Assembly: GCA_947626275.1 (NCBI GenBank)
Contig: CANQRL010000006.1
Location: 11,638 to 75,637 of the forward strand
Reading direction: 5' to 3'
Origin: an uncultured Bacilli bacterium
Lineage (GTDB): Bacteria > Bacillota_I > Bacilli_A > RF39 > UBA660
Length of the DNA: 64,000 bases
Shown: positions 1-64,000 of the stretch, in pieces
How positions within the stretch are numbered: the first letter of the stretch is position 1
How the letters are laid out: each line of letters begins with the position of its first letter
Position numbers and translations under genes: made by a program
Notes under the pieces: generated by a model
What the model was told of the DNA's origin: nothing
The model's input: the letters and a program-made list of their open reading frames with translations, nothing else
The model's database searches: none

Positions 1-1557
1 ACCAGGAACTACTCTTGTTCCCACTAGAATAATCTCATTCTTAGCGCTTTTTAAAGTGGTAGTCGAATCTGGTTTGATATACGCAATAGCGCCATTCACA
101 CTACGAACATTTTGGGAGATTCGGTCTAGCCCATTTTCTCCTTTTTGCTTTAATTCTTTCATTCCTTGATTTAAACTAGAACTATATTCCTCTACGGTAT
201 CGTAACTTACTTCTTTATCTTCTACTGTATAAGTCTCTACAACGACACTTATTTTAGGATCTGTTTCCGCGATAACAACTGGTTGATTGTTGTAAAATAT
301 GTTATTCACACTCGTAAAAGATGGATTTGACAAGAAGAATTCTTCAATCGTAATCCCCTGTTCATAGGTAAGAGATAATACGGTATCTGTTGCTTTCGCA
401 TAGACGATTTTTTCTGTTTTATTATCCCCATATAATAAGTAACTAGATAATTCAGATGCATCGTTATAAATCTTTTCGCCGACTGAAATATTCTCTTTTT
501 TTACGGTAATACTCTCAGCAATATAGACATCATCAATTCGTGAACCCGTATCTTTAATTTCTTCTTGCGTTCCCTTCTTATACTTTTCAAAGGCTTCTGA
601 CCCAGCAAAAACAACCTCTAATTGTTCCACAGCATCTTTAAAAACATCTTCTTCAGTAACATAGACAATAACATCATTTTTACGAAGATTCATAATCGTT
701 TCATAATCTTCTAGTAGATAAGCTCCTACTAATGTAGAAGGTAAAATTTCTTGTTCATCATTTTTCTTAATTCGAAATTGATATCCCTCAACAGTACAAG
801 GTTTTTTCGCAACAATATAATCATATACTTCCTCTACATTTTTCAAATTTGCATGATAGGTATTAATTTTTTCTATATGAATACCAATAGGGCTATAAAT
901 ATCACTGGCATATAAATATACTTCATTTTTTTGAATATAGTCTTCCATGTATTTTTGTTTTATATAGGAAATATCCTGTAATTGATTCGAAAAATAAGCA
1001 TCAATATGAAATTTTTCGGATTCCGTCAAATTAAGGTTATCACGATTTGCTTGTAAATTTTCCATCAATGGTTGCTTTAAACGAATGAATTCCTGTTCTA
1101 AACCTGATAGTAAACTATCATAATTGACAATTTGATAATTCGATAAATAACTGTCTTTTCGATCAATCGTAAAACTATTGAAAAGGGTTTCTACTCGTTC
1201 TCTTTGTTCGGCTTCAAAAGACCCATCTTCTCCAACCAAAGAGGATAATTCATCATACTTTTTAGCAAGATCAAAATAGATAGAACTACTCTTTACTTTG
1301 GAAGAGAGAATTGTATCAATCGCGTTTAGGGTTTCTATCTGTTCTTGATACTTGATAACCTGATCTTTAATGAGTCCCCCTTGTTTACTGATATATGCTT
1401 CTAATGCATCTTCTGATTCAATGACTCCCACAATCTCATCATCTAAATATACTCGATAATATGTATGAGGTTGATAAGTCTTTTGATATTGAAATTGTAG
1501 AAAAAAGACTCCAACACTCATAAGGATGATGAAAAATATCATGGTATACTTCTTCAA
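1..1557 (-). CDS. Exported LysM/G5-domain protein, probably a peptidoglycan M23 endopeptidase-family protein; runs off the left edge (3' partial)
   Basis: Not in ORF track. Hand translation from TTG 1557 (RBS AGGTGA at the dnaB stop): MKKYTMIFFIILMSVGVFFLQF signal/anchor, YRVYLDDEIVGVI, LysM-like IQKGDTISSL..., G5-like GENGLDR...EIILVGT. No stop before the edge; the M23 domain would lie outside the window. Confidence 0.75.
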   Translation of the reverse strand, partial: MKKYTMIFFIILMSVGVFFLQFQYQKTYQPHTYYRVYLDDEIVGVIESEDALEAYISKQGGLIKDQVIKYQEQIETLNAIDTILSSKVKSSSIYFDLAKKYDELSSLVGEDGSFEAEQRERVETLFNSFTIDRKDSYLSNYQIVNYDSLLSGLEQEFIRLKQPLMENLQANRDNLNLTESEKFHIDAYFSNQLQDISYIKQKYMEDYIQKNEVYLYASDIYSPIGIHIEKINTYHANLKNVEEVYDYIVAKKPCTVEGYQFRIKKNDEQEILPSTLVGAYLLEDYETIMNLRKNDVIVYVTEEDVFKDAVEQLEVVFAGSEAFEKYKKGTQEEIKDTGSRIDDVYIAESITVKKENISVGEKIYNDASELSSYLLYGDNKTEKIVYAKATDTVLSLTYEQGITIEEFFLSNPSFTSVNNIFYNNQPVVIAETDPKISVVVETYTVEDKEVSYDTVEEYSSSLNQGMKELKQKGENGLDRISQNVRSVNGAIAYIKPDSTTTLKSAKNEIILVGTRVVPG

Positions 1558-1566
1558 TAAAATCAC

Positions 1567-2910
1567 CTATTCTTCTGTCACACCGCTATTGGCAACATTT
1601 ACAAAAGTTCCTGTTGCCCTTTGAAATAAAAGAGGAATATCTTTTAATGGTCCATTACGGTGTTTCCTAATAACAAATTCCATTAGACTGTCGTCTTTTT
1701 CCCGTTCTTCGTCCGTACAGTGAAGAAAAGCAACTAAGTCGGCATCTTGCTCAATAGCTCCCGATTCTCTTAAGTCACTTAACATTGGCTTCTTATCTGT
1801 TCTTTGCTCAATTCCACGGGATAATTGTGATAGAGCAATGACAGGAACATCTAGTTCCATTGCCATTGTCTTTAAAGCACGAGAGATATCCGCAACTTCT
1901 TGTTGCCGATTTTGACCGATACTTCCACCTTTATTCGCACTTTGAATCAAAGTTAAATAATCGATAAAAATGATATCGAGCCCAGCAGATGAATTTTTAA
2001 GACGGCGACATTTCGAACGAATCTCGGCAACCGTCTGTCCTGCGGTATCATCGATAAAAATCTTCGTATCAGAAAGACGACTAATCGCTTCGTTTACTCG
2101 TTTCCAATCTGTATGCTCTAAAGCACCTGTCCGCAATTTTGTACTATCAATTTTGCCGACAGAGGCAAGCATTCTTGTTACTAACTGTTCAGCTCCCATT
2201 TCCATGTTAAATAAAGCAACCGTTTTTTTAGAATGAATTGCCATATTGGTAACCATGTTTAGAGCAATAGCCGTCTTTCCCATACCAGGACGAGCGGCAA
2301 TAATGATAAGTTCATGAGGATGAAATCCAGAAGTAATCTTATCCAAATCATAAAAGCCACTGGCTATTCCCGTAATATCTCCCTTGTTAGAAGCAAGGGT
2401 TTCCAAATCAGATTGCGTTTTCGTCAAAACAGTTTGAATATCCTTAAACTCAGAACTTCTTAGTCCTTGGGATACATCGGCAATTTTCTTTTGAGATTCA
2501 TATAAGAAATCTCCTATATTAGATCCTACTTGATAACTATCCTTAACAATCGAAGTGGCTTCATCAATCAATTTTCGAAGTAATGCTTTTTCAGACACAA
2601 TGTTGATGTATTCATCAATATTAGCAGTAGTGGGAACAGAATTAATCACTTCCGCTAAATACTCAATATCCCCTACTTGTTTTAACCATCCACGATGATT
2701 TAACTCTTCAGATACAGTCGTTACATCAACTGGTCTTTTCGCATCATCAATCGTTTTAATGCACGTAAAGATTTTACTATGAGAATCCAAATAAAAATCT
2801 TCGGGCATTAATGACTCTAACCCTTTTTGTAACGCTTTTTTCGTTAAAAACATAGAGCCAATTACTGACTGTTCAGCCTCTATATTATGCGGTATTGTTT
2901 TTTCAGGCAT
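1567..2910 (-). CDS. dnaB: Replicative DNA helicase (DnaB/DnaC family)
   Basis: PHNIEAEQSV, Walker A AARPGMGKT, LSQLSR, SDLRESGAIEQDAD, KHRNGP; directly downstream of rplI. Confidence 0.97.
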   Translation of the reverse strand: MPEKTIPHNIEAEQSVIGSMFLTKKALQKGLESLMPEDFYLDSHSKIFTCIKTIDDAKRPVDVTTVSEELNHRGWLKQVGDIEYLAEVINSVPTTANIDEYINIVSEKALLRKLIDEATSIVKDSYQVGSNIGDFLYESQKKIADVSQGLRSSEFKDIQTVLTKTQSDLETLASNKGDITGIASGFYDLDKITSGFHPHELIIIAARPGMGKTAIALNMVTNMAIHSKKTVALFNMEMGAEQLVTRMLASVGKIDSTKLRTGALEHTDWKRVNEAISRLSDTKIFIDDTAGQTVAEIRSKCRRLKNSSAGLDIIFIDYLTLIQSANKGGSIGQNRQQEVADISRALKTMAMELDVPVIALSQLSRGIEQRTDKKPMLSDLRESGAIEQDADLVAFLHCTDEEREKDDSLMEFVIRKHRNGPLKDIPLLFQRATGTFVNVANSGVTEE

Positions 2911-2928
2911 GATAAACCTCCCTACTAT

Positions 2929-3366
2929 TTATTTTGTTAAGTGTACTTTAATAGTAGCGTTCACTTTTTTGTGAAGCTCAATAACTACCTCATGATATCC
3001 AAGAGTAGATAAAGACTCCTTTTCTTTCACTTGTTTTTTATCAATCGTGAATCCTTTTTCTTTTAAAGCATCGGCAATTTGTTTCGGACTAATGCTTCCA
3101 AACACTTTATCCATTGCTCCTGTCTTCACTTGAAAAGAAAGTTCTACTTTTTCTAATTTTGTTTTCTCTTTCAAAGCATTTTGATAAACTTGTTCTTCTT
3201 CTTTTGCTTTCGCATCATTTTCTCTTTGAAGACGATCTAATCCCATCTTAGATGCTACTACTGCTTGTTTATTCTTAATTAGAAAAGTCCCATAGCCATC
3301 TTTTACTTCGAGAATATCTCCTTTTTTACCTTGCTTTCTCACGTCTTCTAACAAAATAATTTTCAT
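2929..3366 (-). CDS. rplI: 50S ribosomal protein L9
   Basis: MKIILLEDV..GKKGDI.EVKDGY; KVFGSISPKQIA. Confidence 0.97.
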   Translation of the reverse strand: MKIILLEDVRKQGKKGDILEVKDGYGTFLIKNKQAVVASKMGLDRLQRENDAKAKEEEQVYQNALKEKTKLEKVELSFQVKTGAMDKVFGSISPKQIADALKEKGFTIDKKQVKEKESLSTLGYHEVVIELHKKVNATIKVHLTK

Positions 3367-4337
3367 AAAATCTCCCCCAATACTTTTTTAAGCATACGCT
3401 CTACTTCTTTTACCGTTTTATCAGCAATTTGGCAAGCTGCGTTAGTGGCATGTCCACCACCGCCTAATTTTTTCATAATTTCACAGACATCAATATCCCC
3501 CATAGAGCGTGCACTAATACCAATTTCATTTTCTGATAATTGACCAATTGCAAAAGATGCTTCAACATATTCAAAATTTAATAGTTCTTCCGCTACCTCT
3601 GCTAAAGACTCTTTCGCACAATTCGGAATGGGAAGAACACACATCGCAATATTCTTATGGAAAATAAAGCTACTCTTGATAAAATCAGCTCTTCTTAAAT
3701 ACTCATCTTTACTTTCCTTCAATAAAGTTTGTTTCAAAACGCTATCGGCTCCCATACTGGTCAAATAAGCCGCCATTTCAAACGTTTTTTCCGTTGTTTT
3801 TAAGTTAAATCCATTCGTATCGATTTCCATTCCCGCTAACATAACAGTAGAGATTAAAATACCAAGATTGACTCCATAAAATTTAGCGTAATGAGCAATT
3901 AATTCTACCATACTAGACATCGTCGAATCGATATAAAAGAGCTCTGTTTCCTTGATATAAGAATTATCTTTAATGTGATGGTCTAAAACAATGACACTCT
4001 TTGCCTCATCGACAATTTGTGGATATTCTACCCGTTCTTTTTGATGGACATCTAAAATGATAAGAACAGCATTTTCATCTAGTTTTTCTCGATACGTATT
4101 AGGATATAAATATTCAATATTTTTTACTTTTTCTAGAGCTTGTTTCACAGAGCTATTATATTCTTTTGGATCTTTTTTCTCTAGAAAAATATAAGCTTCT
4201 TTTCCCATCTCTGTTAAAATACGGAATAAACCCATAGAAGATCCTATCGCATCCAAGTCAGGATTTTTATGAGACATAATAATTACTCGATCATACTTTG
4301 ATAAAACTTCTGTTAACTTATTAAATAATGTTTCCAT
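3363..4337 (-). CDS. DHH/DHHA1 phosphodiesterase; catalytic half of GdpP (c-di-AMP PDE) without TM-PAS-GGDEF
   Basis: HKNPDLDAIGS, DVH, DHH, SARS, GGGGH motifs; occupies the gdpP position before rplI-dnaB. Confidence 0.85.
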   Translation of the reverse strand: METLFNKLTEVLSKYDRVIIMSHKNPDLDAIGSSMGLFRILTEMGKEAYIFLEKKDPKEYNSSVKQALEKVKNIEYLYPNTYREKLDENAVLIILDVHQKERVEYPQIVDEAKSVIVLDHHIKDNSYIKETELFYIDSTMSSMVELIAHYAKFYGVNLGILISTVMLAGMEIDTNGFNLKTTEKTFEMAAYLTSMGADSVLKQTLLKESKDEYLRRADFIKSSFIFHKNIAMCVLPIPNCAKESLAEVAEELLNFEYVEASFAIGQLSENEIGISARSMGDIDVCEIMKKLGGGGHATNAACQIADKTVKEVERMLKKVLGEIL

Positions 4338-4409
4338 TCTATCACCCCAGATATCAATATTATACTATAAAATTACCGTCTTGTCTTTACCAAAGCAAAA
4401 AAGAAAAGA

Positions 4410-5327
4410 TTATTTCTTCTCTTTTTCACGAATGCGATTCGCTAACTCTTTAATTTTATGAAAGCGATGATGAAGTCCAGACTTCGTAATTTTTTCATCA
4501 GTTTCTATACTGATAATTTCACTCAGCTCCTGTAAAGAAGCTTCTTTATATTTCAACCGGTAAATCGCCGCTACCCTTTCCTTCTCATCTAAAAGGTCTA
4601 ACCCTGCTACTTCTTCAATCAATTCAATATCTTTTACTTGCTTCATCGCTGTCTCAACAATTTTATCGACATTTGCTTGTTCACAATTATTGAGGCGATT
4701 TGTCATATTTTTATGATCTCGATAAATACGGATATCTTCATAGTAAAAGAGAGCTTGAATGGCTTGTATCATTCGTAAAAAGTCTCCTATTTTCTCTGCT
4801 TCTTTCACGTAGATCATATACTTATTTTCTCTTTTTAATACCTTACTATTTAAACCGTATTCATTAATGAGATGAGAACAAAATTTAGCGTATTCCAAAT
4901 GTTCCACTAAAAACTCTAAATGATATCGAGATTTTTTAGGGTCATTAACACTTCCACAAGCTAAAAATAATCCTCTTAAATAGGCTCGTTTAGAAGCATC
5001 ATCATCGATGAGATAAGAACTTGGAACCATTTCTTCTAGGCACAAATCTTTTTTTATTTGTTCGGCTTCTTTTCCTACTTCTAGGATGTAAATATAATTT
5101 TTATTATAATTATATCCTTGACGAACCGTTATTTTGGCAATCACACCATAGAGTTCTTTTAATGAGTTAAACACCAGTCTAGCGACAGACGCATTTTCCG
5201 TTGTGATTTTAATACCATTATCGAGGATAGCGCTATTTCTAAGAAAAGCCGATAACTCGGCTATTTTCTCTATCTTTCCTGTCTCTAATTTACTCGCTTC
5301 ATTTTTTACTGTACTAGTAAAGGACAT
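4410..5327 (-). CDS. whiA: DNA-binding protein WhiA
   Basis: MSFTSTVKNE, YLRGLFLACGSVNDP..SRYHLE, NRLNNCEQAN, KSGLHHR. Confidence 0.95.
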   Translation of the reverse strand: MSFTSTVKNEASKLETGKIEKIAELSAFLRNSAILDNGIKITTENASVARLVFNSLKELYGVIAKITVRQGYNYNKNYIYILEVGKEAEQIKKDLCLEEMVPSSYLIDDDASKRAYLRGLFLACGSVNDPKKSRYHLEFLVEHLEYAKFCSHLINEYGLNSKVLKRENKYMIYVKEAEKIGDFLRMIQAIQALFYYEDIRIYRDHKNMTNRLNNCEQANVDKIVETAMKQVKDIELIEEVAGLDLLDEKERVAAIYRLKYKEASLQELSEIISIETDEKITKSGLHHRFHKIKELANRIREKEKK

Positions 5328-5335
5328 ATCATCAC

Positions 5336-6286
5336 CTACAATTGCATTAAATATGCGAAAATATGAAAGCCTAATTTCGTAACGTTATGACGAATCATAT
5401 CGTTAGAAATAGAGACCAAATCATCTCCAATTACTTGATTATTCATCTTCTTAAAATTCTTGACATCATAAATAACCGGATCTTTTTGTTCTAACGTTTC
5501 ATATTTATGAGCCAAATCAGGATGAACCGCTCCATTATTGGCAATTACGACATCTACTTTTCTTTTTCCAAGATACTGATTCAACATCATAACATGATCT
5601 GTTACTGTAAAATTATCTGTTTCTCCTGGCTGGGTCATCATATTGCATACATACATGATTTTCGCAGGACTATTCTCTAAAGCCTCCACAATTTTATCAC
5701 AAATTAAATTAGGGATAATACTTGTGAATAAACTTCCCATACTAAGAACAATTAAATCAGCTTCCTGAATGGCCTGAATAGCGGCTTGCGTAGGAGTTGG
5801 CTCTTCCTTGTAATAAACTCTTTTAATCTTTCGTTTATCAACAGTAATATTGTGTTCTCCTTCCACAACATTTCCATCTTCCATCTCCGCCATTAAAACA
5901 ACATTGTCTTCTGTTAAAGGAACAACTTTTCCCTTAAGATTTAAAACCTTACTTAAAGATTCAATTCCATCCGATAAATTTCCTGCAATATTCGTCATCG
6001 CCGTTAATAATAAATTTCCAACGGTATGTCCATCCAAATCGCTTGTCGTATGAAACCGATAATTAAATAGTTCTAAAACAAGAGGTTCTGTTTCGGATAA
6101 CGAAACAAGCACTCTTCTAATGTCCCCAACCGCGGGAATATTAAATTCTTCTCTTAAAATACCCGTACTCTTTCCATCATCACAAACAGAAACAATCGCC
6201 GTAATATCTACTGGATACTGTTTCAATCCACGAAGGAGAGTTGATAATCCGGTTCCTCCTCCTAAAACGACTACTTTTTTATTCAT
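5336..6286 (-). CDS. yvcK: UDP-GlcNAc-binding gluconeogenesis/morphogenesis factor YvcK (GlmR)
   Basis: GGGTGLS, DDGKSTG, GDIRR, GSLFTSIIPNL, NMMTQPGET; upstream of whiA. Confidence 0.93.
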   Translation of the reverse strand: MNKKVVVLGGGTGLSTLLRGLKQYPVDITAIVSVCDDGKSTGILREEFNIPAVGDIRRVLVSLSETEPLVLELFNYRFHTTSDLDGHTVGNLLLTAMTNIAGNLSDGIESLSKVLNLKGKVVPLTEDNVVLMAEMEDGNVVEGEHNITVDKRKIKRVYYKEEPTPTQAAIQAIQEADLIVLSMGSLFTSIIPNLICDKIVEALENSPAKIMYVCNMMTQPGETDNFTVTDHVMMLNQYLGKRKVDVVIANNGAVHPDLAHKYETLEQKDPVIYDVKNFKKMNNQVIGDDLVSISNDMIRHNVTKLGFHIFAYLMQL

Positions 6287-7074
6287 CTTAAATCCTCCAC
6301 ATGATAATACTCTTTTCTTTGAAACGCATAAATGAAAAATCCAATGCCAACAAAAATCATCACGATAGAAACGAGCTGCGCAACCTTAAGACTTCCAAGC
6401 ATTAAACTGTCTTGTCTTAAAGCTTCAATAAAGAATCTTGCAATTCCATAAACAACAAAATAAATACCAGAACAAATTCCTAAATATACCTTTTTATAAT
6501 GTCTAACTAACATAATAAGAAGAAATCCGAAGAGGCATATCATCGACTCATAGTAAAAGGTTGGCTGATGGTAAACTCCCCCAATATGCATTCCATCAAT
6601 CACAAACTGTGGAATTGGTAATTTTTGAAGATAAGATAAGGTTGTCACTGGACCGTATGCCTCACTATTAAAGAAGTTGCCCCATCTTCCAATCGCTTGT
6701 CCTAAGATGAGAACAGGCGCAAGCATATCAAATAATTTTAAAGTGTTTACTTTATGTTTTTTCGTATAAAAAATGGTGAACACTAACCCTGCTATAATAC
6801 CGCCATGAATAGCCAAACCACCATTCCATACAGCCAATATTTCTCCTAAATTACGGGCATAATAATCCCATTCAAAAATGACATAATAGGCTCTCGCACC
6901 AATAATGACAATGGGTACTAAGTAACAAAAATAATCACTAAAGAAAGAGATTGGCATCTTTTCCCTTTTAAGTTCTAAATACGTTAATCCATAACCGATT
7001 ACAAATCCCATTAGTATGAGGAAAGAATACCAGTGGATTTCCAAAGGACCCAGTGTGAACATAATTGAATTCAT
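6283..7074 (-). CDS. lgt: Prolipoprotein diacylglyceryl transferase
   Basis: GARAYYV, GGLAIHGG, QAIGRWGNFFN.EAYG, HQPTFYYES. Confidence 0.96.
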   Translation of the reverse strand: MNSIMFTLGPLEIHWYSFLILMGFVIGYGLTYLELKREKMPISFFSDYFCYLVPIVIIGARAYYVIFEWDYYARNLGEILAVWNGGLAIHGGIIAGLVFTIFYTKKHKVNTLKLFDMLAPVLILGQAIGRWGNFFNSEAYGPVTTLSYLQKLPIPQFVIDGMHIGGVYHQPTFYYESMICLFGFLLIMLVRHYKKVYLGICSGIYFVVYGIARFFIEALRQDSLMLGSLKVAQLVSIVMIFVGIGFFIYAFQRKEYYHVEDLR

Positions 7075-7505
7075 TTCTTCAACCCCTTTAACAACGTATC
7101 GATAATAACATTATCCATGATTGCATTCATAATGGAAATGATAATCGAAACAAGAAATACCATAAAGGTACCGTGGATATTAAAATGTCCCATCAATATC
7201 CAATCCGTTAATTTTAATACAAATACATTCACAATTGGATAGAATAATCCAAGTGTTAAAGCAGTAAGGGGTAATGTTAACCAAAAAAGAAGAGGCTTTA
7301 CCGTTCTATTCAAAATGAAGATAATGATGACCGCTAATATACCCCATAATCCAAAAAATTGATTATCAATATAAACGGTGTCATCAAATACGATAGATAC
7401 GGTAATAAGTACTAATGTATAACCAAAAATGTGAATAAACCAATCTAGAAATCGATTAAGCTTTGGTTTCTTCTGATGGTTTTCTTCTATCACGACTTTT
7501 TTCAT
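7071..7505 (-). CDS. YvlD-like membrane protein (phage holin family 4 annotation)
   Basis: Four hydrophobic segments with VKPLL..LTLP...LTLGLF..IVN; same neighbourhood as B. subtilis yvlD (uvrB...lgt). Confidence 0.75.
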   Translation of the reverse strand: MKKVVIEENHQKKPKLNRFLDWFIHIFGYTLVLITVSIVFDDTVYIDNQFFGLWGILAVIIIFILNRTVKPLLFWLTLPLTALTLGLFYPIVNVFVLKLTDWILMGHFNIHGTFMVFLVSIIISIMNAIMDNVIIDTLLKGLKK

Positions 7506-7531
7506 CTTCCATCTCCCGCTTCATTATATCA

Positions 7532-9475
7532 TCATTCACTCTTTAATTCAAATAACGCATCTCGCAATTCCATAGCTCTTTCAAAGTCTAAATTACGAGC
7601 AGCTTCCTTCATTTCTGCCTCAATACGAACCGCTAAAGAAGCCTTCTCCTGTTTACTCATCTTAGGAGTTTCCTTCTTAGATTCTTTGGTATTGGTAATA
7701 GCTTCTCTAATTTCTTTTATGATGGTCTTTGGAGTAATATGATGCTCTTCATTATATTTTTCTTGAATACTGCGTCGTCTTTCTGTTTCCGTAATCGCTA
7801 TCTTCATGGAATCGCTCATACTATCCGCATACATAATGACACGCCCATTTTGATTACGAGCAGCTCTTCCGACCGTTTGAATGAGACTCCGATCACTTCT
7901 TAAGAAGCCTTGTTTATCCGCATCCATTATCGCTACTAATTCTACTTCAGGAATATCAATTCCTTCACGAAGAAGATTAATTCCAACTAGGACATCATAT
8001 TTTCCAAGCCGTAAATCACGAATAATCTGCATTCTTTCTAGGGTCTTTACCTCAGAATGAAGATACGCAACCTTGATATCTAGTTTTTTTAAATAATTCG
8101 TAAGTTCTTCCGCCATCCGAATAGTTAATGTCGTTACCAATACTCGTGTATTCCTTTCTTTGCATGCGTATATTTGCTCTACTAAATCATCAATCTGCCC
8201 TTTTGATGGATGAACTTCGATCTTAGGATCCAATAATCCGGTTGGACGAATAATTTGTTCCACAACCGAATGACTAAGTCCTAATTCGTAGTCTCCAGGT
8301 GTTGCGGATACATAGATAACCTGATTTAATTTCGAAGCGAATTCATCGAATTTTAATGGTCTATTATCTAGAGCGCTCGGTAACCGAAATCCATATTCTA
8401 CTAAAACTTCTTTTCTCGCTCTATCGCCATTATACATTCCTCTTACTTGCGGAACAGTAACATGAGATTCATCAATGACTAATAGAAAATCCTCTGGAAA
8501 GAAATCGATTAAAGTCTCAGGTGTCTCTCCTGGTCCACGGAGCGCTAGATGACGAGAATAGTTTTCAATTCCACGACAAAAACCAGTCTCTTCTAACATC
8601 TCCATGTCATAATTGGTTCTCTCCTCTAGACGTTGGTATTCCAATAGTTTATTTTCCGCTTTAAACTTTTCTAGCTGTTCTTTTAATTCTTCACGAATAT
8701 TCGCAATCGCTTTTTCTAGTTTCCAATCAGCCGTTACAAAGTGACTGGCTGGAAAAATACTAATGGTCTTTTTATCCGCTAAAATAGCTCCCGTTAAAAC
8801 GTCAAATTCACTAATTCGTTCCACTTCATCCCCAAAAAATTCAATACGAATTCCCTTACTATGCTGGTTAGAAGGAATAATCTCCAGAACATCTCCTTTT
8901 GCTCGAAAAGTCCCTCTTTTAAAATCCAAATTGTTTCGTTCATACAACATGGAAATCAATTTTTCAATGACATTGTCTCTTTCAATGGTTTCCCCTTCGG
9001 CAAGCGTAAGCATTTTATCTTCATAGTCTTGTTTATCACCAATTCCATAAATACAAGAAACAGAGGCGACAACAATGACATCTCTTCTCTTTAATAACGC
9101 ACTCGTAGCGGAGTGTCTTAACTCATCTATTTCATCATTAATCGCAGCATCTTTTTCGATATAAGTATCTGTTTTTGCTACATAGGCTTCTGGTTGATAA
9201 TAGTCATAATAAGAAACAAAATATTCTACGGCATTATTAGGAAATAATTCTTTTAATTCTCCGTAGAGTTGTCCTGCTAAAGTCTTATTATGGGCAAGTA
9301 CTAAAGTGGGTTTATTTACTTCTTTGATAACATTTGCAATGGTAAACGTTTTCCCTGTTCCTGTTGCGCCCAATAATACTTGATGTTTTTCCCCTTTTTG
9401 AATGCCTTCTACTAATTTTTGAATCGCTTCCGGTTGATCCCCACTAGGTTGGTATTTTGATACAAGTTCAAACAT
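7532..9475 (-). CDS. uvrB: Excinuclease ABC subunit B
   Basis: [46 protein letters not shown]-terminal FERA..LRD. Confidence 0.98.
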
Positions 9476-9627
9476 GTAAATCCCCTTTCTACTATGACAT
9501 TTTATAACGTATGATAAACATAAATTTTAACACGATTTTCGTTTTTTATAACAAACCTTCTATCCCATTTTAGTATAGCATAGAATGATTAAAATTTTTA
9601 GGTCTATCTTTTCTATAATCAGACAAA

Positions 9628-10383
9628 CTATTCACATGGCCAATTTTTTTGACTAACATATTCTTTAACAAAATTTCGCTCTTTTTCTTTCGCACTTTCT
9701 TCATACGTTGACTCATCTACAAATGGTTTTCCAATACGTTCATATAAATCATACGCATGCTTAAATTCATGAATATTGATTAAAGCGGTCTCTAAATTAA
9801 TGATTTTAGGAACACCGACATGCATATCAACAATTCTTCCTTCCTCGCATTTTACATTGACAAGGTAAAAAAAGTGATGTGCTTCTTGATGGTGATCACG
9901 AATAGAAACTTTAGGAAAAATATACTCCCAAAAAGCAGTGGGGTAGCCAAGATATTCTATTATGTCCTTAGTACTCAAAAGTAAGCCCTTTCCCCAAATC
10001 TCATAATCAGAAGTTTCCAAAAGTGTTTGAAATTGCTTTTGAGGTCGTTCTCCATATTGTTCTTTCCCCTTTATTGCTTTTTCTAATCCCTTTAATATTT
10101 CTTTATAATAAAGAGAGGTCTTATTCCCAAGGAGGAATAATGCTTCCATAAAACGAATGGTTTCTTCTTCATCTATCTCGGCTATTCCTCTTTCCAAAAA
10201 GGATAAAATGCGATACTGTTTTTCTAATATTTGAAGATATTCTTTTAAGATTTCTTTTACTTCATTTTCTGCTTCTCTACTATGGTGATAGATTCTCAAA
10301 CTTTGTCTTCCTATAGAGGAAAGAGTCTTTCTATCTAAAACTCTCAATTTTTTCAAATAATTATTAAATATAGTTGCATCCAT
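9628..10383 (-). CDS. Hypothetical protein with HEXXH motif (possible Zn metallopeptidase fold)
   Basis: 251-aa ORF with RBS and own TG-TATAAT promoter; ...ALINIHEFKHAYDLY...E motif. Confidence 0.55.
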   Translation of the reverse strand: MDATIFNNYLKKLRVLDRKTLSSIGRQSLRIYHHSREAENEVKEILKEYLQILEKQYRILSFLERGIAEIDEEETIRFMEALFLLGNKTSLYYKEILKGLEKAIKGKEQYGERPQKQFQTLLETSDYEIWGKGLLLSTKDIIEYLGYPTAFWEYIFPKVSIRDHHQEAHHFFYLVNVKCEEGRIVDMHVGVPKIINLETALINIHEFKHAYDLYERIGKPFVDESTYEESAKEKERNFVKEYVSQKNWPCE

Positions 10384-10481
10384 AAAATCACTCTCAGGGA
10401 ACTATTATACAAAAAAGAACTTTTTTTATCTAGCCTTTTCTTTTCCTAAAAATACGGTTATAATAATATTAGAAAGTCGGT

Positions 10482-11777
10482 GTGGATATGGAATTTATTG
10501 AAAACGTAGAGAAAGAAGAATATGAAGAGTTTGTCCAAACACACAAAAAATCCCATTTTTTACAAAGTTATGATTGGGGAGAATTTGCTAGACTAGAAAA
10601 GAATTTTACCCCTTATTATGTCGGATTAAAAGAGGACGGAAAATTAGTCGCTGCTGCCTTACTTTTACAAAAAAAACTTCCTTTAGGTCTTTCTTATTTT
10701 TATTCTCCTAGAGGTTTTGTAATTGACTTTCACGATTTTACCCTATTAGAAAAATTTACCAAAGAAATCAAAAAAATGGCAAAAAAGAAAAGAGCTATCT
10801 TTGTCAAAATTGATCCTGATTTAATTATTCATCGCGAAAATTATCTTGATGAAGAACAGGAAGCCGACTATGACTCTCAAAAAATGTTAGAGAAATTGAA
10901 AAAATTAGGTTTTAAACATTTAGGATTTACTAAAAACTTTGAAACGATGCAGCCAAGATACTCTTTCCGTATTGACATGGAAAAACCAATGGAAGATATT
11001 TATAACTGTTTTTCCAAAACGACCAAACAACGAATCAAAAAAGCAGAAGAATTAGAAGTAGAAGTTTCTATTGGAACCAAAGAAGATATTTCTGAATTTT
11101 ATCGTCTTATGAAATTAACCGAAGACAGAAAAGATTTTGTCTCTCATGGCATAGAATACTATCAAACACTTTACGATTTATTTCATCCTAAAGACCGGTG
11201 TAATCTCTTTATCGGAAAAGTCGATATCGCTAAAATATTAATGAAGAAAAAAGCAGAACTAGAACCACTTTCTCATGAACAAGAGGATCTGCTTGCAATG
11301 GCAGAAAGAAGTAAATCCCAAAATACCAAACTCAAAGAATTAGAGAGAAGAACAGAAAAATTAAAAACGGATATCGAAAAATTTGAAGAGTTAAAAACAT
11401 CTTTTGGTGATCGTGTTGTAGTAAGCGGACACTTTATTATCGAATATGGAGATAAGGCATGGGTGTTATATGCTGGAAATCATAACATTTTAACGGATAC
11501 TTACGCAAACTATAAAACGTATTTTGAGCACATTCAATTTTATCATAATCGCGTAAAGACGTATGATCAATTTGGAACAATTGGTGACCTTCGAAAAGAA
11601 AATCCTCTTCTTGGATTACACGAATTCAAGAAAAAATTTGGTGGAGATTATGTTGAATTTTTAGGAGAGTTTGATTTAATTACGAACCATTTCTTCTATT
11701 TTCTATTTCAAAAACTCGTACCATTCTATCGAAAGATGATGAAAACAAAGGCAAAAAAGAATCATGAAAGCAAATAA
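10482..11777 (+). CDS. FemABX/MurM family peptidoglycan interpeptide-bridge aminoacyltransferase
   Basis: HFLQS..W, YFYSPRGF, FVKIDP, QPRYSF, coiled-coil insert, YDQFG, GL.EFKKKFGG..EFLGEFD. Confidence 0.92.
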   Translation: MDMEFIENVEKEEYEEFVQTHKKSHFLQSYDWGEFARLEKNFTPYYVGLKEDGKLVAAALLLQKKLPLGLSYFYSPRGFVIDFHDFTLLEKFTKEIKKMAKKKRAIFVKIDPDLIIHRENYLDEEQEADYDSQKMLEKLKKLGFKHLGFTKNFETMQPRYSFRIDMEKPMEDIYNCFSKTTKQRIKKAEELEVEVSIGTKEDISEFYRLMKLTEDRKDFVSHGIEYYQTLYDLFHPKDRCNLFIGKVDIAKILMKKKAELEPLSHEQEDLLAMAERSKSQNTKLKELERRTEKLKTDIEKFEELKTSFGDRVVVSGHFIIEYGDKAWVLYAGNHNILTDTYANYKTYFEHIQFYHNRVKTYDQFGTIGDLRKENPLLGLHEFKKKFGGDYVEFLGEFDLITNHFFYFLFQKLVPFYRKMMKTKAKKNHESK

Positions 11778-11801
11778 AAAACGACATTGTCGTTTTTTTT
11801 A
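11775..11801. terminator. Bidirectional intrinsic terminator between convergent genes
   Basis: AAAAAACGAC-ATT-GTCGTTTTTTTT hairpin with A/T tails on both sides. Confidence 0.8.
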
Positions 11802-12677
11802 TCTTCGTCTAGATGGTCCCATATTCACAAATCTCTGAATAGTCGGATCAGGAGAACCGCTATTTAAGATGCTATAAATCATCTTCTCTCTATCATACTT
11901 GACCAATACTTCTTCTAATTCATACCCCGTTTCGGTTTCTGTTAATAATGCATAAGACGCTGTATCTACAGGATCTTTTCCATAAGCCATACCTACAGCC
12001 CGAATAGAATAAAAATCAGTGGATCCTCCCCGTTCATAAATTTTAAAGTGAACATGTCCTTGAATTATGGCATCAAAGAAATCTACTCTCTTTAAAGCAA
12101 ATAGAGGGTCTTGTTTAGCCGATAAATACCCTCTCATCATCGGACTATCAACGCCATAATGATTTAACAATTCTTCTATTTGTTCTAACTGATCGGCACT
12201 ATTTGTATAGAGAAACTGATCAAATCCTCGACCTGTACGCTCTATACTGCCTTGGTAAGACCATGTACTTCTAATTCCAAAATCAAAGCGAACATCATTG
12301 GCAAAATGAACAAGTCCTAATTTTTTTCCTCCTATTAACAATTCAATAGAATGAGGATAAAGTGATATTAGTCCTTTTTGGTGTTCATTTAATTTAGACA
12401 ATGTCCATAGTCTGCTCTTTTCTTTTAATCTATCGAAATAGGAACGAAATGGTTCAGAACCTAACGTAATATATTCTTCTGAATTTCCAGCAACAGATTG
12501 AACGCCATATTCTTCTAATAAATCAATTACTTCACCAGGATTAGGTCCTACCCCAATATTATCTCCTAAAGAATAAATCTCTGTAATTCCCCTTCTTTTA
12601 ATATCTTGTAAAGCTGCCTCTGTTGGTTCCAATAAAGCATGGGGATCTGTAAAAATAGCGATTTGTCTTTTTTCCAT
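11799..12677 (-). CDS. Calcineurin-like metallophosphoesterase
   Basis: DPH, GDNIG, GNSEE, H, GHVH motifs; start moved to MEKRQIAIF (RBS AGAAGGGA). Confidence 0.8.
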   Translation of the reverse strand: MEKRQIAIFTDPHALLEPTEAALQDIKRRGITEIYSLGDNIGVGPNPGEVIDLLEEYGVQSVAGNSEEYITLGSEPFRSYFDRLKEKSRLWTLSKLNEHQKGLISLYPHSIELLIGGKKLGLVHFANDVRFDFGIRSTWSYQGSIERTGRGFDQFLYTNSADQLEQIEELLNHYGVDSPMMRGYLSAKQDPLFALKRVDFFDAIIQGHVHFKIYERGGSTDFYSIRAVGMAYGKDPVDTASYALLTETETGYELEEVLVKYDREKMIYSILNSGSPDPTIQRFVNMGPSRRR

Positions 12678-12853
12678 GTGATCCCTTCTTTCTCTTTTCC
12701 TTTTTTCTAGCATCATTTTACCTAGAAACATGTTATTTTTTTCTCCTATCTAATCTAAGTATACACTAATATTTTATTTTAGAATAGCTAAAATTTTTTG
12801 GATATGGTCTTTTTCTTGTAATTATTACTCAACAAAAAAAGGTGTGAAAACAC

Positions 12854-14638
12854 CTAATTTTTACTAATCTTAAAGATTACTTGATATTCATCCTCTAGAT
12901 CATATTCTTCCGTATCAATAGAATATCCGCATTTTTCAATGGTATTATTGACATCACGGATCAAATTAATAATCTGTTTAAAATCAATTTTTTCGGCTGG
13001 CTGAGCAGAAGGTGGTAAAACAGGATCATATTGTTTAGAATAATCTGTGATAATGATTGGCTGAATATCTGTTTTTTCTTCTTTTGCCGTTTCTACAGGT
13101 GCTGGCTCTGGGATTACTGGTTCAGCAGGAACTTTTGTTGGCTCCTCCACCTCATCCTCTTTCGTATCCATAAATGTACTTGGTAATTGATTCTCCATAA
13201 TTGGTGTTGATGGAATGGATGAAATCTCTGGTACCGCTGGTGTATTTAATCCAACTGGGTTAAGAGATGGTACCTCTGGAATAACTGGCATTACTGGCTC
13301 TGGAGTTGCAGGTGCTGCTGGCATTGGTGGTAATTCTGGTGCAACTGGTGTTACTGGTGGAACTGGTTGTAAATCCTCTCCTGGCGTTGGTTGAATAGAA
13401 ACCGTTGCAAATGGAGATGGTGTAGCTTCTTCCTGAAGCTCTTTTTCCACTTCTTGAGCTTCTTTTTGGGTTGGCGTTGCCAATAAATCTTGAAAATTAA
13501 ATGGTTTTTCTGGTTCACTTGAACTAGTAGAAGATCCCATATCCATACTAGATACTGGTGGGACAACAGGTGCTTCTGGTTCTGGGGTTGGCATTGATGG
13601 TAATTCTGGAGCTACTGGTTCTACCGGAGCTATTGGTGGAACCGGAGCTGCTGGTGCAGTAGATTCCATTGACTGTGTAAAAATATTTGGAATAGCTGGT
13701 GCATCTACCTTTTCGAAAGAAGGGTTTGTATCTGACCCAACCATAGAATCAGAAACCATCGTTGGACTTTCTACGATAGGTGTAGAAGGGATTCCTCCCA
13801 TACTAACTTCTGACATAGCTGATAATGGCGTTTGATTTTCTGCTGAAATAGATGGTGTTGATGAAGCAGATTGACTCATTAAAAGTGAGTTAAAATCTAC
13901 TGTCTTTGGTTGTTCAATAACATCTTGTGCTTGTTGTTGTTCTTGATCTACATTCATGAATCCTGGATTGGATGTAACTCCTCCCTCTGGACTAGTACTT
14001 GTATCGGTATCATCAATTGGTTCCGTGATAAAAGTTCCCATTTTCTCTATTTCCTCCTCCGTCTTTCGAACAGTTAATCTATTCTCAATGATTTTCTTTA
14101 GCATCTCTCGTTGTTGAGATGCTTCTTTTAACTTTAATAATGATCTAGCATGTCTTTCTGAAATTTTATCTTCCATAAGAGCTTCTTGAACTTCATCACA
14201 AAGATTTAAAAGCCTAATTTTGTTAGCAACAGAAGATTGACTTTTTCCTAACTTAATAGCTAACTGCTCTTGTGTTAGATACCCCATATCTAATATTTTT
14301 TTATAAGAAATAGCTTCTTCAATAGGACTTAAATCGCGTCTTTGAACATTTTCAATTAAAGCTACTTCCGCACTATCTTTATCATTAAAACTAGAAATAA
14401 TAGCGGGAATAGTTTCCTTGCCTGCTAAAACACTTGCTTTATATCGCCTTTCTCCTGCTATAATTTCGTACTTGTCACCTATAGGACGTACGATAATTGG
14501 CTGAATAACCCCATGTTCTTTGATAGACTCTGACAATTCAATAATCGAATCTTCATTGAACTTGATACGTGGTTGAAAACGATTTGGTAAGATGTCATTT
14601 AAATCTAAATCTACTACTTTAGACCTCGTCTCGTCCAT
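12854..14638 (-). CDS. noc: ParB-family CTPase of Noc (nucleoid occlusion) type with a long Pro/acidic low-complexity insert
   Basis: PNRFQPR, GERRYKA, ENVQR; HTH KSQSSVANKIRLLN...ISERHAR; Noc-like C-terminus IEKCGYSIDTEEYDLEDEYQVIFKI; lies downstream of mnmG-rsmG. Confidence 0.8.
   Translation of the reverse strand: MDETRSKVVDLDLNDILPNRFQPRIKFNEDSIIELSESIKEHGVIQPIIVRPIGDKYEIIAGERRYKASVLAGKETIPAIISSFNDKDSAEVALIENVQRRDLSPIEEAISYKKILDMGYLTQEQLAIKLGKSQSSVANKIRLLNLCDEVQEALMEDKISERHARSLLKLKEASQQREMLKKIIENRLTVRKTEEEIEKMGTFITEPIDDTDTSTSPEGGVTSNPGFMNVDQEQQQAQDVIEQPKTVDFNSLLMSQSASSTPSISAENQTPLSAMSEVSMGGIPSTPIVESPTMVSDSMVGSDTNPSFEKVDAPAIPNIFTQSMESTAPAAPVPPIAPVEPVAPELPSMPTPEPEAPVVPPVSSMDMGSSTSSSEPEKPFNFQDLLATPTQKEAQEVEKELQEEATPSPFATVSIQPTPGEDLQPVPPVTPVAPELPPMPAAPATPEPVMPVIPEVPSLNPVGLNTPAVPEISSIPSTPIMENQLPSTFMDTKEDEVEEPTKVPAEPVIPEPAPVETAKEEKTDIQPIIITDYSKQYDPVLPPSAQPAEKIDFKQIINLIRDVNNTIEKCGYSIDTEEYDLEDEYQVIFKISKN
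13320..13619 (-). repeat. Imperfect internal repeat in the Noc linker (PVAPELP.MP..PEP), copies at ~13320-13349 and ~13590-13619
   Basis: GGCATTGGTGGTAATTCTGGTGCAACTGGT vs GGCATTGATGGTAATTCTGGAGCTACTGGT. Confidence 0.75.
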
Positions 14639-14667
14639 AGATAACCTCTTTTCTACCCTACGAATTC

Positions 14668-14713
14668 ATTATAATATATTTTGGGAAATAATTCAATAAC
14701 CATTTGGGAAATA
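14668..14713 (-). promoter_or_regulatory. Sigma-A promoter of noc (TTGAAT-17-TATAAT) overlapped by a direct repeat of NBS half-sites
   Basis: -10 at 14668-14673, -35 at 14691-14696; TTTGGGAAATA at 14680-14690 and 14703-14713. Confidence 0.6.
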
Positions 14714-14720
14714 TAGAACT

Positions 14721-14750
14721 AAAAATAGACTAGCAACACCAGTCTATTTC
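14721..14750 (-). terminator. Terminator of the MBOAT operon
   Basis: AAATAGACT-N9-AGTCTATTT hairpin plus T run on the minus strand. Confidence 0.7.
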
Positions 14751-15232
14751 TCAACATTCAATTTATATTCGATACTAACGACTTCATTTTCTTCAAAAAT
14801 AAAGGTTAATAAGGTATCTCCTTTTGAATAAGTATAGGCACCTATCGCATCTTCATAATCTTGTCCATAAGTATCCACCACTTCTTCTTTCGTAGAACCT
14901 AACTTAATACCCTCTTTAGTCGCAATCTTATCTGTTAACAATGTAATGGTATAAATTTTTTCAACGTCTTTATCATGATATCCATAAATTTCATAATCAG
15001 CATAAGTATAAATATTGTCTTTTCCTTCAAAAGCACAACTTTCTACCTCTTGAAATTCATAGTTTTCCCCTAAAGCCTCCTTCGATAGAGAAAATTCATC
15101 TCCTACCATTAAATTTTTCCCATTGATCGTAATGGAATATCCCTCTTTTGGAGTTTCTTTTTTCGTTTCTTTCTTTTCTCCACAACCAACAATTGTAAGT
15201 AATATCGCTAAGGTAATCGCTATTTTTTTCAT
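14744..15232 (-). CDS. Lipoprotein of unknown function
   Basis: MKK..lipobox TIVGC; repeated IKLGSTKEEV..TYG-type motif; ATGA overlap with the upstream gene. Confidence 0.75.
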   Translation of the reverse strand: MKKIAITLAILLTIVGCGEKKETKKETPKEGYSITINGKNLMVGDEFSLSKEALGENYEFQEVESCAFEGKDNIYTYADYEIYGYHDKDVEKIYTITLLTDKIATKEGIKLGSTKEEVVDTYGQDYEDAIGAYTYSKGDTLLTFIFEENEVVSIEYKLNVEK

Positions 15233-16284
15233 TCAAAACCTCCATACATTTTTATTTTACCATACTCGTCAAGTTCCTCATATTGTTGCCTCTTCATTTT
15301 TTCATAATCAGCTTTTTTATGTTCGTAACTTTCTTTGATTTTGGAATTTTTTCTTAAATCCTCTAACTCATAATTTTCTTGTAAATAGGCACCAAAGTAA
15401 TCGGTCAATTTTTCAGCTCCACTGACATTTAAATGTAGACCTGCATCATAAGTATCTTGTTCATAATCTATCCCAATTTCTTCTCTTTTCTCGTAGAAAT
15501 TGAGATAATCAAGAGAATATTTTGATGCATACTCCATGATTTGTTTTTCATACTCTTCATACCAATAAGGGTAAGTAGAAGGAGCTTTTATCAAAATCAA
15601 TTCAATATCATTTTCTTCACATAATTGACGAATTTTATCTAAGTAAGCTACATTTTCTTTTGAAAATTGATAACTCGCTAATCGTTTTCCTTGATAAAAC
15701 GTCGTAACTGGTTTGACATCCACTCTCATTAAATAGCCATTATGAGAGATTTTTTTTCTTTTTAAATAATAGCTAAAATCTTCTTTTGTTAATTCTAAAA
15801 TTCGACTGTGATAACGAAATATAGGAAAAATATAATCGATGAGTGTTTCTCCTTCAACCATGGAATCTTTTATCAAATCAAATTTAATGGACGACGTTTT
15901 CATTCCATCTAGTAGTAATCGATTATATGCTTCTTTTTTTTCTTCTTCCCCGTAGCGCAATGCATTTACGCTTAGTACAACTATCTTTGGTTTCTCATAT
16001 AATAACGTTTCCCTTAATAGATGATAAGATTGATGGATTAACTGCTGCGAATTTCCTCGAATATAGGAAGTATAACCGTATTTATCAAATAATGTAATCG
16101 GAGAAAAATTAGAATATACTTCACAATCTCCGATAAAAATAATTTGATGATTTTTTTCATCCTCGTAATATTCTCTCGTTAAGGAACCTTCTACGAGTTC
16201 TAATTGATATTTAGGAACAACTAATTGCTGCAAACCTAAAAAAAGGAGTAGAAATAAAAGAATATATAAAAAAACTTTTTTCAT
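15229..16284 (-). CDS. Membrane-anchored SGNH/GDSL-like acyltransferase/esterase (DltD/AlgX/PatB-like partner of MBOAT)
   Basis: N-terminal anchor; block I IIFIGDCEVY; C-terminal DAGLHLNVSGA. Confidence 0.75.
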   Translation of the reverse strand: MKKVFLYILLFLLLFLGLQQLVVPKYQLELVEGSLTREYYEDEKNHQIIFIGDCEVYSNFSPITLFDKYGYTSYIRGNSQQLIHQSYHLLRETLLYEKPKIVVLSVNALRYGEEEKKEAYNRLLLDGMKTSSIKFDLIKDSMVEGETLIDYIFPIFRYHSRILELTKEDFSYYLKRKKISHNGYLMRVDVKPVTTFYQGKRLASYQFSKENVAYLDKIRQLCEENDIELILIKAPSTYPYWYEEYEKQIMEYASKYSLDYLNFYEKREEIGIDYEQDTYDAGLHLNVSGAEKLTDYFGAYLQENYELEDLRKNSKIKESYEHKKADYEKMKRQQYEELDEYGKIKMYGGFE

Positions 16285-16292
16285 GTCATCAC

Positions 16293-17618
16293 CTAAAATC
16301 TACTATAGATAAAATCTGTTTTTTCAAAACCGATTCCATAACTACCAAAAAGAATAATGATAAAGATAAAAAGAATTAATAAAAGATAATCACGATTTTT
16401 AAAAGAAGTTGAGAAAGATTTCTTTTTATATTTTTGATATTCTACAACTCCTAAAAAGAGAATAGCAATCCATAAAACAATAAAATTAGAAAGACTCATA
16501 ACTTCAAAAAGGGAAAGCGTATTCGTATTATGAAAAATAGAAAGGATAGAGGAAAGATTAGGATACATAAAAAAAATCCATAAAACACATACTATTCCAT
16601 AATTGGCAAGCATAAAAATTGGCTTTTTAGGTTGATAGTTCATCCTTTTTTCCATAACTAATAAAATGCCATTACAAAGTCCCCACAAAAAGAAATTCCA
16701 AGTAGGACCATGCCACATTCCACTCAATAAAAAGACAATTAAAATATTAAGACTGTTTCTTAATTTCGATACTCTATTTCCACCCAATGGGATATAAACA
16801 TAATCTCGAAACCAACTTGTTAAACTGATATGCCATCTTTTCCAAAACTCATTTAAATTTTTAGAAAAATAAGGAGTATCGAAATTTTCTAAAAGATTGA
16901 TTTGCAAGATTCTAGAAAAACCGATAACAATATCGATTCCAGAAGAAAAATCGGTATAGATTTGAATGCCATAAAGTAGTAATCCTAAAACAACACCCAA
17001 TCCTCCTATTTCGTTTGTAACGATATAAGAAGTAAGAATACTAATTCGATTGGCAATCACTAATTTTTTAAAACATCCCCAAAGAATTCTAAGAAGACCT
17101 TCTTTTGCCTGCAACCGAGAAAAAGAATGAGGCTTCAAAAGAGTGTCTTTTATTTTGGTATAACGATTAATGGGTCCTTGAATTAATGTTGGAAAAAAGG
17201 AAATAGAAAGGAGAAATTGAAAATAGGAATCCGGTGAAATCTTTTTTTGATACGTATCTACCAAATAAGAAATAGAAGATAGTGTATAATACGAAATTCC
17301 TAGTGGTACAATTAAGGAAAAAGCATCATCAACATAAGAAAATAAATCGTATTTTAGAACAATTAATAATCCGATATTAAAGATAATTCCTATCCATAAT
17401 TTCCATTTAGAATACTTTTCTCTTTTCGATATGGACAAACTGAAAAAGTAAGTTACTAGAGAACTGCATAGTAAATAGACAAGAGAAGAATGGAAGGCAT
17501 AAAATAAAAGAGAAAAAAGAAGAAGAATACCCCACTGTTGCTTCTTAGGAACAAGGTAATAGAAAATGACAACGACCGCTAAAAAGAGAAAAAACTCTAA
17601 AGAAATCATTTGAATCAT
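16293..17618 (-). CDS. MBOAT family O-acyltransferase (AlgI/DltB/PatA-like)
   Basis: PLGISYYT, FFPTLIQGPI, YTDFS, NFDTPYFS, FWKRWHISL..WFRDYVYIPLGGNR, SGMWHG; ATG 17618 overlaps the upstream TGA. Confidence 0.92.
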   Translation of the reverse strand: MIQMISLEFFLFLAVVVIFYYLVPKKQQWGILLLFSLLFYAFHSSLVYLLCSSLVTYFFSLSISKREKYSKWKLWIGIIFNIGLLIVLKYDLFSYVDDAFSLIVPLGISYYTLSSISYLVDTYQKKISPDSYFQFLLSISFFPTLIQGPINRYTKIKDTLLKPHSFSRLQAKEGLLRILWGCFKKLVIANRISILTSYIVTNEIGGLGVVLGLLLYGIQIYTDFSSGIDIVIGFSRILQINLLENFDTPYFSKNLNEFWKRWHISLTSWFRDYVYIPLGGNRVSKLRNSLNILIVFLLSGMWHGPTWNFFLWGLCNGILLVMEKRMNYQPKKPIFMLANYGIVCVLWIFFMYPNLSSILSIFHNTNTLSLFEVMSLSNFIVLWIAILFLGVVEYQKYKKKSFSTSFKNRDYLLLILFIFIIILFGSYGIGFEKTDFIYSRF

Positions 17619-19159
17619 TTGGCAGCCGGCCACCCACTATGATCCCAAGAAGCTATTTGTCCATACTCTTCATCTGTCATCAATTTTGTTGCATTTGCTC
17701 CTGGTGTCGAATCTAAATGTCTCCATCCCTCTTCTACATGGACTAAATTCCAATAATGACTTTTTGTTCTCGTATGAATTTGTTTATTTTCTATTCCTGC
17801 TAGATCAAGCATTATCTTAGATATTGCATAATGCGTAAAACAATCTCCTTTTCTTTTGGTAATTCCCTCCCAAGCAGATGGATATAGACTTCTTAAATCA
17901 CTACTCGTATAACTAATATTTTTAGCAACCCAATTTCGAATAGCGAGAGCTGTTTCTGATTTAGAATTACCTTTTATACTATTGACAATGGGACGCAATT
18001 TATCTTTAATATCCTGAGCATTTCCTGTAATGATAACGGTTCTTGTTTTTTTTGTCGTATTTCCCTGAGCATCATTAGCCGTATACGTAACTTTGTAAGT
18101 TCCAGGGCTTTTTTCATTAACTTTACTCTTATCGTAAGATACTTTTACTTTTCCATCATGATTATCTATCGCAGTTACATTTTTGGTATAATTGATTTTT
18201 TCTCCACGAACAACATGAATCGTAGATAGATTATAAATGACAGGTCCACTCGTATCTTTTTTAATCGTTAATTTAGCTGTTACTTCTGTTTGATTTCCCG
18301 CTTCATCTGTTATTTTTATTTTGACATCTTGGGTCCCTATTTTAGAATAATTGATGGTACTAACATATTCCTTTTTCACGCTCGTTCCATCGCTAACACG
18401 CTTTAGAAACTGATTGATAGAAGAAACTTTTTGATCCCACCAAATAGTAACGTTTTGTGTTTTTACAACAGGTTTTTGTGTATCTTGTACTAAAACATTG
18501 ATATGATAGGTTTCCTCATCAACTTTCAAAATCATCTCCTGTTGACCTAATTTTTTAGTATTCACTTTTTGGATAATCTCTGCATTATCGATATCATCTT
18601 GACTATATAAAGCATCCTTAGCGGTAATATTTTTTCCAGCTTCAACAACAAGATTTTGTTTCACTTTTCCAAACTCTAGGGTGGCTGTTTCTTTTGTTGT
18701 ATTTCCTGAAACATCTTCAGCGACAATCACCACTTCTTGCTTTCCCGATTTTCTTTCTATTTCCTTTTCAAAAGAAAGAGTGCATTCTGTCTCATCTTCT
18801 AATGTTTCAACAAATAATTCTGGCGTTACTTCATCTTCCAAACCAAGTTTTACTGTTTTCGTCTTCAAGATAGGAGCTTGGGTATCGACAATTTCTAACA
18901 CGGTTTTATAGTAATTTCCATTGACTTCAATCTCTATCGCATGCTTTCCTAATTTACTCGTATCAATATTAGAAACATTGGTGATAAATTTAGCATCACT
19001 AGAAAACCCTTTGAAGAAAGAAGCAAGCTGGATTGAATGATTGATTTCTAATTTTACAAGACTGAGTGGTTTAATAGTATTTAAACAAAGAGCAAAAGAA
19101 ATAACAATCATAGAAAATACGATACTGATAATTACTCTTTTTTCTCTAAAGTACTGCAT
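17615..19159 (-). CDS. Exported Ig-like (DUF5011/HYR-type) repeat protein with C-terminal transglutaminase-like domain
   Basis: N-terminal anchor; repeats ending DTQAP/DTQKP/DTSGP; KGDCFTHY...HYWNLV...WRHLDST Cys-His-Asp triad. Confidence 0.8.
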   Translation of the reverse strand: MQYFREKRVIISIVFSMIVISFALCLNTIKPLSLVKLEINHSIQLASFFKGFSSDAKFITNVSNIDTSKLGKHAIEIEVNGNYYKTVLEIVDTQAPILKTKTVKLGLEDEVTPELFVETLEDETECTLSFEKEIERKSGKQEVVIVAEDVSGNTTKETATLEFGKVKQNLVVEAGKNITAKDALYSQDDIDNAEIIQKVNTKKLGQQEMILKVDEETYHINVLVQDTQKPVVKTQNVTIWWDQKVSSINQFLKRVSDGTSVKKEYVSTINYSKIGTQDVKIKITDEAGNQTEVTAKLTIKKDTSGPVIYNLSTIHVVRGEKINYTKNVTAIDNHDGKVKVSYDKSKVNEKSPGTYKVTYTANDAQGNTTKKTRTVIITGNAQDIKDKLRPIVNSIKGNSKSETALAIRNWVAKNISYTSSDLRSLYPSAWEGITKRKGDCFTHYAISKIMLDLAGIENKQIHTRTKSHYWNLVHVEEGWRHLDSTPGANATKLMTDEEYGQIASWDHSGWPAAK

Positions 19160-19235
19160 ATTACCACTCCCTATAGTTTTTTATTATATCACTTTTTGGT
19201 GAATATTCACCCTTTCTTGATTATTTTATGCAAAT

Positions 19236-19264
19236 AAAAAAAGAACTTCCTAAATTGAAGTTCT
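19236..19264 (-). terminator. Terminator after rsmG
   Basis: AGAACTTC-N7-GAAGTTCT plus T run on the minus strand. Confidence 0.7.
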
Positions 19265-19964
19265 ATAATGGCTTTTTTTTCATATCAGCAAATTTTCTTG
19301 GAAAGGCTAAAGGAGTCATTAATTCTTTGCGAATGAGATAAAGCGTTCGATTACTATTTTCTTTTGGTAATAAAAAATTATCAATTTTTTCAATTTTCGT
19401 ATGTAATAACGTAAAGGCTTGGGTTTCCTCTTCTTCTCTTTTAACAAGACCTTTCATAGGAATAAAATATCCCCCTACTTTCAGTAATGGAATACAATAC
19501 TCCAAAAGCATAGAAAGAGGAGCAACAGCACGAGCTGTTGCTACGTCAAAATAATCGCGATTCTCTCTTGCATAGTCTTCTGCTCGTTTAGAAATCACTT
19601 CGATTTTTTGAAGTCCTAATTTCTGAATGACCACTTTTAAAAATTCAATTCTTTTATTGAGAGAATCTACTAACGTAACTTCCAAATGAGGATAAATAAT
19701 TTTTAATACTATTCCTGGGAATCCAGCGCCTGTTCCCACATCACATAGTGTTCTCGCTCGATTTAAATCATATACTCTAGCAATCGTTAAACTATCATAA
19801 AAATGTTTTAAATAAACCGCTTCTTTTTCCGTAATTCCTGTTAAATTCATCACCTTATTATATTCGATTAATAATTTATAGTAACTTTCTAATTGCTCTA
19901 ATTGTTGATCCGTAACCTCTATTTGAAGTTCTTTTAATGCCTCGATAAATTCATTAAGATTCAT
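19263..19964 (-). CDS. rsmG: 16S rRNA m7G527 methyltransferase
   Basis: MNLTGI, KHFYDSL, DVGTGAGFPGI, DSLNKRI, ARAVA. Confidence 0.96.
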   Translation of the reverse strand: MNLNEFIEALKELQIEVTDQQLEQLESYYKLLIEYNKVMNLTGITEKEAVYLKHFYDSLTIARVYDLNRARTLCDVGTGAGFPGIVLKIIYPHLEVTLVDSLNKRIEFLKVVIQKLGLQKIEVISKRAEDYARENRDYFDVATARAVAPLSMLLEYCIPLLKVGGYFIPMKGLVKREEEETQAFTLLHTKIEKIDNFLLPKENSNRTLYLIRKELMTPLAFPRKFADMKKKPL

Positions 19965-21831
19965 GATGGTACTCCTTTTTCAAATAAATCATAATAAGGG
20001 ATATATCAGCAGGATTAACCCCACTAATTCGCAAAGCCTGTCCAATTGATGTTGGCATAATTTTTTTCAATTTTTGTTTCGCTTCACTGGCTAAATTGTG
20101 AATGGCATCATAATTGATATCTTCTGGAATTTTTTTATTATCTAAATCGACCATTTTTAAAGCCTCTTTATTCGCTTTAGCAATGTATCCTTCATATTTA
20201 ATATCAACCGTAATAACTTCTTCTATCGCTGAATCAATATCAAGAGGAAGAAAATGTTGAATATGAGAAAATGTTACTTCTGGTCTTTTTAGAAATTCAT
20301 AAAGAGTAATCCCATCTTTTAATGGTGTTGTCGGAATCGTTTCTAAATACTGTTGTGTTTCTTCTGTCGGAGTAATTTTCGTTGTTTTTAAAATCTCTTT
20401 TGTCTCTTCTATTTTTTTCTTTTTCGCTAAAAAACGATCATATTTTTCTTGCGAAACTAACCCTACTTGATAGCCATATTCTCTTAATCGCATATCGGCA
20501 TTATCATGTCTTAATAATAATCGATATTCAGCTCGGGAAGTAAGTAGTCGATAAGGATCAATAATTCCTTTGGTCACTAAATCATCAATTAAGACACCAA
20601 TATATGCTTCATTTCTCTTTAAAATAAGGGGTTCTTTTCCCTCTAGTTTCAAAGCCGCATTAATTCCTGCAATCAATCCTTGACAAGCCGCTTCTTCATA
20701 ACCACTTGTTCCATTAATTTGTCCTGCCGTATAGAGATTTTCAACTACTTTCGTCTCTAACGATTGTTTTAGTTGTTTCGAATCGATGGCATCATATTCA
20801 ATAGCGTATGCATACTTTAAAATTTTAGCATGCTCTAAACCAGGTAAACTATGTACCATTTTTTCTTGAACATCTCGTGGCATACTCGTTGAAAATCCTT
20901 GAATATAAATATCATCATAGTATAAGCTTTCTGGCTCTAAAAAAAGCTGATGTCTCTCTTTGTCCGCAAAACGAACAATTTTATCCTCTATCGATGGACA
21001 GTATCTAGGGCCTACTCCTTTAATATCTGTTAATCCACCATACATACTAGATTTATTCAAATTCTCACGAATAATTTGATGAGTTTCTGGTTGCGTATAA
21101 ATTAAATGACAGGGTACTTGTTCTTCTATTTTATAATGAATTTCATTATCAAAACTAAATGTATGATATACACTATCTCCCTGCTCTTCTTTGGTTTTAG
21201 AAAAGTCAATGGAATTTTTATCAATTCGCTGAGGAGTCCCTGTCTTTAATCGAATAATATCAAAGCCATAATCTCTTAATTTATCACTTAAATGATTACT
21301 TGGCTTTTCTCCATGAGGACCTTCTCTCGTTCTTGTATCCCCTACTAAAATATCAGCTTTTAAATAAGTTCCGGTTGTTAAAATAACAGCTTGAGCAAAT
21401 ATTTTCTCGCCATTTTCTAAAACAACACCTTTTACAACTCCATCTTCGATGATTAAATCTTCTACTAGAGCTTCTCTTATTTCTAAGTTTTCTTCTGCCT
21501 CTAAGGTTTCTACCATATTTTTAGGATACGTAATCTTATCAGCCTGAGCACGAAGCGCCTGAACAGCCGGTCCTTTCGCTACATTTAACATCTTAATTTG
21601 TAGGAGACTCTTATCGGCATTACGACCCATTTCTCCACCTAGGGCATCTATTTCTCGAACAACAATTCCCTTTGCGCTTCCTCCAATAGAAGGATTACAT
21701 GGCATATCGGCAATATTTTTTTTATTTCCTGTTACTAATAAAGTTTTATGTCCTTTTCTAGAACACGCTAAAGAAGCTTCACATCCCGCATGTCCCCCTC
21801 CAACAACAATGACTTCTAACATAAAATTCAC
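19954..21831 (-). CDS. mnmG: tRNA uridine-5-carboxymethylaminomethyl modification enzyme (GidA)
   Basis: VVGGGHAGCEA, MPCNPSIGG, GPRYCPSIEDK, AGQINGTSGYEEAA, TSRAEYRL. Confidence 0.98.
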   Translation of the reverse strand: MNFMLEVIVVGGGHAGCEASLACSRKGHKTLLVTGNKKNIADMPCNPSIGGSAKGIVVREIDALGGEMGRNADKSLLQIKMLNVAKGPAVQALRAQADKITYPKNMVETLEAEENLEIREALVEDLIIEDGVVKGVVLENGEKIFAQAVILTTGTYLKADILVGDTRTREGPHGEKPSNHLSDKLRDYGFDIIRLKTGTPQRIDKNSIDFSKTKEEQGDSVYHTFSFDNEIHYKIEEQVPCHLIYTQPETHQIIRENLNKSSMYGGLTDIKGVGPRYCPSIEDKIVRFADKERHQLFLEPESLYYDDIYIQGFSTSMPRDVQEKMVHSLPGLEHAKILKYAYAIEYDAIDSKQLKQSLETKVVENLYTAGQINGTSGYEEAACQGLIAGINAALKLEGKEPLILKRNEAYIGVLIDDLVTKGIIDPYRLLTSRAEYRLLLRHDNADMRLREYGYQVGLVSQEKYDRFLAKKKKIEETKEILKTTKITPTEETQQYLETIPTTPLKDGITLYEFLKRPEVTFSHIQHFLPLDIDSAIEEVITVDIKYEGYIAKANKEALKMVDLDNKKIPEDINYDAIHNLASEAKQKLKKIMPTSIGQALRISGVNPADISLIMIYLKKEYHHES

Positions 21832-21906
21832 CGCATTTCTTTTTCTTCCCTATTATAATACAGAAACTTTTTTTTCACAATAAAAAAGACTTGTAAAAGT
21901 CTTCTA

Positions 21907-22332
21907 TTACACGTTCGTTGGCGCTAAAAAAGAAAAAAGTTCCATGTTGCGCAATACCCCATATCCTATTAATAAAACGATAACAACGAAAAGAATTTTT
22001 GATACGATTTTTTTATCCACATACTTGTGCATAATCGTACTGATAAGAACATATCCAAAAAAAATAACTAATAAAAGAAAGACAAAAGGATTCCAGCGAA
22101 AAGCTTGATAGATATGCCCTGAAAATAAAGATAACACCAATCTAGAGATACCACATCCAGGACAATAATATCCTGTTAAAGAAAGAATAGGACAAGGAAT
22201 AGAAATATGAAAATAACCTAAAATATGTAATAAAATATCAATACATACGAAAAATAGTAAGAAACTTACTATTTTTACATACTGATTAGTCTTTAAGTGG
22301 TCTACCTTGAGCATCGGTTTTAATGCTTCCAC
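21907..22332 (-). CDS. DUF2752-like membrane protein
   Basis: C....TG.YCPGCG.SR....L..G....AFRWNP motif. Confidence 0.75.
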   Translation of the reverse strand: MEALKPMLKVDHLKTNQYVKIVSFLLFFVCIDILLHILGYFHISIPCPILSLTGYYCPGCGISRLVLSLFSGHIYQAFRWNPFVFLLLVIFFGYVLISTIMHKYVDKKIVSKILFVVIVLLIGYGVLRNMELFSFLAPTNV

Positions 22333-22699
22333 AAAGAATCATAATTCCTTCAATGAATCCCCAAATAGAACCAATTCCACAGGTTACAATACTAACAACA
22401 ATTTGGATAGCTCCTTTTGAAGTATTTCCTAAATAAAAATTATGAACACCCCATCCTCCTAAGAAGATACCTAATAATCCAGCAACCATTTTTGATTTTA
22501 AATTTGGATCTTGATATCCATAAGGTTGTTGCATCATTGGTTGTTGTCCCATAGGTTGTCCATATCCTGGATTTGGTTGTTGCATTGGTGGTACTGGTTG
22601 TGCTGGTTGCGTTGGTTGTGCTAAAAGAGCACCACAATTTGGACAATTTGTATAAGAATCATCTACTTGAGAACCACAACTTCCACATATCTTAGCCAT
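22286..22699 (-). CDS. Zinc-ribbon plus TM2 domain membrane protein
   Basis: CGSCG...CPNCG, P/Q-rich linker, KSKMVAGLLGIFLGGWGVHNFYLG. Confidence 0.85.
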   Translation of the reverse strand: MAKICGSCGSQVDDSYTNCPNCGALLAQPTQPAQPVPPMQQPNPGYGQPMGQQPMMQQPYGYQDPNLKSKMVAGLLGIFLGGWGVHNFYLGNTSKGAIQIVVSIVTCGIGSIWGFIEGIMILCGSIKTDAQGRPLKD

Positions 22700-22760
22700 G
22701 TTTTCACTCCTTTACTTTTTTTAATTGTATCACACTTTTTTTGGTTTGGAAACATTTTTA

Positions 22761-24113
22761 TTATTTTCCTAGACAAAATCTACTAAAAATAGCATCAACG
22801 AGCTCTTCCGTATAGGTTTCCCCTGTAATTTCTCCTAGTAAATTCCATATATTTTTTAAGTCAATTTCTAGCATATCTACTGGTAATTCTTGTTTTAATC
22901 CTTCTTCAATAGACTCTACAATATTTTGACATTTTTTTAAAAGAGAAATACTTCTCGCACTACTTAAATACGTATAATCACTCTGCTCTATTTCCTCTAA
23001 ATGAAATAGCGTTTTTATCTGCTTTCTTAAATCATCAATTCCATCATTTTGTAACGCTGAAATACGAATTATTGGTAATGATAATTCTGGTAATTCTAAG
23101 TGAGATTCTAGATCATTTTTATTAATAATTAAAATAGTGGGTTTTTTACCAATTTTAGAAAGAATTTCTTTTTCTTCTGTTGTAATTTCTTCTTGATTAT
23201 TAAAAACAAATAATACTAAATCTGCTTTTTCAATCCATTCTAAACTCTTTTTTACACCAATACTTTCTACCTTATCTTCTGTTTTTCGAATACCAGCTGT
23301 ATCTACCATGTGAAGAAGAATTCCGTCGATAGAAACATCTCCTTCTACAATATCTCGAGTTGTTCCAGCAATATCCGTAACAATCGCTTTTTCCTCCTCT
23401 AACAAACGATTGAGAAGACTACTTTTTCCAACATTAGGTTTTCCTACAATAACCGTTTTAATTCCCTCTTTAATAAGAGAACCTGTTTCAGATTTTTTTA
23501 AGATATTTTGAATCTCTTCTTTTAAATAGTTAATTGTCTCTTTCATTTTTTCATTCGTTACTACTTCAATATCTTCATATTCGGGATAATCGATATTTAC
23601 TTCAATATTTGAAATAACATCGACTAAACGATTTCTTAAATCATGAATTAAACTAGATACTTGCCCTGTCATTTGATGAAGGGCGAGATTTCTTGATTTA
23701 TCCGTTTTCGCAGAGATTAAATCCATTACTCCTTCTGCTTCAATTAAATCAATTCGACCATTTAAAAATGCTCTTTTTGTAAACTCCCCTGGTTCTGCTA
23801 AACGGCAACCATTAAGAAGGAGTAATTCTAAGATGCGATTCGTTGTAGCGATTCCCCCATGGGAATTAATTTCAATAACATCTTCTTTCGTAAACGTTTT
23901 TGGTGCTTTCATAATAGTAAGAAGAACCTCATCAATGATTTCTTCTTGATCTTTGATAAATCCATAATGAATCGTATGAGTAGGAACTTTTCTTAAATCT
24001 TTTCCCTGCCATATCTTACTAACAATTTCGATAGAATCTTCTCCACTCACACGAATAATGGAAATAGCTCCTACCCCCAAAGCAGTCGATATAGCCGCTA
24101 TTGTATCTTTCAT
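22761..24113 (-). CDS. mnmE: tRNA modification GTPase (TrmE)
   Basis: DTIAAIST, PGEFTKRAFLNG, GKPNVGKSS, GTTRD, DTAGIR, FSRFCLGK. Confidence 0.98.
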   Translation of the reverse strand: MKDTIAAISTALGVGAISIIRVSGEDSIEIVSKIWQGKDLRKVPTHTIHYGFIKDQEEIIDEVLLTIMKAPKTFTKEDVIEINSHGGIATTNRILELLLLNGCRLAEPGEFTKRAFLNGRIDLIEAEGVMDLISAKTDKSRNLALHQMTGQVSSLIHDLRNRLVDVISNIEVNIDYPEYEDIEVVTNEKMKETINYLKEEIQNILKKSETGSLIKEGIKTVIVGKPNVGKSSLLNRLLEEEKAIVTDIAGTTRDIVEGDVSIDGILLHMVDTAGIRKTEDKVESIGVKKSLEWIEKADLVLFVFNNQEEITTEEKEILSKIGKKPTILIINKNDLESHLELPELSLPIIRISALQNDGIDDLRKQIKTLFHLEEIEQSDYTYLSSARSISLLKKCQNIVESIEEGLKQELPVDMLEIDLKNIWNLLGEITGETYTEELVDAIFSRFCLGK

Positions 24114-24174
24114 AAATTATGCACCTCTTTGTCTATGATTTTAACATAATACCATTAAAAAAGGAATAAAATTT

Positions 24175-25149
24175 TTATTCCTGTGCTTGAACTGATGTAA
24201 TCGCAATCACTCCTACAATATCTTCTTTTGAACATCCTCTAGATAAATCATTAATAGGCGCCGCAATTCCTTGTGTCAATGGTCCATAAGCCTCTGCTTT
24301 TGCTAATCTTTGAACTAATTTATAACCAATATTACCAGCATCTAAATCTGGAAACACGAGAACATTGGCATGTCCTGCTACGCTACTTTCTGGCGCCTTA
24401 CTTTTAGCAACACTAGGAACAATAGCCGCATCTAATTGAAGTTCTCCCTCTATCTCATATTGTGGATATTCTTCTTTCGCAATCTTATATGCTTCTACTA
24501 CTTTATCTACATCTGCATGTGAAGCACTTCCCATTGTAGAATGAGAAAGCAAAGCTACTTTTGGAGTTTCCCCTACTAATTTTTGAAAACTTTCCGCACT
24601 ACTAGCTGCAATCGCTGCCAATTTATCAGGAGTTGGATTTTGTTCTAATCCACAATCAGCAAAAATAAATGTTCCATTCAAACCATATTCACAATTTGGT
24701 ACAATCATTAAAAAGAAGGAAGAGACTAATTTTACTCCTGGTTTCGTTTTAATAATTTGTAGAGATGGTCTTAATGTATTTGCTGTAGAATGACAAGCTC
24801 CACTGACAACGCCATCCGCATATCCTAGTTTTACTAACATACAAGCATAATACATATAATCTGTTAGTAATAAGTTTCTTGCTTCCTCTTCTGTCATTCC
24901 CTTTTCTTTTCGAAGATTATATAAAGCTTGAACAAATTCTTCTAATCTAGCATCTTCTTCTGGAATAATAACTTCTATTCCCTCAAGAGAAATATCGATA
25001 GTTGGACGACCAATAAAAATAATTTCAGCTAATTTTTCATCAGCTACTTCCCTAGCCGCTAAAACAACTCTTTCATCCATAGATTCTGGTAAGACAATTC
25101 TCTTCTTATTGCTTTTTGCTTGTTCCTTTATTTTCTCAATAAAATTCAT
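24175..25149 (-). CDS. pta: Phosphate acetyltransferase
   Basis: RIVLPES, FADCG, KVALLSHST, GELQLDAA, FPDLDAGNIGYK, DLSRGCS; start set at MNFIEK (RBS AGGAGA). Confidence 0.95.
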   Translation of the reverse strand: MNFIEKIKEQAKSNKKRIVLPESMDERVVLAAREVADEKLAEIIFIGRPTIDISLEGIEVIIPEEDARLEEFVQALYNLRKEKGMTEEEARNLLLTDYMYYACMLVKLGYADGVVSGACHSTANTLRPSLQIIKTKPGVKLVSSFFLMIVPNCEYGLNGTFIFADCGLEQNPTPDKLAAIAASSAESFQKLVGETPKVALLSHSTMGSASHADVDKVVEAYKIAKEEYPQYEIEGELQLDAAIVPSVAKSKAPESSVAGHANVLVFPDLDAGNIGYKLVQRLAKAEAYGPLTQGIAAPINDLSRGCSKEDIVGVIAITSVQAQE

Positions 25150-25233
25150 ATTTTTCTCCTTTTTAATAAAACGATAATTCATCTACTATCTCTTTCATTA
25201 TAGCACAAAAAAAGAAGAATTCTCTTCTTTCTT

Positions 25234-26052
25234 TTAATGATAAATTTTCATTTTAGGTTTACCTAATTTTTCATTATATTTTAATTGCTTAAAAATATAG
25301 TAATCTTTTATTTCTTCCTGTATTTCTATGCCATGCTCTCTTTCAATATCTTCTAAAGCATCCCGCATTGGAATATCCATTAAAGTATGAAGATATTCAT
25401 ATACTTTTGGATACATTAAAAATAAAAGCTTCAAACTAGCAGTATTTTTACGAACGATTACTAATGGATTTTCATAAAAATCATAATTTAGTGTAGAAAA
25501 ATCATAAGAACTTCCATAATCATAAACAGGGGCAAGAAAAATTTCTCCCTCTTTTTCTTTTAATTGAATATTTCCATTATTTCTATCTACTTGCCACATA
25601 AATAAATCCAAAGCTATCAATTTTAAAGCATCTTCAAACATCGGTTGTTTTTTAAATTTTTCTAATCGATGAATGCTTGGAAAAAGATAATTAAATCCAT
25701 TAGGATAAGGACTTGGTCCTAGATAATCATTAACAAATTTATACTCAAATCCTGATTCAAAAAATAATTTTGATAACAGCCAATATTCTTGACTAGAATT
25801 TTTTCCTAAATAATATTGAACTGTACTTAAACCAATTGCTTTTGCAAAGTAGCAACCTAATAACTCATTAATAATACCATTTTCTCTACTACGCTTATAA
25901 AAATAAAAATCTTCCCCTATTTTCGTCATCGAAGTTCTAAGATAAGTAAAAATAGAAGGTACTTGTGCTTCCTTTAGTTCTTCTTTTTCTAACGAACAAC
26001 GATTAAAGTGTAATAATTTATCTTCATTAATTACTTTAAATAATAAACTCAT
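25234..26052 (-). CDS. HipA-like/CtkA-like atypical kinase, stand-alone
   Basis: YFYK, NELLG..FAKAIGL, WLLSK, DLFMWQVDRNNGN, LAPVYDYG. Confidence 0.75.
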   Translation of the reverse strand: MSLLFKVINEDKLLHFNRCSLEKEELKEAQVPSIFTYLRTSMTKIGEDFYFYKRSRENGIINELLGCYFAKAIGLSTVQYYLGKNSSQEYWLLSKLFFESGFEYKFVNDYLGPSPYPNGFNYLFPSIHRLEKFKKQPMFEDALKLIALDLFMWQVDRNNGNIQLKEKEGEIFLAPVYDYGSSYDFSTLNYDFYENPLVIVRKNTASLKLLFLMYPKVYEYLHTLMDIPMRDALEDIEREHGIEIQEEIKDYYIFKQLKYNEKLGKPKMKIYH

Positions 26053-26115
26053 AAAACCCCTTCTTCAAAAAAGCGAATATTATTATAGCAAAAAAAAAGA
26101 AGAATGCAAATTCTT

Positions 26116-26712
26116 CTATTCTCCTATGTATTTAATAACTACACAGCGATTAGGCTCTTCCCCTACACTTTCTGTTGTTACATTACTAAAGTCACTAAGA
26201 AGTGCATGAACAATTCTTCTTTGGTAAGAGTTCATTGGATCTAACTTAGCATCTGTTTTTGTCTTTTGAACCTCTCTTACAATATTTTTAATTTCGTATT
26301 CAAATCTTTTTACTTTTTTTGCTCGATAATTAGAAGCATCTAAATTTACGTGAATCATCATTCCTGTTTGATTCTGAAGAGCTTGTTTCAAAAGAAGTTG
26401 AATAGCATTCATTGTTCTTCCTTCTTTTCCTATTAAAATAGGATTATTATTAGATACCATAGTTACAGAAAAAATATTTTCTTCTTCTCGAACCTCTAAT
26501 TGAATGTCCACATTCATATCTTTTCCAATTTGTTTAATGAATTCTTTAATATAATTCATAACCTCTTCTTTTTTTACAACTGTCATTTTATAAAGATTTT
26601 CTGATTCTTCTGCCTCCACAATAATATCAGAACTATAAACATCTAAATCTTCAATACATTTTTCATAACAAGATTCTTCATCTTCTGCTTCATACTTATA
26701 AACATTAATCAT
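26116..26712 (-). CDS. jag: Jag/EloR (KhpB) RNA-binding protein, KH+R3H
   Basis: LIGKEGRTMNAIQ, DASNYR, PMNSYQRRIVH, S.GEEPNRCV. Confidence 0.92.
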   Translation of the reverse strand: MINVYKYEAEDEESCYEKCIEDLDVYSSDIIVEAEESENLYKMTVVKKEEVMNYIKEFIKQIGKDMNVDIQLEVREEENIFSVTMVSNNNPILIGKEGRTMNAIQLLLKQALQNQTGMMIHVNLDASNYRAKKVKRFEYEIKNIVREVQKTKTDAKLDPMNSYQRRIVHALLSDFSNVTTESVGEEPNRCVVIKYIGE

Positions 26713-26713
26713 A

Positions 26714-27715
26714 TTACTTACTCCTTTTCACAATTAAATTTTGAATAATTGTAAATGTATTATTCGTTATCCAGTAGAAAATAATGGCTGTTGACATCGT
26801 GAATGACATCATTGTAATAACGATATTCATGATGTTCATCATTGTATTCATCTGTTTTGCTTGTTCTCCACTCATTCCTGCCCCACTATTGAGTTTAAAT
26901 GAGAAGAAAGTAGCTAAGAAAACGAGAATTGGTAAAATTAGATATAACCAATTTCCAGAAGCTATTCCCTTTGATGGAGACATTGCCATAGAGTAACCTA
27001 ATAGACTATCTTCAAATAATACTGGTAATCTATATAATGCTTCGTAGAAAGCAAAGAATAATGGAATTTGAATAAATCCGAAGATACATCCTGAGAAAGG
27101 ATTAATATTATACTTCTTATAAACAAACATCGTCTCTTGAGCTTTTCGATTAATACTTTCTTGATCTTGTTTATTACGATACTTCTTTTCAATCTTTTCT
27201 ATTTCTGGTTGAGCTTTCTTTAAATTTTCAGATTGACGAGCTGTTTTTAAAGTAATTGGATACATAATTAAGCGGATTAACAAAGTAACAAAAATAATCG
27301 CTAATCCATAATTGCCTAAAAACTCCCCTACTTTAATTAAAACTAATGATAATGGTCTAACAAAAATAGTGGTCCATATTCCTCCATTTTTATCTCCTAA
27401 AATGGTAAAAGACTTACAAGAAGGAAATTTTTCAACATCGACAATTTCACTAACTTTTTTATCGTATTCTTTTTTACCAATATCTCCATCATCTAACTGC
27501 TTTTTATAAAGCTTTTCTAACTCTGCTTTATTATCCTTATATAGTTTTAGAATATCCTTATCAGTCGGAGCACATAGGATATTAGATGGTAATACTTGTC
27601 CAGTTTCACTATTTGTTACTACTTTTCCATCTGGTCCTTTTAATTGCTTAGTACATCCTGTTACACAAAGGATCATTACCAAAAGCATAGTAAGAACCCA
27701 TTTCTTTTTCTGCAT
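26714..27715 (-). CDS. yidC: Membrane protein insertase YidC/SpoIIIJ
   Basis: Lipobox VTGC, GLAII..TLLIRL...P, INPFSGC...IQIP.F, YWITNN.F. Confidence 0.93.
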   Translation of the reverse strand: MQKKKWVLTMLLVMILCVTGCTKQLKGPDGKVVTNSETGQVLPSNILCAPTDKDILKLYKDNKAELEKLYKKQLDDGDIGKKEYDKKVSEIVDVEKFPSCKSFTILGDKNGGIWTTIFVRPLSLVLIKVGEFLGNYGLAIIFVTLLIRLIMYPITLKTARQSENLKKAQPEIEKIEKKYRNKQDQESINRKAQETMFVYKKYNINPFSGCIFGFIQIPLFFAFYEALYRLPVLFEDSLLGYSMAMSPSKGIASGNWLYLILPILVFLATFFSFKLNSGAGMSGEQAKQMNTMMNIMNIVITMMSFTMSTAIIFYWITNNTFTIIQNLIVKRSK

Positions 27716-27724
27716 TTTTTCCTC

Positions 27725-28054
27725 CTAACGGTATACATTTAAATTTTCTAGGGCCTCTAACAAATTATTTTTCATTTCCAAATAATTACGCATTAGAATT
27801 CCCTTGCCTAATATTATAATACAATTAAAGTTTTTTTGATAGTCTTTTTCTTGAAGAATGGAACGGATTTGCCTTTTCAATTTATTTCTTACAACGGCAT
27901 TCCCTAATTTTTTGCTAACAGAAATTCCAAAATGATACTCCCCTATTTCCGTTCTTTCTATATATATAATATAATCTTTATATTTATATGGTCGATTATG
28001 TTGAATAATTCTTTGAAAATCCCGATTATTTTTAACAATATTTTTTTTCTTCAC
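27725..28054 (-). CDS. rnpA: RNase P protein component
   Basis: FGISVSKKLGNAVVRNKLKRQIR; probable GTG start at 28054. Confidence 0.93.
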   Translation of the reverse strand: MKKKNIVKNNRDFQRIIQHNRPYKYKDYIIYIERTEIGEYHFGISVSKKLGNAVVRNKLKRQIRSILQEKDYQKNFNCIIILGKGILMRNYLEMKNNLLEALENLNVYR

Positions 28055-28076
28055 ATGATCACCGTCCCTTATTAAG

Positions 28077-28100
28077 AAAAAAACCACTGACGACCAGTGG
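28077..28100 (-). terminator. Terminator after rpmH
   Basis: CCACTG-N5-CAGTGG plus T7 on the minus strand. Confidence 0.7.
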
Positions 28101-28104
28101 ATTC

Positions 28105-28227
28105 TTAATGAGATAATACTTTACGCCCTTTTTTTCTTCTATTATTAATTATTTTAGTTTCCATACGAGCGAAAAAACCCATTTTTTTACTTTTTCTATG
28201 ATTATTTGGTTGATAAGTTCTCTTCAT
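28105..28227 (-). CDS. rpmH: 50S ribosomal protein L34 (40 aa)
   Basis: Not in ORF track; [49 protein letters not shown]. Confidence 0.93.
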
Positions 28228-28271
28228 TTTTTCACACCTCCGATTATTCTATTTCCCTGCTTGCTTTTTCA

Positions 28272-28300
28272 ATTATATAGATTTTTTTTCTATTTGTCAA
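28272..28300 (-). promoter_or_regulatory. Consensus sigma-A promoter of rpmH
   Basis: TTGACA-17 bp-TATAAT exact. Confidence 0.85.
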
Positions 28301-28356
28301 ACATTTTCTCTAAAAATTATTGTCATATAAAAAATAAAGAATAAATAAAAAATAAG

Positions 28357-28556
28357 TTATGCACATTTTTTAGGTATTAAAAACGTTGTTTAAAACCTAC
28401 TTATGCACACTTATGCACATAATTGTGCACAAATTATCTACCGAATACATGTTTTTGTTAATAAAAAAGTCACAAAAATGTGCATAACTCACTTTTCTTT
28501 GAGAATATAAAGTAGGGGTGATGTGGATAAAAAAGAAACTTTAATTTTTATACACA
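28357..28556. other. oriC, upstream DnaA-box cluster
   Basis: TTATGCACA at 28357, 28401, 28411, 28479 (rc); TTGTGCACA 28423; TTATCCACA rc 28522; TTATACACA 28548. Confidence 0.9.
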
Positions 28557-28622
28557 TTTCCTTTTTTTTTTGTGTCAAATAGTGTAGAATATAGGTAGAA
28601 ATGGTTAAAGTGGGGTGATTGT

Positions 28623-29975
28623 ATGGAATTAGAAAGCATTTGGAACACCTTTTTGGAAAAAATAAAAAATCAATTAAATGAAATTTCCTATGAAACCTGG
28701 TTTTCCGAAACAACTTTATTTTCCTTGGATAATGGGGTAGCCAAAATATTAGTACCGTCGCATGTACATAAAAAGAACTTAAAGGAACACTACATTGATT
28801 TAATTGAAGAAAATTTTACAGAAGTAACCGGTACAAATTGGAAATACGAATTTTATATTGAAGAAGAATTAGAAAAATCAATTGTAGTCAATACCGATGA
28901 AATAGGGATTCCATCGAATACCTTTGAAAGTAATCTAGATAGTAAATATCGATTTGATAACTTTGTAATAGGGAATAGTAACAAGTTTGCAGCCACTTCC
29001 GCATTAGCGGTTGCAGAACAACCTGGAAATATGTATAATCCGCTATTTATCTATGGATCTAGTGGACTTGGAAAAACACACTTGATGCATGCGATTGGAA
29101 ATTATATTACAGAAAATAATAAAAAAATGAAAGTGTTATACATCCCATGTGATAAATTCGTATCTGATTTCGTAGAAATCTGCCGTAAAAGTGCGAATGA
29201 AAATAACATGGAATCTATTAAACAATTTAAAAATAAGTATCGGGAAATTGATGTCTTAATCATTGATGACATTCATAACTTAGTAGGGGCGACAAGTGCT
29301 CAACAAGAATTTTTCAACACTTTCAATGAATTATATAACAATAAAAAACAAATTATTATTTCTTCTGATAGATCACCAGAGGATATTAAGAAATTAGAAG
29401 AGCGTTTAAAAACAAGATTTAATTGGGGTCTCCAAATTGATATTCTTCCTCCAGAATTTGAACTTCGCATGAATATTATTAATAAGAAAATAGAAATGCA
29501 AGACTTAGAAAACAAATTTCCGGAAGAAGTTAAAGAATATATCGCTAGTAACTGCGTAGGGGACATTCGCAAGCTAGAAGGGGCTATTACTAGAGTTTAT
29601 GCCTATGCAACTATCATGAATGGTTCCGATATTACCTTAGATTTAGCAGTAGAAGCTTTAAAAGATTTCTTCGTTCAAACCATTGTTGCTAAAAATAAAA
29701 TTGATCAAGTTATTCAATTAGTAAGTGAAAACTATAATATTAGTGCAGAAGATTTAAAAAGTAAGAAAAAAACAAATAATATTGCGATTCCAAGACAAAT
29801 TGCCATGTATATCTGTCGCATTTATTTAGAAGAAAACCTCACAAAAATAGGAATTGAATTTGGTGGTAAAAACCATACAACGGTTATGCACGCTGTTGAT
29901 AAAATCAAAAAAGAAATTTTAAAAGATGAAGCTTTGAACAACGAAATTCAAAAAATTATCAACAGAATTCACTAA
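28623..29975 (+). CDS. dnaA: Chromosomal replication initiator
   Basis: YNPLFIYGSSGLGKTHL, IIDDI, RFNWGL, DIRKLEGA, GGKNHTTVMHA. Confidence 0.99.
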   Translation: MELESIWNTFLEKIKNQLNEISYETWFSETTLFSLDNGVAKILVPSHVHKKNLKEHYIDLIEENFTEVTGTNWKYEFYIEEELEKSIVVNTDEIGIPSNTFESNLDSKYRFDNFVIGNSNKFAATSALAVAEQPGNMYNPLFIYGSSGLGKTHLMHAIGNYITENNKKMKVLYIPCDKFVSDFVEICRKSANENNMESIKQFKNKYREIDVLIIDDIHNLVGATSAQQEFFNTFNELYNNKKQIIISSDRSPEDIKKLEERLKTRFNWGLQIDILPPEFELRMNIINKKIEMQDLENKFPEEVKEYIASNCVGDIRKLEGAITRVYAYATIMNGSDITLDLAVEALKDFFVQTIVAKNKIDQVIQLVSENYNISAEDLKSKKKTNNIAIPRQIAMYICRIYLEENLTKIGIEFGGKNHTTVMHAVDKIKKEILKDEALNNEIQKIINRIH

Positions 29976-30100
29976 ATAATGTGGATAAAGTGTTCATAAT
30001 TAAAAATTATGCACATCAAACTTTCCTTTATAAATAAAGAATAAAAAGAGTTTTGCACACAAATGCACATCTATAATAAAAATAATATTATGAAATAAGA
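29956..30100. other. oriC, downstream DnaA boxes and AT-rich unwinding region
   Basis: TTATCAACA 29956, TGTGGATAA 29980, TGTTCATAA 29991, TTATGCACA 30007, TTTTGCACA 30051, then an AT-rich tract before dnaN. Confidence 0.85.
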
Positions 30101-30111
30101 AAGAGGTACTT

Positions 30112-31233
30112 ATGAAACTAAAAATTAAACAAAAAATTTTAATGGAACATTTAAACTATGTTATTAAAGGAATATCTTCTAAAAATTTAATACCTATCTT
30201 AAACTGTATCAAGTTTGATTTAAAAACAGAAGGATTGTACTTGATGAGTACGGATAATGAAATTGCGATTAAAACATTTATTGATGCAAAGGATATCGAA
30301 GAAATAGAGGAAAAAGGGGATATTGTTGTATCTGGTAAATATATATATGAAATTATTAAGAAATTATCCAATGAAGTAATTAATTTAGAAGAAATTATGT
30401 CATCACAATTATTGATTACAACCGCTCAATCATCTTTTAAATTAAATTGTAATAATGCATCTGAATTTCCTAACTTAGATTTAGAGTTTAGTAAAACTCC
30501 AATCGTTATCAATCAACAATCTTTTAAAACGACGATTAATCAAACCATTTTTGCTACTTCTTCACAAGAATCTCGTCCTGTTTTAACTGGTATTAACTTT
30601 AAAATATCAGGAAACAAGATGGAATGTACGGCTACAGATTCTTATCGTTTAGCAAGAAAGGAAATTGAACTTGGGGTAGATGTTGAACAAGAAATAAACA
30701 TTATTGTTCCAGCTAAGAATTTATTAGAAGTGATTCGTTTATTAAATAGTGATGAAGATAATTTAGAACTCCATATCTTTAACAATAAAATAATTTTCAG
30801 TTTTGGATCTTTAATTATTATGTCACGATTAATTAATGGAAGTTACCCAGATACGAATAAATTGATTCCTGAAGAATTCTTAACTTGTATTAAGGTTAAT
30901 CTAAATAATTTTTATAATTCTATTGATAGAGCATCTCTTTTAACAAATGAAGAAGAAAAGAATATTATTAAATTAGAAAATAAAGGAGATTATTTATTAA
31001 TTTCTTCTAATATTCCAGAGATAGGAAATGTTGAAGAAAAAGTAGAATTGAAAGATAAGATAGAAGACAATGTAAAAATTGCTTTTAGTTCTAAATATAT
31101 GATGGATGCTATTAAAGTATTTGATAGTGAAGAAATTGAAATAAAATATAATGGAGAAATTAAACCAATTATCATAACGGATGGCGAAAATGATAATTTG
31201 CTTCAATTAATTTTACCAATTCGGACATATTGA
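30112..31233 (+). CDS. dnaN: DNA polymerase III beta clamp
   Basis: LMSTDNEIAI, SRPVLTG, ATDSYRL, SRLINGSYPD, LILPIR. Confidence 0.97.
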   Translation: MKLKIKQKILMEHLNYVIKGISSKNLIPILNCIKFDLKTEGLYLMSTDNEIAIKTFIDAKDIEEIEEKGDIVVSGKYIYEIIKKLSNEVINLEEIMSSQLLITTAQSSFKLNCNNASEFPNLDLEFSKTPIVINQQSFKTTINQTIFATSSQESRPVLTGINFKISGNKMECTATDSYRLARKEIELGVDVEQEINIIVPAKNLLEVIRLLNSDEDNLELHIFNNKIIFSFGSLIIMSRLINGSYPDTNKLIPEEFLTCIKVNLNNFYNSIDRASLLTNEEEKNIIKLENKGDYLLISSNIPEIGNVEEKVELKDKIEDNVKIAFSSKYMMDAIKVFDSEEIEIKYNGEIKPIIITDGENDNLLQLILPIRTY

Positions 31234-31255
31234 TCAAAATATGTCTTTTTTTTTG
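31222..31255 (+). terminator. Terminator of dnaA-dnaN
   Basis: GGACATAT-N8-ATATGTCT plus T run. Confidence 0.7.
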
Positions 31256-31260
31256 ATATC

Positions 31261-31287
31261 TCCGACAAAATTCATCAAATTTCGACT
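31261..31287. promoter_or_regulatory. Three Spo0A-box-like heptamers at 10-bp period upstream of comK
   Basis: TCCGACA 31261, TTCATCA 31271, TTCGACT 31281; each one mismatch from TTCGNCA (reverse of TGNCGAA). Confidence 0.35.
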
Positions 31288-31343
31288 AGGACAAGCTATA
31301 TAAGAGAATTATTCAATTTTTTGAATTAGGGGGAGGTGTTGTT

Positions 31344-31799
31344 GTGAAAGACGAATATGAAATTAATTCATCTACATTGGCTATTGTACCAATCGATTCT
31401 GAATGTTCAAAAATTTATGAAGAAGAAGCAGAATATATTGTACACAAGAATGTGCATAAAATCATTGATTATAATTGTAAGTTTTATGGTAGTAGCTATC
31501 GGGGAAGATGTGAGGGAACAAAGTATTTAACAGGAATTAAATCTAAATTTCCAATTATTATTGAAGAGAGTAGAAATATGATTTTTTTCCCAACAAATTC
31601 TAATCGCAATGCGGAAAATATTTGGATTAGTTTAGATAAAATAAAAACATATGAAAAAAATTATTATGGTACAACAATTGAATTTCACAATCATAAGAAA
31701 ATCCATATTCCAGCATCTTTTTATTCTATTGATAATCAATATTATCGTGCTAGTATGTTAAAGACGAAATTATATGATAGAAAATTTGCAAAAAAATAG
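31344..31799 (+). CDS. comK: ComK-family competence transcription factor
   Basis: YEINSSTLAI, IIDYNCKFYGSSYRGR..GT..LTG...K.PIII......FFPT, WIS; typical ComK layout. Confidence 0.85.
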   Translation: MKDEYEINSSTLAIVPIDSECSKIYEEEAEYIVHKNVHKIIDYNCKFYGSSYRGRCEGTKYLTGIKSKFPIIIEESRNMIFFPTNSNRNAENIWISLDKIKTYEKNYYGTTIEFHNHKKIHIPASFYSIDNQYYRASMLKTKLYDRKFAKK

Positions 31800-31824
31800 A
31801 CAAAAAGTCTATTTTTTCTTTTTT
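31793..31824 (+). terminator. Terminator after comK
   Basis: AAAAAATAGAC-AAAAA-GTCTATTTTTT. Confidence 0.75.
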
Positions 31825-31926
31825 ACGGACTAAATTTATGATATAATATCTTATGTGTATAGGAGTATTAGTTGAGGGTATTTTTTTCAAAATGAGCCAT
31901 TAAATGCAAAAAAAAGAGGTATTTCC

Positions 31927-33057
31927 ATGATTTTAAAAAAAATAGAATTGACAAATTTTCGTAATTATGAAAAATTATCGACTCGCTTCTATAAAGGAGT
32001 GAATATCATTTATGGAGATAATGCCCAAGGAAAAACAAATCTACTAGAAAGTATTTATGTTTTAGGTCTTACGAAATCCCATCGTTCTTTTATTGATAAT
32101 AACCTCATTCGGAAAGAAGCAGAATTTTTATCAATAAAAGGAATCGTGAGTAGGGGAGTCATTGATAACAAACTAGAGATAACCATTGATAATCATAATA
32201 AATATTTTAAAATAGACGATACATCTATTAAAAAGGTAAGTGATTATATATCTCAAATGAATATAATCATTTTTTATCCCGATGATTTGGAAATCTTGAA
32301 GGGATCTCCACAACTTAGAAGAAAATATTTAAATGTGGAATTATCTCAATTATATAATAGTTATTATATCGTTTCTAATGATTATCATAAACTTCTAAAA
32401 ATTCGAAATGATTATCTTAAGAAAATGTCTAAAGGACACAAAATAGATCAAAATTATTTTGATATTGTTACTTCTTATTTAATTGATAAAGCTATTATTC
32501 TTTATCAAATGCGGTATAAATATATTGAAAAAATTAATACCTACTGTGAATCTATTTATAAAGATATTATGGGAATAGATGGATTTCATATTAAATATGT
32601 ACCAAATGTCGAAATGGAAGATATCAAAGATTTGCAGTTAAAAGAAAAATTGATGAGTCAATTCGAAGAAAAATTAGAATATGATAAGAAATTATCGATG
32701 ACAACACTGGGTCCTCATAAGGATGATATAGAGTTTTTAGTTAATGATAAAAACTTAAAATTATATGGTTCTCAAGGTCAACAACGAATTGCTGTTTTGG
32801 CCTTAAAATTAGCGGAAATTCCTATTTTTAAGAAATATAAAGATACGACTCCTATTTTATTATTAGATGATGTTTTTAGTGAGCTATCCGATGATAAAAA
32901 GAATAATTTAATGAGGTATATCAGTAAAGATATTCAAACCATTATTACGACAACGGAACTTACGAATCTAGATTCTAAATTGGTAAAGCATTCAAAGTTA
33001 TTCAAAATAGAAAACGGAAAATTAATAAAAATCAAAGAGGTGAAAGAAAATGAATGA
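31927..33057 (+). CDS. recF: DNA replication/repair protein RecF
   Basis: [41 protein letters not shown]. Confidence 0.97.
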
Positions 33058-34969
33058 ACATTATGATGCTTCGGATATTCAAGTCCTAGAAGGGTTAGAG
33101 GCAGTTCGAAAACGTCCTGGTATGTATATTGGTACGACTGATGTTAAAGGATTACACCATCTTGTATGGGAAATTGTCGATAACGCGATTGATGAGTCTT
33201 TAGCAGGTTATTGCCATAATATAGAGGTTATAATCAACAAAGGAAACTCTGTCACGGTTAAAGATGATGGACGTGGTATTCCCGTTGAAATCCACCCAAA
33301 AACAAAATTATCAACGGTTGAAACTGTTTATACGGTATTACATGCTGGTGGTAAATTTGGTGGTGGTGGATATAAAGTATCCGGTGGACTCCATGGAGTA
33401 GGTGCTTCTGTAGTTAATGCTCTATCTAAATGGGTAGAAGTAAAAGTATATAAAGATGGAAAAGTCCACTTTATTCGCTTTGAAAATGGTGGACATACTG
33501 TTGAACCTCTTCATGTGATAGATAACTGTGATCCTAATCGTACAGGAACAGTAGTAACCTTTAAACCAGATCCTGAAATTTTTGATACAGATGTCTATGA
33601 TTACAACACTTTAATGGTTCGTATTCGGGAATTAGCATTTTTAAATAGAGGCTTAAAGATAACAATTCGTGATGATAGAGATGATGAAGATACAACGGGA
33701 GAAACCTTTATTTATGAGGGTGGAATCTCTGAATATGTTAAATTTATTAATCAAGAAAAAACACCAATTCATGAAGATGTTATTCATTTACAAGGAGAAG
33801 AAGATAATGTCTTCTTTGAAGTAGCTATGCAATATAATACTGGCTACAATGACAATATTTATTCTTTTGTAAATAATATCAATACACATGATGGTGGAAC
33901 TCATGAAGAGGGTGTTAGAAGAGCGCTTACAAGAGTTATCAATAATTATGCGCGAAAAGCCGGTATTTTAAAGGACAAAGATGAGTCTTTAACAGGGGAT
34001 GATGTTAAGGAAGGTCTTACTATGATTATTTCTTGTAAGCATCCAAATCCTCAATTTGAAGGACAAACCAAAGGTCGTTTAGGAAACTCAGAAGTAAGAA
34101 AACTTGCTGATAATGTTTTTTCAGAAGGTTTTGAAAAATTCTTACTAGAAAATCCAGATGAAGCAAGAGCTATTGTTGAAAAATCAATGCTTGCTTGTAG
34201 AGCGCGTAATGCGGCTAAGAAAGCAAGAGAAATTACTCGTAAAAGTGATCTTGCAATGACGAATTTCTTTGGAAAATTATCAGATTGTAAGAGTAAAGAT
34301 CCAAAAGTATCAGAAATCTTTATTGTCGAGGGAGATTCAGCTGGTGGATCAGCTAAAAAGGGTAGAGATTCTATGACACAAGCAATCTTACCTCTACGTG
34401 GAAAAATTTTGAATGTGGAGAAGAATCGTTTAGATAGAGCTCTTGGAAATGAGGAAATTAGAACGATTATTACCGCATTTGGTACCGGAATAGGGGAAGA
34501 ATTTAATCTTTCAAAATTACGTTATGATAAGATTATTATCATGACCGATGCCGATGTCGATGGTTCACATATTCGTGTTCTTTTACTTACGTTATTTTAT
34601 CGGTTTTTTAGACCGATTGTAGAAGAGGGACATGTCTATGCTGCTCAGCCACCATTATTTAGAATTATGCATGGAAAAACTAGAAAATATGTCCTAAATG
34701 AAGAAGAAAAAGAAAAATATTTAATGAGTCTTCCTGAGAACGTACGTTCGCGTGCAGAAATTGCGCGAATGAAAGGTTTAGGAGAAATGGATGCAGAAGA
34801 ATTAAATGAAACAACAATGGATATTGAAAAACGTATTTTAAGAAAAATAACCGTGGAAGATTGTATGGCAGCAGATGCGGTATTCGCTAAATTAATGGGT
34901 GATGAAGTAGAACCAAGAAGAAAATTTATTGAAGAAAATGCTGGTTATGTACAAAATCTAGATATTTAG
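33050..34969 (+). CDS. gyrB: DNA gyrase subunit B
   Basis: [48 protein letters not shown]. Confidence 0.98.
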
Positions 34970-34979
34970 GAGGTGAATC

Positions 34980-37577
34980 ATGGAAGAAAATGAAAATCAA
35001 GAATTAGAAGAAGAATTCGAAGGGGAAGAATCACAAACCGAAACAACAGATGAACAAGAAGGAGTCGCACTTGCGGAAAATTTTCATTTTAATGGTTATT
35101 TTCATGAGCGTGATCGCTTAGCGGAAAATAACATTGTTAATGAAGTAGAAACCTCTTTCCTAGAGTATTCCATGAGTGTTATAGCCTCTCGTGCTTTACC
35201 AGATTTAAGGGATGGTTTAAAACCAGTACATAGAAGAATCTTATGGTCTATGTATGAATCAGGATATACCCCTGATAAACCACATAGAAAATCAGCGACA
35301 ACTGTTGGATACGTTATGGGTCATTACCACCCACATGGTGACTCTTCTATCTATGAAGCAATGGTCCGCATGGCTCAAGATTTTAACCAACGATATCTAT
35401 TAGTCGATGGTCATGGAAACTTTGGTAACATTGAGGGAGACGGTGCAGCAGCCATGCGTTACACCGAATCTCGTCTATCTAAAATTTCTCTTGAATTATT
35501 AAGAGATATCAATAAAGATACCGTAGATTTTGATCCTAACTTTGATGAAACGGTAAAAGAACCAAAAGTATTGCCATCTAGATTTCCTAATATTTTAGTC
35601 AATGGAACAATGGGTATTGCTGTAGGTATGGCAACGAATATTCCTCCTCATAATTTAGGAGAAGTAATCGACGGATGTATTGCCTATATTGATAATCCAG
35701 ATATTGATACGATTGGGTTAATGCAATATATTAAGGGTCCAGATTTTCCAACAGGAGGTATTATCCTTGGAAATTCTGGTATTAGACAGGCTTATGAAAC
35801 TGGTAGGGGAACAATTACTATTCGTAGTAGGGCTTCTATTGAAGAAATTAATGGTCATAACTGTATTGTGGTAACAGAAGTTCCTTATGGAATTAATACG
35901 ATGGAGCTCAAAAATAAAGTAGCAGAGCTTGTTCATAATAAAATTATTGATGGTATTGCTGATTATCATACCGATTTAAAAGACGGTGTTAAAATAACTA
36001 TTACTCTTAAAAAAGAAGCAAATCCACAAGTTGTTTTAAACAATTTATATAAACACACGGCTTTTCAAGTTAATTATGGTATTATCTTCTTAATGCTAGA
36101 TGGTTTAACACCAAAAACCTTGCCATTAAAAACCATTATTTCAAAATATATTGATCATCAAAAAGAAGTTATTATCAGAAGAACTCGTTTTGATTTGAAA
36201 AAATCAGAAGCACGTGTTCATATCTTAGAAGGATATAAGATAGCTCTTGATAATATTGATGAAGTTATCAAAATTATTAGAGAATCTGAAACAGACGAAG
36301 TAGCACGCGATGCTTTAATGAGTCGCTTTGGTTTAACCGAGATTCAAGCTAATAGTATTCTAGAGTTACGTTTAAAGAGATTAACAGGTCTAGAACGCGC
36401 TAAAATTGAAGAAGAATTGAATTCTTTACTTCAATTAATTGAAGAATTAAAGAGTATTTTAGCTAGTGAACAAAAGGTTTTAGACATCATTAAAAATGAA
36501 ATGCTAGAAATTAAGAATAAATACTCTGATGAAAGAAAAACTTCTATTGATATGACAGCCATTGACTATATTGATGATGAATCTTTGATTCCGGTAGAGG
36601 ATATTATTGTTACTTTAACGAATAAAGGTTACATCAAGAGAATTACTAGTGATACGTATAAAACTCAAAATAGGGGTGGTGTAGGTATCAAAGGTATGAC
36701 GACAAATGAGGAAGATTTTGTTGAAAAATTAGTATCTGTTACGACCCATGATTATCTATTATTCTTCACAAATAAGGGAAGAGTATATCGCATGAAGGGT
36801 TATGAAGTACCATTATTTAATAGACAATCTAAAGGTCTTCCAATTATTAATCTTTTACCACTTGAAAAAGAAGAAGTTGTAAAATCACTATTGAAAGTAG
36901 AAGTAGAAGAATCTAATAAATATCTCGTATTCTGCACACGCAATGGTTTAATTAAGAGAACAAACATTAGTGAGTTCGATAATATACGAAATACGGGAAA
37001 GATAGCTATTTCTTTAAAAGATGACGACGAATTATTAGATGTTAAGAAAACCAATGGTGAAAATGAAATATTAATTGCAAGTTCTAATGGAAGAATGATT
37101 CGTTTTAAAGAATCAGAAGTTAGAATTATGGGTAGAACAGCTTCTGGTGTTCGTGGAATTGAAGTTGGCGATGGAAAAGCAGTTGGTATGGAAGTTGCTG
37201 AAGAAAATGAATCTGTTCTAGTTGTTACAGAAAATGGTTATGGTAAACAAACAAATATTGATGAATACCGTATGACTCATAGAGGTAGCAAAGGTGTAAA
37301 AGCACTTAATATTACAGAGAAAAATGGAAATATTGTTGATTTTAAACTAGTTCATGGTGATGAAGATCTAATGATTATGACAGATAGTGGAATTATTATT
37401 CGTTTACCAATTGAACAAATTAGTTCAACTGGTAGAGTTGCTCAAGGGGTTAAATTAATCAACCTAAAAGATAATCAGAAAGTAAGTACAGTAACACTCT
37501 TAGCAAAAAACGATGATGAATCTACTGAAACAGAAGAAAATCAAGAACAAAACCCAGTAGAAGAAAGTGATGAGTAG
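34980..37577 (+). CDS. gyrA: DNA gyrase subunit A
   Basis: [30 protein letters not shown], GyrA-box QNRGGVG; acidic N- and C-terminal tails. Confidence 0.98.
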
Positions 37578-37592
37578 TCACTTTCTTTTTTT
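37562..37592 (+). terminator. Terminator of recF-gyrB-gyrA
   Basis: AGAAAGTGA-N7-TCACTTTCT plus T run. Confidence 0.75.
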
Positions 37593-37607
37593 GTTTCACG
37601 TGAAACG
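37592..37607. promoter_or_regulatory. parS centromere site 1
   Basis: TGTTTCACGTGAAACG, 15/16 to the TGTTTCACGTGAAACA consensus. Confidence 0.85.
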
Positions 37608-37616
37608 AAAAATCTG

Positions 37617-37645
37617 TTGCATTTTTTAGAAAAATAAGTTATATT
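37617..37645 (+). promoter_or_regulatory. Sigma-A promoter of SRP RNA
   Basis: TTGCAT-17-TATATT. Confidence 0.6.
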
Positions 37646-37653
37646 ATGTACTA

Positions 37654-37724
37654 GCACAACACCCACACTCGAATCAGGTCAGGACCGGGAGGTAGCATCC
37701 TTAAGAGTCCCTGAGTGTGTGTGC
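37654..37724 (+). ncRNA. ffs: Small (4.5S-type) signal recognition particle RNA
   Basis: Core TCAGGTCAGGACCGGGAGGTAGCATCC resembles SRP domain IV (GNRA loop GGGA); closing stem CACACTC/GAGTGTG and GCACA/TGTGC followed by T7; lies next to tadA-dnaX like B. subtilis scr. Confidence 0.85.
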
Positions 37725-37732
37725 TTTTTTTA

Positions 37733-37748
37733 TGTTCCACGTGGAACA
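37733..37748. promoter_or_regulatory. parS centromere site 2
   Basis: TGTTCCACGTGGAACA, perfect palindrome. Confidence 0.9.
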
Positions 37749-37760
37749 CTAGGAGTTTTT

Positions 37761-38231
37761 ATGAGTAAATATATGGATATGGCTATTAAAGAAGCTAAAA
37801 AATCGTTGTTATTAGATGAAGTCCCTGTTGGGGCTGTTATTGTTTATCAAGATAGAATAATTGCTAAAGCTCATAACTTAAAAGAACATAGTAAAAATGC
37901 CATTGCGCATGCTGAAATATTAGCGATTCAAAAAGCGTGTAAAAAAATAGGAGATTGGCGTCTTAATGAGTGCACGATGTATGTAACTTTAGAACCTTGC
38001 CTTATGTGTGCAGGAGCTATGATTCAATGTCGTCTTGGCACCCTTGTCTATGCAGCAACCAATCATAAGTTTGGCTATGTAGAAAGTATTGATCAAATTT
38101 TAAACAATTCTAAAAATAATCATCGTGTAAAAATCATAAAAGAAGAAAATGAGGAATGTGTTGAATTACTGCAATCTTTCTTTCAAAATAAAAGAAAATC
38201 ACCTTTAAATTCTAATACAAAAAGTGTATAA
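37761..38231 (+). CDS. tadA: tRNA adenosine(34) deaminase
   Basis: EVPVGAV, AHAEI, TLEPCLMCAGA; start at 37761 (RBS AGGAG), not 37719. Confidence 0.93.
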   Translation: MSKYMDMAIKEAKKSLLLDEVPVGAVIVYQDRIIAKAHNLKEHSKNAIAHAEILAIQKACKKIGDWRLNECTMYVTLEPCLMCAGAMIQCRLGTLVYAATNHKFGYVESIDQILNNSKNNHRVKIIKEENEECVELLQSFFQNKRKSPLNSNTKSV

Positions 38232-38255
38232 TGAAATTAGTAGAGAAGGTGAAAA

Positions 38256-39974
38256 ATGTACCAGGCATTATATCGAAAATATCGACCAAAAAGTTTTGAT
38301 GATGTGGTTGGACAAGATGTCATTATTAAAACGTTAACCAATGCAATTCAAAATGATAAGGTAAGTCATGCCTACCTTTTTACTGGACCAAGAGGAACAG
38401 GAAAAACAAGTATTGCAAAGATTTATGCCAAAATATTGAATTGTGAACACTTGGAAAATTTAAAACCTTGTGAAAAATGTACGTCTTGCGTACAAATAAA
38501 TAATAATCAAAATATTGATGTTATTGAAATTGATGCTGCTTCTAATAACGGCGTTGATGAAATAAGAGAAATTCGTAATAAAATAGGACTTGTACCTTCT
38601 AATAGTAAATATAAAATTTATATTATTGATGAGGTACACATGCTTACCAATCAAGCTTTTAATGCCTTATTAAAAACATTAGAGGAGCCTCCTAGCCATA
38701 TAATTTTTATTTTTGCGACAACGGAACCACATAAAATACCTAGGACGATTCTCTCTCGTTGCCAACGGTTTGATTTCAAAAAAATAAGTAATAAACATAT
38801 TGTTGAAAGATTAAAACATATTGCTGAGATAGAAAATATAAAAATTACCGAGGAGGCCCTAAATGAAATTGCTGTTTTGGCAGATGGTGGACTTCGTGAT
38901 TCAATAGGAATGTTAGATCAAGCTGTTTCTTATTCAAATGAGGAGATTACTTTAAAAGATATTCATGATATTAATGGAACTGTTGATCAAGAAGAAATTC
39001 GAGCTCTACTAAAGGCTATCTTTGATAAAAATATGGTAACAATCTTAGAGAAGATAGAAGAATATGAAGAACAAGGAAAAAACATTGTTAAGATAGCGCA
39101 AGAAATGATTGATGAATTAAAAAATATCATCTTATATAGAAACGTTCCAAACTTTTTTGAAGAAAAGACAGAGTTTTATGAAAATGTCAAAGATAATGTA
39201 AATAATACACAAATATACTGTTATATTCATTCTTTATCAGAATTAGTTGGAAACATGAAAAATTCAAGTAATAATAAGATATTATTAGAAATTGAATTGA
39301 TAAAAATGATTACAGAAGAAACCAATTCTGTGCCAATACAGGAACAAGTTTCTGTGAAACAAACGCCAGAAAAAATCAAAGAAACACCAACAAAAGAACA
39401 AGAAGAAGTAAAAGAAAAGTCAGTTGAAAAATCATCAACACCAAAAGAAATAACTCCTAAGAAAATAGATTTTTCTTCCGTATTATCAGAAGAGGCTATG
39501 CAAAGTCTAAATGAACTTAAAAAAATTCGTATTAATAATTCTTTAGTGGCTGTTTCGCAAAAAAATCGAAATGCTTTCAAAGAAAAATTAGAAGATTTAA
39601 AAGAATTATTAATGGACCCGGATTATAGTAAATTAATTTCTTTATTATTTGATGGTGAATTAAAAGTTATTAGTGATAAAAATATGATTTTTGTTTATAA
39701 AACAAATCTTTTAGCGGAAGCTTTTAACTTAGAATTATTATCATTAGAAAAAGTTTTTCTTGAAAAATTTAAAGAGCAATATCGATTAATTGCCGTTGAT
39801 GAAGAAGAATGGAATACGATTAAAACGGAATATAATAAAAATAAAAATAATTATCAATATCAAGAAGAAACAATTGATGTTCCTAAAATTTTTGCCACTA
39901 CTTCTAATAATGTGGCAAAGAAAAATATGATTGATGAATTATTTGATAGTTTTGTTGAATATGAAGAAAAATAG
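38256..39974 (+). CDS. dnaX: DNA polymerase III gamma/tau
   Basis: ALYRKYRPKSF, GPRGTGKT, IDAASNNGVDEIR, IIDEVHML, SRCQRF. Confidence 0.97.
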   Translation: MYQALYRKYRPKSFDDVVGQDVIIKTLTNAIQNDKVSHAYLFTGPRGTGKTSIAKIYAKILNCEHLENLKPCEKCTSCVQINNNQNIDVIEIDAASNNGVDEIREIRNKIGLVPSNSKYKIYIIDEVHMLTNQAFNALLKTLEEPPSHIIFIFATTEPHKIPRTILSRCQRFDFKKISNKHIVERLKHIAEIENIKITEEALNEIAVLADGGLRDSIGMLDQAVSYSNEEITLKDIHDINGTVDQEEIRALLKAIFDKNMVTILEKIEEYEEQGKNIVKIAQEMIDELKNIILYRNVPNFFEEKTEFYENVKDNVNNTQIYCYIHSLSELVGNMKNSSNNKILLEIELIKMITEETNSVPIQEQVSVKQTPEKIKETPTKEQEEVKEKSVEKSSTPKEITPKKIDFSSVLSEEAMQSLNELKKIRINNSLVAVSQKNRNAFKEKLEDLKELLMDPDYSKLISLLFDGELKVISDKNMIFVYKTNLLAEAFNLELLSLEKVFLEKFKEQYRLIAVDEEEWNTIKTEYNKNKNNYQYQEETIDVPKIFATTSNNVAKKNMIDELFDSFVEYEEK

Positions 39975-39989
39975 AAAGAAGGAATAAAT

Positions 39990-40286
39990 ATGAATATGCA
40001 AGCAATGATGAAACAAGCACAAAAATTACAAAAGGATATGATGGCAACTCAAAAACAAATAGAAGAAATGGAGTTTACTGGAAAATCTTCTATAGTAACC
40101 GTTACTATGAATGGTAAGAAGCAATTACAATCTGTTGAAATTGATTCAGAATCAATGGATAAAGAGGAAATTGAAATGCTACAGGATATGATCATGGTAG
40201 CGATTAATGATGCTATGAAGCAAGTAGATAAAGTAACTGAAGAAAAAATGGGTGTATACACAAAAGGACTTCCAGGATTATTCTAA
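39990..40286 (+). CDS. YbaB/EbfC nucleoid-associated protein
   Basis: MMKQAQKLQ, VTMNG, EMLQDMI..AINDA; between dnaX and recR. Confidence 0.92.
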   Translation: MNMQAMMKQAQKLQKDMMATQKQIEEMEFTGKSSIVTVTMNGKKQLQSVEIDSESMDKEEIEMLQDMIMVAINDAMKQVDKVTEEKMGVYTKGLPGLF

Positions 40287-40894
40287 TGCGATACCCAACA
40301 ACTATTCAAAATTTAATTGAATGTTTTAATCATCTACCAGGAATTGGCGAAAAAACAGCGGAAAGGCTTGCCTTATCAACCCTTAATTTTGATGAGGAAA
40401 CCATTCAAATATTTGCTAAATCATTAAAAGATGTGAAAACAAAAATTCAAAAGTGCTCTCGTTGTAACAATCTTGCAGAAGGGGATTTATGTGAGATTTG
40501 TAAAGACGATAGTCGTGATAAAAAGGTATTGTGTGTAGTAGAAAACCCTAAAAATATTATGTTATTTGAAAAATTAGGAACTTTTCGAGGATATTATCAT
40601 GTAATAGATGGATTGATTTCTCCATTAGATGGAATTAATCCAGAAGATATTCATATTCCTCAACTGATTGAAAGAATCAAAAAAGAAAAAATTGAGGAAG
40701 TTATTTTAGCTTTAAAGCCAAGTGTAGAGGGAGAAACGACATCTCTTTATATCTCTAAATTATTATCTAAAACAAATGTTCTTGTTTCAAAAATAGCGCA
40801 TGGTGTTCCTCTTGGGGCAGATATGGACTATGTCGATTCTCTCACCCTAGAATTAGCGTTAGAAAATCGTAAAAAAATATCTGCTGACGAATAG
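40286..40894 (+). CDS. recR: Recombination mediator RecR
   Basis: LPGIGEKTAERLA, C4 zinc finger, ISPLDG, VEGETT, IAHGVPLG. Confidence 0.96.
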   Translation: MRYPTTIQNLIECFNHLPGIGEKTAERLALSTLNFDEETIQIFAKSLKDVKTKIQKCSRCNNLAEGDLCEICKDDSRDKKVLCVVENPKNIMLFEKLGTFRGYYHVIDGLISPLDGINPEDIHIPQLIERIKKEKIEEVILALKPSVEGETTSLYISKLLSKTNVLVSKIAHGVPLGADMDYVDSLTLELALENRKKISADE

Positions 40895-40937
40895 TTCTTA
40901 ATCTTTCCTTTCTTCATACATTTTATTAGGTGAAAGT

Positions 40938-41123
40938 ATGAAGAGATTGATTACTTATGGAAAAAAAATCATTTTCAGTTCTTTTTTACTCTATGGATAT
41001 AATCTATTGGTTCAACCTCTCAATTTAATGATTCCAATTAATATAATAACGGTTTTATTAGTTACCTTTTTAGGGGTTCCAGCTCTTATATCCATGATTT
41101 TAATTTTGATTTATGTTTATTAG
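40938..41123 (+). CDS. bofA: Pro-sigma-K processing inhibitor BofA family protein
   Basis: 61-aa hydrophobic protein with IPINIITV....FLGVPA motif; follows recR as in B. subtilis. Confidence 0.7.
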   Translation: MKRLITYGKKIIFSSFLLYGYNLLVQPLNLMIPINIITVLLVTFLGVPALISMILILIYVY

Positions 41124-41131
41124 GAGGATGT

Positions 41132-42100
41132 ATGTTAGATGAGTATGCTCTAGAACAACCCATTATCTATAAAACTCTTTTAAATGCGGTTTTAAAAAAT
41201 ACAATTACGCATGCTTATCTTTTAGAATTAAATGGATATTCTAAAGGTTTTGATTTTGCAATGGCTTTTGCAAAATTTTTGCTATGTCCAAATCATTATC
41301 CTAATGGTGAAAAATGTAATGGATGTCATCAATGTGAAACGATAGATGATGGAAACTTTTTGGAATTAAAAATTATTCATCCCGATGGACAATGGATCAA
41401 AAAAGAACAATTAGAAGAATTGCAACAAGAATTTAACCGAAAAGCTCTTGTTGGAAATCAAAAAATCTATATCATTGATGGGGCAGATAAGCTAAATACC
41501 TCTTCTGCCAATTCTATTTTAAAATTTTTGGAAGAACCTGTACCGGAAATAACGGCTATTTTACTGGTGGATAATGCTTATCAAGTCATGAATACCATTG
41601 TTTCTCGGTGCCAAATTCTATCATTGAAAAAGGAAAATATCTATCAAAAAGCACAGTTAGATTTAAAATCCAAACTTGCCTATTACTCTTTTCATGAACA
41701 AGACGAAATTCAAAAATTTTTAAATAATGAGGATACAGACGAAAAAATCACATCTGTGGTAGATTATATCTATTATCTAGAAAAGAACGGTTATCAAGCG
41801 ATTATTTACAAAAATAAGCCGTTTTTAGAAATCTTTAATGATAAAAATTTATTGTACCTTGCCTTTCAATGGTTTATATTGTATTATAAAGATGTTTTGA
41901 ATTGCTTGATGAAGAAAAATATAGAATTTTTTCAAGAAGAGAAAGATAAAATGGAAGAAATAGCCGCTAAAAACACATTATTATCGGTATCAAAAAAATT
42001 AGAGATACTATTAGATTTAAGTGAAAAAATAAAATTTAATGTCAATGCGACGATGTTGATGGACAAACTCGTGATTGATTTAATGGAGGTGAAAAAATGA
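41132..42100 (+). CDS. holB: DNA polymerase III delta-prime
   Basis: HAYL, C4 zinc motif, IKKEQ, ADKLN.SSANSILKFLEEP, TIVSRCQ. Confidence 0.92.
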   Translation: MLDEYALEQPIIYKTLLNAVLKNTITHAYLLELNGYSKGFDFAMAFAKFLLCPNHYPNGEKCNGCHQCETIDDGNFLELKIIHPDGQWIKKEQLEELQQEFNRKALVGNQKIYIIDGADKLNTSSANSILKFLEEPVPEITAILLVDNAYQVMNTIVSRCQILSLKKENIYQKAQLDLKSKLAYYSFHEQDEIQKFLNNEDTDEKITSVVDYIYYLEKNGYQAIIYKNKPFLEIFNDKNLLYLAFQWFILYYKDVLNCLMKKNIEFFQEEKDKMEEIAAKNTLLSVSKKLEILLDLSEKIKFNVNATMLMDKLVIDLMEVKK

Positions 42101-42891
42101 TTTCAGTAGTAGGTGTTAATTTTAAAAAGAACGGTAAAGTTTATCATTTTTCACCAAACCATCTAGATGTTCATACGGGAGATGAAGTTGTTGTAGAAAC
42201 GGAAAGAGGATATCAGTACGGTTTTGTTACAACAGATCCTTATGAAATTGAAGATCGAAATTTGAAGTCTGCTTTATGTAGTATTGTCCGAGTTGCAACC
42301 AAAGAAGATCAAAAAAAATATGAGAAGAATATGGAAGATGAGAAAAAAGCTTTAAAAAAATGCCGTGAATTAATTGATAAATATAAATTAAATATGTATG
42401 TTATTGATGCTAGTTTCACGTTAGACAGATCCCAACTATTTTTCCGGTTTATGGCCGATGAAAGAGTTGATTTTAGAACACTTGCTAAGGATTTAGCGAA
42501 TATCTATAAAACGAGAATTGAATTGAGACAAGTAGGGGTTCGTGATAAAGCAAAAGAAGTGGGCGGATACGGTTCTTGTGGAAGACCACTTTGCTGTGCG
42601 AAATTTTTATCAGATTTTGATTCGGTATCTATTAATATGGCAAAGAATCAAAATATTGCTTTAAATCCAAGTAAAATTAATGGAGCGTGTGGAAGACTTC
42701 TCTGTTGTTTAAAATACGAAGATGATTGTTATCAAGAGCTTCGTCAAGGACTTCCAAAAGTTGGTAAAAAAGTTATGACAGAACAAGGAGAAGGAAAAGT
42801 CATTAGTATTGATATTTTAAAAGGAAGTTATCGGGTCAATGTTCCTGATGTGGGAATCATAGAGCTAGAAAAAGAGCAAAATGAAGGTTAA
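42097..42891 (+). CDS. yaaT: PSP1-domain protein YaaT/RicT
   Basis: RVDFRTL, RIELRQVGVRD.AK..GG.G.CGRPLCC, KINGACGRLLCCLKYE. Confidence 0.93.
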   Translation: MISVVGVNFKKNGKVYHFSPNHLDVHTGDEVVVETERGYQYGFVTTDPYEIEDRNLKSALCSIVRVATKEDQKKYEKNMEDEKKALKKCRELIDKYKLNMYVIDASFTLDRSQLFFRFMADERVDFRTLAKDLANIYKTRIELRQVGVRDKAKEVGGYGSCGRPLCCAKFLSDFDSVSINMAKNQNIALNPSKINGACGRLLCCLKYEDDCYQELRQGLPKVGKKVMTEQGEGKVISIDILKGSYRVNVPDVGIIELEKEQNEG

Positions 42892-43606
42892 AAACTATTT
42901 ATTAGGATATCAAAATCTTTATATTTATCAGGATACTGCGATGTTTCATTTCTCTTTAGATTCGGTATTATTACCTAATTTTATAACGATACCAAAAAAT
43001 GCGAAAAAAATATTGGATATAGGGACAGGAAATGCCCCTATTCCTTTAATTTTATCGACTAAGACGGATTGTCCTATTGTTGGAGTAGAAATTCAAAAAG
43101 AAGTTGCTTCTTTGGCAAAAGATTCCGTTTTATTGAACCATTTAGAAAAGCAAATAACAATTTTAGAAGGAGATATTAAAGAAGTATCAAAGACATGGGA
43201 AGAAGAGTCTTTTGATGTCATTACTTGCAATCCCCCTTATTTTAAATATCAGCCTTCTTCTAATGTAAATAGTAATGATTACAAGACCATTGCTCGTCAT
43301 GAAGTTGCTTTAACCTTAGAACAATTAATTGAGATTAGTAGTAGACTTTTAACTCATAATGGGGTTTTTGGACTTGTTCATCGCCCTGAAAGATTAATTG
43401 ATATTATTGAGACGATGAGAAAATATCATATAGAGCCAAAAAAAATAGAACTTGTCCACCCTCACCCTAAAGAGGAAGCTAATATTTTATTAATTGAGGG
43501 AAGAAAGCAAGGACGTCCAGGATTAAAAGTACTACCGCCCCTTTATAGTCATCAAGAAAATGGGGAATACACAGAAGAAATCCAGAAATATTTTGAAAAT
43601 AATTGA
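42881..43606 (+). CDS. tRNA1(Val) adenine-37 N6-methyltransferase (YabB/TrmN6 family)
   Basis: FSLDSVLL, DIGTGN, CNPPYF, IARHE, HRPERL. Confidence 0.88.
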   Translation: MKVKNYLLGYQNLYIYQDTAMFHFSLDSVLLPNFITIPKNAKKILDIGTGNAPIPLILSTKTDCPIVGVEIQKEVASLAKDSVLLNHLEKQITILEGDIKEVSKTWEEESFDVITCNPPYFKYQPSSNVNSNDYKTIARHEVALTLEQLIEISSRLLTHNGVFGLVHRPERLIDIIETMRKYHIEPKKIELVHPHPKEEANILLIEGRKQGRPGLKVLPPLYSHQENGEYTEEIQKYFENN

Positions 43607-43612
43607 GGTGAT

Positions 43613-44461
43613 TTGATGTCACAAAAAAGTTATGATGGGAGTCCAACTCTTTATCTAATACCTACCCCTATTGGAAATATGGATGATTTAACATATCGTA
43701 CAGTCAAAGTATTAGAAAGTGTAGATGTTTTATTCTGTGAAGATACAAGAGAAACAGGACTTCTTTTAAATTATTTAGGCATTAAGAAAAAATTGATTGC
43801 GAATCATGAGTATAATGAAGCCAATAATCATGGAAAAATTTTAGAGTATCTAAAAGAAGGAAAAACGGTTGGCTTAGTAAGTGATCGAGGAACACCTGTT
43901 ATCAGTGATCCTGGTTATGAACTTGCTCGTTATGTTATAGAAGAAGGATATAATGTTGTTGCTCTTCCAGGTGCGACTGCGTTGATACCTGCCTTAATTA
44001 CTTCCGGTCTTGCTCCTATGCCATTTCTTTTCTATGGTTTTTTAAATAGTAAAAAGTCTAAAAAAGAACAGGAATTAGAGTCATTAAAACGAGAAAAAGC
44101 GACCATGATATTTTATGAAGCTCCCCATCGTATAGAAGAGACATTAACCTCTATGTTGAACATTTTGGGAAATAGAAAAATTAGTATTTCCCGGGAAATA
44201 ACCAAAAAATACGAAGAAATTTATCGGGGAAATATTTCTGATATTCTTCCAAAAACACTTGAAATGAAAGGGGAAATGGTTATTGTAGTAGCGGGAAATA
44301 ATGAAATGAGAGATTTTTCTTCGCTTACGATAACTGAGCATGTAAACCTCTATTTAGAAGATGGACTATCCAAAATGGATGCCATGAAACAAGTCGCCAA
44401 AGAGCGGGGTATTAAAAAAAGTGAAGTCTATGAAGAATATGTAAGGGGAGAGGACAAATGA
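43613..44461 (+). CDS. rsmI: 16S rRNA C1402 2'-O-methyltransferase
   Basis: LYLIPTPIGN..D, CEDTR, SDRGTP.ISDPG, FYEAPHR, SREITKKYEE. Confidence 0.95.
   Translation: MMSQKSYDGSPTLYLIPTPIGNMDDLTYRTVKVLESVDVLFCEDTRETGLLLNYLGIKKKLIANHEYNEANNHGKILEYLKEGKTVGLVSDRGTPVISDPGYELARYVIEEGYNVVALPGATALIPALITSGLAPMPFLFYGFLNSKKSKKEQELESLKREKATMIFYEAPHRIEETLTSMLNILGNRKISISREITKKYEEIYRGNISDILPKTLEMKGEMVIVVAGNNEMRDFSSLTITEHVNLYLEDGLSKMDAMKQVAKERGIKKSEVYEEYVRGEDK
44185..44200. promoter_or_regulatory. Perfect Noc-binding site (NBS) inside rsmI
   Basis: TATTTCCCGGGAAATA exact palindrome. Confidence 0.75.
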
Positions 44462-45018
44462 AATTAATTGTCGGTTTGGGAAATCCTGGAAAGGAATATG
44501 AAAACACGCGCCATAACGTGGGATTTATGGCATTAGATAGAATTGCGCAGTTTCTAGGAGTAATATTTCAAAAAGAAAAATTCCAAGGTCTCTATGCAGA
44601 AGCAACGTATGAAGGAGAAAAATATATTTTATTAAAGCCACAAAAATATATGAATCTATCAGGAGAGGTAGTAGGAGACTTTGTTCGTTTCTTCAAGATA
44701 GATCATAAGGATATTTTAGTTCTCTATGATGATTTAGATACTGCTATAGGGAGTATGAGATTACGCTATCAAGGAAGTAGCGGTGGACATAATGGAATTA
44801 AAAATATCGAAATGCATTTAGGAACGAGAGAGTACAATCGAATTAAATTTGGAATTTCGAATAATAAAACCATGGATACGAAAGATTATGTTTTAGGTCA
44901 TTTTTCCAAAGAAGAAAAAGAATTAATGGATAAAACATTAGATAAAGTGGTTGATATTTTTAAAGATTATTCGAAATTAACGTTTGATAATTTAATGAAT
45001 AAATATAATGGTAAATAG
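44458..45018 (+). CDS. pth: Peptidyl-tRNA hydrolase
   Basis: VGLGNPG..Y..TRHNVGF, KPQKYMNLSG, DDLD, GGHNG. Confidence 0.97.
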   Translation: MKLIVGLGNPGKEYENTRHNVGFMALDRIAQFLGVIFQKEKFQGLYAEATYEGEKYILLKPQKYMNLSGEVVGDFVRFFKIDHKDILVLYDDLDTAIGSMRLRYQGSSGGHNGIKNIEMHLGTREYNRIKFGISNNKTMDTKDYVLGHFSKEEKELMDKTLDKVVDIFKDYSKLTFDNLMNKYNGK

Positions 45019-45055
45019 TTTATTTATCATTTTTTCCGTGTAGAAAGGAGGAAAT

Positions 45056-48000
45056 ATGAAAACGATTTTTTCATCTTTTAAAGAGGAAGATTTTTCTTCT
45101 AATGAAGAAGCAATATCTGGTCTTACTCCAGAATTAAAAGTACAATATATTGTTAAAAAATTAGAAAAATGTGAAAATTCTATTGTTTTTGTTTGTTCTT
45201 CTTTATACGACGCTAATACGTATTTTCAAAAATTTTTAAACTATACCAATGCCGTTTACTTTTTTCCAATGGATGACTTTCTAACAAGTGAGGCTTTAGC
45301 GATTTCTCCTGAATTAAAAATAACGAGATTAGAGACGTTAAAAAAAGCAACAGAAGAAAAATGTATTATTGTTACCAATTTAATGGGATATCTTCGCTTT
45401 TTACCTCCTAAAGATATTTATTTAGATAGTTATATTTCTTTAAAGGTAAACGATGAAATAGAAATTGCAAAATTAGTAGAAAAACTTTATGCCATTGGAT
45501 ACACGAGAGAGACACTTGTTAATAAAACGGGAGAAATAGCCGTTCGTGGATATGTTTTAGATATTTTTCCAATTGGTAGGGAAAATCCTATCCGTTTAGA
45601 ATTCTGGGGAGATACTATTGAAAGTATTAGAGAATTTAATGTTGAAACACAATTAACTATTTCTCCTTTAAAAGAAATTTCTCTATCTCCTAGTACGGAA
45701 TTTTTAACAGGAAAACCTATCGAGGTAGAAGAGAAACAAAAAAATTTACCAAACTATGTAACTCCTAGTCATCTTTATGATTATGTCGAAAAACCATTGA
45801 TTGTTCTAAATGATTATCAAAATATTGAAGCAAGTGTAACTCTTTTATTTGAGGAGATAGAAGAATATCGCAAAAATAATGATGAACCGAATTCTTTAGA
45901 ATACATGTTTCCTTTTACAATTCCTAAAGATGTGCTTTATTTTATTAATTTTGATAATGAAATTCCAACCGTTCCTAAAAAGAAAAAATATCAGTCTTAT
46001 ACGATTGATAATTTTCAGGGAAAACAAAGCGAGATTAATAAAAGACTAAATCAATATTTAAAAGATGGTTATACCGTTATTATTGCGATTAGTAACCGGT
46101 ATTTAGCGAATAAACTTTTAGACTATTTAGAAAATCCTTTTCTTGTTTTCACTTCTATTCAAGAATTATTACCAGATAAAATCAATCTTGTTTTAGCAAA
46201 AATATCAGAGGGATATATCTTTGAAAAATATGTTGTTATCAGTGAAAAAGAAATCTTTAATAAAAAAGAAGGAAATGCTATTTACAAGACGAACTTTAAA
46301 ATTGGTAGTAAAGTTCGTGATATCAATAAATTAGAAATAGGGGATTATATTGTTCATAATGTCCATGGTATTGGAAGATACTGTGGTATAAAGACCCTTT
46401 CTAAGAATGGTCTACAAAAAGATTATTTAATGTTGGAATATAAAGGGGGAGATAAACTTTATATTCCTGTTGAAAAATTAGAGTTAATTAGTAAGTATTC
46501 CTCTGCTGATGGAATTGCTCCAAGATTAAATAAATTAGGCGGAGTAGAGTGGCAAAAGACAAAATTAAGAGTAAAAGAAAAGCTTGAAAATATTGCTTCT
46601 GATCTTTTAGAACTTTATGCTTTAAGGGAGAGTACCGAAGGTTTTGCTTTTCAAAAAGATGATGAAGAACAAATTGAATTTGAAAAAGAATTTGTGTATG
46701 ATGAGACGCAAGATCAGTTAAGAGTAATTGACGAAATCAAAAAGGATATGGAGTCTCATCATCCTATGGATAGACTTCTTTGTGGAGATGTTGGCTATGG
46801 AAAAACCGAAGTAGCTTTTCGCGCTATTTTTAAAGCCATTTTATCGGGAAAACAGGTTGCCTTTTTATGTCCTACCACTATTCTTTCCAATCAACACTAT
46901 CATAATGCCTTAGATCGTTTTAAAAACTATCCGGTAGAAATTGAGCTCATGAATCGTTTTGTTTCTTCTAAAAAGCAAAAAGAAATTATCGAACGATTAA
47001 AAGAGGGAAAGATAGATTTATTAATTGGAACCCATCGCCTTTTAAGTGATGATATTGAATTTAAAAATTTGGGATTATTAGTCATTGATGAGGAACAACG
47101 ATTTGGAGTAAAACACAAGGAAAAAATAAAACAATATAAAAATAATATTGATGTTTTAACTCTTTCTGCTACCCCAATTCCTCGTACTCTACAGATGTCT
47201 ATGACGGGCGTAAGAAGTTTATCTTTAATCGAGACTCCTCCTACTAACCGATATCCAATTCAGACATACGTGCTAGAGGAAAATAAACAGATTATAAAAG
47301 ATGCTATTTATAAGGAATTAGCTCGTGATGGGCAGACTTTTATTCTCTATAATCATATTGATGATATGGAAGCGAAAGCTCGAGAAATTCAGGCGTTAGT
47401 GCCAGAAGCTAGAATCGTATGTGCTCATGGAAAAATGGATAAAGAAACGCTTGAAGATGTCATGATTCACTTCATGGAAAAAGAATATGATATTCTTCTT
47501 TGTACAACCATTATTGAAACGGGTATCGATATTCCAAGTGTAAATACATTAATTATTATTGATGCGGATCGCTTTGGATTATCACAACTTTATCAAATTC
47601 GTGGTAGAGTAGGTAGAAGTAATAAAATCGCTTATTGCTATCTCATGTATAATAAAGGCAAAATATTAAGTGATGTCGCAACCAAACGACTAAGTGTCAT
47701 TAAAGAATTCACGGAATTAGGTAGTGGATTCAGTATTGCGATGCGAGATCTTTCTATTCGTGGTGCCGGAGATATTTTGGGTAGTGAACAAGCGGGATTT
47801 GTAGATAGTGTCGGAGTAGAACTTTTTATTCGTATGTTAAATGATGAAGTAAAACGTCTAAAAGGAGAAAGTGTTGAGGAAGAAGAGGAAACTGATCAAC
47901 CGCTTTTGGAAGTATCTACAACAATTACAGACGATTATGTCAAAGAAGAAGATCTTAAAATTGAAATTCATAAAATGATTAATGAAATTCATACAGAAGA

Positions 48001-48352
48001 AGATTTCCTAAAAGTAAAGCAAGAATTAGAAGATCGCTTTGGTACCTTAAGTGAAGATGTATTAATCTACATGCGGGAAGAATTATTTGAAACCGAAGCG
48101 AAAAAACTTAATATTACCAAAATTATTCAGACGAAAAACTTTATTGAAGTCCATCTCCCTCGTGAGTTAACGGATAATATCAATGGCGATGAATTATTCT
48201 TAAAAGTTTGTTCTTTAACTCGTAAATTTCGGTTTGGTATGCGAAATAAAGAATTAATTATTACCTTAGATACGGTTAATCTAGATAAACATTACATTTA
48301 TTATTTAATGGATTTACTAAAAATTATTAATGAATCTAAAAAAATAAAATGA
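45056..48352 (+). CDS. mfd: Transcription-repair coupling factor
   Basis: CarD-like RID, DRLLCGDVGYGKT, DEEQRFGV, SATPIPRTL, QIRGRVGRS, RDLSIRGAG. Confidence 0.97.
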   Translation: MKTIFSSFKEEDFSSNEEAISGLTPELKVQYIVKKLEKCENSIVFVCSSLYDANTYFQKFLNYTNAVYFFPMDDFLTSEALAISPELKITRLETLKKATEEKCIIVTNLMGYLRFLPPKDIYLDSYISLKVNDEIEIAKLVEKLYAIGYTRETLVNKTGEIAVRGYVLDIFPIGRENPIRLEFWGDTIESIREFNVETQLTISPLKEISLSPSTEFLTGKPIEVEEKQKNLPNYVTPSHLYDYVEKPLIVLNDYQNIEASVTLLFEEIEEYRKNNDEPNSLEYMFPFTIPKDVLYFINFDNEIPTVPKKKKYQSYTIDNFQGKQSEINKRLNQYLKDGYTVIIAISNRYLANKLLDYLENPFLVFTSIQELLPDKINLVLAKISEGYIFEKYVVISEKEIFNKKEGNAIYKTNFKIGSKVRDINKLEIGDYIVHNVHGIGRYCGIKTLSKNGLQKDYLMLEYKGGDKLYIPVEKLELISKYSSADGIAPRLNKLGGVEWQKTKLRVKEKLENIASDLLELYALRESTEGFAFQKDDEEQIEFEKEFVYDETQDQLRVIDEIKKDMESHHPMDRLLCGDVGYGKTEVAFRAIFKAILSGKQVAFLCPTTILSNQHYHNALDRFKNYPVEIELMNRFVSSKKQKEIIERLKEGKIDLLIGTHRLLSDDIEFKNLGLLVIDEEQRFGVKHKEKIKQYKNNIDVLTLSATPIPRTLQMSMTGVRSLSLIETPPTNRYPIQTYVLEENKQIIKDAIYKELARDGQTFILYNHIDDMEAKAREIQALVPEARIVCAHGKMDKETLEDVMIHFMEKEYDILLCTTIIETGIDIPSVNTLIIIDADRFGLSQLYQIRGRVGRSNKIAYCYLMYNKGKILSDVATKRLSVIKEFTELGSGFSIAMRDLSIRGAGDILGSEQAGFVDSVGVELFIRMLNDEVKRLKGESVEEEEETDQPLLEVSTTITDDYVKEEDLKIEIHKMINEIHTEEDFLKVKQELEDRFGTLSEDVLIYMREELFETEAKKLNITKIIQTKNFIEVHLPRELTDNINGDELFLKVCSLTRKFRFGMRNKELIITLDTVNLDKHYIYYLMDLLKIINESKKIK

Positions 48353-48384
48353 TATTCAGATACCCTACTGGATATCTTTTTTTT
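48351..48384 (+). terminator. Terminator after mfd
   Basis: GATATTCAG-N8-CTGGATATC plus T run. Confidence 0.7.
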
Positions 48385-48463
48385 AAAGAAAGTAAATATG
48401 AATAAATATGGATTAAAAATTTTATTAATGGTATACTGAGTAATAGGAGCATAGGTGATTCTA

Positions 48464-49618
48464 ATGGACGAATTAATCAATAAATTGAAGTTACAAAATA
48501 TGAATTTTGATTTTCAGGATAATAATGGTTCTGTTGAAATTATTCTTCATAGTGATAAATTAGAAGATATTAATAAAGTTATCGGTTTAATCAAGGAAAC
48601 AAATAGTAATGTTAATAAGGTTGTAGTGGATTTACCAGTGGATGCCCCTTCTTTTGGTATGGATTATTTGCAAGGGATAGTTGATCAAAGTATCGTTGTT
48701 TTTCGTTCTAGAAAAGGAATTGTGAATTTTTCTATTGATGATTTAATAAAACTAGAAAATTTAATGGATATTATGGTTAAAGATATTCGGGAGAGTGATT
48801 TAAGTCCTTATGAAAAGTACATTGCTATTTATGATATTGTTAGGTCTTTTAAGGAATATAGATTTTATGAGGACTCTAGAAAAAAAGATCGGGAAGCTCC
48901 CGACCAAAGTAGAAATGTTTATTTGCTTTTGATAAATGAATGGATAGTATGTGCGGGTTATTCCCAGTTATTAAATTCCTTATTAACAAGAATAGGAATT
49001 CCATCCATTGAATGGGTTGTAAGCTATGAAACACATGCTAGAAATTATGTGCATATAAAAGATGACAAATATCATATAGATGGATTTTACATGTGTGATC
49101 CAACGTGGGATCAAGCACAAGAGGATATCATATTAAAACCAGGTATTCTTATGAATATGACGTTAGAGCAAAGTTCCGTATTAGATCCTACGTTAGAAAA
49201 AGGTGCCAAATTATTAGGAGCGGATCCATTCCAAATGATAGAATATCTAAGGAAGCCTGATAAACGAGCTGAAATAATGAGAATAATAGCATCACTTGAC
49301 GCTGAATTTTTTCGTTCTGTTGAAGAAGAGTTTAATTCTTATGGACTTAACCCTGTTTATGATCCAAATTTCTTTAATGGTATAGTTCCTAAAAATGAGT
49401 ATATGTTTGCGGACAAGATTTGTGAGTACCTTAGAAGCAAGGTTAGTAGCCACATTGGTAAAGACGTTCAGGCAAAAGCTATGGTTTGTGTACAAGAATT
49501 TATTAATGGTGAAAAATATAGTGATGAAGAGTTTGAAAGACAATGTCATATATGTGCAGAAAATATCGACTTGGCACGAGATGAGTATTTAGATCGTCAT
49601 TCCAAAAAGAGAAACTAA
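48464..49618 (+). CDS. Cytoplasmic transglutaminase-like (Cys-His-Asp) hypothetical protein
   Basis: IVCAGYSQLL..LL...GI, HARNYV, D....CDPTWD; no signal peptide; own TG-TATACT promoter. Confidence 0.7.
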   Translation: MDELINKLKLQNMNFDFQDNNGSVEIILHSDKLEDINKVIGLIKETNSNVNKVVVDLPVDAPSFGMDYLQGIVDQSIVVFRSRKGIVNFSIDDLIKLENLMDIMVKDIRESDLSPYEKYIAIYDIVRSFKEYRFYEDSRKKDREAPDQSRNVYLLLINEWIVCAGYSQLLNSLLTRIGIPSIEWVVSYETHARNYVHIKDDKYHIDGFYMCDPTWDQAQEDIILKPGILMNMTLEQSSVLDPTLEKGAKLLGADPFQMIEYLRKPDKRAEIMRIIASLDAEFFRSVEEEFNSYGLNPVYDPNFFNGIVPKNEYMFADKICEYLRSKVSSHIGKDVQAKAMVCVQEFINGEKYSDEEFERQCHICAENIDLARDEYLDRHSKKRN

Positions 49619-49660
49619 AAACATTTCGTAATGAATATTCTTTCCAAATAGAAGAAATTA

Positions 49661-49698
49661 TAAAAAAATACACTTTTTAAACAGAAGTGTATTTTTTT
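49661..49698. terminator. Bidirectional terminator
   Basis: AAAAAATACACTTT...AGAAGTGTATTTTTTT between convergent genes. Confidence 0.75.
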
Positions 49699-49709
49699 AT
49701 AGAAATGTG

Positions 49710-51332
49710 TTATTTATTTTCGTATACTTCTACAATGGCAGGAATAATTTGTTTCTTTCGTGACACAATAGAAGGAATAAAATAACCTTGGTAAATATTT
49801 TCAATTTCAAAAGCCTTTTCAAGGGTTTCTTTACTTTCTTCGTTGTAATAAATATAAGAACCTTCTTTGATAATATCTGTTGCAAATAATAGTAGCATAT
49901 GATAACCCTGTTCCTGTTTCGTTTGTGTAATAATATCAACAAAGTCTTTTTTCATGGCTTCTAATTCATCAATATTTAAAGTATTAATTTGACCAATTCC
50001 AATTTTATCGTTTTCTAAAGAGAAGTTTTTAAAATCGGTGAATAAGACATCTTCAGCAGTTTTTCCTTTTAAAGTAGATCCGTTTTTAAACATTTCATAA
50101 GCATAAGATTCGATATCTACTCCTGCTATTTCTGATAGACGATAGGCAATTTCTTTATCCAACTCTGTTGTTGTTGGAGAACGAAATAATAAGGTATCAG
50201 AAATAATAGCGGATAGCATGATTCCAGCAATATCTTTAGGAATATGAATTTTATTTTCTTGAAATAATAAATAAACAATACTACAGGTACATCCAACTGT
50301 CATATTGCGAAAATTAATTGGCTGAGAAGTACCAATGGTACCAATTTTATGATGGTCTACTATTTCTACAATTTCTGCTTCCTCTAATCCTTCTACACTT
50401 TGATCTTTTTCATTGTGATCCACAAGAATGACTTTTTTTCGATGTTTATTAATGGTATCTTCAATTTGAACAACTCCTAGGCATTCTTTAATGGGATTTA
50501 AAACTGGAAAAACAGAATATCTTAATTTGTTTGATAATTCTATAAAATCTTTAACGTAATCTTTTTCTTGAACCGAAATAATATTATTTTTTACCATTAA
50601 AGTTTCGGCGTAATTACACATACCGATAACTTTGACAACATTAAAAGTTCTCAATTTTGTTTTAATAATACTGACGTGGTTTTTTCTAGCTGTTTCTAAG
50701 TGTTTGTCTTTAATATCTTTACCGCCCGTTAAAATTAATAATTTAATCCCTGATTGAACAGCATATTCAATGATGCTATGCCTATCTCCAACAATTAAAA
50801 TAGAGGAACGATCAAGTGGAATATCTTTGATGAAAGTAGTGCTTCGATATGAGGCTACTAAAACATTACCTTCAATTTCTTCTTCAAATCTAAAAACTTC
50901 TTCTCCTTGTAAAGTACCTAAGATATTGTTATACGATGTTTTTATTTCATCATAATCCCAACTAATTAATTTGTTGGTGATGTCTTTCATAGATAGTAGC
51001 CCTAAAAATTTATTTCGCCGATTTACGATAGGAATGGAACTTAAGTTGTTTTTTCTCATGTAAGCAATGGTATTATATAAAGATTCATAACGGTCACAAT
51101 ATAATCCTTTGCCATAATCGATATCTTTTATTTGTAATTTGACATCGTTTAGGTACATTGGCTCTTTCACATGAAAATAATTTAAAACAAATTTTGTTTC
51201 ATTATTTAAATCTCCTAGTACTCTTGGAATCGTATTTGACCCTAAAGCATTTTTTAAGTAAGCAAGAGAAATCGCACTGCAGACACTATCCGTATCTGGT
51301 TTTTTGTGACCAAAAATAAACGTTGCTTTCAT
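49710..51332 (-). CDS. ppaC: Family II Mn-dependent inorganic pyrophosphatase with CBS-DRTGG insert
   Basis: GHKKPDTDS, LVDHNE..QS, DHH, SDTLLFRSPTTT, SRKKQ; start MKATFIFG at 51332 (RBS AGGAGG). Confidence 0.92.
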   Translation of the reverse strand: MKATFIFGHKKPDTDSVCSAISLAYLKNALGSNTIPRVLGDLNNETKFVLNYFHVKEPMYLNDVKLQIKDIDYGKGLYCDRYESLYNTIAYMRKNNLSSIPIVNRRNKFLGLLSMKDITNKLISWDYDEIKTSYNNILGTLQGEEVFRFEEEIEGNVLVASYRSTTFIKDIPLDRSSILIVGDRHSIIEYAVQSGIKLLILTGGKDIKDKHLETARKNHVSIIKTKLRTFNVVKVIGMCNYAETLMVKNNIISVQEKDYVKDFIELSNKLRYSVFPVLNPIKECLGVVQIEDTINKHRKKVILVDHNEKDQSVEGLEEAEIVEIVDHHKIGTIGTSQPINFRNMTVGCTCSIVYLLFQENKIHIPKDIAGIMLSAIISDTLLFRSPTTTELDKEIAYRLSEIAGVDIESYAYEMFKNGSTLKGKTAEDVLFTDFKNFSLENDKIGIGQINTLNIDELEAMKKDFVDIITQTKQEQGYHMLLLFATDIIKEGSYIYYNEESKETLEKAFEIENIYQGYFIPSIVSRKKQIIPAIVEVYENK

Positions 51333-51474
51333 GATATTCCTCCTTTCAAACATTACATGATTATAACATAGAATTCGAAAAAAACAAAGAAAAGATGGTT
51401 TAAAAGGATGTTATAGTACTTTCATTTTTAAAAAACTACCTAAAAACCGACAAAAGAAATTTCCTTCCTTTTTT

Positions 51475-51503
51475 GTATAAAAGATAGAAAATCAAACAAA
51501 CTA
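51475..51503 (+). promoter_or_regulatory. Sigma-G-like forespore promoter of the spoVT-like gene
   Basis: GTATA (51475-51479)-17 bp-CAAACTA (51497-51503). Confidence 0.5.
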
Positions 51504-51522
51504 TTTTTAGAAGGGAGTTTGT

Positions 51523-51957
51523 ATGTCAAAAACAACGATTGTTCGAAAAATAGATGATTTAGGAAGATTAGTTTTGCCAAAAGATGTACGAAAAGTCTTA
51601 AATATTCATACGGGTGATTTATTAGAGCTGACGACTAAGGAGGATGTTTTATCCATTACGAAATATTCTAGTATTCAAGATATCCGTTTTTTAGCGGAAA
51701 TTCTTTTCAACACAATTTATGAGAAATATCATATTGAAGGAATTCTATTGGAGAAAGATTGTTTAGTAAGTTATCCTAGTATTGTATCCCTAAAAAAAAT
51801 AGAGGATAAAAGAACAGCAGATAATTTTTTAGAAGCTCCTATTTTGAGAGAAGAAAAAGAGGTCGGAAAATTAGTTTTTTTGACAACGGATACGAAATAC
51901 CATGAGTTACTTTCTTTCCTCGCTTTATTTTTTAGGAAATATCTTGAAGAATGTTAG
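51523..51957 (+). CDS. spoVT: AbrB-domain regulator, SpoVT-like with shortened GAF-like C-terminus
   Basis: TTIVRKIDDLGRLVLPKDVR..L.I..GD.LE, then ITKYSSI...AEIL...I; downstream of mfd as in B. subtilis. Confidence 0.65.
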   Translation: MSKTTIVRKIDDLGRLVLPKDVRKVLNIHTGDLLELTTKEDVLSITKYSSIQDIRFLAEILFNTIYEKYHIEGILLEKDCLVSYPSIVSLKKIEDKRTADNFLEAPILREEKEVGKLVFLTTDTKYHELLSFLALFFRKYLEEC

Positions 51958-51972
51958 AAGTTGTGTTATAAT
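51944..51972 (+). promoter_or_regulatory. Sigma-A promoter of the T-box leader
   Basis: TTGAAG-17-TATAAT with extended -10 TG. Confidence 0.7.
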
Positions 51973-51979
51973 GAAGCCA

Positions 51980-52195
51980 TTCAAAGGCGAAGAAGGAAAG
52001 AAAAATAAGGATGATTTTTTAGAGAGCTTGGTTAGGTGAAAGCAAGTAAATCAAAATTATTTCGAATGGGTCTGGAGCTTTTTATCGGAAAGGGTAAAAC
52101 GAGGTGCCGCGTTAAGGCTTTGAGTGTATAAAGTAATTTATAAATTAAGGTGGTACCGCGTCATCACGTCCTTATCTAGGATGTGATTTTTTTTG
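51980..52195 (+). ncRNA. T-box riboswitch, Met specifier
   Basis: AGAGAGC..GGTGAAAGC apical motifs, GA-ATG-G specifier (ATG 52066-52068), AAGGTGGTACCGCG T-box (52147-52160), terminator ATCACGTCCT/AGGATGTGAT plus T run. Confidence 0.9.
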
Positions 52196-52209
52196 TAAGA
52201 AGGTGTTGT

Positions 52210-52698
52210 ATGAGAAAGTTTGAAAAGATTAGTTTTAAACAATGGAAGAAAGACATAAACACATCTCGCGAAGAGTATGATTCTTTAGAATTACCAAAAC
52301 GTCAAACAAAATATAGTGCAGGGTATGATTTTAAAAGCCCCGTTGATTGTGTGATTCATCCTGGCGAAGTTGTGAAAATTCCAACAGGAATAAAAATCAG
52401 GATGAATGAAGACGAAATGATGATGTTGGTAGTAAGAAGTAGTACCGGATTTAAATACAATGTACGAATGACAAATCAAGTAGGAATTTTTGAGAGTGAT
52501 TTTTATAATAATGAGACAAACGAAGGACATGCGATGGTGAGTCTTCAAAATGAAGGAAAAGAAGATTTTGTCATTCATAAAGGAGATCGTATTGTCCAAG
52601 GAATTTTTGTAAAATTCCTAACAGTAGATGAGGAAGAAGAAATTACTACGGTTAGAAAGGGTTCGATTGGTAGTACAAATAAGGAGGAAAAAAGATGA
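52210..52698 (+). CDS. dut: dUTP diphosphatase (trimeric dUTPase family)
   Basis: LPKRQT..SAGYDF, IPTGIK, RSS, GIFESDFY (variant motif III), GDRIVQGIF, RKGSIGST; start MRKFE at 52210. Confidence 0.88.
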   Translation: MRKFEKISFKQWKKDINTSREEYDSLELPKRQTKYSAGYDFKSPVDCVIHPGEVVKIPTGIKIRMNEDEMMMLVVRSSTGFKYNVRMTNQVGIFESDFYNNETNEGHAMVSLQNEGKEDFVIHKGDRIVQGIFVKFLTVDEEEEITTVRKGSIGSTNKEEKR

Positions 52699-54248
52699 AA
52701 GAAAAATATTATATTTCAACAGCTATTGCTTATACATCAGGAAAACCGCATATTGGAAATACTTATGAAATTATTTTAGCGGATGCGATAGCGCGTTTTA
52801 AAAGGGCACAAGGATATGATGTCTATTTTCAAACAGGAACAGATGAACATGGAGAGAAAATTGAATTAAAGGCCAAAGCAGCTGGGGTAACACCACAAGA
52901 ATATGTTGATGAAGTAGCAGGGGTTATTCAAGGTATTTGGGATAGAATGAATACAAGCTATGACCGTTTTGTTAGAACGACAGATAAAAAGCATGAAGAG
53001 GAAGTTCAAAAAATATTTAAGAAGATGTATGATAAAGGAGATATTTATCTAGGTGAGTATAAAGGGTTATACTGTACTCCTTGTGAATCTTTTTGGACAG
53101 AATCACAATTAGTCGATGGAAAATGTCCTGACTGCGGAAGGGAAGTAAGGGAAGCCAAAGAAGAAGCTTATTTCTTTAAATTATCTAAGTATCAAGACCG
53201 TTTAGTAGAGTATATTGAATCTCATCCTGATTTTATTCAACCAGAATCTCGTAAAAACGAAATGTTAAACAATTTCATTAAACCAGGATTACAAGACCTT
53301 TGTGTATCTAGAACATCTTTTAGTTGGGGAATTCCTGTCGATTTTGATCCAAAACATGTTGTCTATGTATGGTTAGATGCCCTAACGAACTATATTACAA
53401 ATATTGGTTTTGATGTCGATCATCCAACCGAGGAATTTAAAAGATATTGGCCAGCAGATTTGCATTTAATTGGAAAAGATATCATTCGTTTCCATACGAT
53501 TTATTGGCCTTGCTTTTTATGGTCACTAGATATCGATTTACCAAAGAAAGTTTTTGGACATCCTTGGTTACTTACGAACAATGATAAAATTGGTAAGAGT
53601 AGAGGAAATGCAATTTATGCAGATGATTTAGCAGATCTTTTTGGTGTTGATGCCGTAAGATATTATGTATTACATGAAATTCCATTTGCCAATGACGGAA
53701 ATCTAACTTATGAATTGATGATTGAAAGATACAATTCTGATTTAGCTAATATTTTGGGTAATTTAGTCAATAGAACCATATCAATGGATAAGAAATATTT
53801 TGATGGTATAGTACCAGAAGTAGGAGAAGTAGAAGCTATTGATGATGATTTGAAAAAGGTTATTAAAGAATCTATTTATAAAACAGAAAATTCAATGGAA
53901 GGACTAAAAGTAGCAGATGCGATTGATGCTGTTTTTGAAATCTTTAGAAGAAGTAATAAATATATTGATGAGACAACTCCTTGGACGTTAGCAAAAGAAG
54001 GAAAAGTAGAGAGATTAAAAACCGTTATCTATAATTTGTTAGAATCCATTCGTGTAGGAGCTATCTTACTTCATTCCTTCTTACCAGAGACCGCTGAAAA
54101 AATCTATCAACAATTAAATACGGATAAGAGAGATTTTGAAAGTATTAAAGAGTTTGGCGCATTAGAAAGTGGAAGACCAGTGAATGACCCAGAACCTTTA
54201 TTTGCTCGTATTGATAAGGAAAAATTTTTAGAAGAGTTACAAAAATAA
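52695..54248 (+). CDS. metG: Methionyl-tRNA synthetase (short form, no C-terminal OB domain)
   Basis: YTSGKPHIGN, GTDEHG, C4 knuckle, YVWLDAL, GKDIIRFH, KIGKSRGN. Confidence 0.97.
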   Translation: MKEKYYISTAIAYTSGKPHIGNTYEIILADAIARFKRAQGYDVYFQTGTDEHGEKIELKAKAAGVTPQEYVDEVAGVIQGIWDRMNTSYDRFVRTTDKKHEEEVQKIFKKMYDKGDIYLGEYKGLYCTPCESFWTESQLVDGKCPDCGREVREAKEEAYFFKLSKYQDRLVEYIESHPDFIQPESRKNEMLNNFIKPGLQDLCVSRTSFSWGIPVDFDPKHVVYVWLDALTNYITNIGFDVDHPTEEFKRYWPADLHLIGKDIIRFHTIYWPCFLWSLDIDLPKKVFGHPWLLTNNDKIGKSRGNAIYADDLADLFGVDAVRYYVLHEIPFANDGNLTYELMIERYNSDLANILGNLVNRTISMDKKYFDGIVPEVGEVEAIDDDLKKVIKESIYKTENSMEGLKVADAIDAVFEIFRRSNKYIDETTPWTLAKEGKVERLKTVIYNLLESIRVGAILLHSFLPETAEKIYQQLNTDKRDFESIKEFGALESGRPVNDPEPLFARIDKEKFLEELQK

Positions 54249-54261
54249 CTCTTCTTTTTTG
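54231..54261 (+). terminator. Terminator of dut-metG
   Basis: AGAAGAGTTA-N5-TAACTCTTCT plus T run. Confidence 0.75.
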
Positions 54262-54351
54262 TCAATAAGTGTAAAATGGAGTTTTTTGTCGATGAAAATT
54301 CCTATTCTCTCTTCAAAAAGTGTGTTATACTCTATTCGTGAGGAGAAAATT

Positions 54352-54519
54352 ATGTCAACAAAAGAACGAATAGTAGTAAAGGAAGTACTTGTTGTTCTGT
54401 CCCTTATGGCTTTTTTAGTATTTTGTAGTTTTTTGGTAAGTCATAGATTGACGGACATCTTGTATTTTGGAGCTATCATGGTCTATATGCTTTATTATAT
54501 CCTTGGTAGAAGAGCTTAA
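54352..54519 (+). CDS. Small (55 aa) two-helix membrane protein
   Basis: RBS AGGAG, TG-TATACT promoter; MSTKERIVVKEVLVVLSLMAFLVFCSFLVSHRLTDILYFGAIMVYMLYYILGRRA. Confidence 0.6.
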   Translation: MSTKERIVVKEVLVVLSLMAFLVFCSFLVSHRLTDILYFGAIMVYMLYYILGRRA

Positions 54520-54555
54520 AAATCTATGATATAGATTTTTTTTATTATATGGTGG

Positions 54556-55311
54556 GTGATTGGGTTGTTAATTGATACACATTGTCATCTCGATGATTCA
54601 GCTTATGAATCGGTTGATGAGATTGTTAAAAATATGAATGGGATAATGATTACTGCAGGATGTGATCAAAAATCCAATGAGGCAGTTTTAGCATTAACTA
54701 CCAAATATCCAAATGTTTATGGTGTTTTGGGAATTCATCCAGAATATGTGAACAGTTATCGTGAAGAGGATTTTACTTTCTTAGAAAAGCATCTAAAGGA
54801 TGCAAAAATTGTCGGAATAGGAGAGATTGGACTAGACTATCACTACGATAGTGAGTCAAAAGAAAAACAAAAAGATTTATTTGAAAGACAACTGATACTA
54901 GCAGAGAAATATCATAAAACCGTAGTCATTCATAGTAGAGATGCGATTCTCGATACGTATGAAATAATGAAAAAGCATCCTACTTTAAAATATGATTTAC
55001 ATTGTTATGGATCTAGTTTAGAAATGGCTAAACGATTTCTAGAATTTGATGTTTGTTTTGGAATTGGTGGGGTAGTAACCTTTAAAAATGGGGAAAAGCT
55101 AAAAGAAGTGGTAAAAGGAATCGATATGGCATATCTTATGTTAGAAACCGATAGTCCTTATCTTTCTCCTGAACCATTTCGTGGGACAAGGAATGAGCCT
55201 GCAAGAACAGATTTAGTAGCGGCTAAAATTGCGGAACTTAAAGGGATAAGTAAAGAAGAAGTTATTGAAAAAACAATGCAAAACGCCATTCGTCAATTTG
55301 ACTTAAAATAG
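54556..55311 (+). CDS. tatD: TatD family nuclease (YabD)
   Basis: IDTHCHL, GIHP, GEIGLDY, IHSRDA, HCY, ETDSPYLSP. Confidence 0.95.
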   Translation: MIGLLIDTHCHLDDSAYESVDEIVKNMNGIMITAGCDQKSNEAVLALTTKYPNVYGVLGIHPEYVNSYREEDFTFLEKHLKDAKIVGIGEIGLDYHYDSESKEKQKDLFERQLILAEKYHKTVVIHSRDAILDTYEIMKKHPTLKYDLHCYGSSLEMAKRFLEFDVCFGIGGVVTFKNGEKLKEVVKGIDMAYLMLETDSPYLSPEPFRGTRNEPARTDLVAAKIAELKGISKEEVIEKTMQNAIRQFDLK

Positions 55312-55326
55312 TCTTTATGATAGAAT
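55298..55326 (+). promoter_or_regulatory. Sigma-A promoter of the yabE-like gene
   Basis: TTGACT-17-TAGAAT with extended -10 TG. Confidence 0.65.
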
Positions 55327-55351
55327 TTTTGATGTTGTAAGGGGTGACCTT

Positions 55352-56056
55352 ATGGAAATCTATTTGCTGAAATTAATTGGTAATTGGGTATCTGTTTTAA
55401 CCGTTTCCTTGATTTCCTTATTTGGAGTAGGAGATTATCAAGAGAAAATGGTGGGAGTAGATAATACTAGTTATGCCAAAACAGCAACGGTAGTAAATAA
55501 AATTATTCCCTATGAAACAAGATATGTATATAATTCTTCTAAATCGAGAACAGCGGCTCGGGAAGTTTTAGTAGAAGGGGAAAATGGACTTAGTTATACG
55601 TATGAAAATGGTTTGACGAGAGTCCTTCGTAATCCTGTAACTAAAGTAGTAGAAGTTGGAACTGGTCGTAGTGGGGAATATGTTGGTAGACTTACGACTT
55701 ATGGGTCAGATTGTCCTGGATGTAGTAAATCAGGAACAGTTGCTTGTCGTACTCGTAATGGAAAGACTCATAGTTTAACAAGAGATGGAATGTATTATAC
55801 GGATCAAGAATATGGTCGTGTTCGTATTTTAGCGGCTGATTTAAGTGGATTTCCATGTGGTACTATGATTTTGGTTGATAATGGAAAAATAGATCCATTC
55901 TATGCTGTTGTACTAGATACCGGTGGAACGATGCGAAGTCAATACGCTAAAGGATATATCTGGATGGATTTAGCGTTTGTTCATCAAAAGGATTCCAAAG
56001 GTACAAGAACAGGTAGTACTAATACAAAATTTAGTGTACAAAGATGGGGTTGGTAA
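55352..56056 (+). CDS. G5 plus 3D-domain cell-wall lytic/resuscitation-type protein (YabE-like)
   Basis: G5 EGENG...VEVGT; 3D domain LTTYG.DC.GC, ILAAD, LDTGG, MDL; between tatD and rsmA. Confidence 0.85.
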   Translation: MEIYLLKLIGNWVSVLTVSLISLFGVGDYQEKMVGVDNTSYAKTATVVNKIIPYETRYVYNSSKSRTAAREVLVEGENGLSYTYENGLTRVLRNPVTKVVEVGTGRSGEYVGRLTTYGSDCPGCSKSGTVACRTRNGKTHSLTRDGMYYTDQEYGRVRILAADLSGFPCGTMILVDNGKIDPFYAVVLDTGGTMRSQYAKGYIWMDLAFVHQKDSKGTRTGSTNTKFSVQRWGW

Positions 56057-56186
56057 ATCCCTCTTTTTTTTATCTAAAATATGACGCTAGAAAAAGGATG
56101 TCAAAAGCTATCTTTCAAATCCATAGAAAAGCGTAATATTTCCTTTTTTTATTTTGAAACTATGGTATAATAAATATGGTGGTTAT

Positions 56187-57026
56187 ATGGAGTATTCTCC
56201 TAGAAAAATGCAAAACTTACTAGAGGATAAAGAATTTAGACTGAAGAAGAAATTTGGACAAAATTTTATTATTGATGAGAATATTATTAATAATATTGTA
56301 GAAAAATCCAAATTAGATGATACTACTTTGGTTATCGAAATTGGTCCAGGAGCTGGTTCTTTAACTTATAAGTTATCCCAATCCGCTAAACAAGTTTTGT
56401 GTTATGAAATTGATACCACTTTAAAAGATGTCTTAGCGGAAACTTTAAAAAAGTGTTCTAATGTAGATATTTTATTTCAAGATTTTTTAAAGGCTGATGT
56501 AGTAGAAGATTTAAAAAAGTATGAGTATGATAAAGTGTTTGTCATCGCGAATCTTCCCTACTATATTACAACTCCCATTATTTTAAAGATAATTGAAGAT
56601 CAGCTGCCTGTCGACAAGATTGTTGTAATGGTTCAAAAAGAGGTAGGAGACCGCTTCAAAGCGGTTCCTGGAACGAAAGATTATAACTCTTTATCGGTTT
56701 ATTTACAGTGCTTTTATGAAGTTAATAAGCTGATGGATGTCAGTCGAAACGTTTTTTTACCGAAACCTAACGTGGACAGTATCATTGTTGAATTGAAAAG
56801 AAAAAAGGAGTCTCTCCCTTTTCGAGACCCTGCCTTATTTTTTCAATTAGTTCGCGATTCGTTTGGGCAAAAAAGAAAAAATTTACGTAACAATTTAACG
56901 AATTATCCATTGGATAAAGTGGAGGAAGTATTAAAACGCCATAACATGGATTTAAATGTTAGGGCAGAAGCTTTATCTTTAGAAATTTTTATAGAAATAG
57001 CCAAGGAGATAGGAGGAAATATATGA
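56187..57026 (+). CDS. rsmA: 16S rRNA m6,2A dimethyltransferase (KsgA)
   Basis: KKFGQNF, EIGPGAG.LT, ANLPYYITTP, MVQKEV, FLPKPNVDS; probable start 56187. Confidence 0.96.
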   Translation: MEYSPRKMQNLLEDKEFRLKKKFGQNFIIDENIINNIVEKSKLDDTTLVIEIGPGAGSLTYKLSQSAKQVLCYEIDTTLKDVLAETLKKCSNVDILFQDFLKADVVEDLKKYEYDKVFVIANLPYYITTPIILKIIEDQLPVDKIVVMVQKEVGDRFKAVPGTKDYNSLSVYLQCFYEVNKLMDVSRNVFLPKPNVDSIIVELKRKKESLPFRDPALFFQLVRDSFGQKRKNLRNNLTNYPLDKVEEVLKRHNMDLNVRAEALSLEIFIEIAKEIGGNI

Positions 57027-57376
57027 AAAAATTAGGTTTATTATTAGTGGCATTAATATTAGTCGTAGGATGTGAAAAAAAGGAAGAGGAACCATCTAAT
57101 TCTAACTCCAATTCTGGTTCTAATTCTAACCCAACAGTGACAGACTCTTCGTTAGCAGAACTCTATGTACAAAGTTTAATTGACAGTGCGGAACAGTTAT
57201 GGGTATTAGGGGAAGCTAGTAGCTGTATAGATGCCAAAACACTATCTACCCAAGAAGCAACCGGTGGAATGATTTGTATGGAAGATTCTATGTTAGTTGC
57301 TAAAAGTGTAACGTATGACGGATTTATTTGTAACGGACAAAAAAGTGAATTAAGCTGTGTGAAAACGAATGATTAA
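57023..57376 (+). CDS. Small lipoprotein with Ser/Asn linker
   Basis: MKK..lipobox VVGC, SNSNSNSGSNSN; four further Cys in the mature part. Confidence 0.7.
   Translation: MKKLGLLLVALILVVGCEKKEEEPSNSNSNSGSNSNPTVTDSSLAELYVQSLIDSAEQLWVLGEASSCIDAKTLSTQEATGGMICMEDSMLVAKSVTYDGFICNGQKSELSCVKTND

Positions 57377-64000: not shown

Follow-up and report, generated by a model that had tools for sequence, protein, structure and literature searches.

According to the accepted model of Noc action, a CTP switch frees an N-terminal amphipathic helix, whereby DNA bound at Noc-binding sites (NBS) is tied to the membrane. The noc gene canonically lies downstream of rsmG (gidB). The work of Jalal (2021), together with that of Adams (2015), is said to be the basis of a model in which this helix is both universal and essential. 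The helix was found in every Noc homologue examined by Adams 2015, and Noc without its first 10 residues was non-functional (PMC4331003).

The protein analysed here, from an uncultured Bacilli bacterium of the rabbit gut, was compared with Noc of B. subtilis and Geobacillus thermoleovorans (TIGR04285; 7OL9, 7NFU, 7NG0, 6Y93). It has in common with Noc the ParB CTP N-domain, a helix-turn-helix (HTH) domain whose base-reading residues include the Q and R that specify the NBS as well as the permissive K, an NBS palindrome in the genome and the gene slot after rsmG; its C-terminal end may also be Noc-like (weak match). Helices alpha1 and alpha2 (about 22 residues), however, are missing; the connector between the DNA-binding and C-terminal domains measures 349 aa, as against about 16 residues in Noc; position 184 is N instead of K; NBS half-sites are present in the gene's own promoter; and the score stays below the curated cut-off. 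No description of such an anchorless, long-linker Noc was found in the literature.

Spo0J/ParB (B. subtilis 6SDK, T. thermophilus 1VZ0) shares the fold and the CTP boxes, with about 43% identity over 190 residues, but reads its bases with R and G at two positions, carries at its N-terminus a peptide that stimulates ParA and has a short linker, and no soj adjoins the long-linker noc. KorB (plasmid RK2, 8QA8), a ParB-family CTP-clamp repressor with sites at promoters including that of its own operon and with KorA as its partner, is only distantly similar in sequence (E 7e-15), reads other DNA sites and lacks a long acidic linker. For SlmA of E. coli, which binds FtsZ directly, only a functional analogy is possible, namely that of a site-specific DNA-bound factor acting via protein and not lipid; its TetR fold is unrelated.

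Reading frame and ParB core

The whole stretch of DNA analysed (64 kb) is referred to as the window. The gene and its domains were located as follows:

12854..14638, minus strand: coding sequence of the anchorless long-linker Noc including the stop codon (open reading frame; Pfam ParB_N and HTH_ParB; TIGR04285, 290.8 bits)
14342..14617, minus strand: ParB N-terminal CTP-binding domain, residues 8-99 (PF02195, E 1.4e-32)
14039..14335, minus strand: HTH DNA-binding domain, residues 102-200 (PF17762, E 6.4e-34; alignment to 7NFU and 7OL9)
12989..14035, minus strand: disordered acidic Pro-rich linker, residues 202-550, 349 aa (pLDDT, composition, no Pfam match, low conservation outside motif islands)
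12857..12988, minus strand: C-terminal helix plus two-strand domain, residues 551-594 (TIGR04285 positions 212-255; pLDDT 94-97)
12840..12855, minus strand: hairpin resembling a terminator, overlapping the stop codon, with a T-run after it (sequence prediction)

The open reading frame encodes a ParB-family protein of 594 aa. Its start, MDETRSKVVD, had been proposed in the preliminary description on account of an upstream in-frame stop; two such stops were seen, 9-10 codons upstream of the ATG, which is preceded by the ribosome-binding site AAGAGG. These stops also exclude a re-annotated N-terminus with a helix. With its predicted terminator, the gene looks monocistronic.

The low complexity of the linker DNA, with its 9-nt period, could have led to misassembly of this region, and an assembly artefact, or a decaying gene with a junk middle, was considered as the source of the long insert. 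However, the linker DNA was colinear in contigs from four runs of two independent studies, with neither indels nor joints, an identical 594-aa product was encoded on 4 contigs, the frame was open across 1.8 kb with the C-terminal domain conserved in frame, and the architecture was common to hundreds of relatives. The explanation was thus refuted by the long linkers in the clusters of relatives and by the colinearity of the contigs, and is given practically no weight; the linker is a family-wide feature and not, as had been allowed for, an artefact absent from relatives.

The CTPase motifs were intact, as first noticed: Box II reads GERRYKA (62-68) and Box III ENVQR (96-100), as against GERRxRA and ENLQR in Noc, and residues G62, E63, R64, R65, E96, N97, Q99 and R100 as well as Q46 were invariant across 39 relatives. 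AlphaFold modelled the N-terminal domain with a pLDDT of 64-88. The residue equivalent to Noc R91 is K in the long-linker protein; B. subtilis Noc tolerates the R91A exchange (PMC4331003).

Assignment to Noc and DNA sites

The four specificity positions were read as Q134, K140, N145 and R162 (contexts GKSQ, ANK, RLLN and SERHAR). This Q-K-N-R pattern, which the preliminary description had given correctly, was also present in 193/257 relatives, and Q at the first and R at the last position were found in every classified relative. In Caulobacter numbering the NBS-specifying residues (Q173, K179/K184, R201) are thus represented, and the parS-reading R173 and G201 are absent, with Q and R in their places. 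According to Jalal 2020, Q173 reads A1 and R201 reads C6 of the NBS, one lysine at position 179 or 184 suffices for NBS specificity, and R173 was retained by parS binders in a deep mutational scan (PMC7383237); the supplement of that paper holds no data on the Q-K-N-R variant. The N at the third position had been noted as a departure from Noc. It is the norm of the family and constitutes no functional departure, because a lysine at 179 or 184 alone is enough.

TIGR04285 (Noc) was the best-matching family, with 290.8 bits in two colinear stretches as compared with 182 bits for the generic ParB model; the curated NCBIfam Noc cut-off of 315 bits was not reached, because the N-terminus is missing and the insert splits the match. 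The best PDB matches were to Noc (200 and 190 bits), followed by Spo0J (179 and 164 bits). The split between Spo0J and a group of Noc plus the long-linker family had a support of 97/91 in a tree whose references were four PDB-derived sequences only, on long branches. The reference set was this small because a linker-deleted query for canonical Nocs returned mostly members of the same long-linker family of 400-450 aa. Judged by these sequence comparisons, by the NBS in the window, by the NBS or half-sites at the promoters of relatives and by the location of their genes directly behind rsmG, the long-linker protein is a Noc orthologue and not a Spo0J, in agreement with its initial classification.

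The following sites were recorded:

44185..44200, no strand: perfect 16-bp Noc-binding site TATTTCCCGGGAAATA (sequence scan of the 64-kb window; conserved in a sister MAG)
44167..44484, no strand: half-site cluster around the perfect NBS (7/15 of the window's ATTTCCC/GGGAAAT half-sites)
14668..14696, minus strand: predicted sigma-70-type promoter of noc, TTGAAT-17-TATAAT (10/12 matches)
14683..14689, minus strand: half-site ATTTCCC within the spacer of this promoter, at about -51 relative to the ATG (half-site scan)
14706..14712, minus strand: half-site ATTTCCC at about -74 relative to the ATG, immediately 5' of the -35 element (half-site scan)

About 16 kb separate the NBS cluster from dnaA, and the arrangement of the cluster recurs in the sister MAG (locus L089, 21123-21249). 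NBS with at most one mismatch occurred 18 times in 1.41 Mb of related loci, as compared with 0.05 expected. Half-sites between -110 and -35 were detected in 73/77 related loci (background 0.18 per kb per strand), with peaks at -75 and -52, and full NBS-like palindromes lie 90-300 bp upstream of the noc gene in 15 loci. At the promoter of noc itself, the half-sites are those of the NBS and not of parS. They are arranged as direct repeats and do not form palindromes, and binding of a Noc dimer there is therefore not assured.

Three good parS sites were also located within the window. Neither a second ParB nor a Soj was found in the window, in its extensions of about 10 kb to the left (L081) or about 7 kb to the right (L083), or within 10 kb of noc in 79/80 relatives. 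A Soj/ParB pair near noc in one relative (L012) was considered as a chromosomal soj-spo0J and rejected; it looks like a mobile-element pair that has entered the locus at a truncated uvrB. A separate Spo0J would be implied by the palindromic parS sites.

N-terminus, linker and C-terminal domain

Residue 2 of the query aligned to residue 24 of B. subtilis Noc, and only 17 residues precede the PNRFQPR box, which begins at residue 14-21 in nearly all of the 257 relatives. Both the N-terminal amphipathic membrane-targeting helix (aa 1-10) and helix alpha2 are absent from the query. All 150 best 50%-identity clusters belonged to a helix-less, long-linker clade; in each of them the alignment started at residue 1-10, the helix was absent and the protein was long. 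Scans of composition, charge and hydrophobic moment detected no cationic amphipathic helix anywhere in the query protein, and the absence of a membrane anchor, as originally claimed, was borne out. A membrane helix moved into the linker was rejected as well, with no linker window being net positive and the helical hydrophobic moments of the query protein being low. The ParA-interacting N-terminal peptide was likewise not found in the query. F-x-K-F-[FLI]-[DN]-P motifs are carried by a different subfamily.

The linker consists of 18.5% P, 11% S, 10.7% E and 8.7% T, with 2.9% aromatic residues, no Arg and a net charge of -44. No Pfam match was obtained for its residues, and AlphaFold gave a pLDDT below 50 across nearly its whole length, consistent with the disordered Pro-rich, acidic insert of about 350 aa that had been described. 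Internal repeats, also noted previously, are real but modest (periodic runs of 9 and 18 nt and one 49-nt copy at 80% identity). Relatives have linkers of 88-609 aa, and the near-identical proteins P0012, P0015, P0018 and P0028 (546-697 aa) are distinguished from one another by the copy number of repeats alone. In all 153 complete members the net charge of the linker was negative (-9 to -84) and the high Pro content was kept, with sequence and length drifting; homologues thus keep a long linker of variable sequence. Several islands of conservation stand out in this otherwise unconserved chain (IPSTPIVE, KPFNFQDLLA, VDFNSLL and NPGFMNVD), in addition to a family-wide motif:

13946..13969, minus strand: NPGFMNVD, residues 224-231 (conservation island)
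13880..13900, minus strand: VDFNSLL, residues 247-253 (conservation island; short helix predicted by AlphaFold at 249-251)
13769..13792, minus strand: IPSTPIVE, first copy, residues 283-290 (conservation island)
13478..13507, minus strand: KPFNFQDLLA, residues 378-387 (conserved among closer relatives)
13193..13216, minus strand: IPSTPIME, second copy, residues 475-482 (conservation island; P479 nearly invariant)
13013..13063, minus strand: family-wide motif QPIIITDYSKQYDPVLP, residues 526-542 (adjoins the C-terminal domain; invariant residues)

NPGF[VM]DV was present in about a third of the complete relatives and the core [ST][ST]PI[IV]E in 83/153 of them; a helix is predicted at 389-399, directly after KPFNFQDLLA (pLDDT 65-73). 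Residues 526-542 form the best-conserved stretch outside the folded domains in an alignment of 121 sequences. The motif PIIITDYxKQYDP within them is universal in the family, with P527, I529, D532, Y533, K535, Y537, D538 and P539 invariant; the 153 complete relatives were chosen by this motif, and its occurrence in 153/153 of them is circular. A fragment model gave residues 526-542 a pLDDT of 66-79 without regular secondary structure, and instead of acting as a docking site the motif might belong, semi-ordered, to the C-terminal dimer.

The last 44 residues matched TIGR04285 positions 212-255 colinearly but weakly (18 bits, E 1e-3 when scanned alone), and a Foldseek search of the C-terminal model against the PDB returned nothing below E = 1. 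The C-terminal domain is presumed to be the dimerisation domain.

Proposed mode of action and alternatives

With the helix lost and an acidic spacer of about 350 residues gained, the mode of action must differ from that of textbook Noc. As no cationic amphipathic helix is present anywhere in the protein, we infer a mechanism for it. The preferred reading, to which a probability of about 50% is assigned, is that of an NBS-loaded CTP clamp that would autoregulate its own gene and, by way of the linker motifs, probably engages a protein partner. CTP binding, clamp closure, NBS binding and the absence of lipid binding are themselves predictions from sequence. Noc dimers would load at the NBS and close as CTP-dependent sliding clamps, and binding at the promoter half-sites would autoregulate the noc gene. 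The output would probably be delivered by the linker, because the protein could not bind lipid itself: short linear motifs, including PIIITDYxKQYDP, may connect the clamp on the DNA with one or more partner proteins of the membrane or the divisome, with the acidic Pro-rich chain serving as a long tether (about 15-20 nm coiled, up to about 125 nm stretched) that would also greatly enlarge the lumen of the clamp. The conserved short motifs favour such recruitment over a spacer or a condensate. A condensate driven by the protein itself appears unlikely, judged by the acidic, sticker-poor composition of the linker, with its few aromatic residues and lack of Arg.

Neither synteny nor the motif search yielded a candidate partner; the linker motifs were absent from the other open reading frames of the window and related loci (about 1.5 Mb). 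This lack of a linked partner gene would suit a passive brush or spacer, an acidic Pro-rich polymer on DNA that has no specific partner. Clamps loaded at the NBS would then coat the DNA and exclude FtsZ filaments or other machinery sterically or electrostatically; also, or instead, the larger ring might slide past roadblocks, and the role of the conserved motifs would lie in intramolecular contacts or in helping the C-terminal dimer to fold. Such a brush would be in keeping with charge and Pro content being retained in all complete members while sequence and length drift, with the four near-identical relatives that differ by repeat copy number only, and with the position of the universal motif beside the C-terminal domain at intermediate pLDDT. 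The islands NPGFxDV, VDFNSLL, KPFNFQDLLA and the two copies of PSTPI[IV]E, however, are far from that domain, and motifs conserved in an unconserved chain are the pattern typical of binding motifs; a purely passive linker is considered unlikely. It is also doubtful that the protein is a KorB-like clamp repressing its own and perhaps other promoters, or an organiser of the origin region, with no part in nucleoid occlusion. The operator-like half-sites in or beside the -35/-10 elements at 73/77 loci, the upstream palindromes at 15 loci, the NBS cluster near dnaA and the loss of the helix needed for nucleoid occlusion in B. subtilis speak for such a role, but autoregulation and nucleoid occlusion are compatible, the distribution of NBS was read from 64 kb of the genome only, and simple repression needs no long motif-bearing linker.

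The three parS sites, together with the missing second ParB or Soj in the window, its extensions of about 17 kb and the surroundings of 79/80 relatives' genes, could also indicate that the protein is itself the centromere-binding ParB (the Spo0J equivalent) that serves the origin parS, alone or besides the NBS. This is very unlikely, as Q at 173 and R at 201 switch the specificity away from parS, the ParA-interacting peptide is missing, the protein groups with Noc in the tree and its promoter bears NBS half-sites instead of parS half-sites. Improbable, too, is a lineage devoid of canonical Spo0J/Soj, with the long-linker Noc as its sole ParB-family CTP clamp, which would load at NBS close to the origin and, via the motif-bearing tether, link this region to a protein of the membrane or divisome. 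Were this true, segregation or occlusion would be mediated by protein contacts in a way that matches neither ParABS nor textbook Noc, and an unrecognised factor, or else a second mode of binding, would account for the reading of the palindromic parS sites.

The family represents a very large natural clade of true Noc orthologues in which the helix is missing, the DNA-reading and CTP-binding parts are kept and an acidic, motif-bearing linker has been gained. It offers test cases for the re-wiring of a ParB-family clamp to a different output, for the effect of a very long linker between the DNA-binding and C-terminal domains on clamp loading and sliding, and for protein-mediated nucleoid occlusion in Firmicutes. 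An annotation gap is also apparent: the relatives listed bear the generic NCBI name 'ParB/RepB/Spo0J family partition protein', and the query falls below the curated Noc cut-off. A genome scan placed 370 species-level genomes in the helix-less clade, the gut hosts being rabbit, ruminants, mouse, chicken and human; NCBI files these genomes under 'Bacilli', 'Tenericutes' or 'Mycoplasmatota incertae sedis'. Apart from housekeeping genes, synteny among the related loci revealed no conserved neighbour; rsmG lies directly upstream of noc in 79/81 loci, whereas in the window rsmG and noc are separated by four genes.

Gene integrity, domains and Noc-type descent

The open reading frame at 12854–14638 (−) encodes a ParB-family protein of 594 residues with the N-terminus MDETRSKVVD. 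Two in-frame stops lie 9–10 codons upstream of the ATG, which is preceded by a ribosome-binding site (AAGAGG), so that an upstream shift of the start, and with it a helix at a re-annotated N-terminus, is excluded. Repeats in the DNA of the linker (residues 202–550) are modest (periodic runs of 9 and 18 nt, plus a 49-nt stretch copied once at 80% identity). The stretch was recovered colinear, free of indels and joints, in contigs from four metagenome runs of two studies (rabbit gut, 2022; gut metagenomes, 2024), and a long linker is found throughout the relatives; the linker is thus not an assembly artefact, and an artefact of any kind was given practically no weight.

Pfam domains of the protein
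Residues 8–99: ParB_N (E 1.4e-32)
Residues 102–200: HTH_ParB (E 6.4e-34)

The protein has both CTP boxes (GERRYKA, ENVQR), whose core (Q46, G62–R65, E96, N97, Q99, R100) is invariant in 39 diverse relatives. The four specificity positions (173, 179, 184 and 201 in Caulobacter ParB numbering) read Q-K-N-R. The insert gave no Pfam match; it is composed of 18.5% P, 11% S, 10.7% E and 8.7% T and V, carries a net charge of −44 (10 Lys, no Arg), and was modelled by AlphaFold with pLDDT <50 nearly everywhere, the sole helix being short (389–399). The C-terminal 44 residues are predicted to fold confidently into a helix and two strands (pLDDT 94–97); aligned to the Noc model TIGR04285, they give a colinear but weak hit at its end (E 1e-3). 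Every particular of the preliminary description was thereby confirmed, from reading frame, upstream stop and CTP motifs to the disordered P/E/S/T-rich insert with its (modest) internal repeats and the Noc-like C-terminus.

The proposal of a Noc variant rather than a Spo0J also held. The top curated family was TIGR04285 (290.8 bits, below its cut-off of 315 bits, versus 182 for generic ParB), and the top solved structures were Noc of G. thermoleovorans (200 bits) and of B. subtilis (190 bits), followed by Spo0J (179 and 164 bits). A maximum-likelihood tree with only four, long-branched references separated Spo0J (B. subtilis, T. thermophilus) from Noc plus the long-linker family with 97/91 support and placed this family as sister of canonical Noc. 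The place directly after rsmG is where noc canonically lies, and the gene occupies it in 79 of 81 loci. Judged from its sequence, the protein is a Noc by descent, yet one that fails a defining functional feature of Noc. Literature searches turned up no account of Noc proteins that lack the helix and carry a long linker, and the NCBI names of the relatives listed are limited to generic ParB-family partition protein.

The window covers the replication-origin region, with dnaA at 28623 and rnpA-yidC-jag-mnmE-mnmG-rsmG on the opposite strand. An inserted operon separates rsmG from noc in the window and its nearest relatives:

14744–19159: four-gene envelope operon (Ig/transglutaminase protein, MBOAT acyltransferase, 351-residue protein without Pfam match, lipoprotein), confined to this sub-clade; rsmG directly adjoins noc in most relatives

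Sporulation-type genes (SpoIIR, SpoIID, BofA), together with a ComK-like gene situated between dnaN and recF, were noted in the window (31344–31799), in its left (~10 kb; L081 15002–15508) and right (~7 kb; L083 668–1585) extensions and in the sister-MAG locus (L089 17894–18079). The lineage may be spore-forming, despite the filing of relatives as Tenericutes/Mycoplasmatota at NCBI.

Absence of the membrane anchor

Canonical Noc carries a membrane helix, alpha1, and a conserved helix alpha2 (Jalal 2021, PMC8429893), whereas the long-linker protein has neither, its residue 2 aligning with residue 24 of B. subtilis Noc. The membrane helix was present in every Noc homologue examined, and Noc without its first 10 residues was non-functional (Adams et al. 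2015, PMC4331003). A hydrophobic-moment scan of the protein found no cationic amphipathic segment. Strong amphipathicity was confined to one helix, a structural element of the C-terminal domain, and within the linker the net charge of 11-residue windows is never positive; the reported lack of an anchor was thus borne out. The loss is family-wide: the PNRFQPR box starts at residue 14–21 in nearly all of 257 relatives and the best 150 clusters at 50% identity (291–982 residues) all align from residue 1–10.

In a subfamily of 750–850 residues (P0064, P0065, P0081, P0100 and others; 32 of 367), the linker contains one to three copies of F-x-K-F-[FLI]-[DN]-P, a motif similar to F-S-R-F-F, the core of the membrane helix in B. 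subtilis Noc. The anchor may have been relocated in these proteins; the window's protein lacks the motif.

DNA specificity and predicted sites

Adenine 1 of the Noc-binding site (NBS) is read by Q173 and cytosine 6 by R201, the permissive role needs just one lysine, at 179 or 184, and parS binders retain R173 (Jalal et al. 2020, PMC7383237). The Q-K-N-R protein is therefore predicted to be NBS-specific. This combination is the usual one in the family (193 of 257 relatives), Q and R occurring in every classified member.

Predicted sites in the window
14683–14689: half-site (ATTTCCC/GGGAAAT) in the spacer of the predicted promoter TTGAAT-17-TATAAT upstream of noc
14706–14712: half-site, promoter region
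37592–37607: parS-like site, one mismatch
37733–37748: parS-like site, perfect palindrome
44167–44484: cluster with 7 of the window's 15 half-sites, around the perfect NBS
44185–44200: perfect 16-bp predicted NBS, TATTTCCCGGGAAATA
62206–62221: parS-like site, two mismatches

The cluster, mostly coding (within a methyltransferase gene, 43613–44461, and just past its end), is kept together with the perfect NBS in the sister MAG GCA_947632115.1 (L089 21123–21249) and may serve as a site of strong Noc loading ~16 kb from dnaA. In 1.41 Mb of related loci, NBS with at most one mismatch occurred 18 times (0.05 expected), 15 of them 90–300 bp upstream of the noc start. Half-sites (background 0.18 per kb per strand) lie between −110 and −35 in 73 of 77 loci, with peaks at −75 and −52. 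Their position at noc's own promoter points to autoregulation and lends independent support to the reading of the NBS half-site by the family.

The sites at 37592–37607 and 37733–37748 flank a short conserved stretch immediately after gyrA. The second parS-like site of the sister MAG carries a symmetric substitution pair that keeps the palindrome (TGTTCCACGTGGAACA versus TGTTTCACGTGAAACA), which implies that a dimeric parS reader exists. No second or parS-type ParB and no Soj was found in the window and its 17-kb extensions (81 kb in total), nor within 10 kb of noc in 79 of 80 relatives. That the protein is itself the sole centromere ParB of the cell was considered next to these findings and, beside the Q-K-N-R reading, rated very improbable. 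In the locus of one relative (L012 7503–10844), uvrB is cut to 102 residues, and the genes after it code for a membrane protein and a ParA/ParB pair. This arrangement hints at an element integrated downstream of noc; the pair was rejected as chromosomal soj-spo0J, being of mobile-element type and behind a truncated uvrB.

The linker and its possible role

Several hundred long homologues were found in the protein collection, and a relative in 370 genomes at species level. The best 80 of these are nearly all uncultured gut "Bacilli"/"Tenericutes" MAGs, including Candidatus Fimihabitans, from rabbit, ruminants, mouse, chicken and human. A long, Pro-rich linker of variable sequence is kept: in 153 complete members it spans 88–609 residues (median 273) with a net charge of −9 to −84 and medians of 14% Pro and 3% Lys + Arg. 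Its conservation is close to zero outside a few islands:

NPGF[VM]DV
Hydrophobic-[DN]-hydrophobic-x-x-L-L: two copies in the window's protein (VDFNSLL, FNFQDLL)
[MI]P[ST][ST]PI[IV]E: two copies in the window's protein
P-I-I-[IV]-T-D-Y-x-K-Q-Y-D-P-[VI]-x-P: near-invariant, directly N-terminal to the C-terminal domain

As a fragment, this last, universal motif was modelled at intermediate confidence and without regular structure; its role may be docking, or it may belong to the dimer.

Established at the level of sequence are a Noc-type DNA-reading head with intact CTP boxes, cognate genome sites, operator-like promoter sites, the lack of a lipid-binding element, and an acidic disordered linker with conserved motifs. 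In the preferred reading, the protein would load at NBS as a CTP clamp, autoregulate its gene and exert its output by docking partners through the linker motifs; this whole chain was given even odds (about 0.5). The linker might instead serve as an acidic brush or enlarged ring without any partner, which agrees with its uniformly negative charge but less well with the islands; this was considered rather unlikely. A regulator or origin organiser devoid of occlusion function, to which the promoter sites and the missing anchor would be suited, was likewise regarded as rather unlikely. Self-condensation, raised in the preliminary description, was judged unlikely from the composition.

The linker grows and shrinks rapidly, since near-identical relatives (546–697 residues) differ in repeat copy number. 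In P0012, P0015, P0018, P0028 and P0089, a unit of ~28 residues around G-Y-Q-F-D-A-N-G-[MV]-V, recalling YD/RHS-type hairpin repeats, occurs in 4–9 copies; its number varies between otherwise identical proteins, which points to strain-level variation in linker length.

Follow-up and report, generated by a model that had tools for sequence, protein, structure and literature searches.

Why should the gene of a DNA-precursor enzyme stand first behind a riboswitch that senses tRNA? T-box riboswitches are regulators of aminoacyl-tRNA supply and act on synthetases, amino acid synthesis and amino acid transport. In the window, i.e. the whole stretch of 64,000 nucleotides that was analyzed from an uncultured Bacilli bacterium, a T-box leader is followed by a dUTPase-like gene (dut) and then by metG, the gene for methionyl-tRNA synthetase. 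An earlier note on this DNA had described this order and suggested that methionine starvation would induce dUTP removal, either as a link between one-carbon status and thymidylate or through passive capture. A literature search for a paper linking T-boxes with dUTPases found none, and dut is not among the members of the curated T-box regulons of 93 genomes (PMC3766115 supplements).

All features of the window described below lie on the forward strand. The leader, including its terminator and U-tract, occupies positions 51981-52194, and the part from Stem I to the antiterminator (51981-52176) matched the Rfam covariance model RF00230 over its full length (model positions 1-219) with 104.5 bits (gathering score 93; E 5e-22). 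A predicted sigma-A type promoter lies upstream at 51944-51972, with TTGAAG at 51944-51949, a 17-nt spacer and TG-n-TATAAT (hexamer at 51967-51972). The consensus scan scored it at 10 of 12 matches with an extended -10 element, and both hexamers were kept in relatives in an alignment of 21 leaders. The specifier loop of Stem I contains AUG (52066-52068) followed by the purine G (52069). AUG was invariant in all 20 aligned Met-class leaders and in further Met-class leaders that were examined separately; the base 3′ of it is G in Met-class leaders and A in loci L031 and L055. The covariance-model alignment sets UGG, not AUG, into the codon slot, and this UGG reading fails in the same two loci, both of which read AUGA. 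The T-box bulge has UGGU at 52151-52154, as read from the sequence itself, and the ACCA end of an uncharged tRNA is its predicted partner; the tRNA-Met genes of this genome end in A73-CCA and tRNA-Trp ends in G73-CCA. A Trp specifier was thus ruled out, and AUG is taken as the correct one: conservation among relatives extends only to AUG plus a purine, and A73 of tRNA-Met suits the UGGU bulge where G73 of tRNA-Trp does not. The intrinsic terminator (52163-52194) consists of a 10-bp stem with a 5-nt loop (52163-52187) and a U7 tract (52188-52194), with a folding energy of -15.1 kcal/mol and a z score of -3.0 in scan and folding. Its 5′ arm, ATCACGTCCT, overlaps the 3′ strand of the antiterminator, so that the two structures are mutually exclusive. 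With every element that had been proposed for it present, the leader is confirmed, as far as sequence can tell, as a complete transcriptional T-box of predicted Met specificity. The same architecture, with AUG specifier, UGGU bulge and terminator/antiterminator switch, is found in the transcriptional metS/metG leaders (RF00230) of Bacillus and other Firmicutes. Those leaders immediately precede the synthetase gene, whereas here a 162-aa gene of the dUTPase family intervenes and would be translationally coupled to metG.

The leader is preceded by abrB (51523-51957), a gene for an AbrB/SpoVT-like regulator (Pfam MazE_antitoxin/AbrB, NCBIfam AbrB family, partial SpoVT match). It lies 5′ of the T-box in most related loci and marks a conserved abrB-metS-tatD neighborhood, which is that of B. 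subtilis as well (tatD being also called yabD). The dut gene (52210-52698, 162 aa, Pfam PF00692) has a Shine-Dalgarno sequence, AAGGTG, at 52200-52205 and starts 15 nt after the U-tract, which leaves no room for a promoter of its own. As the earlier note had read it, dut comes first behind the T-box and its stop codon overlaps the metG start at 52695 by 4 nt (ATGA). The metG gene (52695-54248, 517 aa) matched NCBIfam PRK12267 at 755.8 bits (cut-off 598) and TIGR00398 at 554.9 bits (cut-off 336), and its translation has the class I MetRS signatures HIGN and KIGKS. The PRK12267 match stops at profile position 519 of 648, the C-terminal tRNA-binding domain being absent. This is the only MetRS found in the genome (the sole true PF09334 locus). 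A terminator-like hairpin with a T-run at the end of metG (54230-54260) closes the two-gene unit. This layout suggests that dut and metG would be co-transcribed and induced together.

The dut protein belongs to the trimeric dUTPase family (PF00692, 64.8 bits against a cut-off of 22) and is encoded by the only PF00692 gene in the genome. It stayed under all NCBIfam dUTPase cut-offs: PRK13956 (124.5 vs 223), TIGR00576 (85.5 vs 102.55) and PRK00601 (78.1 vs 103). The best solved relative was the trimeric dUTPase of Streptococcus mutans (3h6x; E 1e-27); E. coli Dut matched at E 2e-13. The alignment with the streptococcal enzyme covers residues 24-157 and shares LPKR, AGYD, RSS, NEGH, GDR.VQG and GST, and the N-terminus of the protein studied here is 10 residues longer (FEKISFxQ[FW]KKD). 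Motifs I (AGYD), II (VRSS), IV (GDRIVQ) and V (RKGSIGST) are present, with Ile replacing Phe in motif V (consensus RxxGFGSTG). Motif III reads GIFESDFY, against a consensus of G-x-I-D-x-D-Y and GVIDGDY in 3h6x: Ile is replaced by Phe, Tyr by Phe, and, in alignments to both 3h6x and E. coli Dut, Glu95 (codon 52492-52494) stands at the position of the catalytic Asp. The deviations in motifs III and V to which the earlier note had pointed are therefore real. The Glu variant of motif III occurs in about 49 of 110 related loci, and dN/dS for dut was 0.04-0.14, similar to that of metG (0.03-0.10). These comparisons indicate that the deviations are clade-typical variants under purifying selection, with no sign of decay; decay through relaxed selection was rejected for the dut of the window only, on its dN/dS of 0.04-0.10. 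Since a dimeric dUTPase was detected in only 5-6 of the 50 related genomes searched, most of these yielded no second dUTPase family and the dut-like protein was the only dUTPase-family gene found in them. The Glu variant is probably an active dUTPase.

To judge whether the arrangement is shared, 103 non-redundant loci from related uncultured gut Bacilli were counted. A T-box lies upstream of dut in 66 of the 70 loci linked to metG, where the conserved order is abrB/T-box/dut/metG/tatD; the order that the earlier note had proposed to look for in relatives is thus neither unique nor accidental. We also found dut next to tyrS (T-box upstream in 14 of 15 loci), thrS (3 of 3) and valS (1 of 1). The specifiers UAC, ACU, GUA and AUG each match the downstream synthetase, and in T-box-linked loci dut and its synthetase gene overlap or stand no more than 17 nt apart, with the sole exception of L080 (49 nt). 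The Tyr-, Thr- and Val-linked loci lack abrB and tatD and hence represent different chromosomal sites. Thr-linked leaders retain Thr-type antiterminators in the same style as the thrS leader of the genome studied here, suggesting that dut was inserted downstream of a native leader; a transfer of dut by recombination within conserved T-box sequence is, for the same reason, unsupported. The free tree suggested five or more independent relocations of dut. AU tests, however, did not reject a single origin for either the Tyr-linked (p 0.33) or the Thr-linked copies (p 0.25), so that we claim just three moves, the true number of independent ones being uncertain. Besides, dut occurs without a T-box in three metG-linked loci, one tyrS-linked locus and five abrB-dut-tatD loci that lost metG, and T-box control is therefore not obligatory. 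In three genomes (G020, G026 and G037) the T-box lies directly before metG, which is the ancestral arrangement in the order. The proposed tie of methionine or one-carbon status to thymidylate does not survive these observations. Orthologous dut genes follow Tyr, Thr and Val T-boxes, and the Tyr T-box of this genome is followed by a dimeric dUTPase, which points to a link with tRNA-sensing synthetase operons in general, not with methionine. Both the occurrence of dut behind T-boxes of other specificities and the second dUTPase in a like position are additions made here.

The second enzyme is encoded outside the window, in an operon with the order T-box(Tyr)-HAD-deoC-dimeric dUTPase-tyrS. It is unrelated to the trimeric dut protein (PF08761, 72.9 bits against a cut-off of 22.9) and belongs to the same family as the dimeric all-alpha dUTPases of S. 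aureus phages (5mil and 5myd). A single-sequence search of solved structures gave no match; a profile was needed, and it matched both phage enzymes at 3e-10. The ExxE...ExxD signature is kept, with E50, E53, E57, E77 and D80 invariant in 11 sequences. Unlike the phage enzymes, this one is chromosomal and placed between a T-box and tyrS. Other families of the class have copies with no T-box link, and to these its identity is just 25-30%. The order T-box(Tyr)-(HAD)-deoC-dimeric dUTPase-tyrS, in which HAD is optional, was found in 11 further genomes of the same genus, and T-box-dUTPase_2-tyrS in three genomes beyond these (G020, G036 and G098). Two genomes have the order dUTPase_2-dut-tyrS and one has HAD-dut-metG.

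Leading genes are not restricted to dUTPases. Behind 7 of the 10 T-box leaders of this genome, one or more genes precede the synthetase. Five of these genes are nucleotide-related (CYTH, HAD, deoC and the two dUTPases), and four are ORFs that could not be assigned to a family with confidence. In six other genomes, the genes ahead of the synthetase include those for HD/HDIG proteins, for a deoxynucleotide monophosphate kinase plus P-loop kinase and for an HD protein resembling RelA/SpoT hydrolases. Other genes in this place have no evident part in nucleotide metabolism (GNAT, alpha/beta hydrolase, DUF362 and several unmatched ORFs). The T-box/synthetase junction may just tolerate insertions. 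HAD, HD and CYTH are broad superfamilies, and nucleotide roles of their members here are putative. Protein-atlas look-ups gave no more than weak diadenylate-cyclase leads for ORF321 and nothing for ORF272. Genes other than those of synthetases are also known behind T-boxes elsewhere. For example, a Met-specific T-box controls metICFE-mdh of Staphylococcus aureus (PMC3771891); the logic there is direct, as these genes make methionine, whereas dUTP hydrolysis has no known link with methionine. In Streptococci, a small “tRNA-ligase related hypothetical” gene lies between the T-box and valS, thrS, glyS or alaS (Wels et al. 2008, PMC2494555). Those first genes are uncharacterized and no moves between specificities have been reported for them (PMC2494555), whereas in the Bacilli studied here an identifiable DNA-precursor enzyme is found behind four specificities.

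With regard to nucleotide metabolism, NrdD (a class III ribonucleotide reductase), ThyX and Tdk were found in the genome; ThyA and class I and II ribonucleotide reductases were looked for and not found. Class III reductases reduce nucleoside triphosphates, and hydrolysis of dUTP would therefore be an obligatory step on the de novo route to dTMP in this organism. The genome also codes for a Rel enzyme of 726 aa, so the stringent response is not missing, and the idea that T-boxes stand in for it was ruled out.

In the mechanism we propose, a constitutive promoter would start the T-box leader of about 215 nt, the CAU anticodon of uncharged elongator or initiator tRNA-Met would pair with the AUG specifier, and the free ACCA end of this tRNA would pair with UGGU in the antiterminator bulge. 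Binding would block formation of the terminator, and RNA polymerase would proceed into a bicistronic dut-metG message whose cistrons may be translationally coupled through the ATGA overlap. The dUTPase would be a working member of the operon with no methionine-specific role. In these small-genome gut Bacilli, dUTP-hydrolyzing enzymes of two unrelated folds, together with other nucleotide-pool enzymes, appear to lead T-box/synthetase operons and to hold the first place behind the T-box when they change locus; the leading position kept across loci suggests that their expression is tied to synthetase expression and tRNA charging. We infer that the leader responds to tRNA, and the arrangement of dut may carry a selective advantage. 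On the whole we think it probable, with considerable reservation, that the T-box governs transcription of dut together with metG, and that this belongs to a recruitment of nucleotide-pool enzymes to T-box/synthetase operons that spans the lineage. A more tentative extension, which we regard as possible but would not bet on, is that T-boxes in this order do more than synthetase feedback and bring deoxynucleotide-pool and nucleotide-signaling enzymes into a regulon that responds to tRNA charging. Its candidate members may include the dUTPases of two folds, nucleotidase-like HAD, DeoC, CYTH, HD/HDIG, deoxynucleotide kinase and RelA/SpoT-hydrolase-like proteins and possibly a diadenylate-cyclase-like protein.

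The arrangement could also be neutral, a promoterless housekeeping dut having settled at a site that tolerates insertions, between the leader and the synthetase gene of a shrinking genome, with no selection for tRNA-dependent control. The ancestral T-box-metG order, the variety of leading genes here and in the six relatives, some of them with no nucleotide link, the persistence of dut without a T-box in nine in-group loci and the hypothetical genes in the same position in streptococci are all consistent with such hitch-hiking. Yet each of at least three locus changes placed dut between the terminator of a T-box and a synthetase gene, and such junctions are, by our own estimate, about 1% of the gene junctions in a genome of 1.4 Mb. 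Two unrelated dUTPase folds, nucleotidase-like HAD and deoC recur there in varied combinations, and with native Thr-type antiterminators kept, T-box homology is no obvious vehicle for the moves. Passive capture alone leaves unexplained why dut stayed behind T-box leaders at each locus change and why a second, unrelated dUTPase and further nucleotide enzymes occupy the same place, and we consider it a possible but rather unlikely account of the whole pattern.

Two further alternatives concern the protein and its transcription. The dut-like protein may no longer, or not only, be a dUTPase and may instead have a synthetase- or tRNA-linked role, e.g. regulatory or moonlighting like some phage dUTPases. 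This would fit Glu95 in place of the catalytic Asp, Phe in place of the motif III Tyr and the scores under the NCBIfam cut-offs. It would also fit those copies in sister species from which motif V and the arginine of motif IV are missing. These copies are under strong purifying selection (dN/dS 0.04-0.05 across three closely related pairs), and in 6 of 8 genomes they are accompanied by the dimeric dUTPase; in the genome studied here the second dUTPase could meet the enzymatic need. However, the protein of the window keeps motifs I, II, IV and V intact, some genomes that yielded no other dUTPase have the Glu variant too, the protein is a clear homologue of the solved streptococcal enzyme, and no pointer to RNA or synthetase binding was seen in the sequence; a changed function is, on this evidence, quite improbable. 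Still less credence goes to independent transcription from within dut, by which metG would have its own promoter and the T-box would control only dut, or the two genes would be regulated apart. The sole promoter-like site within dut is weak (TTGTCA-16-TATTGT, 52568-52595, 9 of 12 matches) and lies about 100 nt 5′ of metG. With 19 promoter-like matches in the region against 14.7 expected from shuffles, it is at chance level, and because it overlies the conserved codons of motif IV, its conservation is uninformative on promoter function. Besides, dut overlaps metG in ATGA and lies almost directly against the synthetase gene in relatives, which suggests coupled expression, and only 15 nt separate the terminator from dut; the absence of an evident promoter between leader and metG, as the earlier note had it, is upheld.

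Recruitment of dut to T-box control, the reading we favor, bears on how these bacteria may connect translation with DNA synthesis. In about 100 species, and across four amino acid specificities, the switch is followed first by the gene of a DNA-precursor enzyme, and a second, unrelated dUTPase holds the same kind of position. The dut family also offers a dUTPase catalytic motif in which Asp has naturally been replaced by Glu, apparently with function retained. If the arrangement is neutral, the junction between leader and synthetase would be a place that gathers genes in reduced genomes, and for annotation the specifier codon would be no guide to the function of the genes behind it, contrary to proposals for T-box-controlled genes. 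If it is selected, dUTP/dTTP metabolism would be under the direct influence of tRNA charging in bacteria whose deoxynucleotides apparently come from a triphosphate-reducing reductase only. And if the regulon exists, it would be an RNA-based link from translation to DNA precursors, acting beside the stringent response.

The dUTPase-family gene dut and the methionyl-tRNA synthetase gene metG were found on the plus strand behind one T-box. A promoter with a TG extension (TTGAAG-17-TATAAT, 51944-51972) lies upstream of the leader (51981-52176), which matched the Rfam T-box model over its whole length (104.5 bits; gathering score, 93), and a 10-bp terminator hairpin lies at 52163-52187 (-15.1 kcal/mol, z -3.0), followed by seven U. 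The dut ORF (52210-52698, 162 codons) has an AAGGTG ribosome-binding site in front, and its stop codon, TGA, overlaps the start codon, ATG, of metG (52695-54248, 517 codons). The earlier note had placed dut first behind a Met T-box with no promoter evident between dut and metG; dut is indeed the first cistron, and the 15 nt from the U-tract to its start leave no room for a separate promoter. Its product belongs to the trimeric dUTPase family (Pfam, 64.8 bits) and scored under all NCBIfam dUTPase cut-offs. The metG product (755.8 bits, cut-off 598), the only methionyl-tRNA synthetase detected in the 1.4-Mb assembly, has no C-terminal tRNA-binding domain. The locus is flanked by an abrB/spoVT-like gene on the 5' side and by tatD and then a 290-codon ORF on the 3' side, matching abrB-metS-yabD, the usual neighbourhood of metS in Firmicutes, as in B. 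subtilis. Just past the metG terminator, a hydrophobic peptide of about 55 aa with no family match is encoded by a small ORF (within 54259-54519; probable start ATG 54353) that has its own TG-extended -10-like sequence.

With regard to specificity, the covariance-model alignment placed UGG in the codon slot, which would read as tryptophan. This specifier was ruled out because the triplet is not conserved, being UGA in the leaders of two relatives (L031 and L055), and because the bulge, UGGU, fits A as the discriminator base; the tRNA-Met genes of the genome end in A-CCA and tRNA-Trp in G-CCA. AUG, followed by G or A, was invariant in 20 Met-class leaders of one alignment and in further Met-class leaders, and the AUG specifier and UGGU bulge of the earlier reading were thus confirmed. 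Among the tRNA genes reported by ARAGORN, a tRNA-Ile with a UAU anticodon and a CAU tRNA lie about 1.3 kb apart (G000:C1:242143-242218 and C1:243503-243579 in this genome), the CAU tRNA being odd-looking in its acceptor and D-arm sequence, and the assembly yielded no tRNA-Tyr gene.

The arrangement in which dut comes first behind a Met T-box and is tightly coupled to metG is widely conserved. When 60 relatives were searched genome by genome, the order abrB/T-box/dut/metG was found in 20 genomes including this one, which cover four genus codes of the search tool (g1, g3, g7 and g11). Across GTDB, scanned at one genome per species, 558 relatives of the dut protein were confirmed, and the 80 best loci came from uncultured gut "Bacilli", "Tenericutes" and "Mollicutes" and from Clostridium sp. 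CAG:1193 and CAG:914. Among 103 non-redundant loci, dut was linked to metG in 70, of which 66 had a T-box upstream, as detected by a motif pattern with covariance-model checks on subsets and counted over related species, which are non-independent samples. In G020, G026 and G037, which also belong to the family and order, the T-box stands immediately 5' of metG with no dut between; dut was therefore inserted into a pre-existing Met T-box operon. Five other loci (L068, L081, L082, L118 and L119) read abrB-dut-(~290 nt)-tatD, with dut kept and both metG and the T-box gone. Besides, some Met T-box operons (L055, L070, L087; L061, L086) hold extra ORFs, of 312 aa between dut and metG, 154-170 aa between T-box and dut, or 196 aa after dut, with no match in Pfam or NCBIfam.

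The proposed link between methionine or one-carbon status and thymidylate was not supported, since dut also occurs behind Tyr, Thr and Val T-boxes. The gene after dut was tyrS in 15 loci (Pfam and TIGR00234), thrS in three and valS in one (984.7 bits), and a T-box lay upstream in 14/15, 3/3 and 1/1 of these, respectively. The Tyr and Thr leaders were full-length with covariance-model E values of 1e-10 to 1e-18, under the gathering score, and the Val leader scored 124.8 bits; their specifier loops carry UAC, ACU and GUA. Both abrB and tatD are absent from these loci, which are therefore the native loci of those synthetases. The Thr leaders have Thr-type antiterminator sequences in common with this genome's own thrS leader, which indicates that dut sits downstream of an intact native leader; transfer of dut by recombination within the T-box was rejected on the same grounds. 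G031 has dut before thrS, and there a Met T-box runs straight into the gene of a methionyl-tRNA synthetase of another type. In a tree of dut proteins, the Tyr-linked copies fell in two places, as did the Thr-linked copies; because a single origin was not rejected for either group in AU tests (p 0.33 for Tyr, 0.25 for Thr), the changes of locus were counted as at least three. All three counted moves ended between the T-box terminator and the synthetase gene, with a dut-synthetase spacing mostly of -29 to +17 nt and an overlap that is often ATGA, as at metG.

Ten T-box leaders were mapped in this genome and their operons read. One leads into dut-metG. The Tyr T-box operon (G000:C4:37227-40488, locus L122) contains a HAD hydrolase, deoC (278 bits), a dimeric dUTPase (PF08761, 72.9 bits) unrelated to dut, and tyrS. 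The best matches of the HAD protein, all below cut-off, were YjjG-type pyrimidine nucleotidases. In the dimeric dUTPase the ExxE...ExxD site is retained, and the profile of this enzyme matches solved phage dimeric dUTPases. The operon looks like a set for deoxyuridine-nucleotide breakdown under a tRNA-Tyr switch, conserved in the genus: another 11 of its genomes have T-box(Tyr)-(HAD)-deoC-dUTPase_2-tyrS, where dUTPase_2 is the dimeric enzyme. T-box-dUTPase_2-tyrS also occurs in G020, G036 and G098, both dUTPases stand together in L111 and L115 (T-box(Tyr)-dUTPase_2-dut-tyrS), and the order in L075 is T-box(Met)-HAD-dut-metG. PF08761 copies from other families of the class showed no T-box link. 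Other leaders of this genome precede a CYTH protein and ileS (Ile), a 159-aa ORF and valS (Val), a 321-aa ORF and thrS (Thr), and a 272-aa ORF and glyS (specificity not read), together at G000:C2:25090-28966, C9:25442-28718, C11:13928-16867 and C17:15079-17505. The 159-aa and 272-aa ORFs had no match; the 321-aa ORF overlaps thrS by ATGA and gave weak diadenylate-cyclase-like signals (E 0.003, atlas score 0.83). Before leuS (specificity likewise not read), about 360 nt hold a doubtful 124-aa ORF, and three leaders stand directly before aspS, pheST and gatCAB. In a survey of six other genomes, an HD/HDIG protein preceded valS in four genomes, and T-box/synthetase junctions also held a deoxynucleotide monophosphate kinase with a P-loop kinase, a RelA/SpoT-hydrolase-like HD protein, GNAT, alpha/beta hydrolase and DUF362 proteins and ORFs with no match, several of these genes belonging to broad superfamilies.

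The dut protein aligned with 3h6x, the enzyme of Streptococcus mutans (E 1e-27), and has motifs I, II, IV and V. The departure of motif III from consensus pointed out earlier is real: it reads GIFESDF, with Glu95 at the catalytic Asp position and Phe at the Tyr position. Glu is not a private mutation, being found in about 49 of 110 related loci (Asp in about 53), and dN/dS of dut in the Glu clade was 0.04-0.14, similar to metG. Of 50 other genomes in the group, only 5-6 yielded the dimeric dUTPase, and a search did not find it in several genomes of the genus that carry the Glu variant. Judging from this distribution and from purifying selection, the Glu form is probably active. A better candidate for changed function than this protein is a subclade of the same genus (L025-L029, L031, L032 and L035) whose dut proteins have no motif V, ending in ...RRSTY or ...RESDY, and have lost the motif IV arginine (GDGMCQ). 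Purifying selection on these copies is as strong as in the Glu clade (dN/dS 0.04-0.05 in three closely related pairs; L026, L028, L029), and six of the eight genomes have the dimeric dUTPase; they may be pseudo-enzymes with a retained role.

The assembly (92.6% complete) encodes NrdD, ThyX, thymidine kinase and two proteins of the UDG family; neither ThyA nor a class I/II ribonucleotide reductase was found in it. As class III reductases use nucleoside triphosphates as substrates, dUTP would be made directly, and de novo synthesis of dUMP and dTMP would run through its hydrolysis. ThyX is a tandem fusion, one 459-aa open frame with two Thy1 domains (G000:C2:9607-10854). One UDG-family gene (57369-58019, PF03167, 65 bits) lies on the same strand about 4.7 kb downstream of dut, past tatD and two further ORFs, and the second is on another contig.

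A literature search found no paper connecting T-boxes with dUTPases, dut is absent from the curated T-box regulons of 93 genomes (PMC3766115), and the TBDB text mentions neither dUTPase nor deoxyuridine. New here are the Tyr, Thr and Val contexts of dut, the presence of a second dUTPase together with HAD and deoC in the Tyr operon, and the survey of the genes that precede synthetases.

All regulatory statements on this locus and its relatives rest on gene layout. The main rival explanation, a possible but rather unlikely one, is that the leader-synthetase junction is merely a permissive landing place in shrinking genomes. Some junction genes have no nucleotide link, dut persists without a T-box in nine in-group loci, and hypothetical genes also lie between T-box and synthetase gene in streptococci (PMC2494555), all of which fit this explanation. 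That T-boxes stand in for an absent stringent response was rejected, as a Rel enzyme is present in the genome. In at least three changes of locus dut retained its position, and two unrelated dUTPases were each recruited to T-box/synthetase operons. These observations favour the reading that we consider most likely, with reasonable though far from full confidence: dut would be expressed under T-box control, and its position would reflect that, across the lineage, T-box/synthetase operons have recruited nucleotide-pool enzymes, among them those that hydrolyse dUTP.
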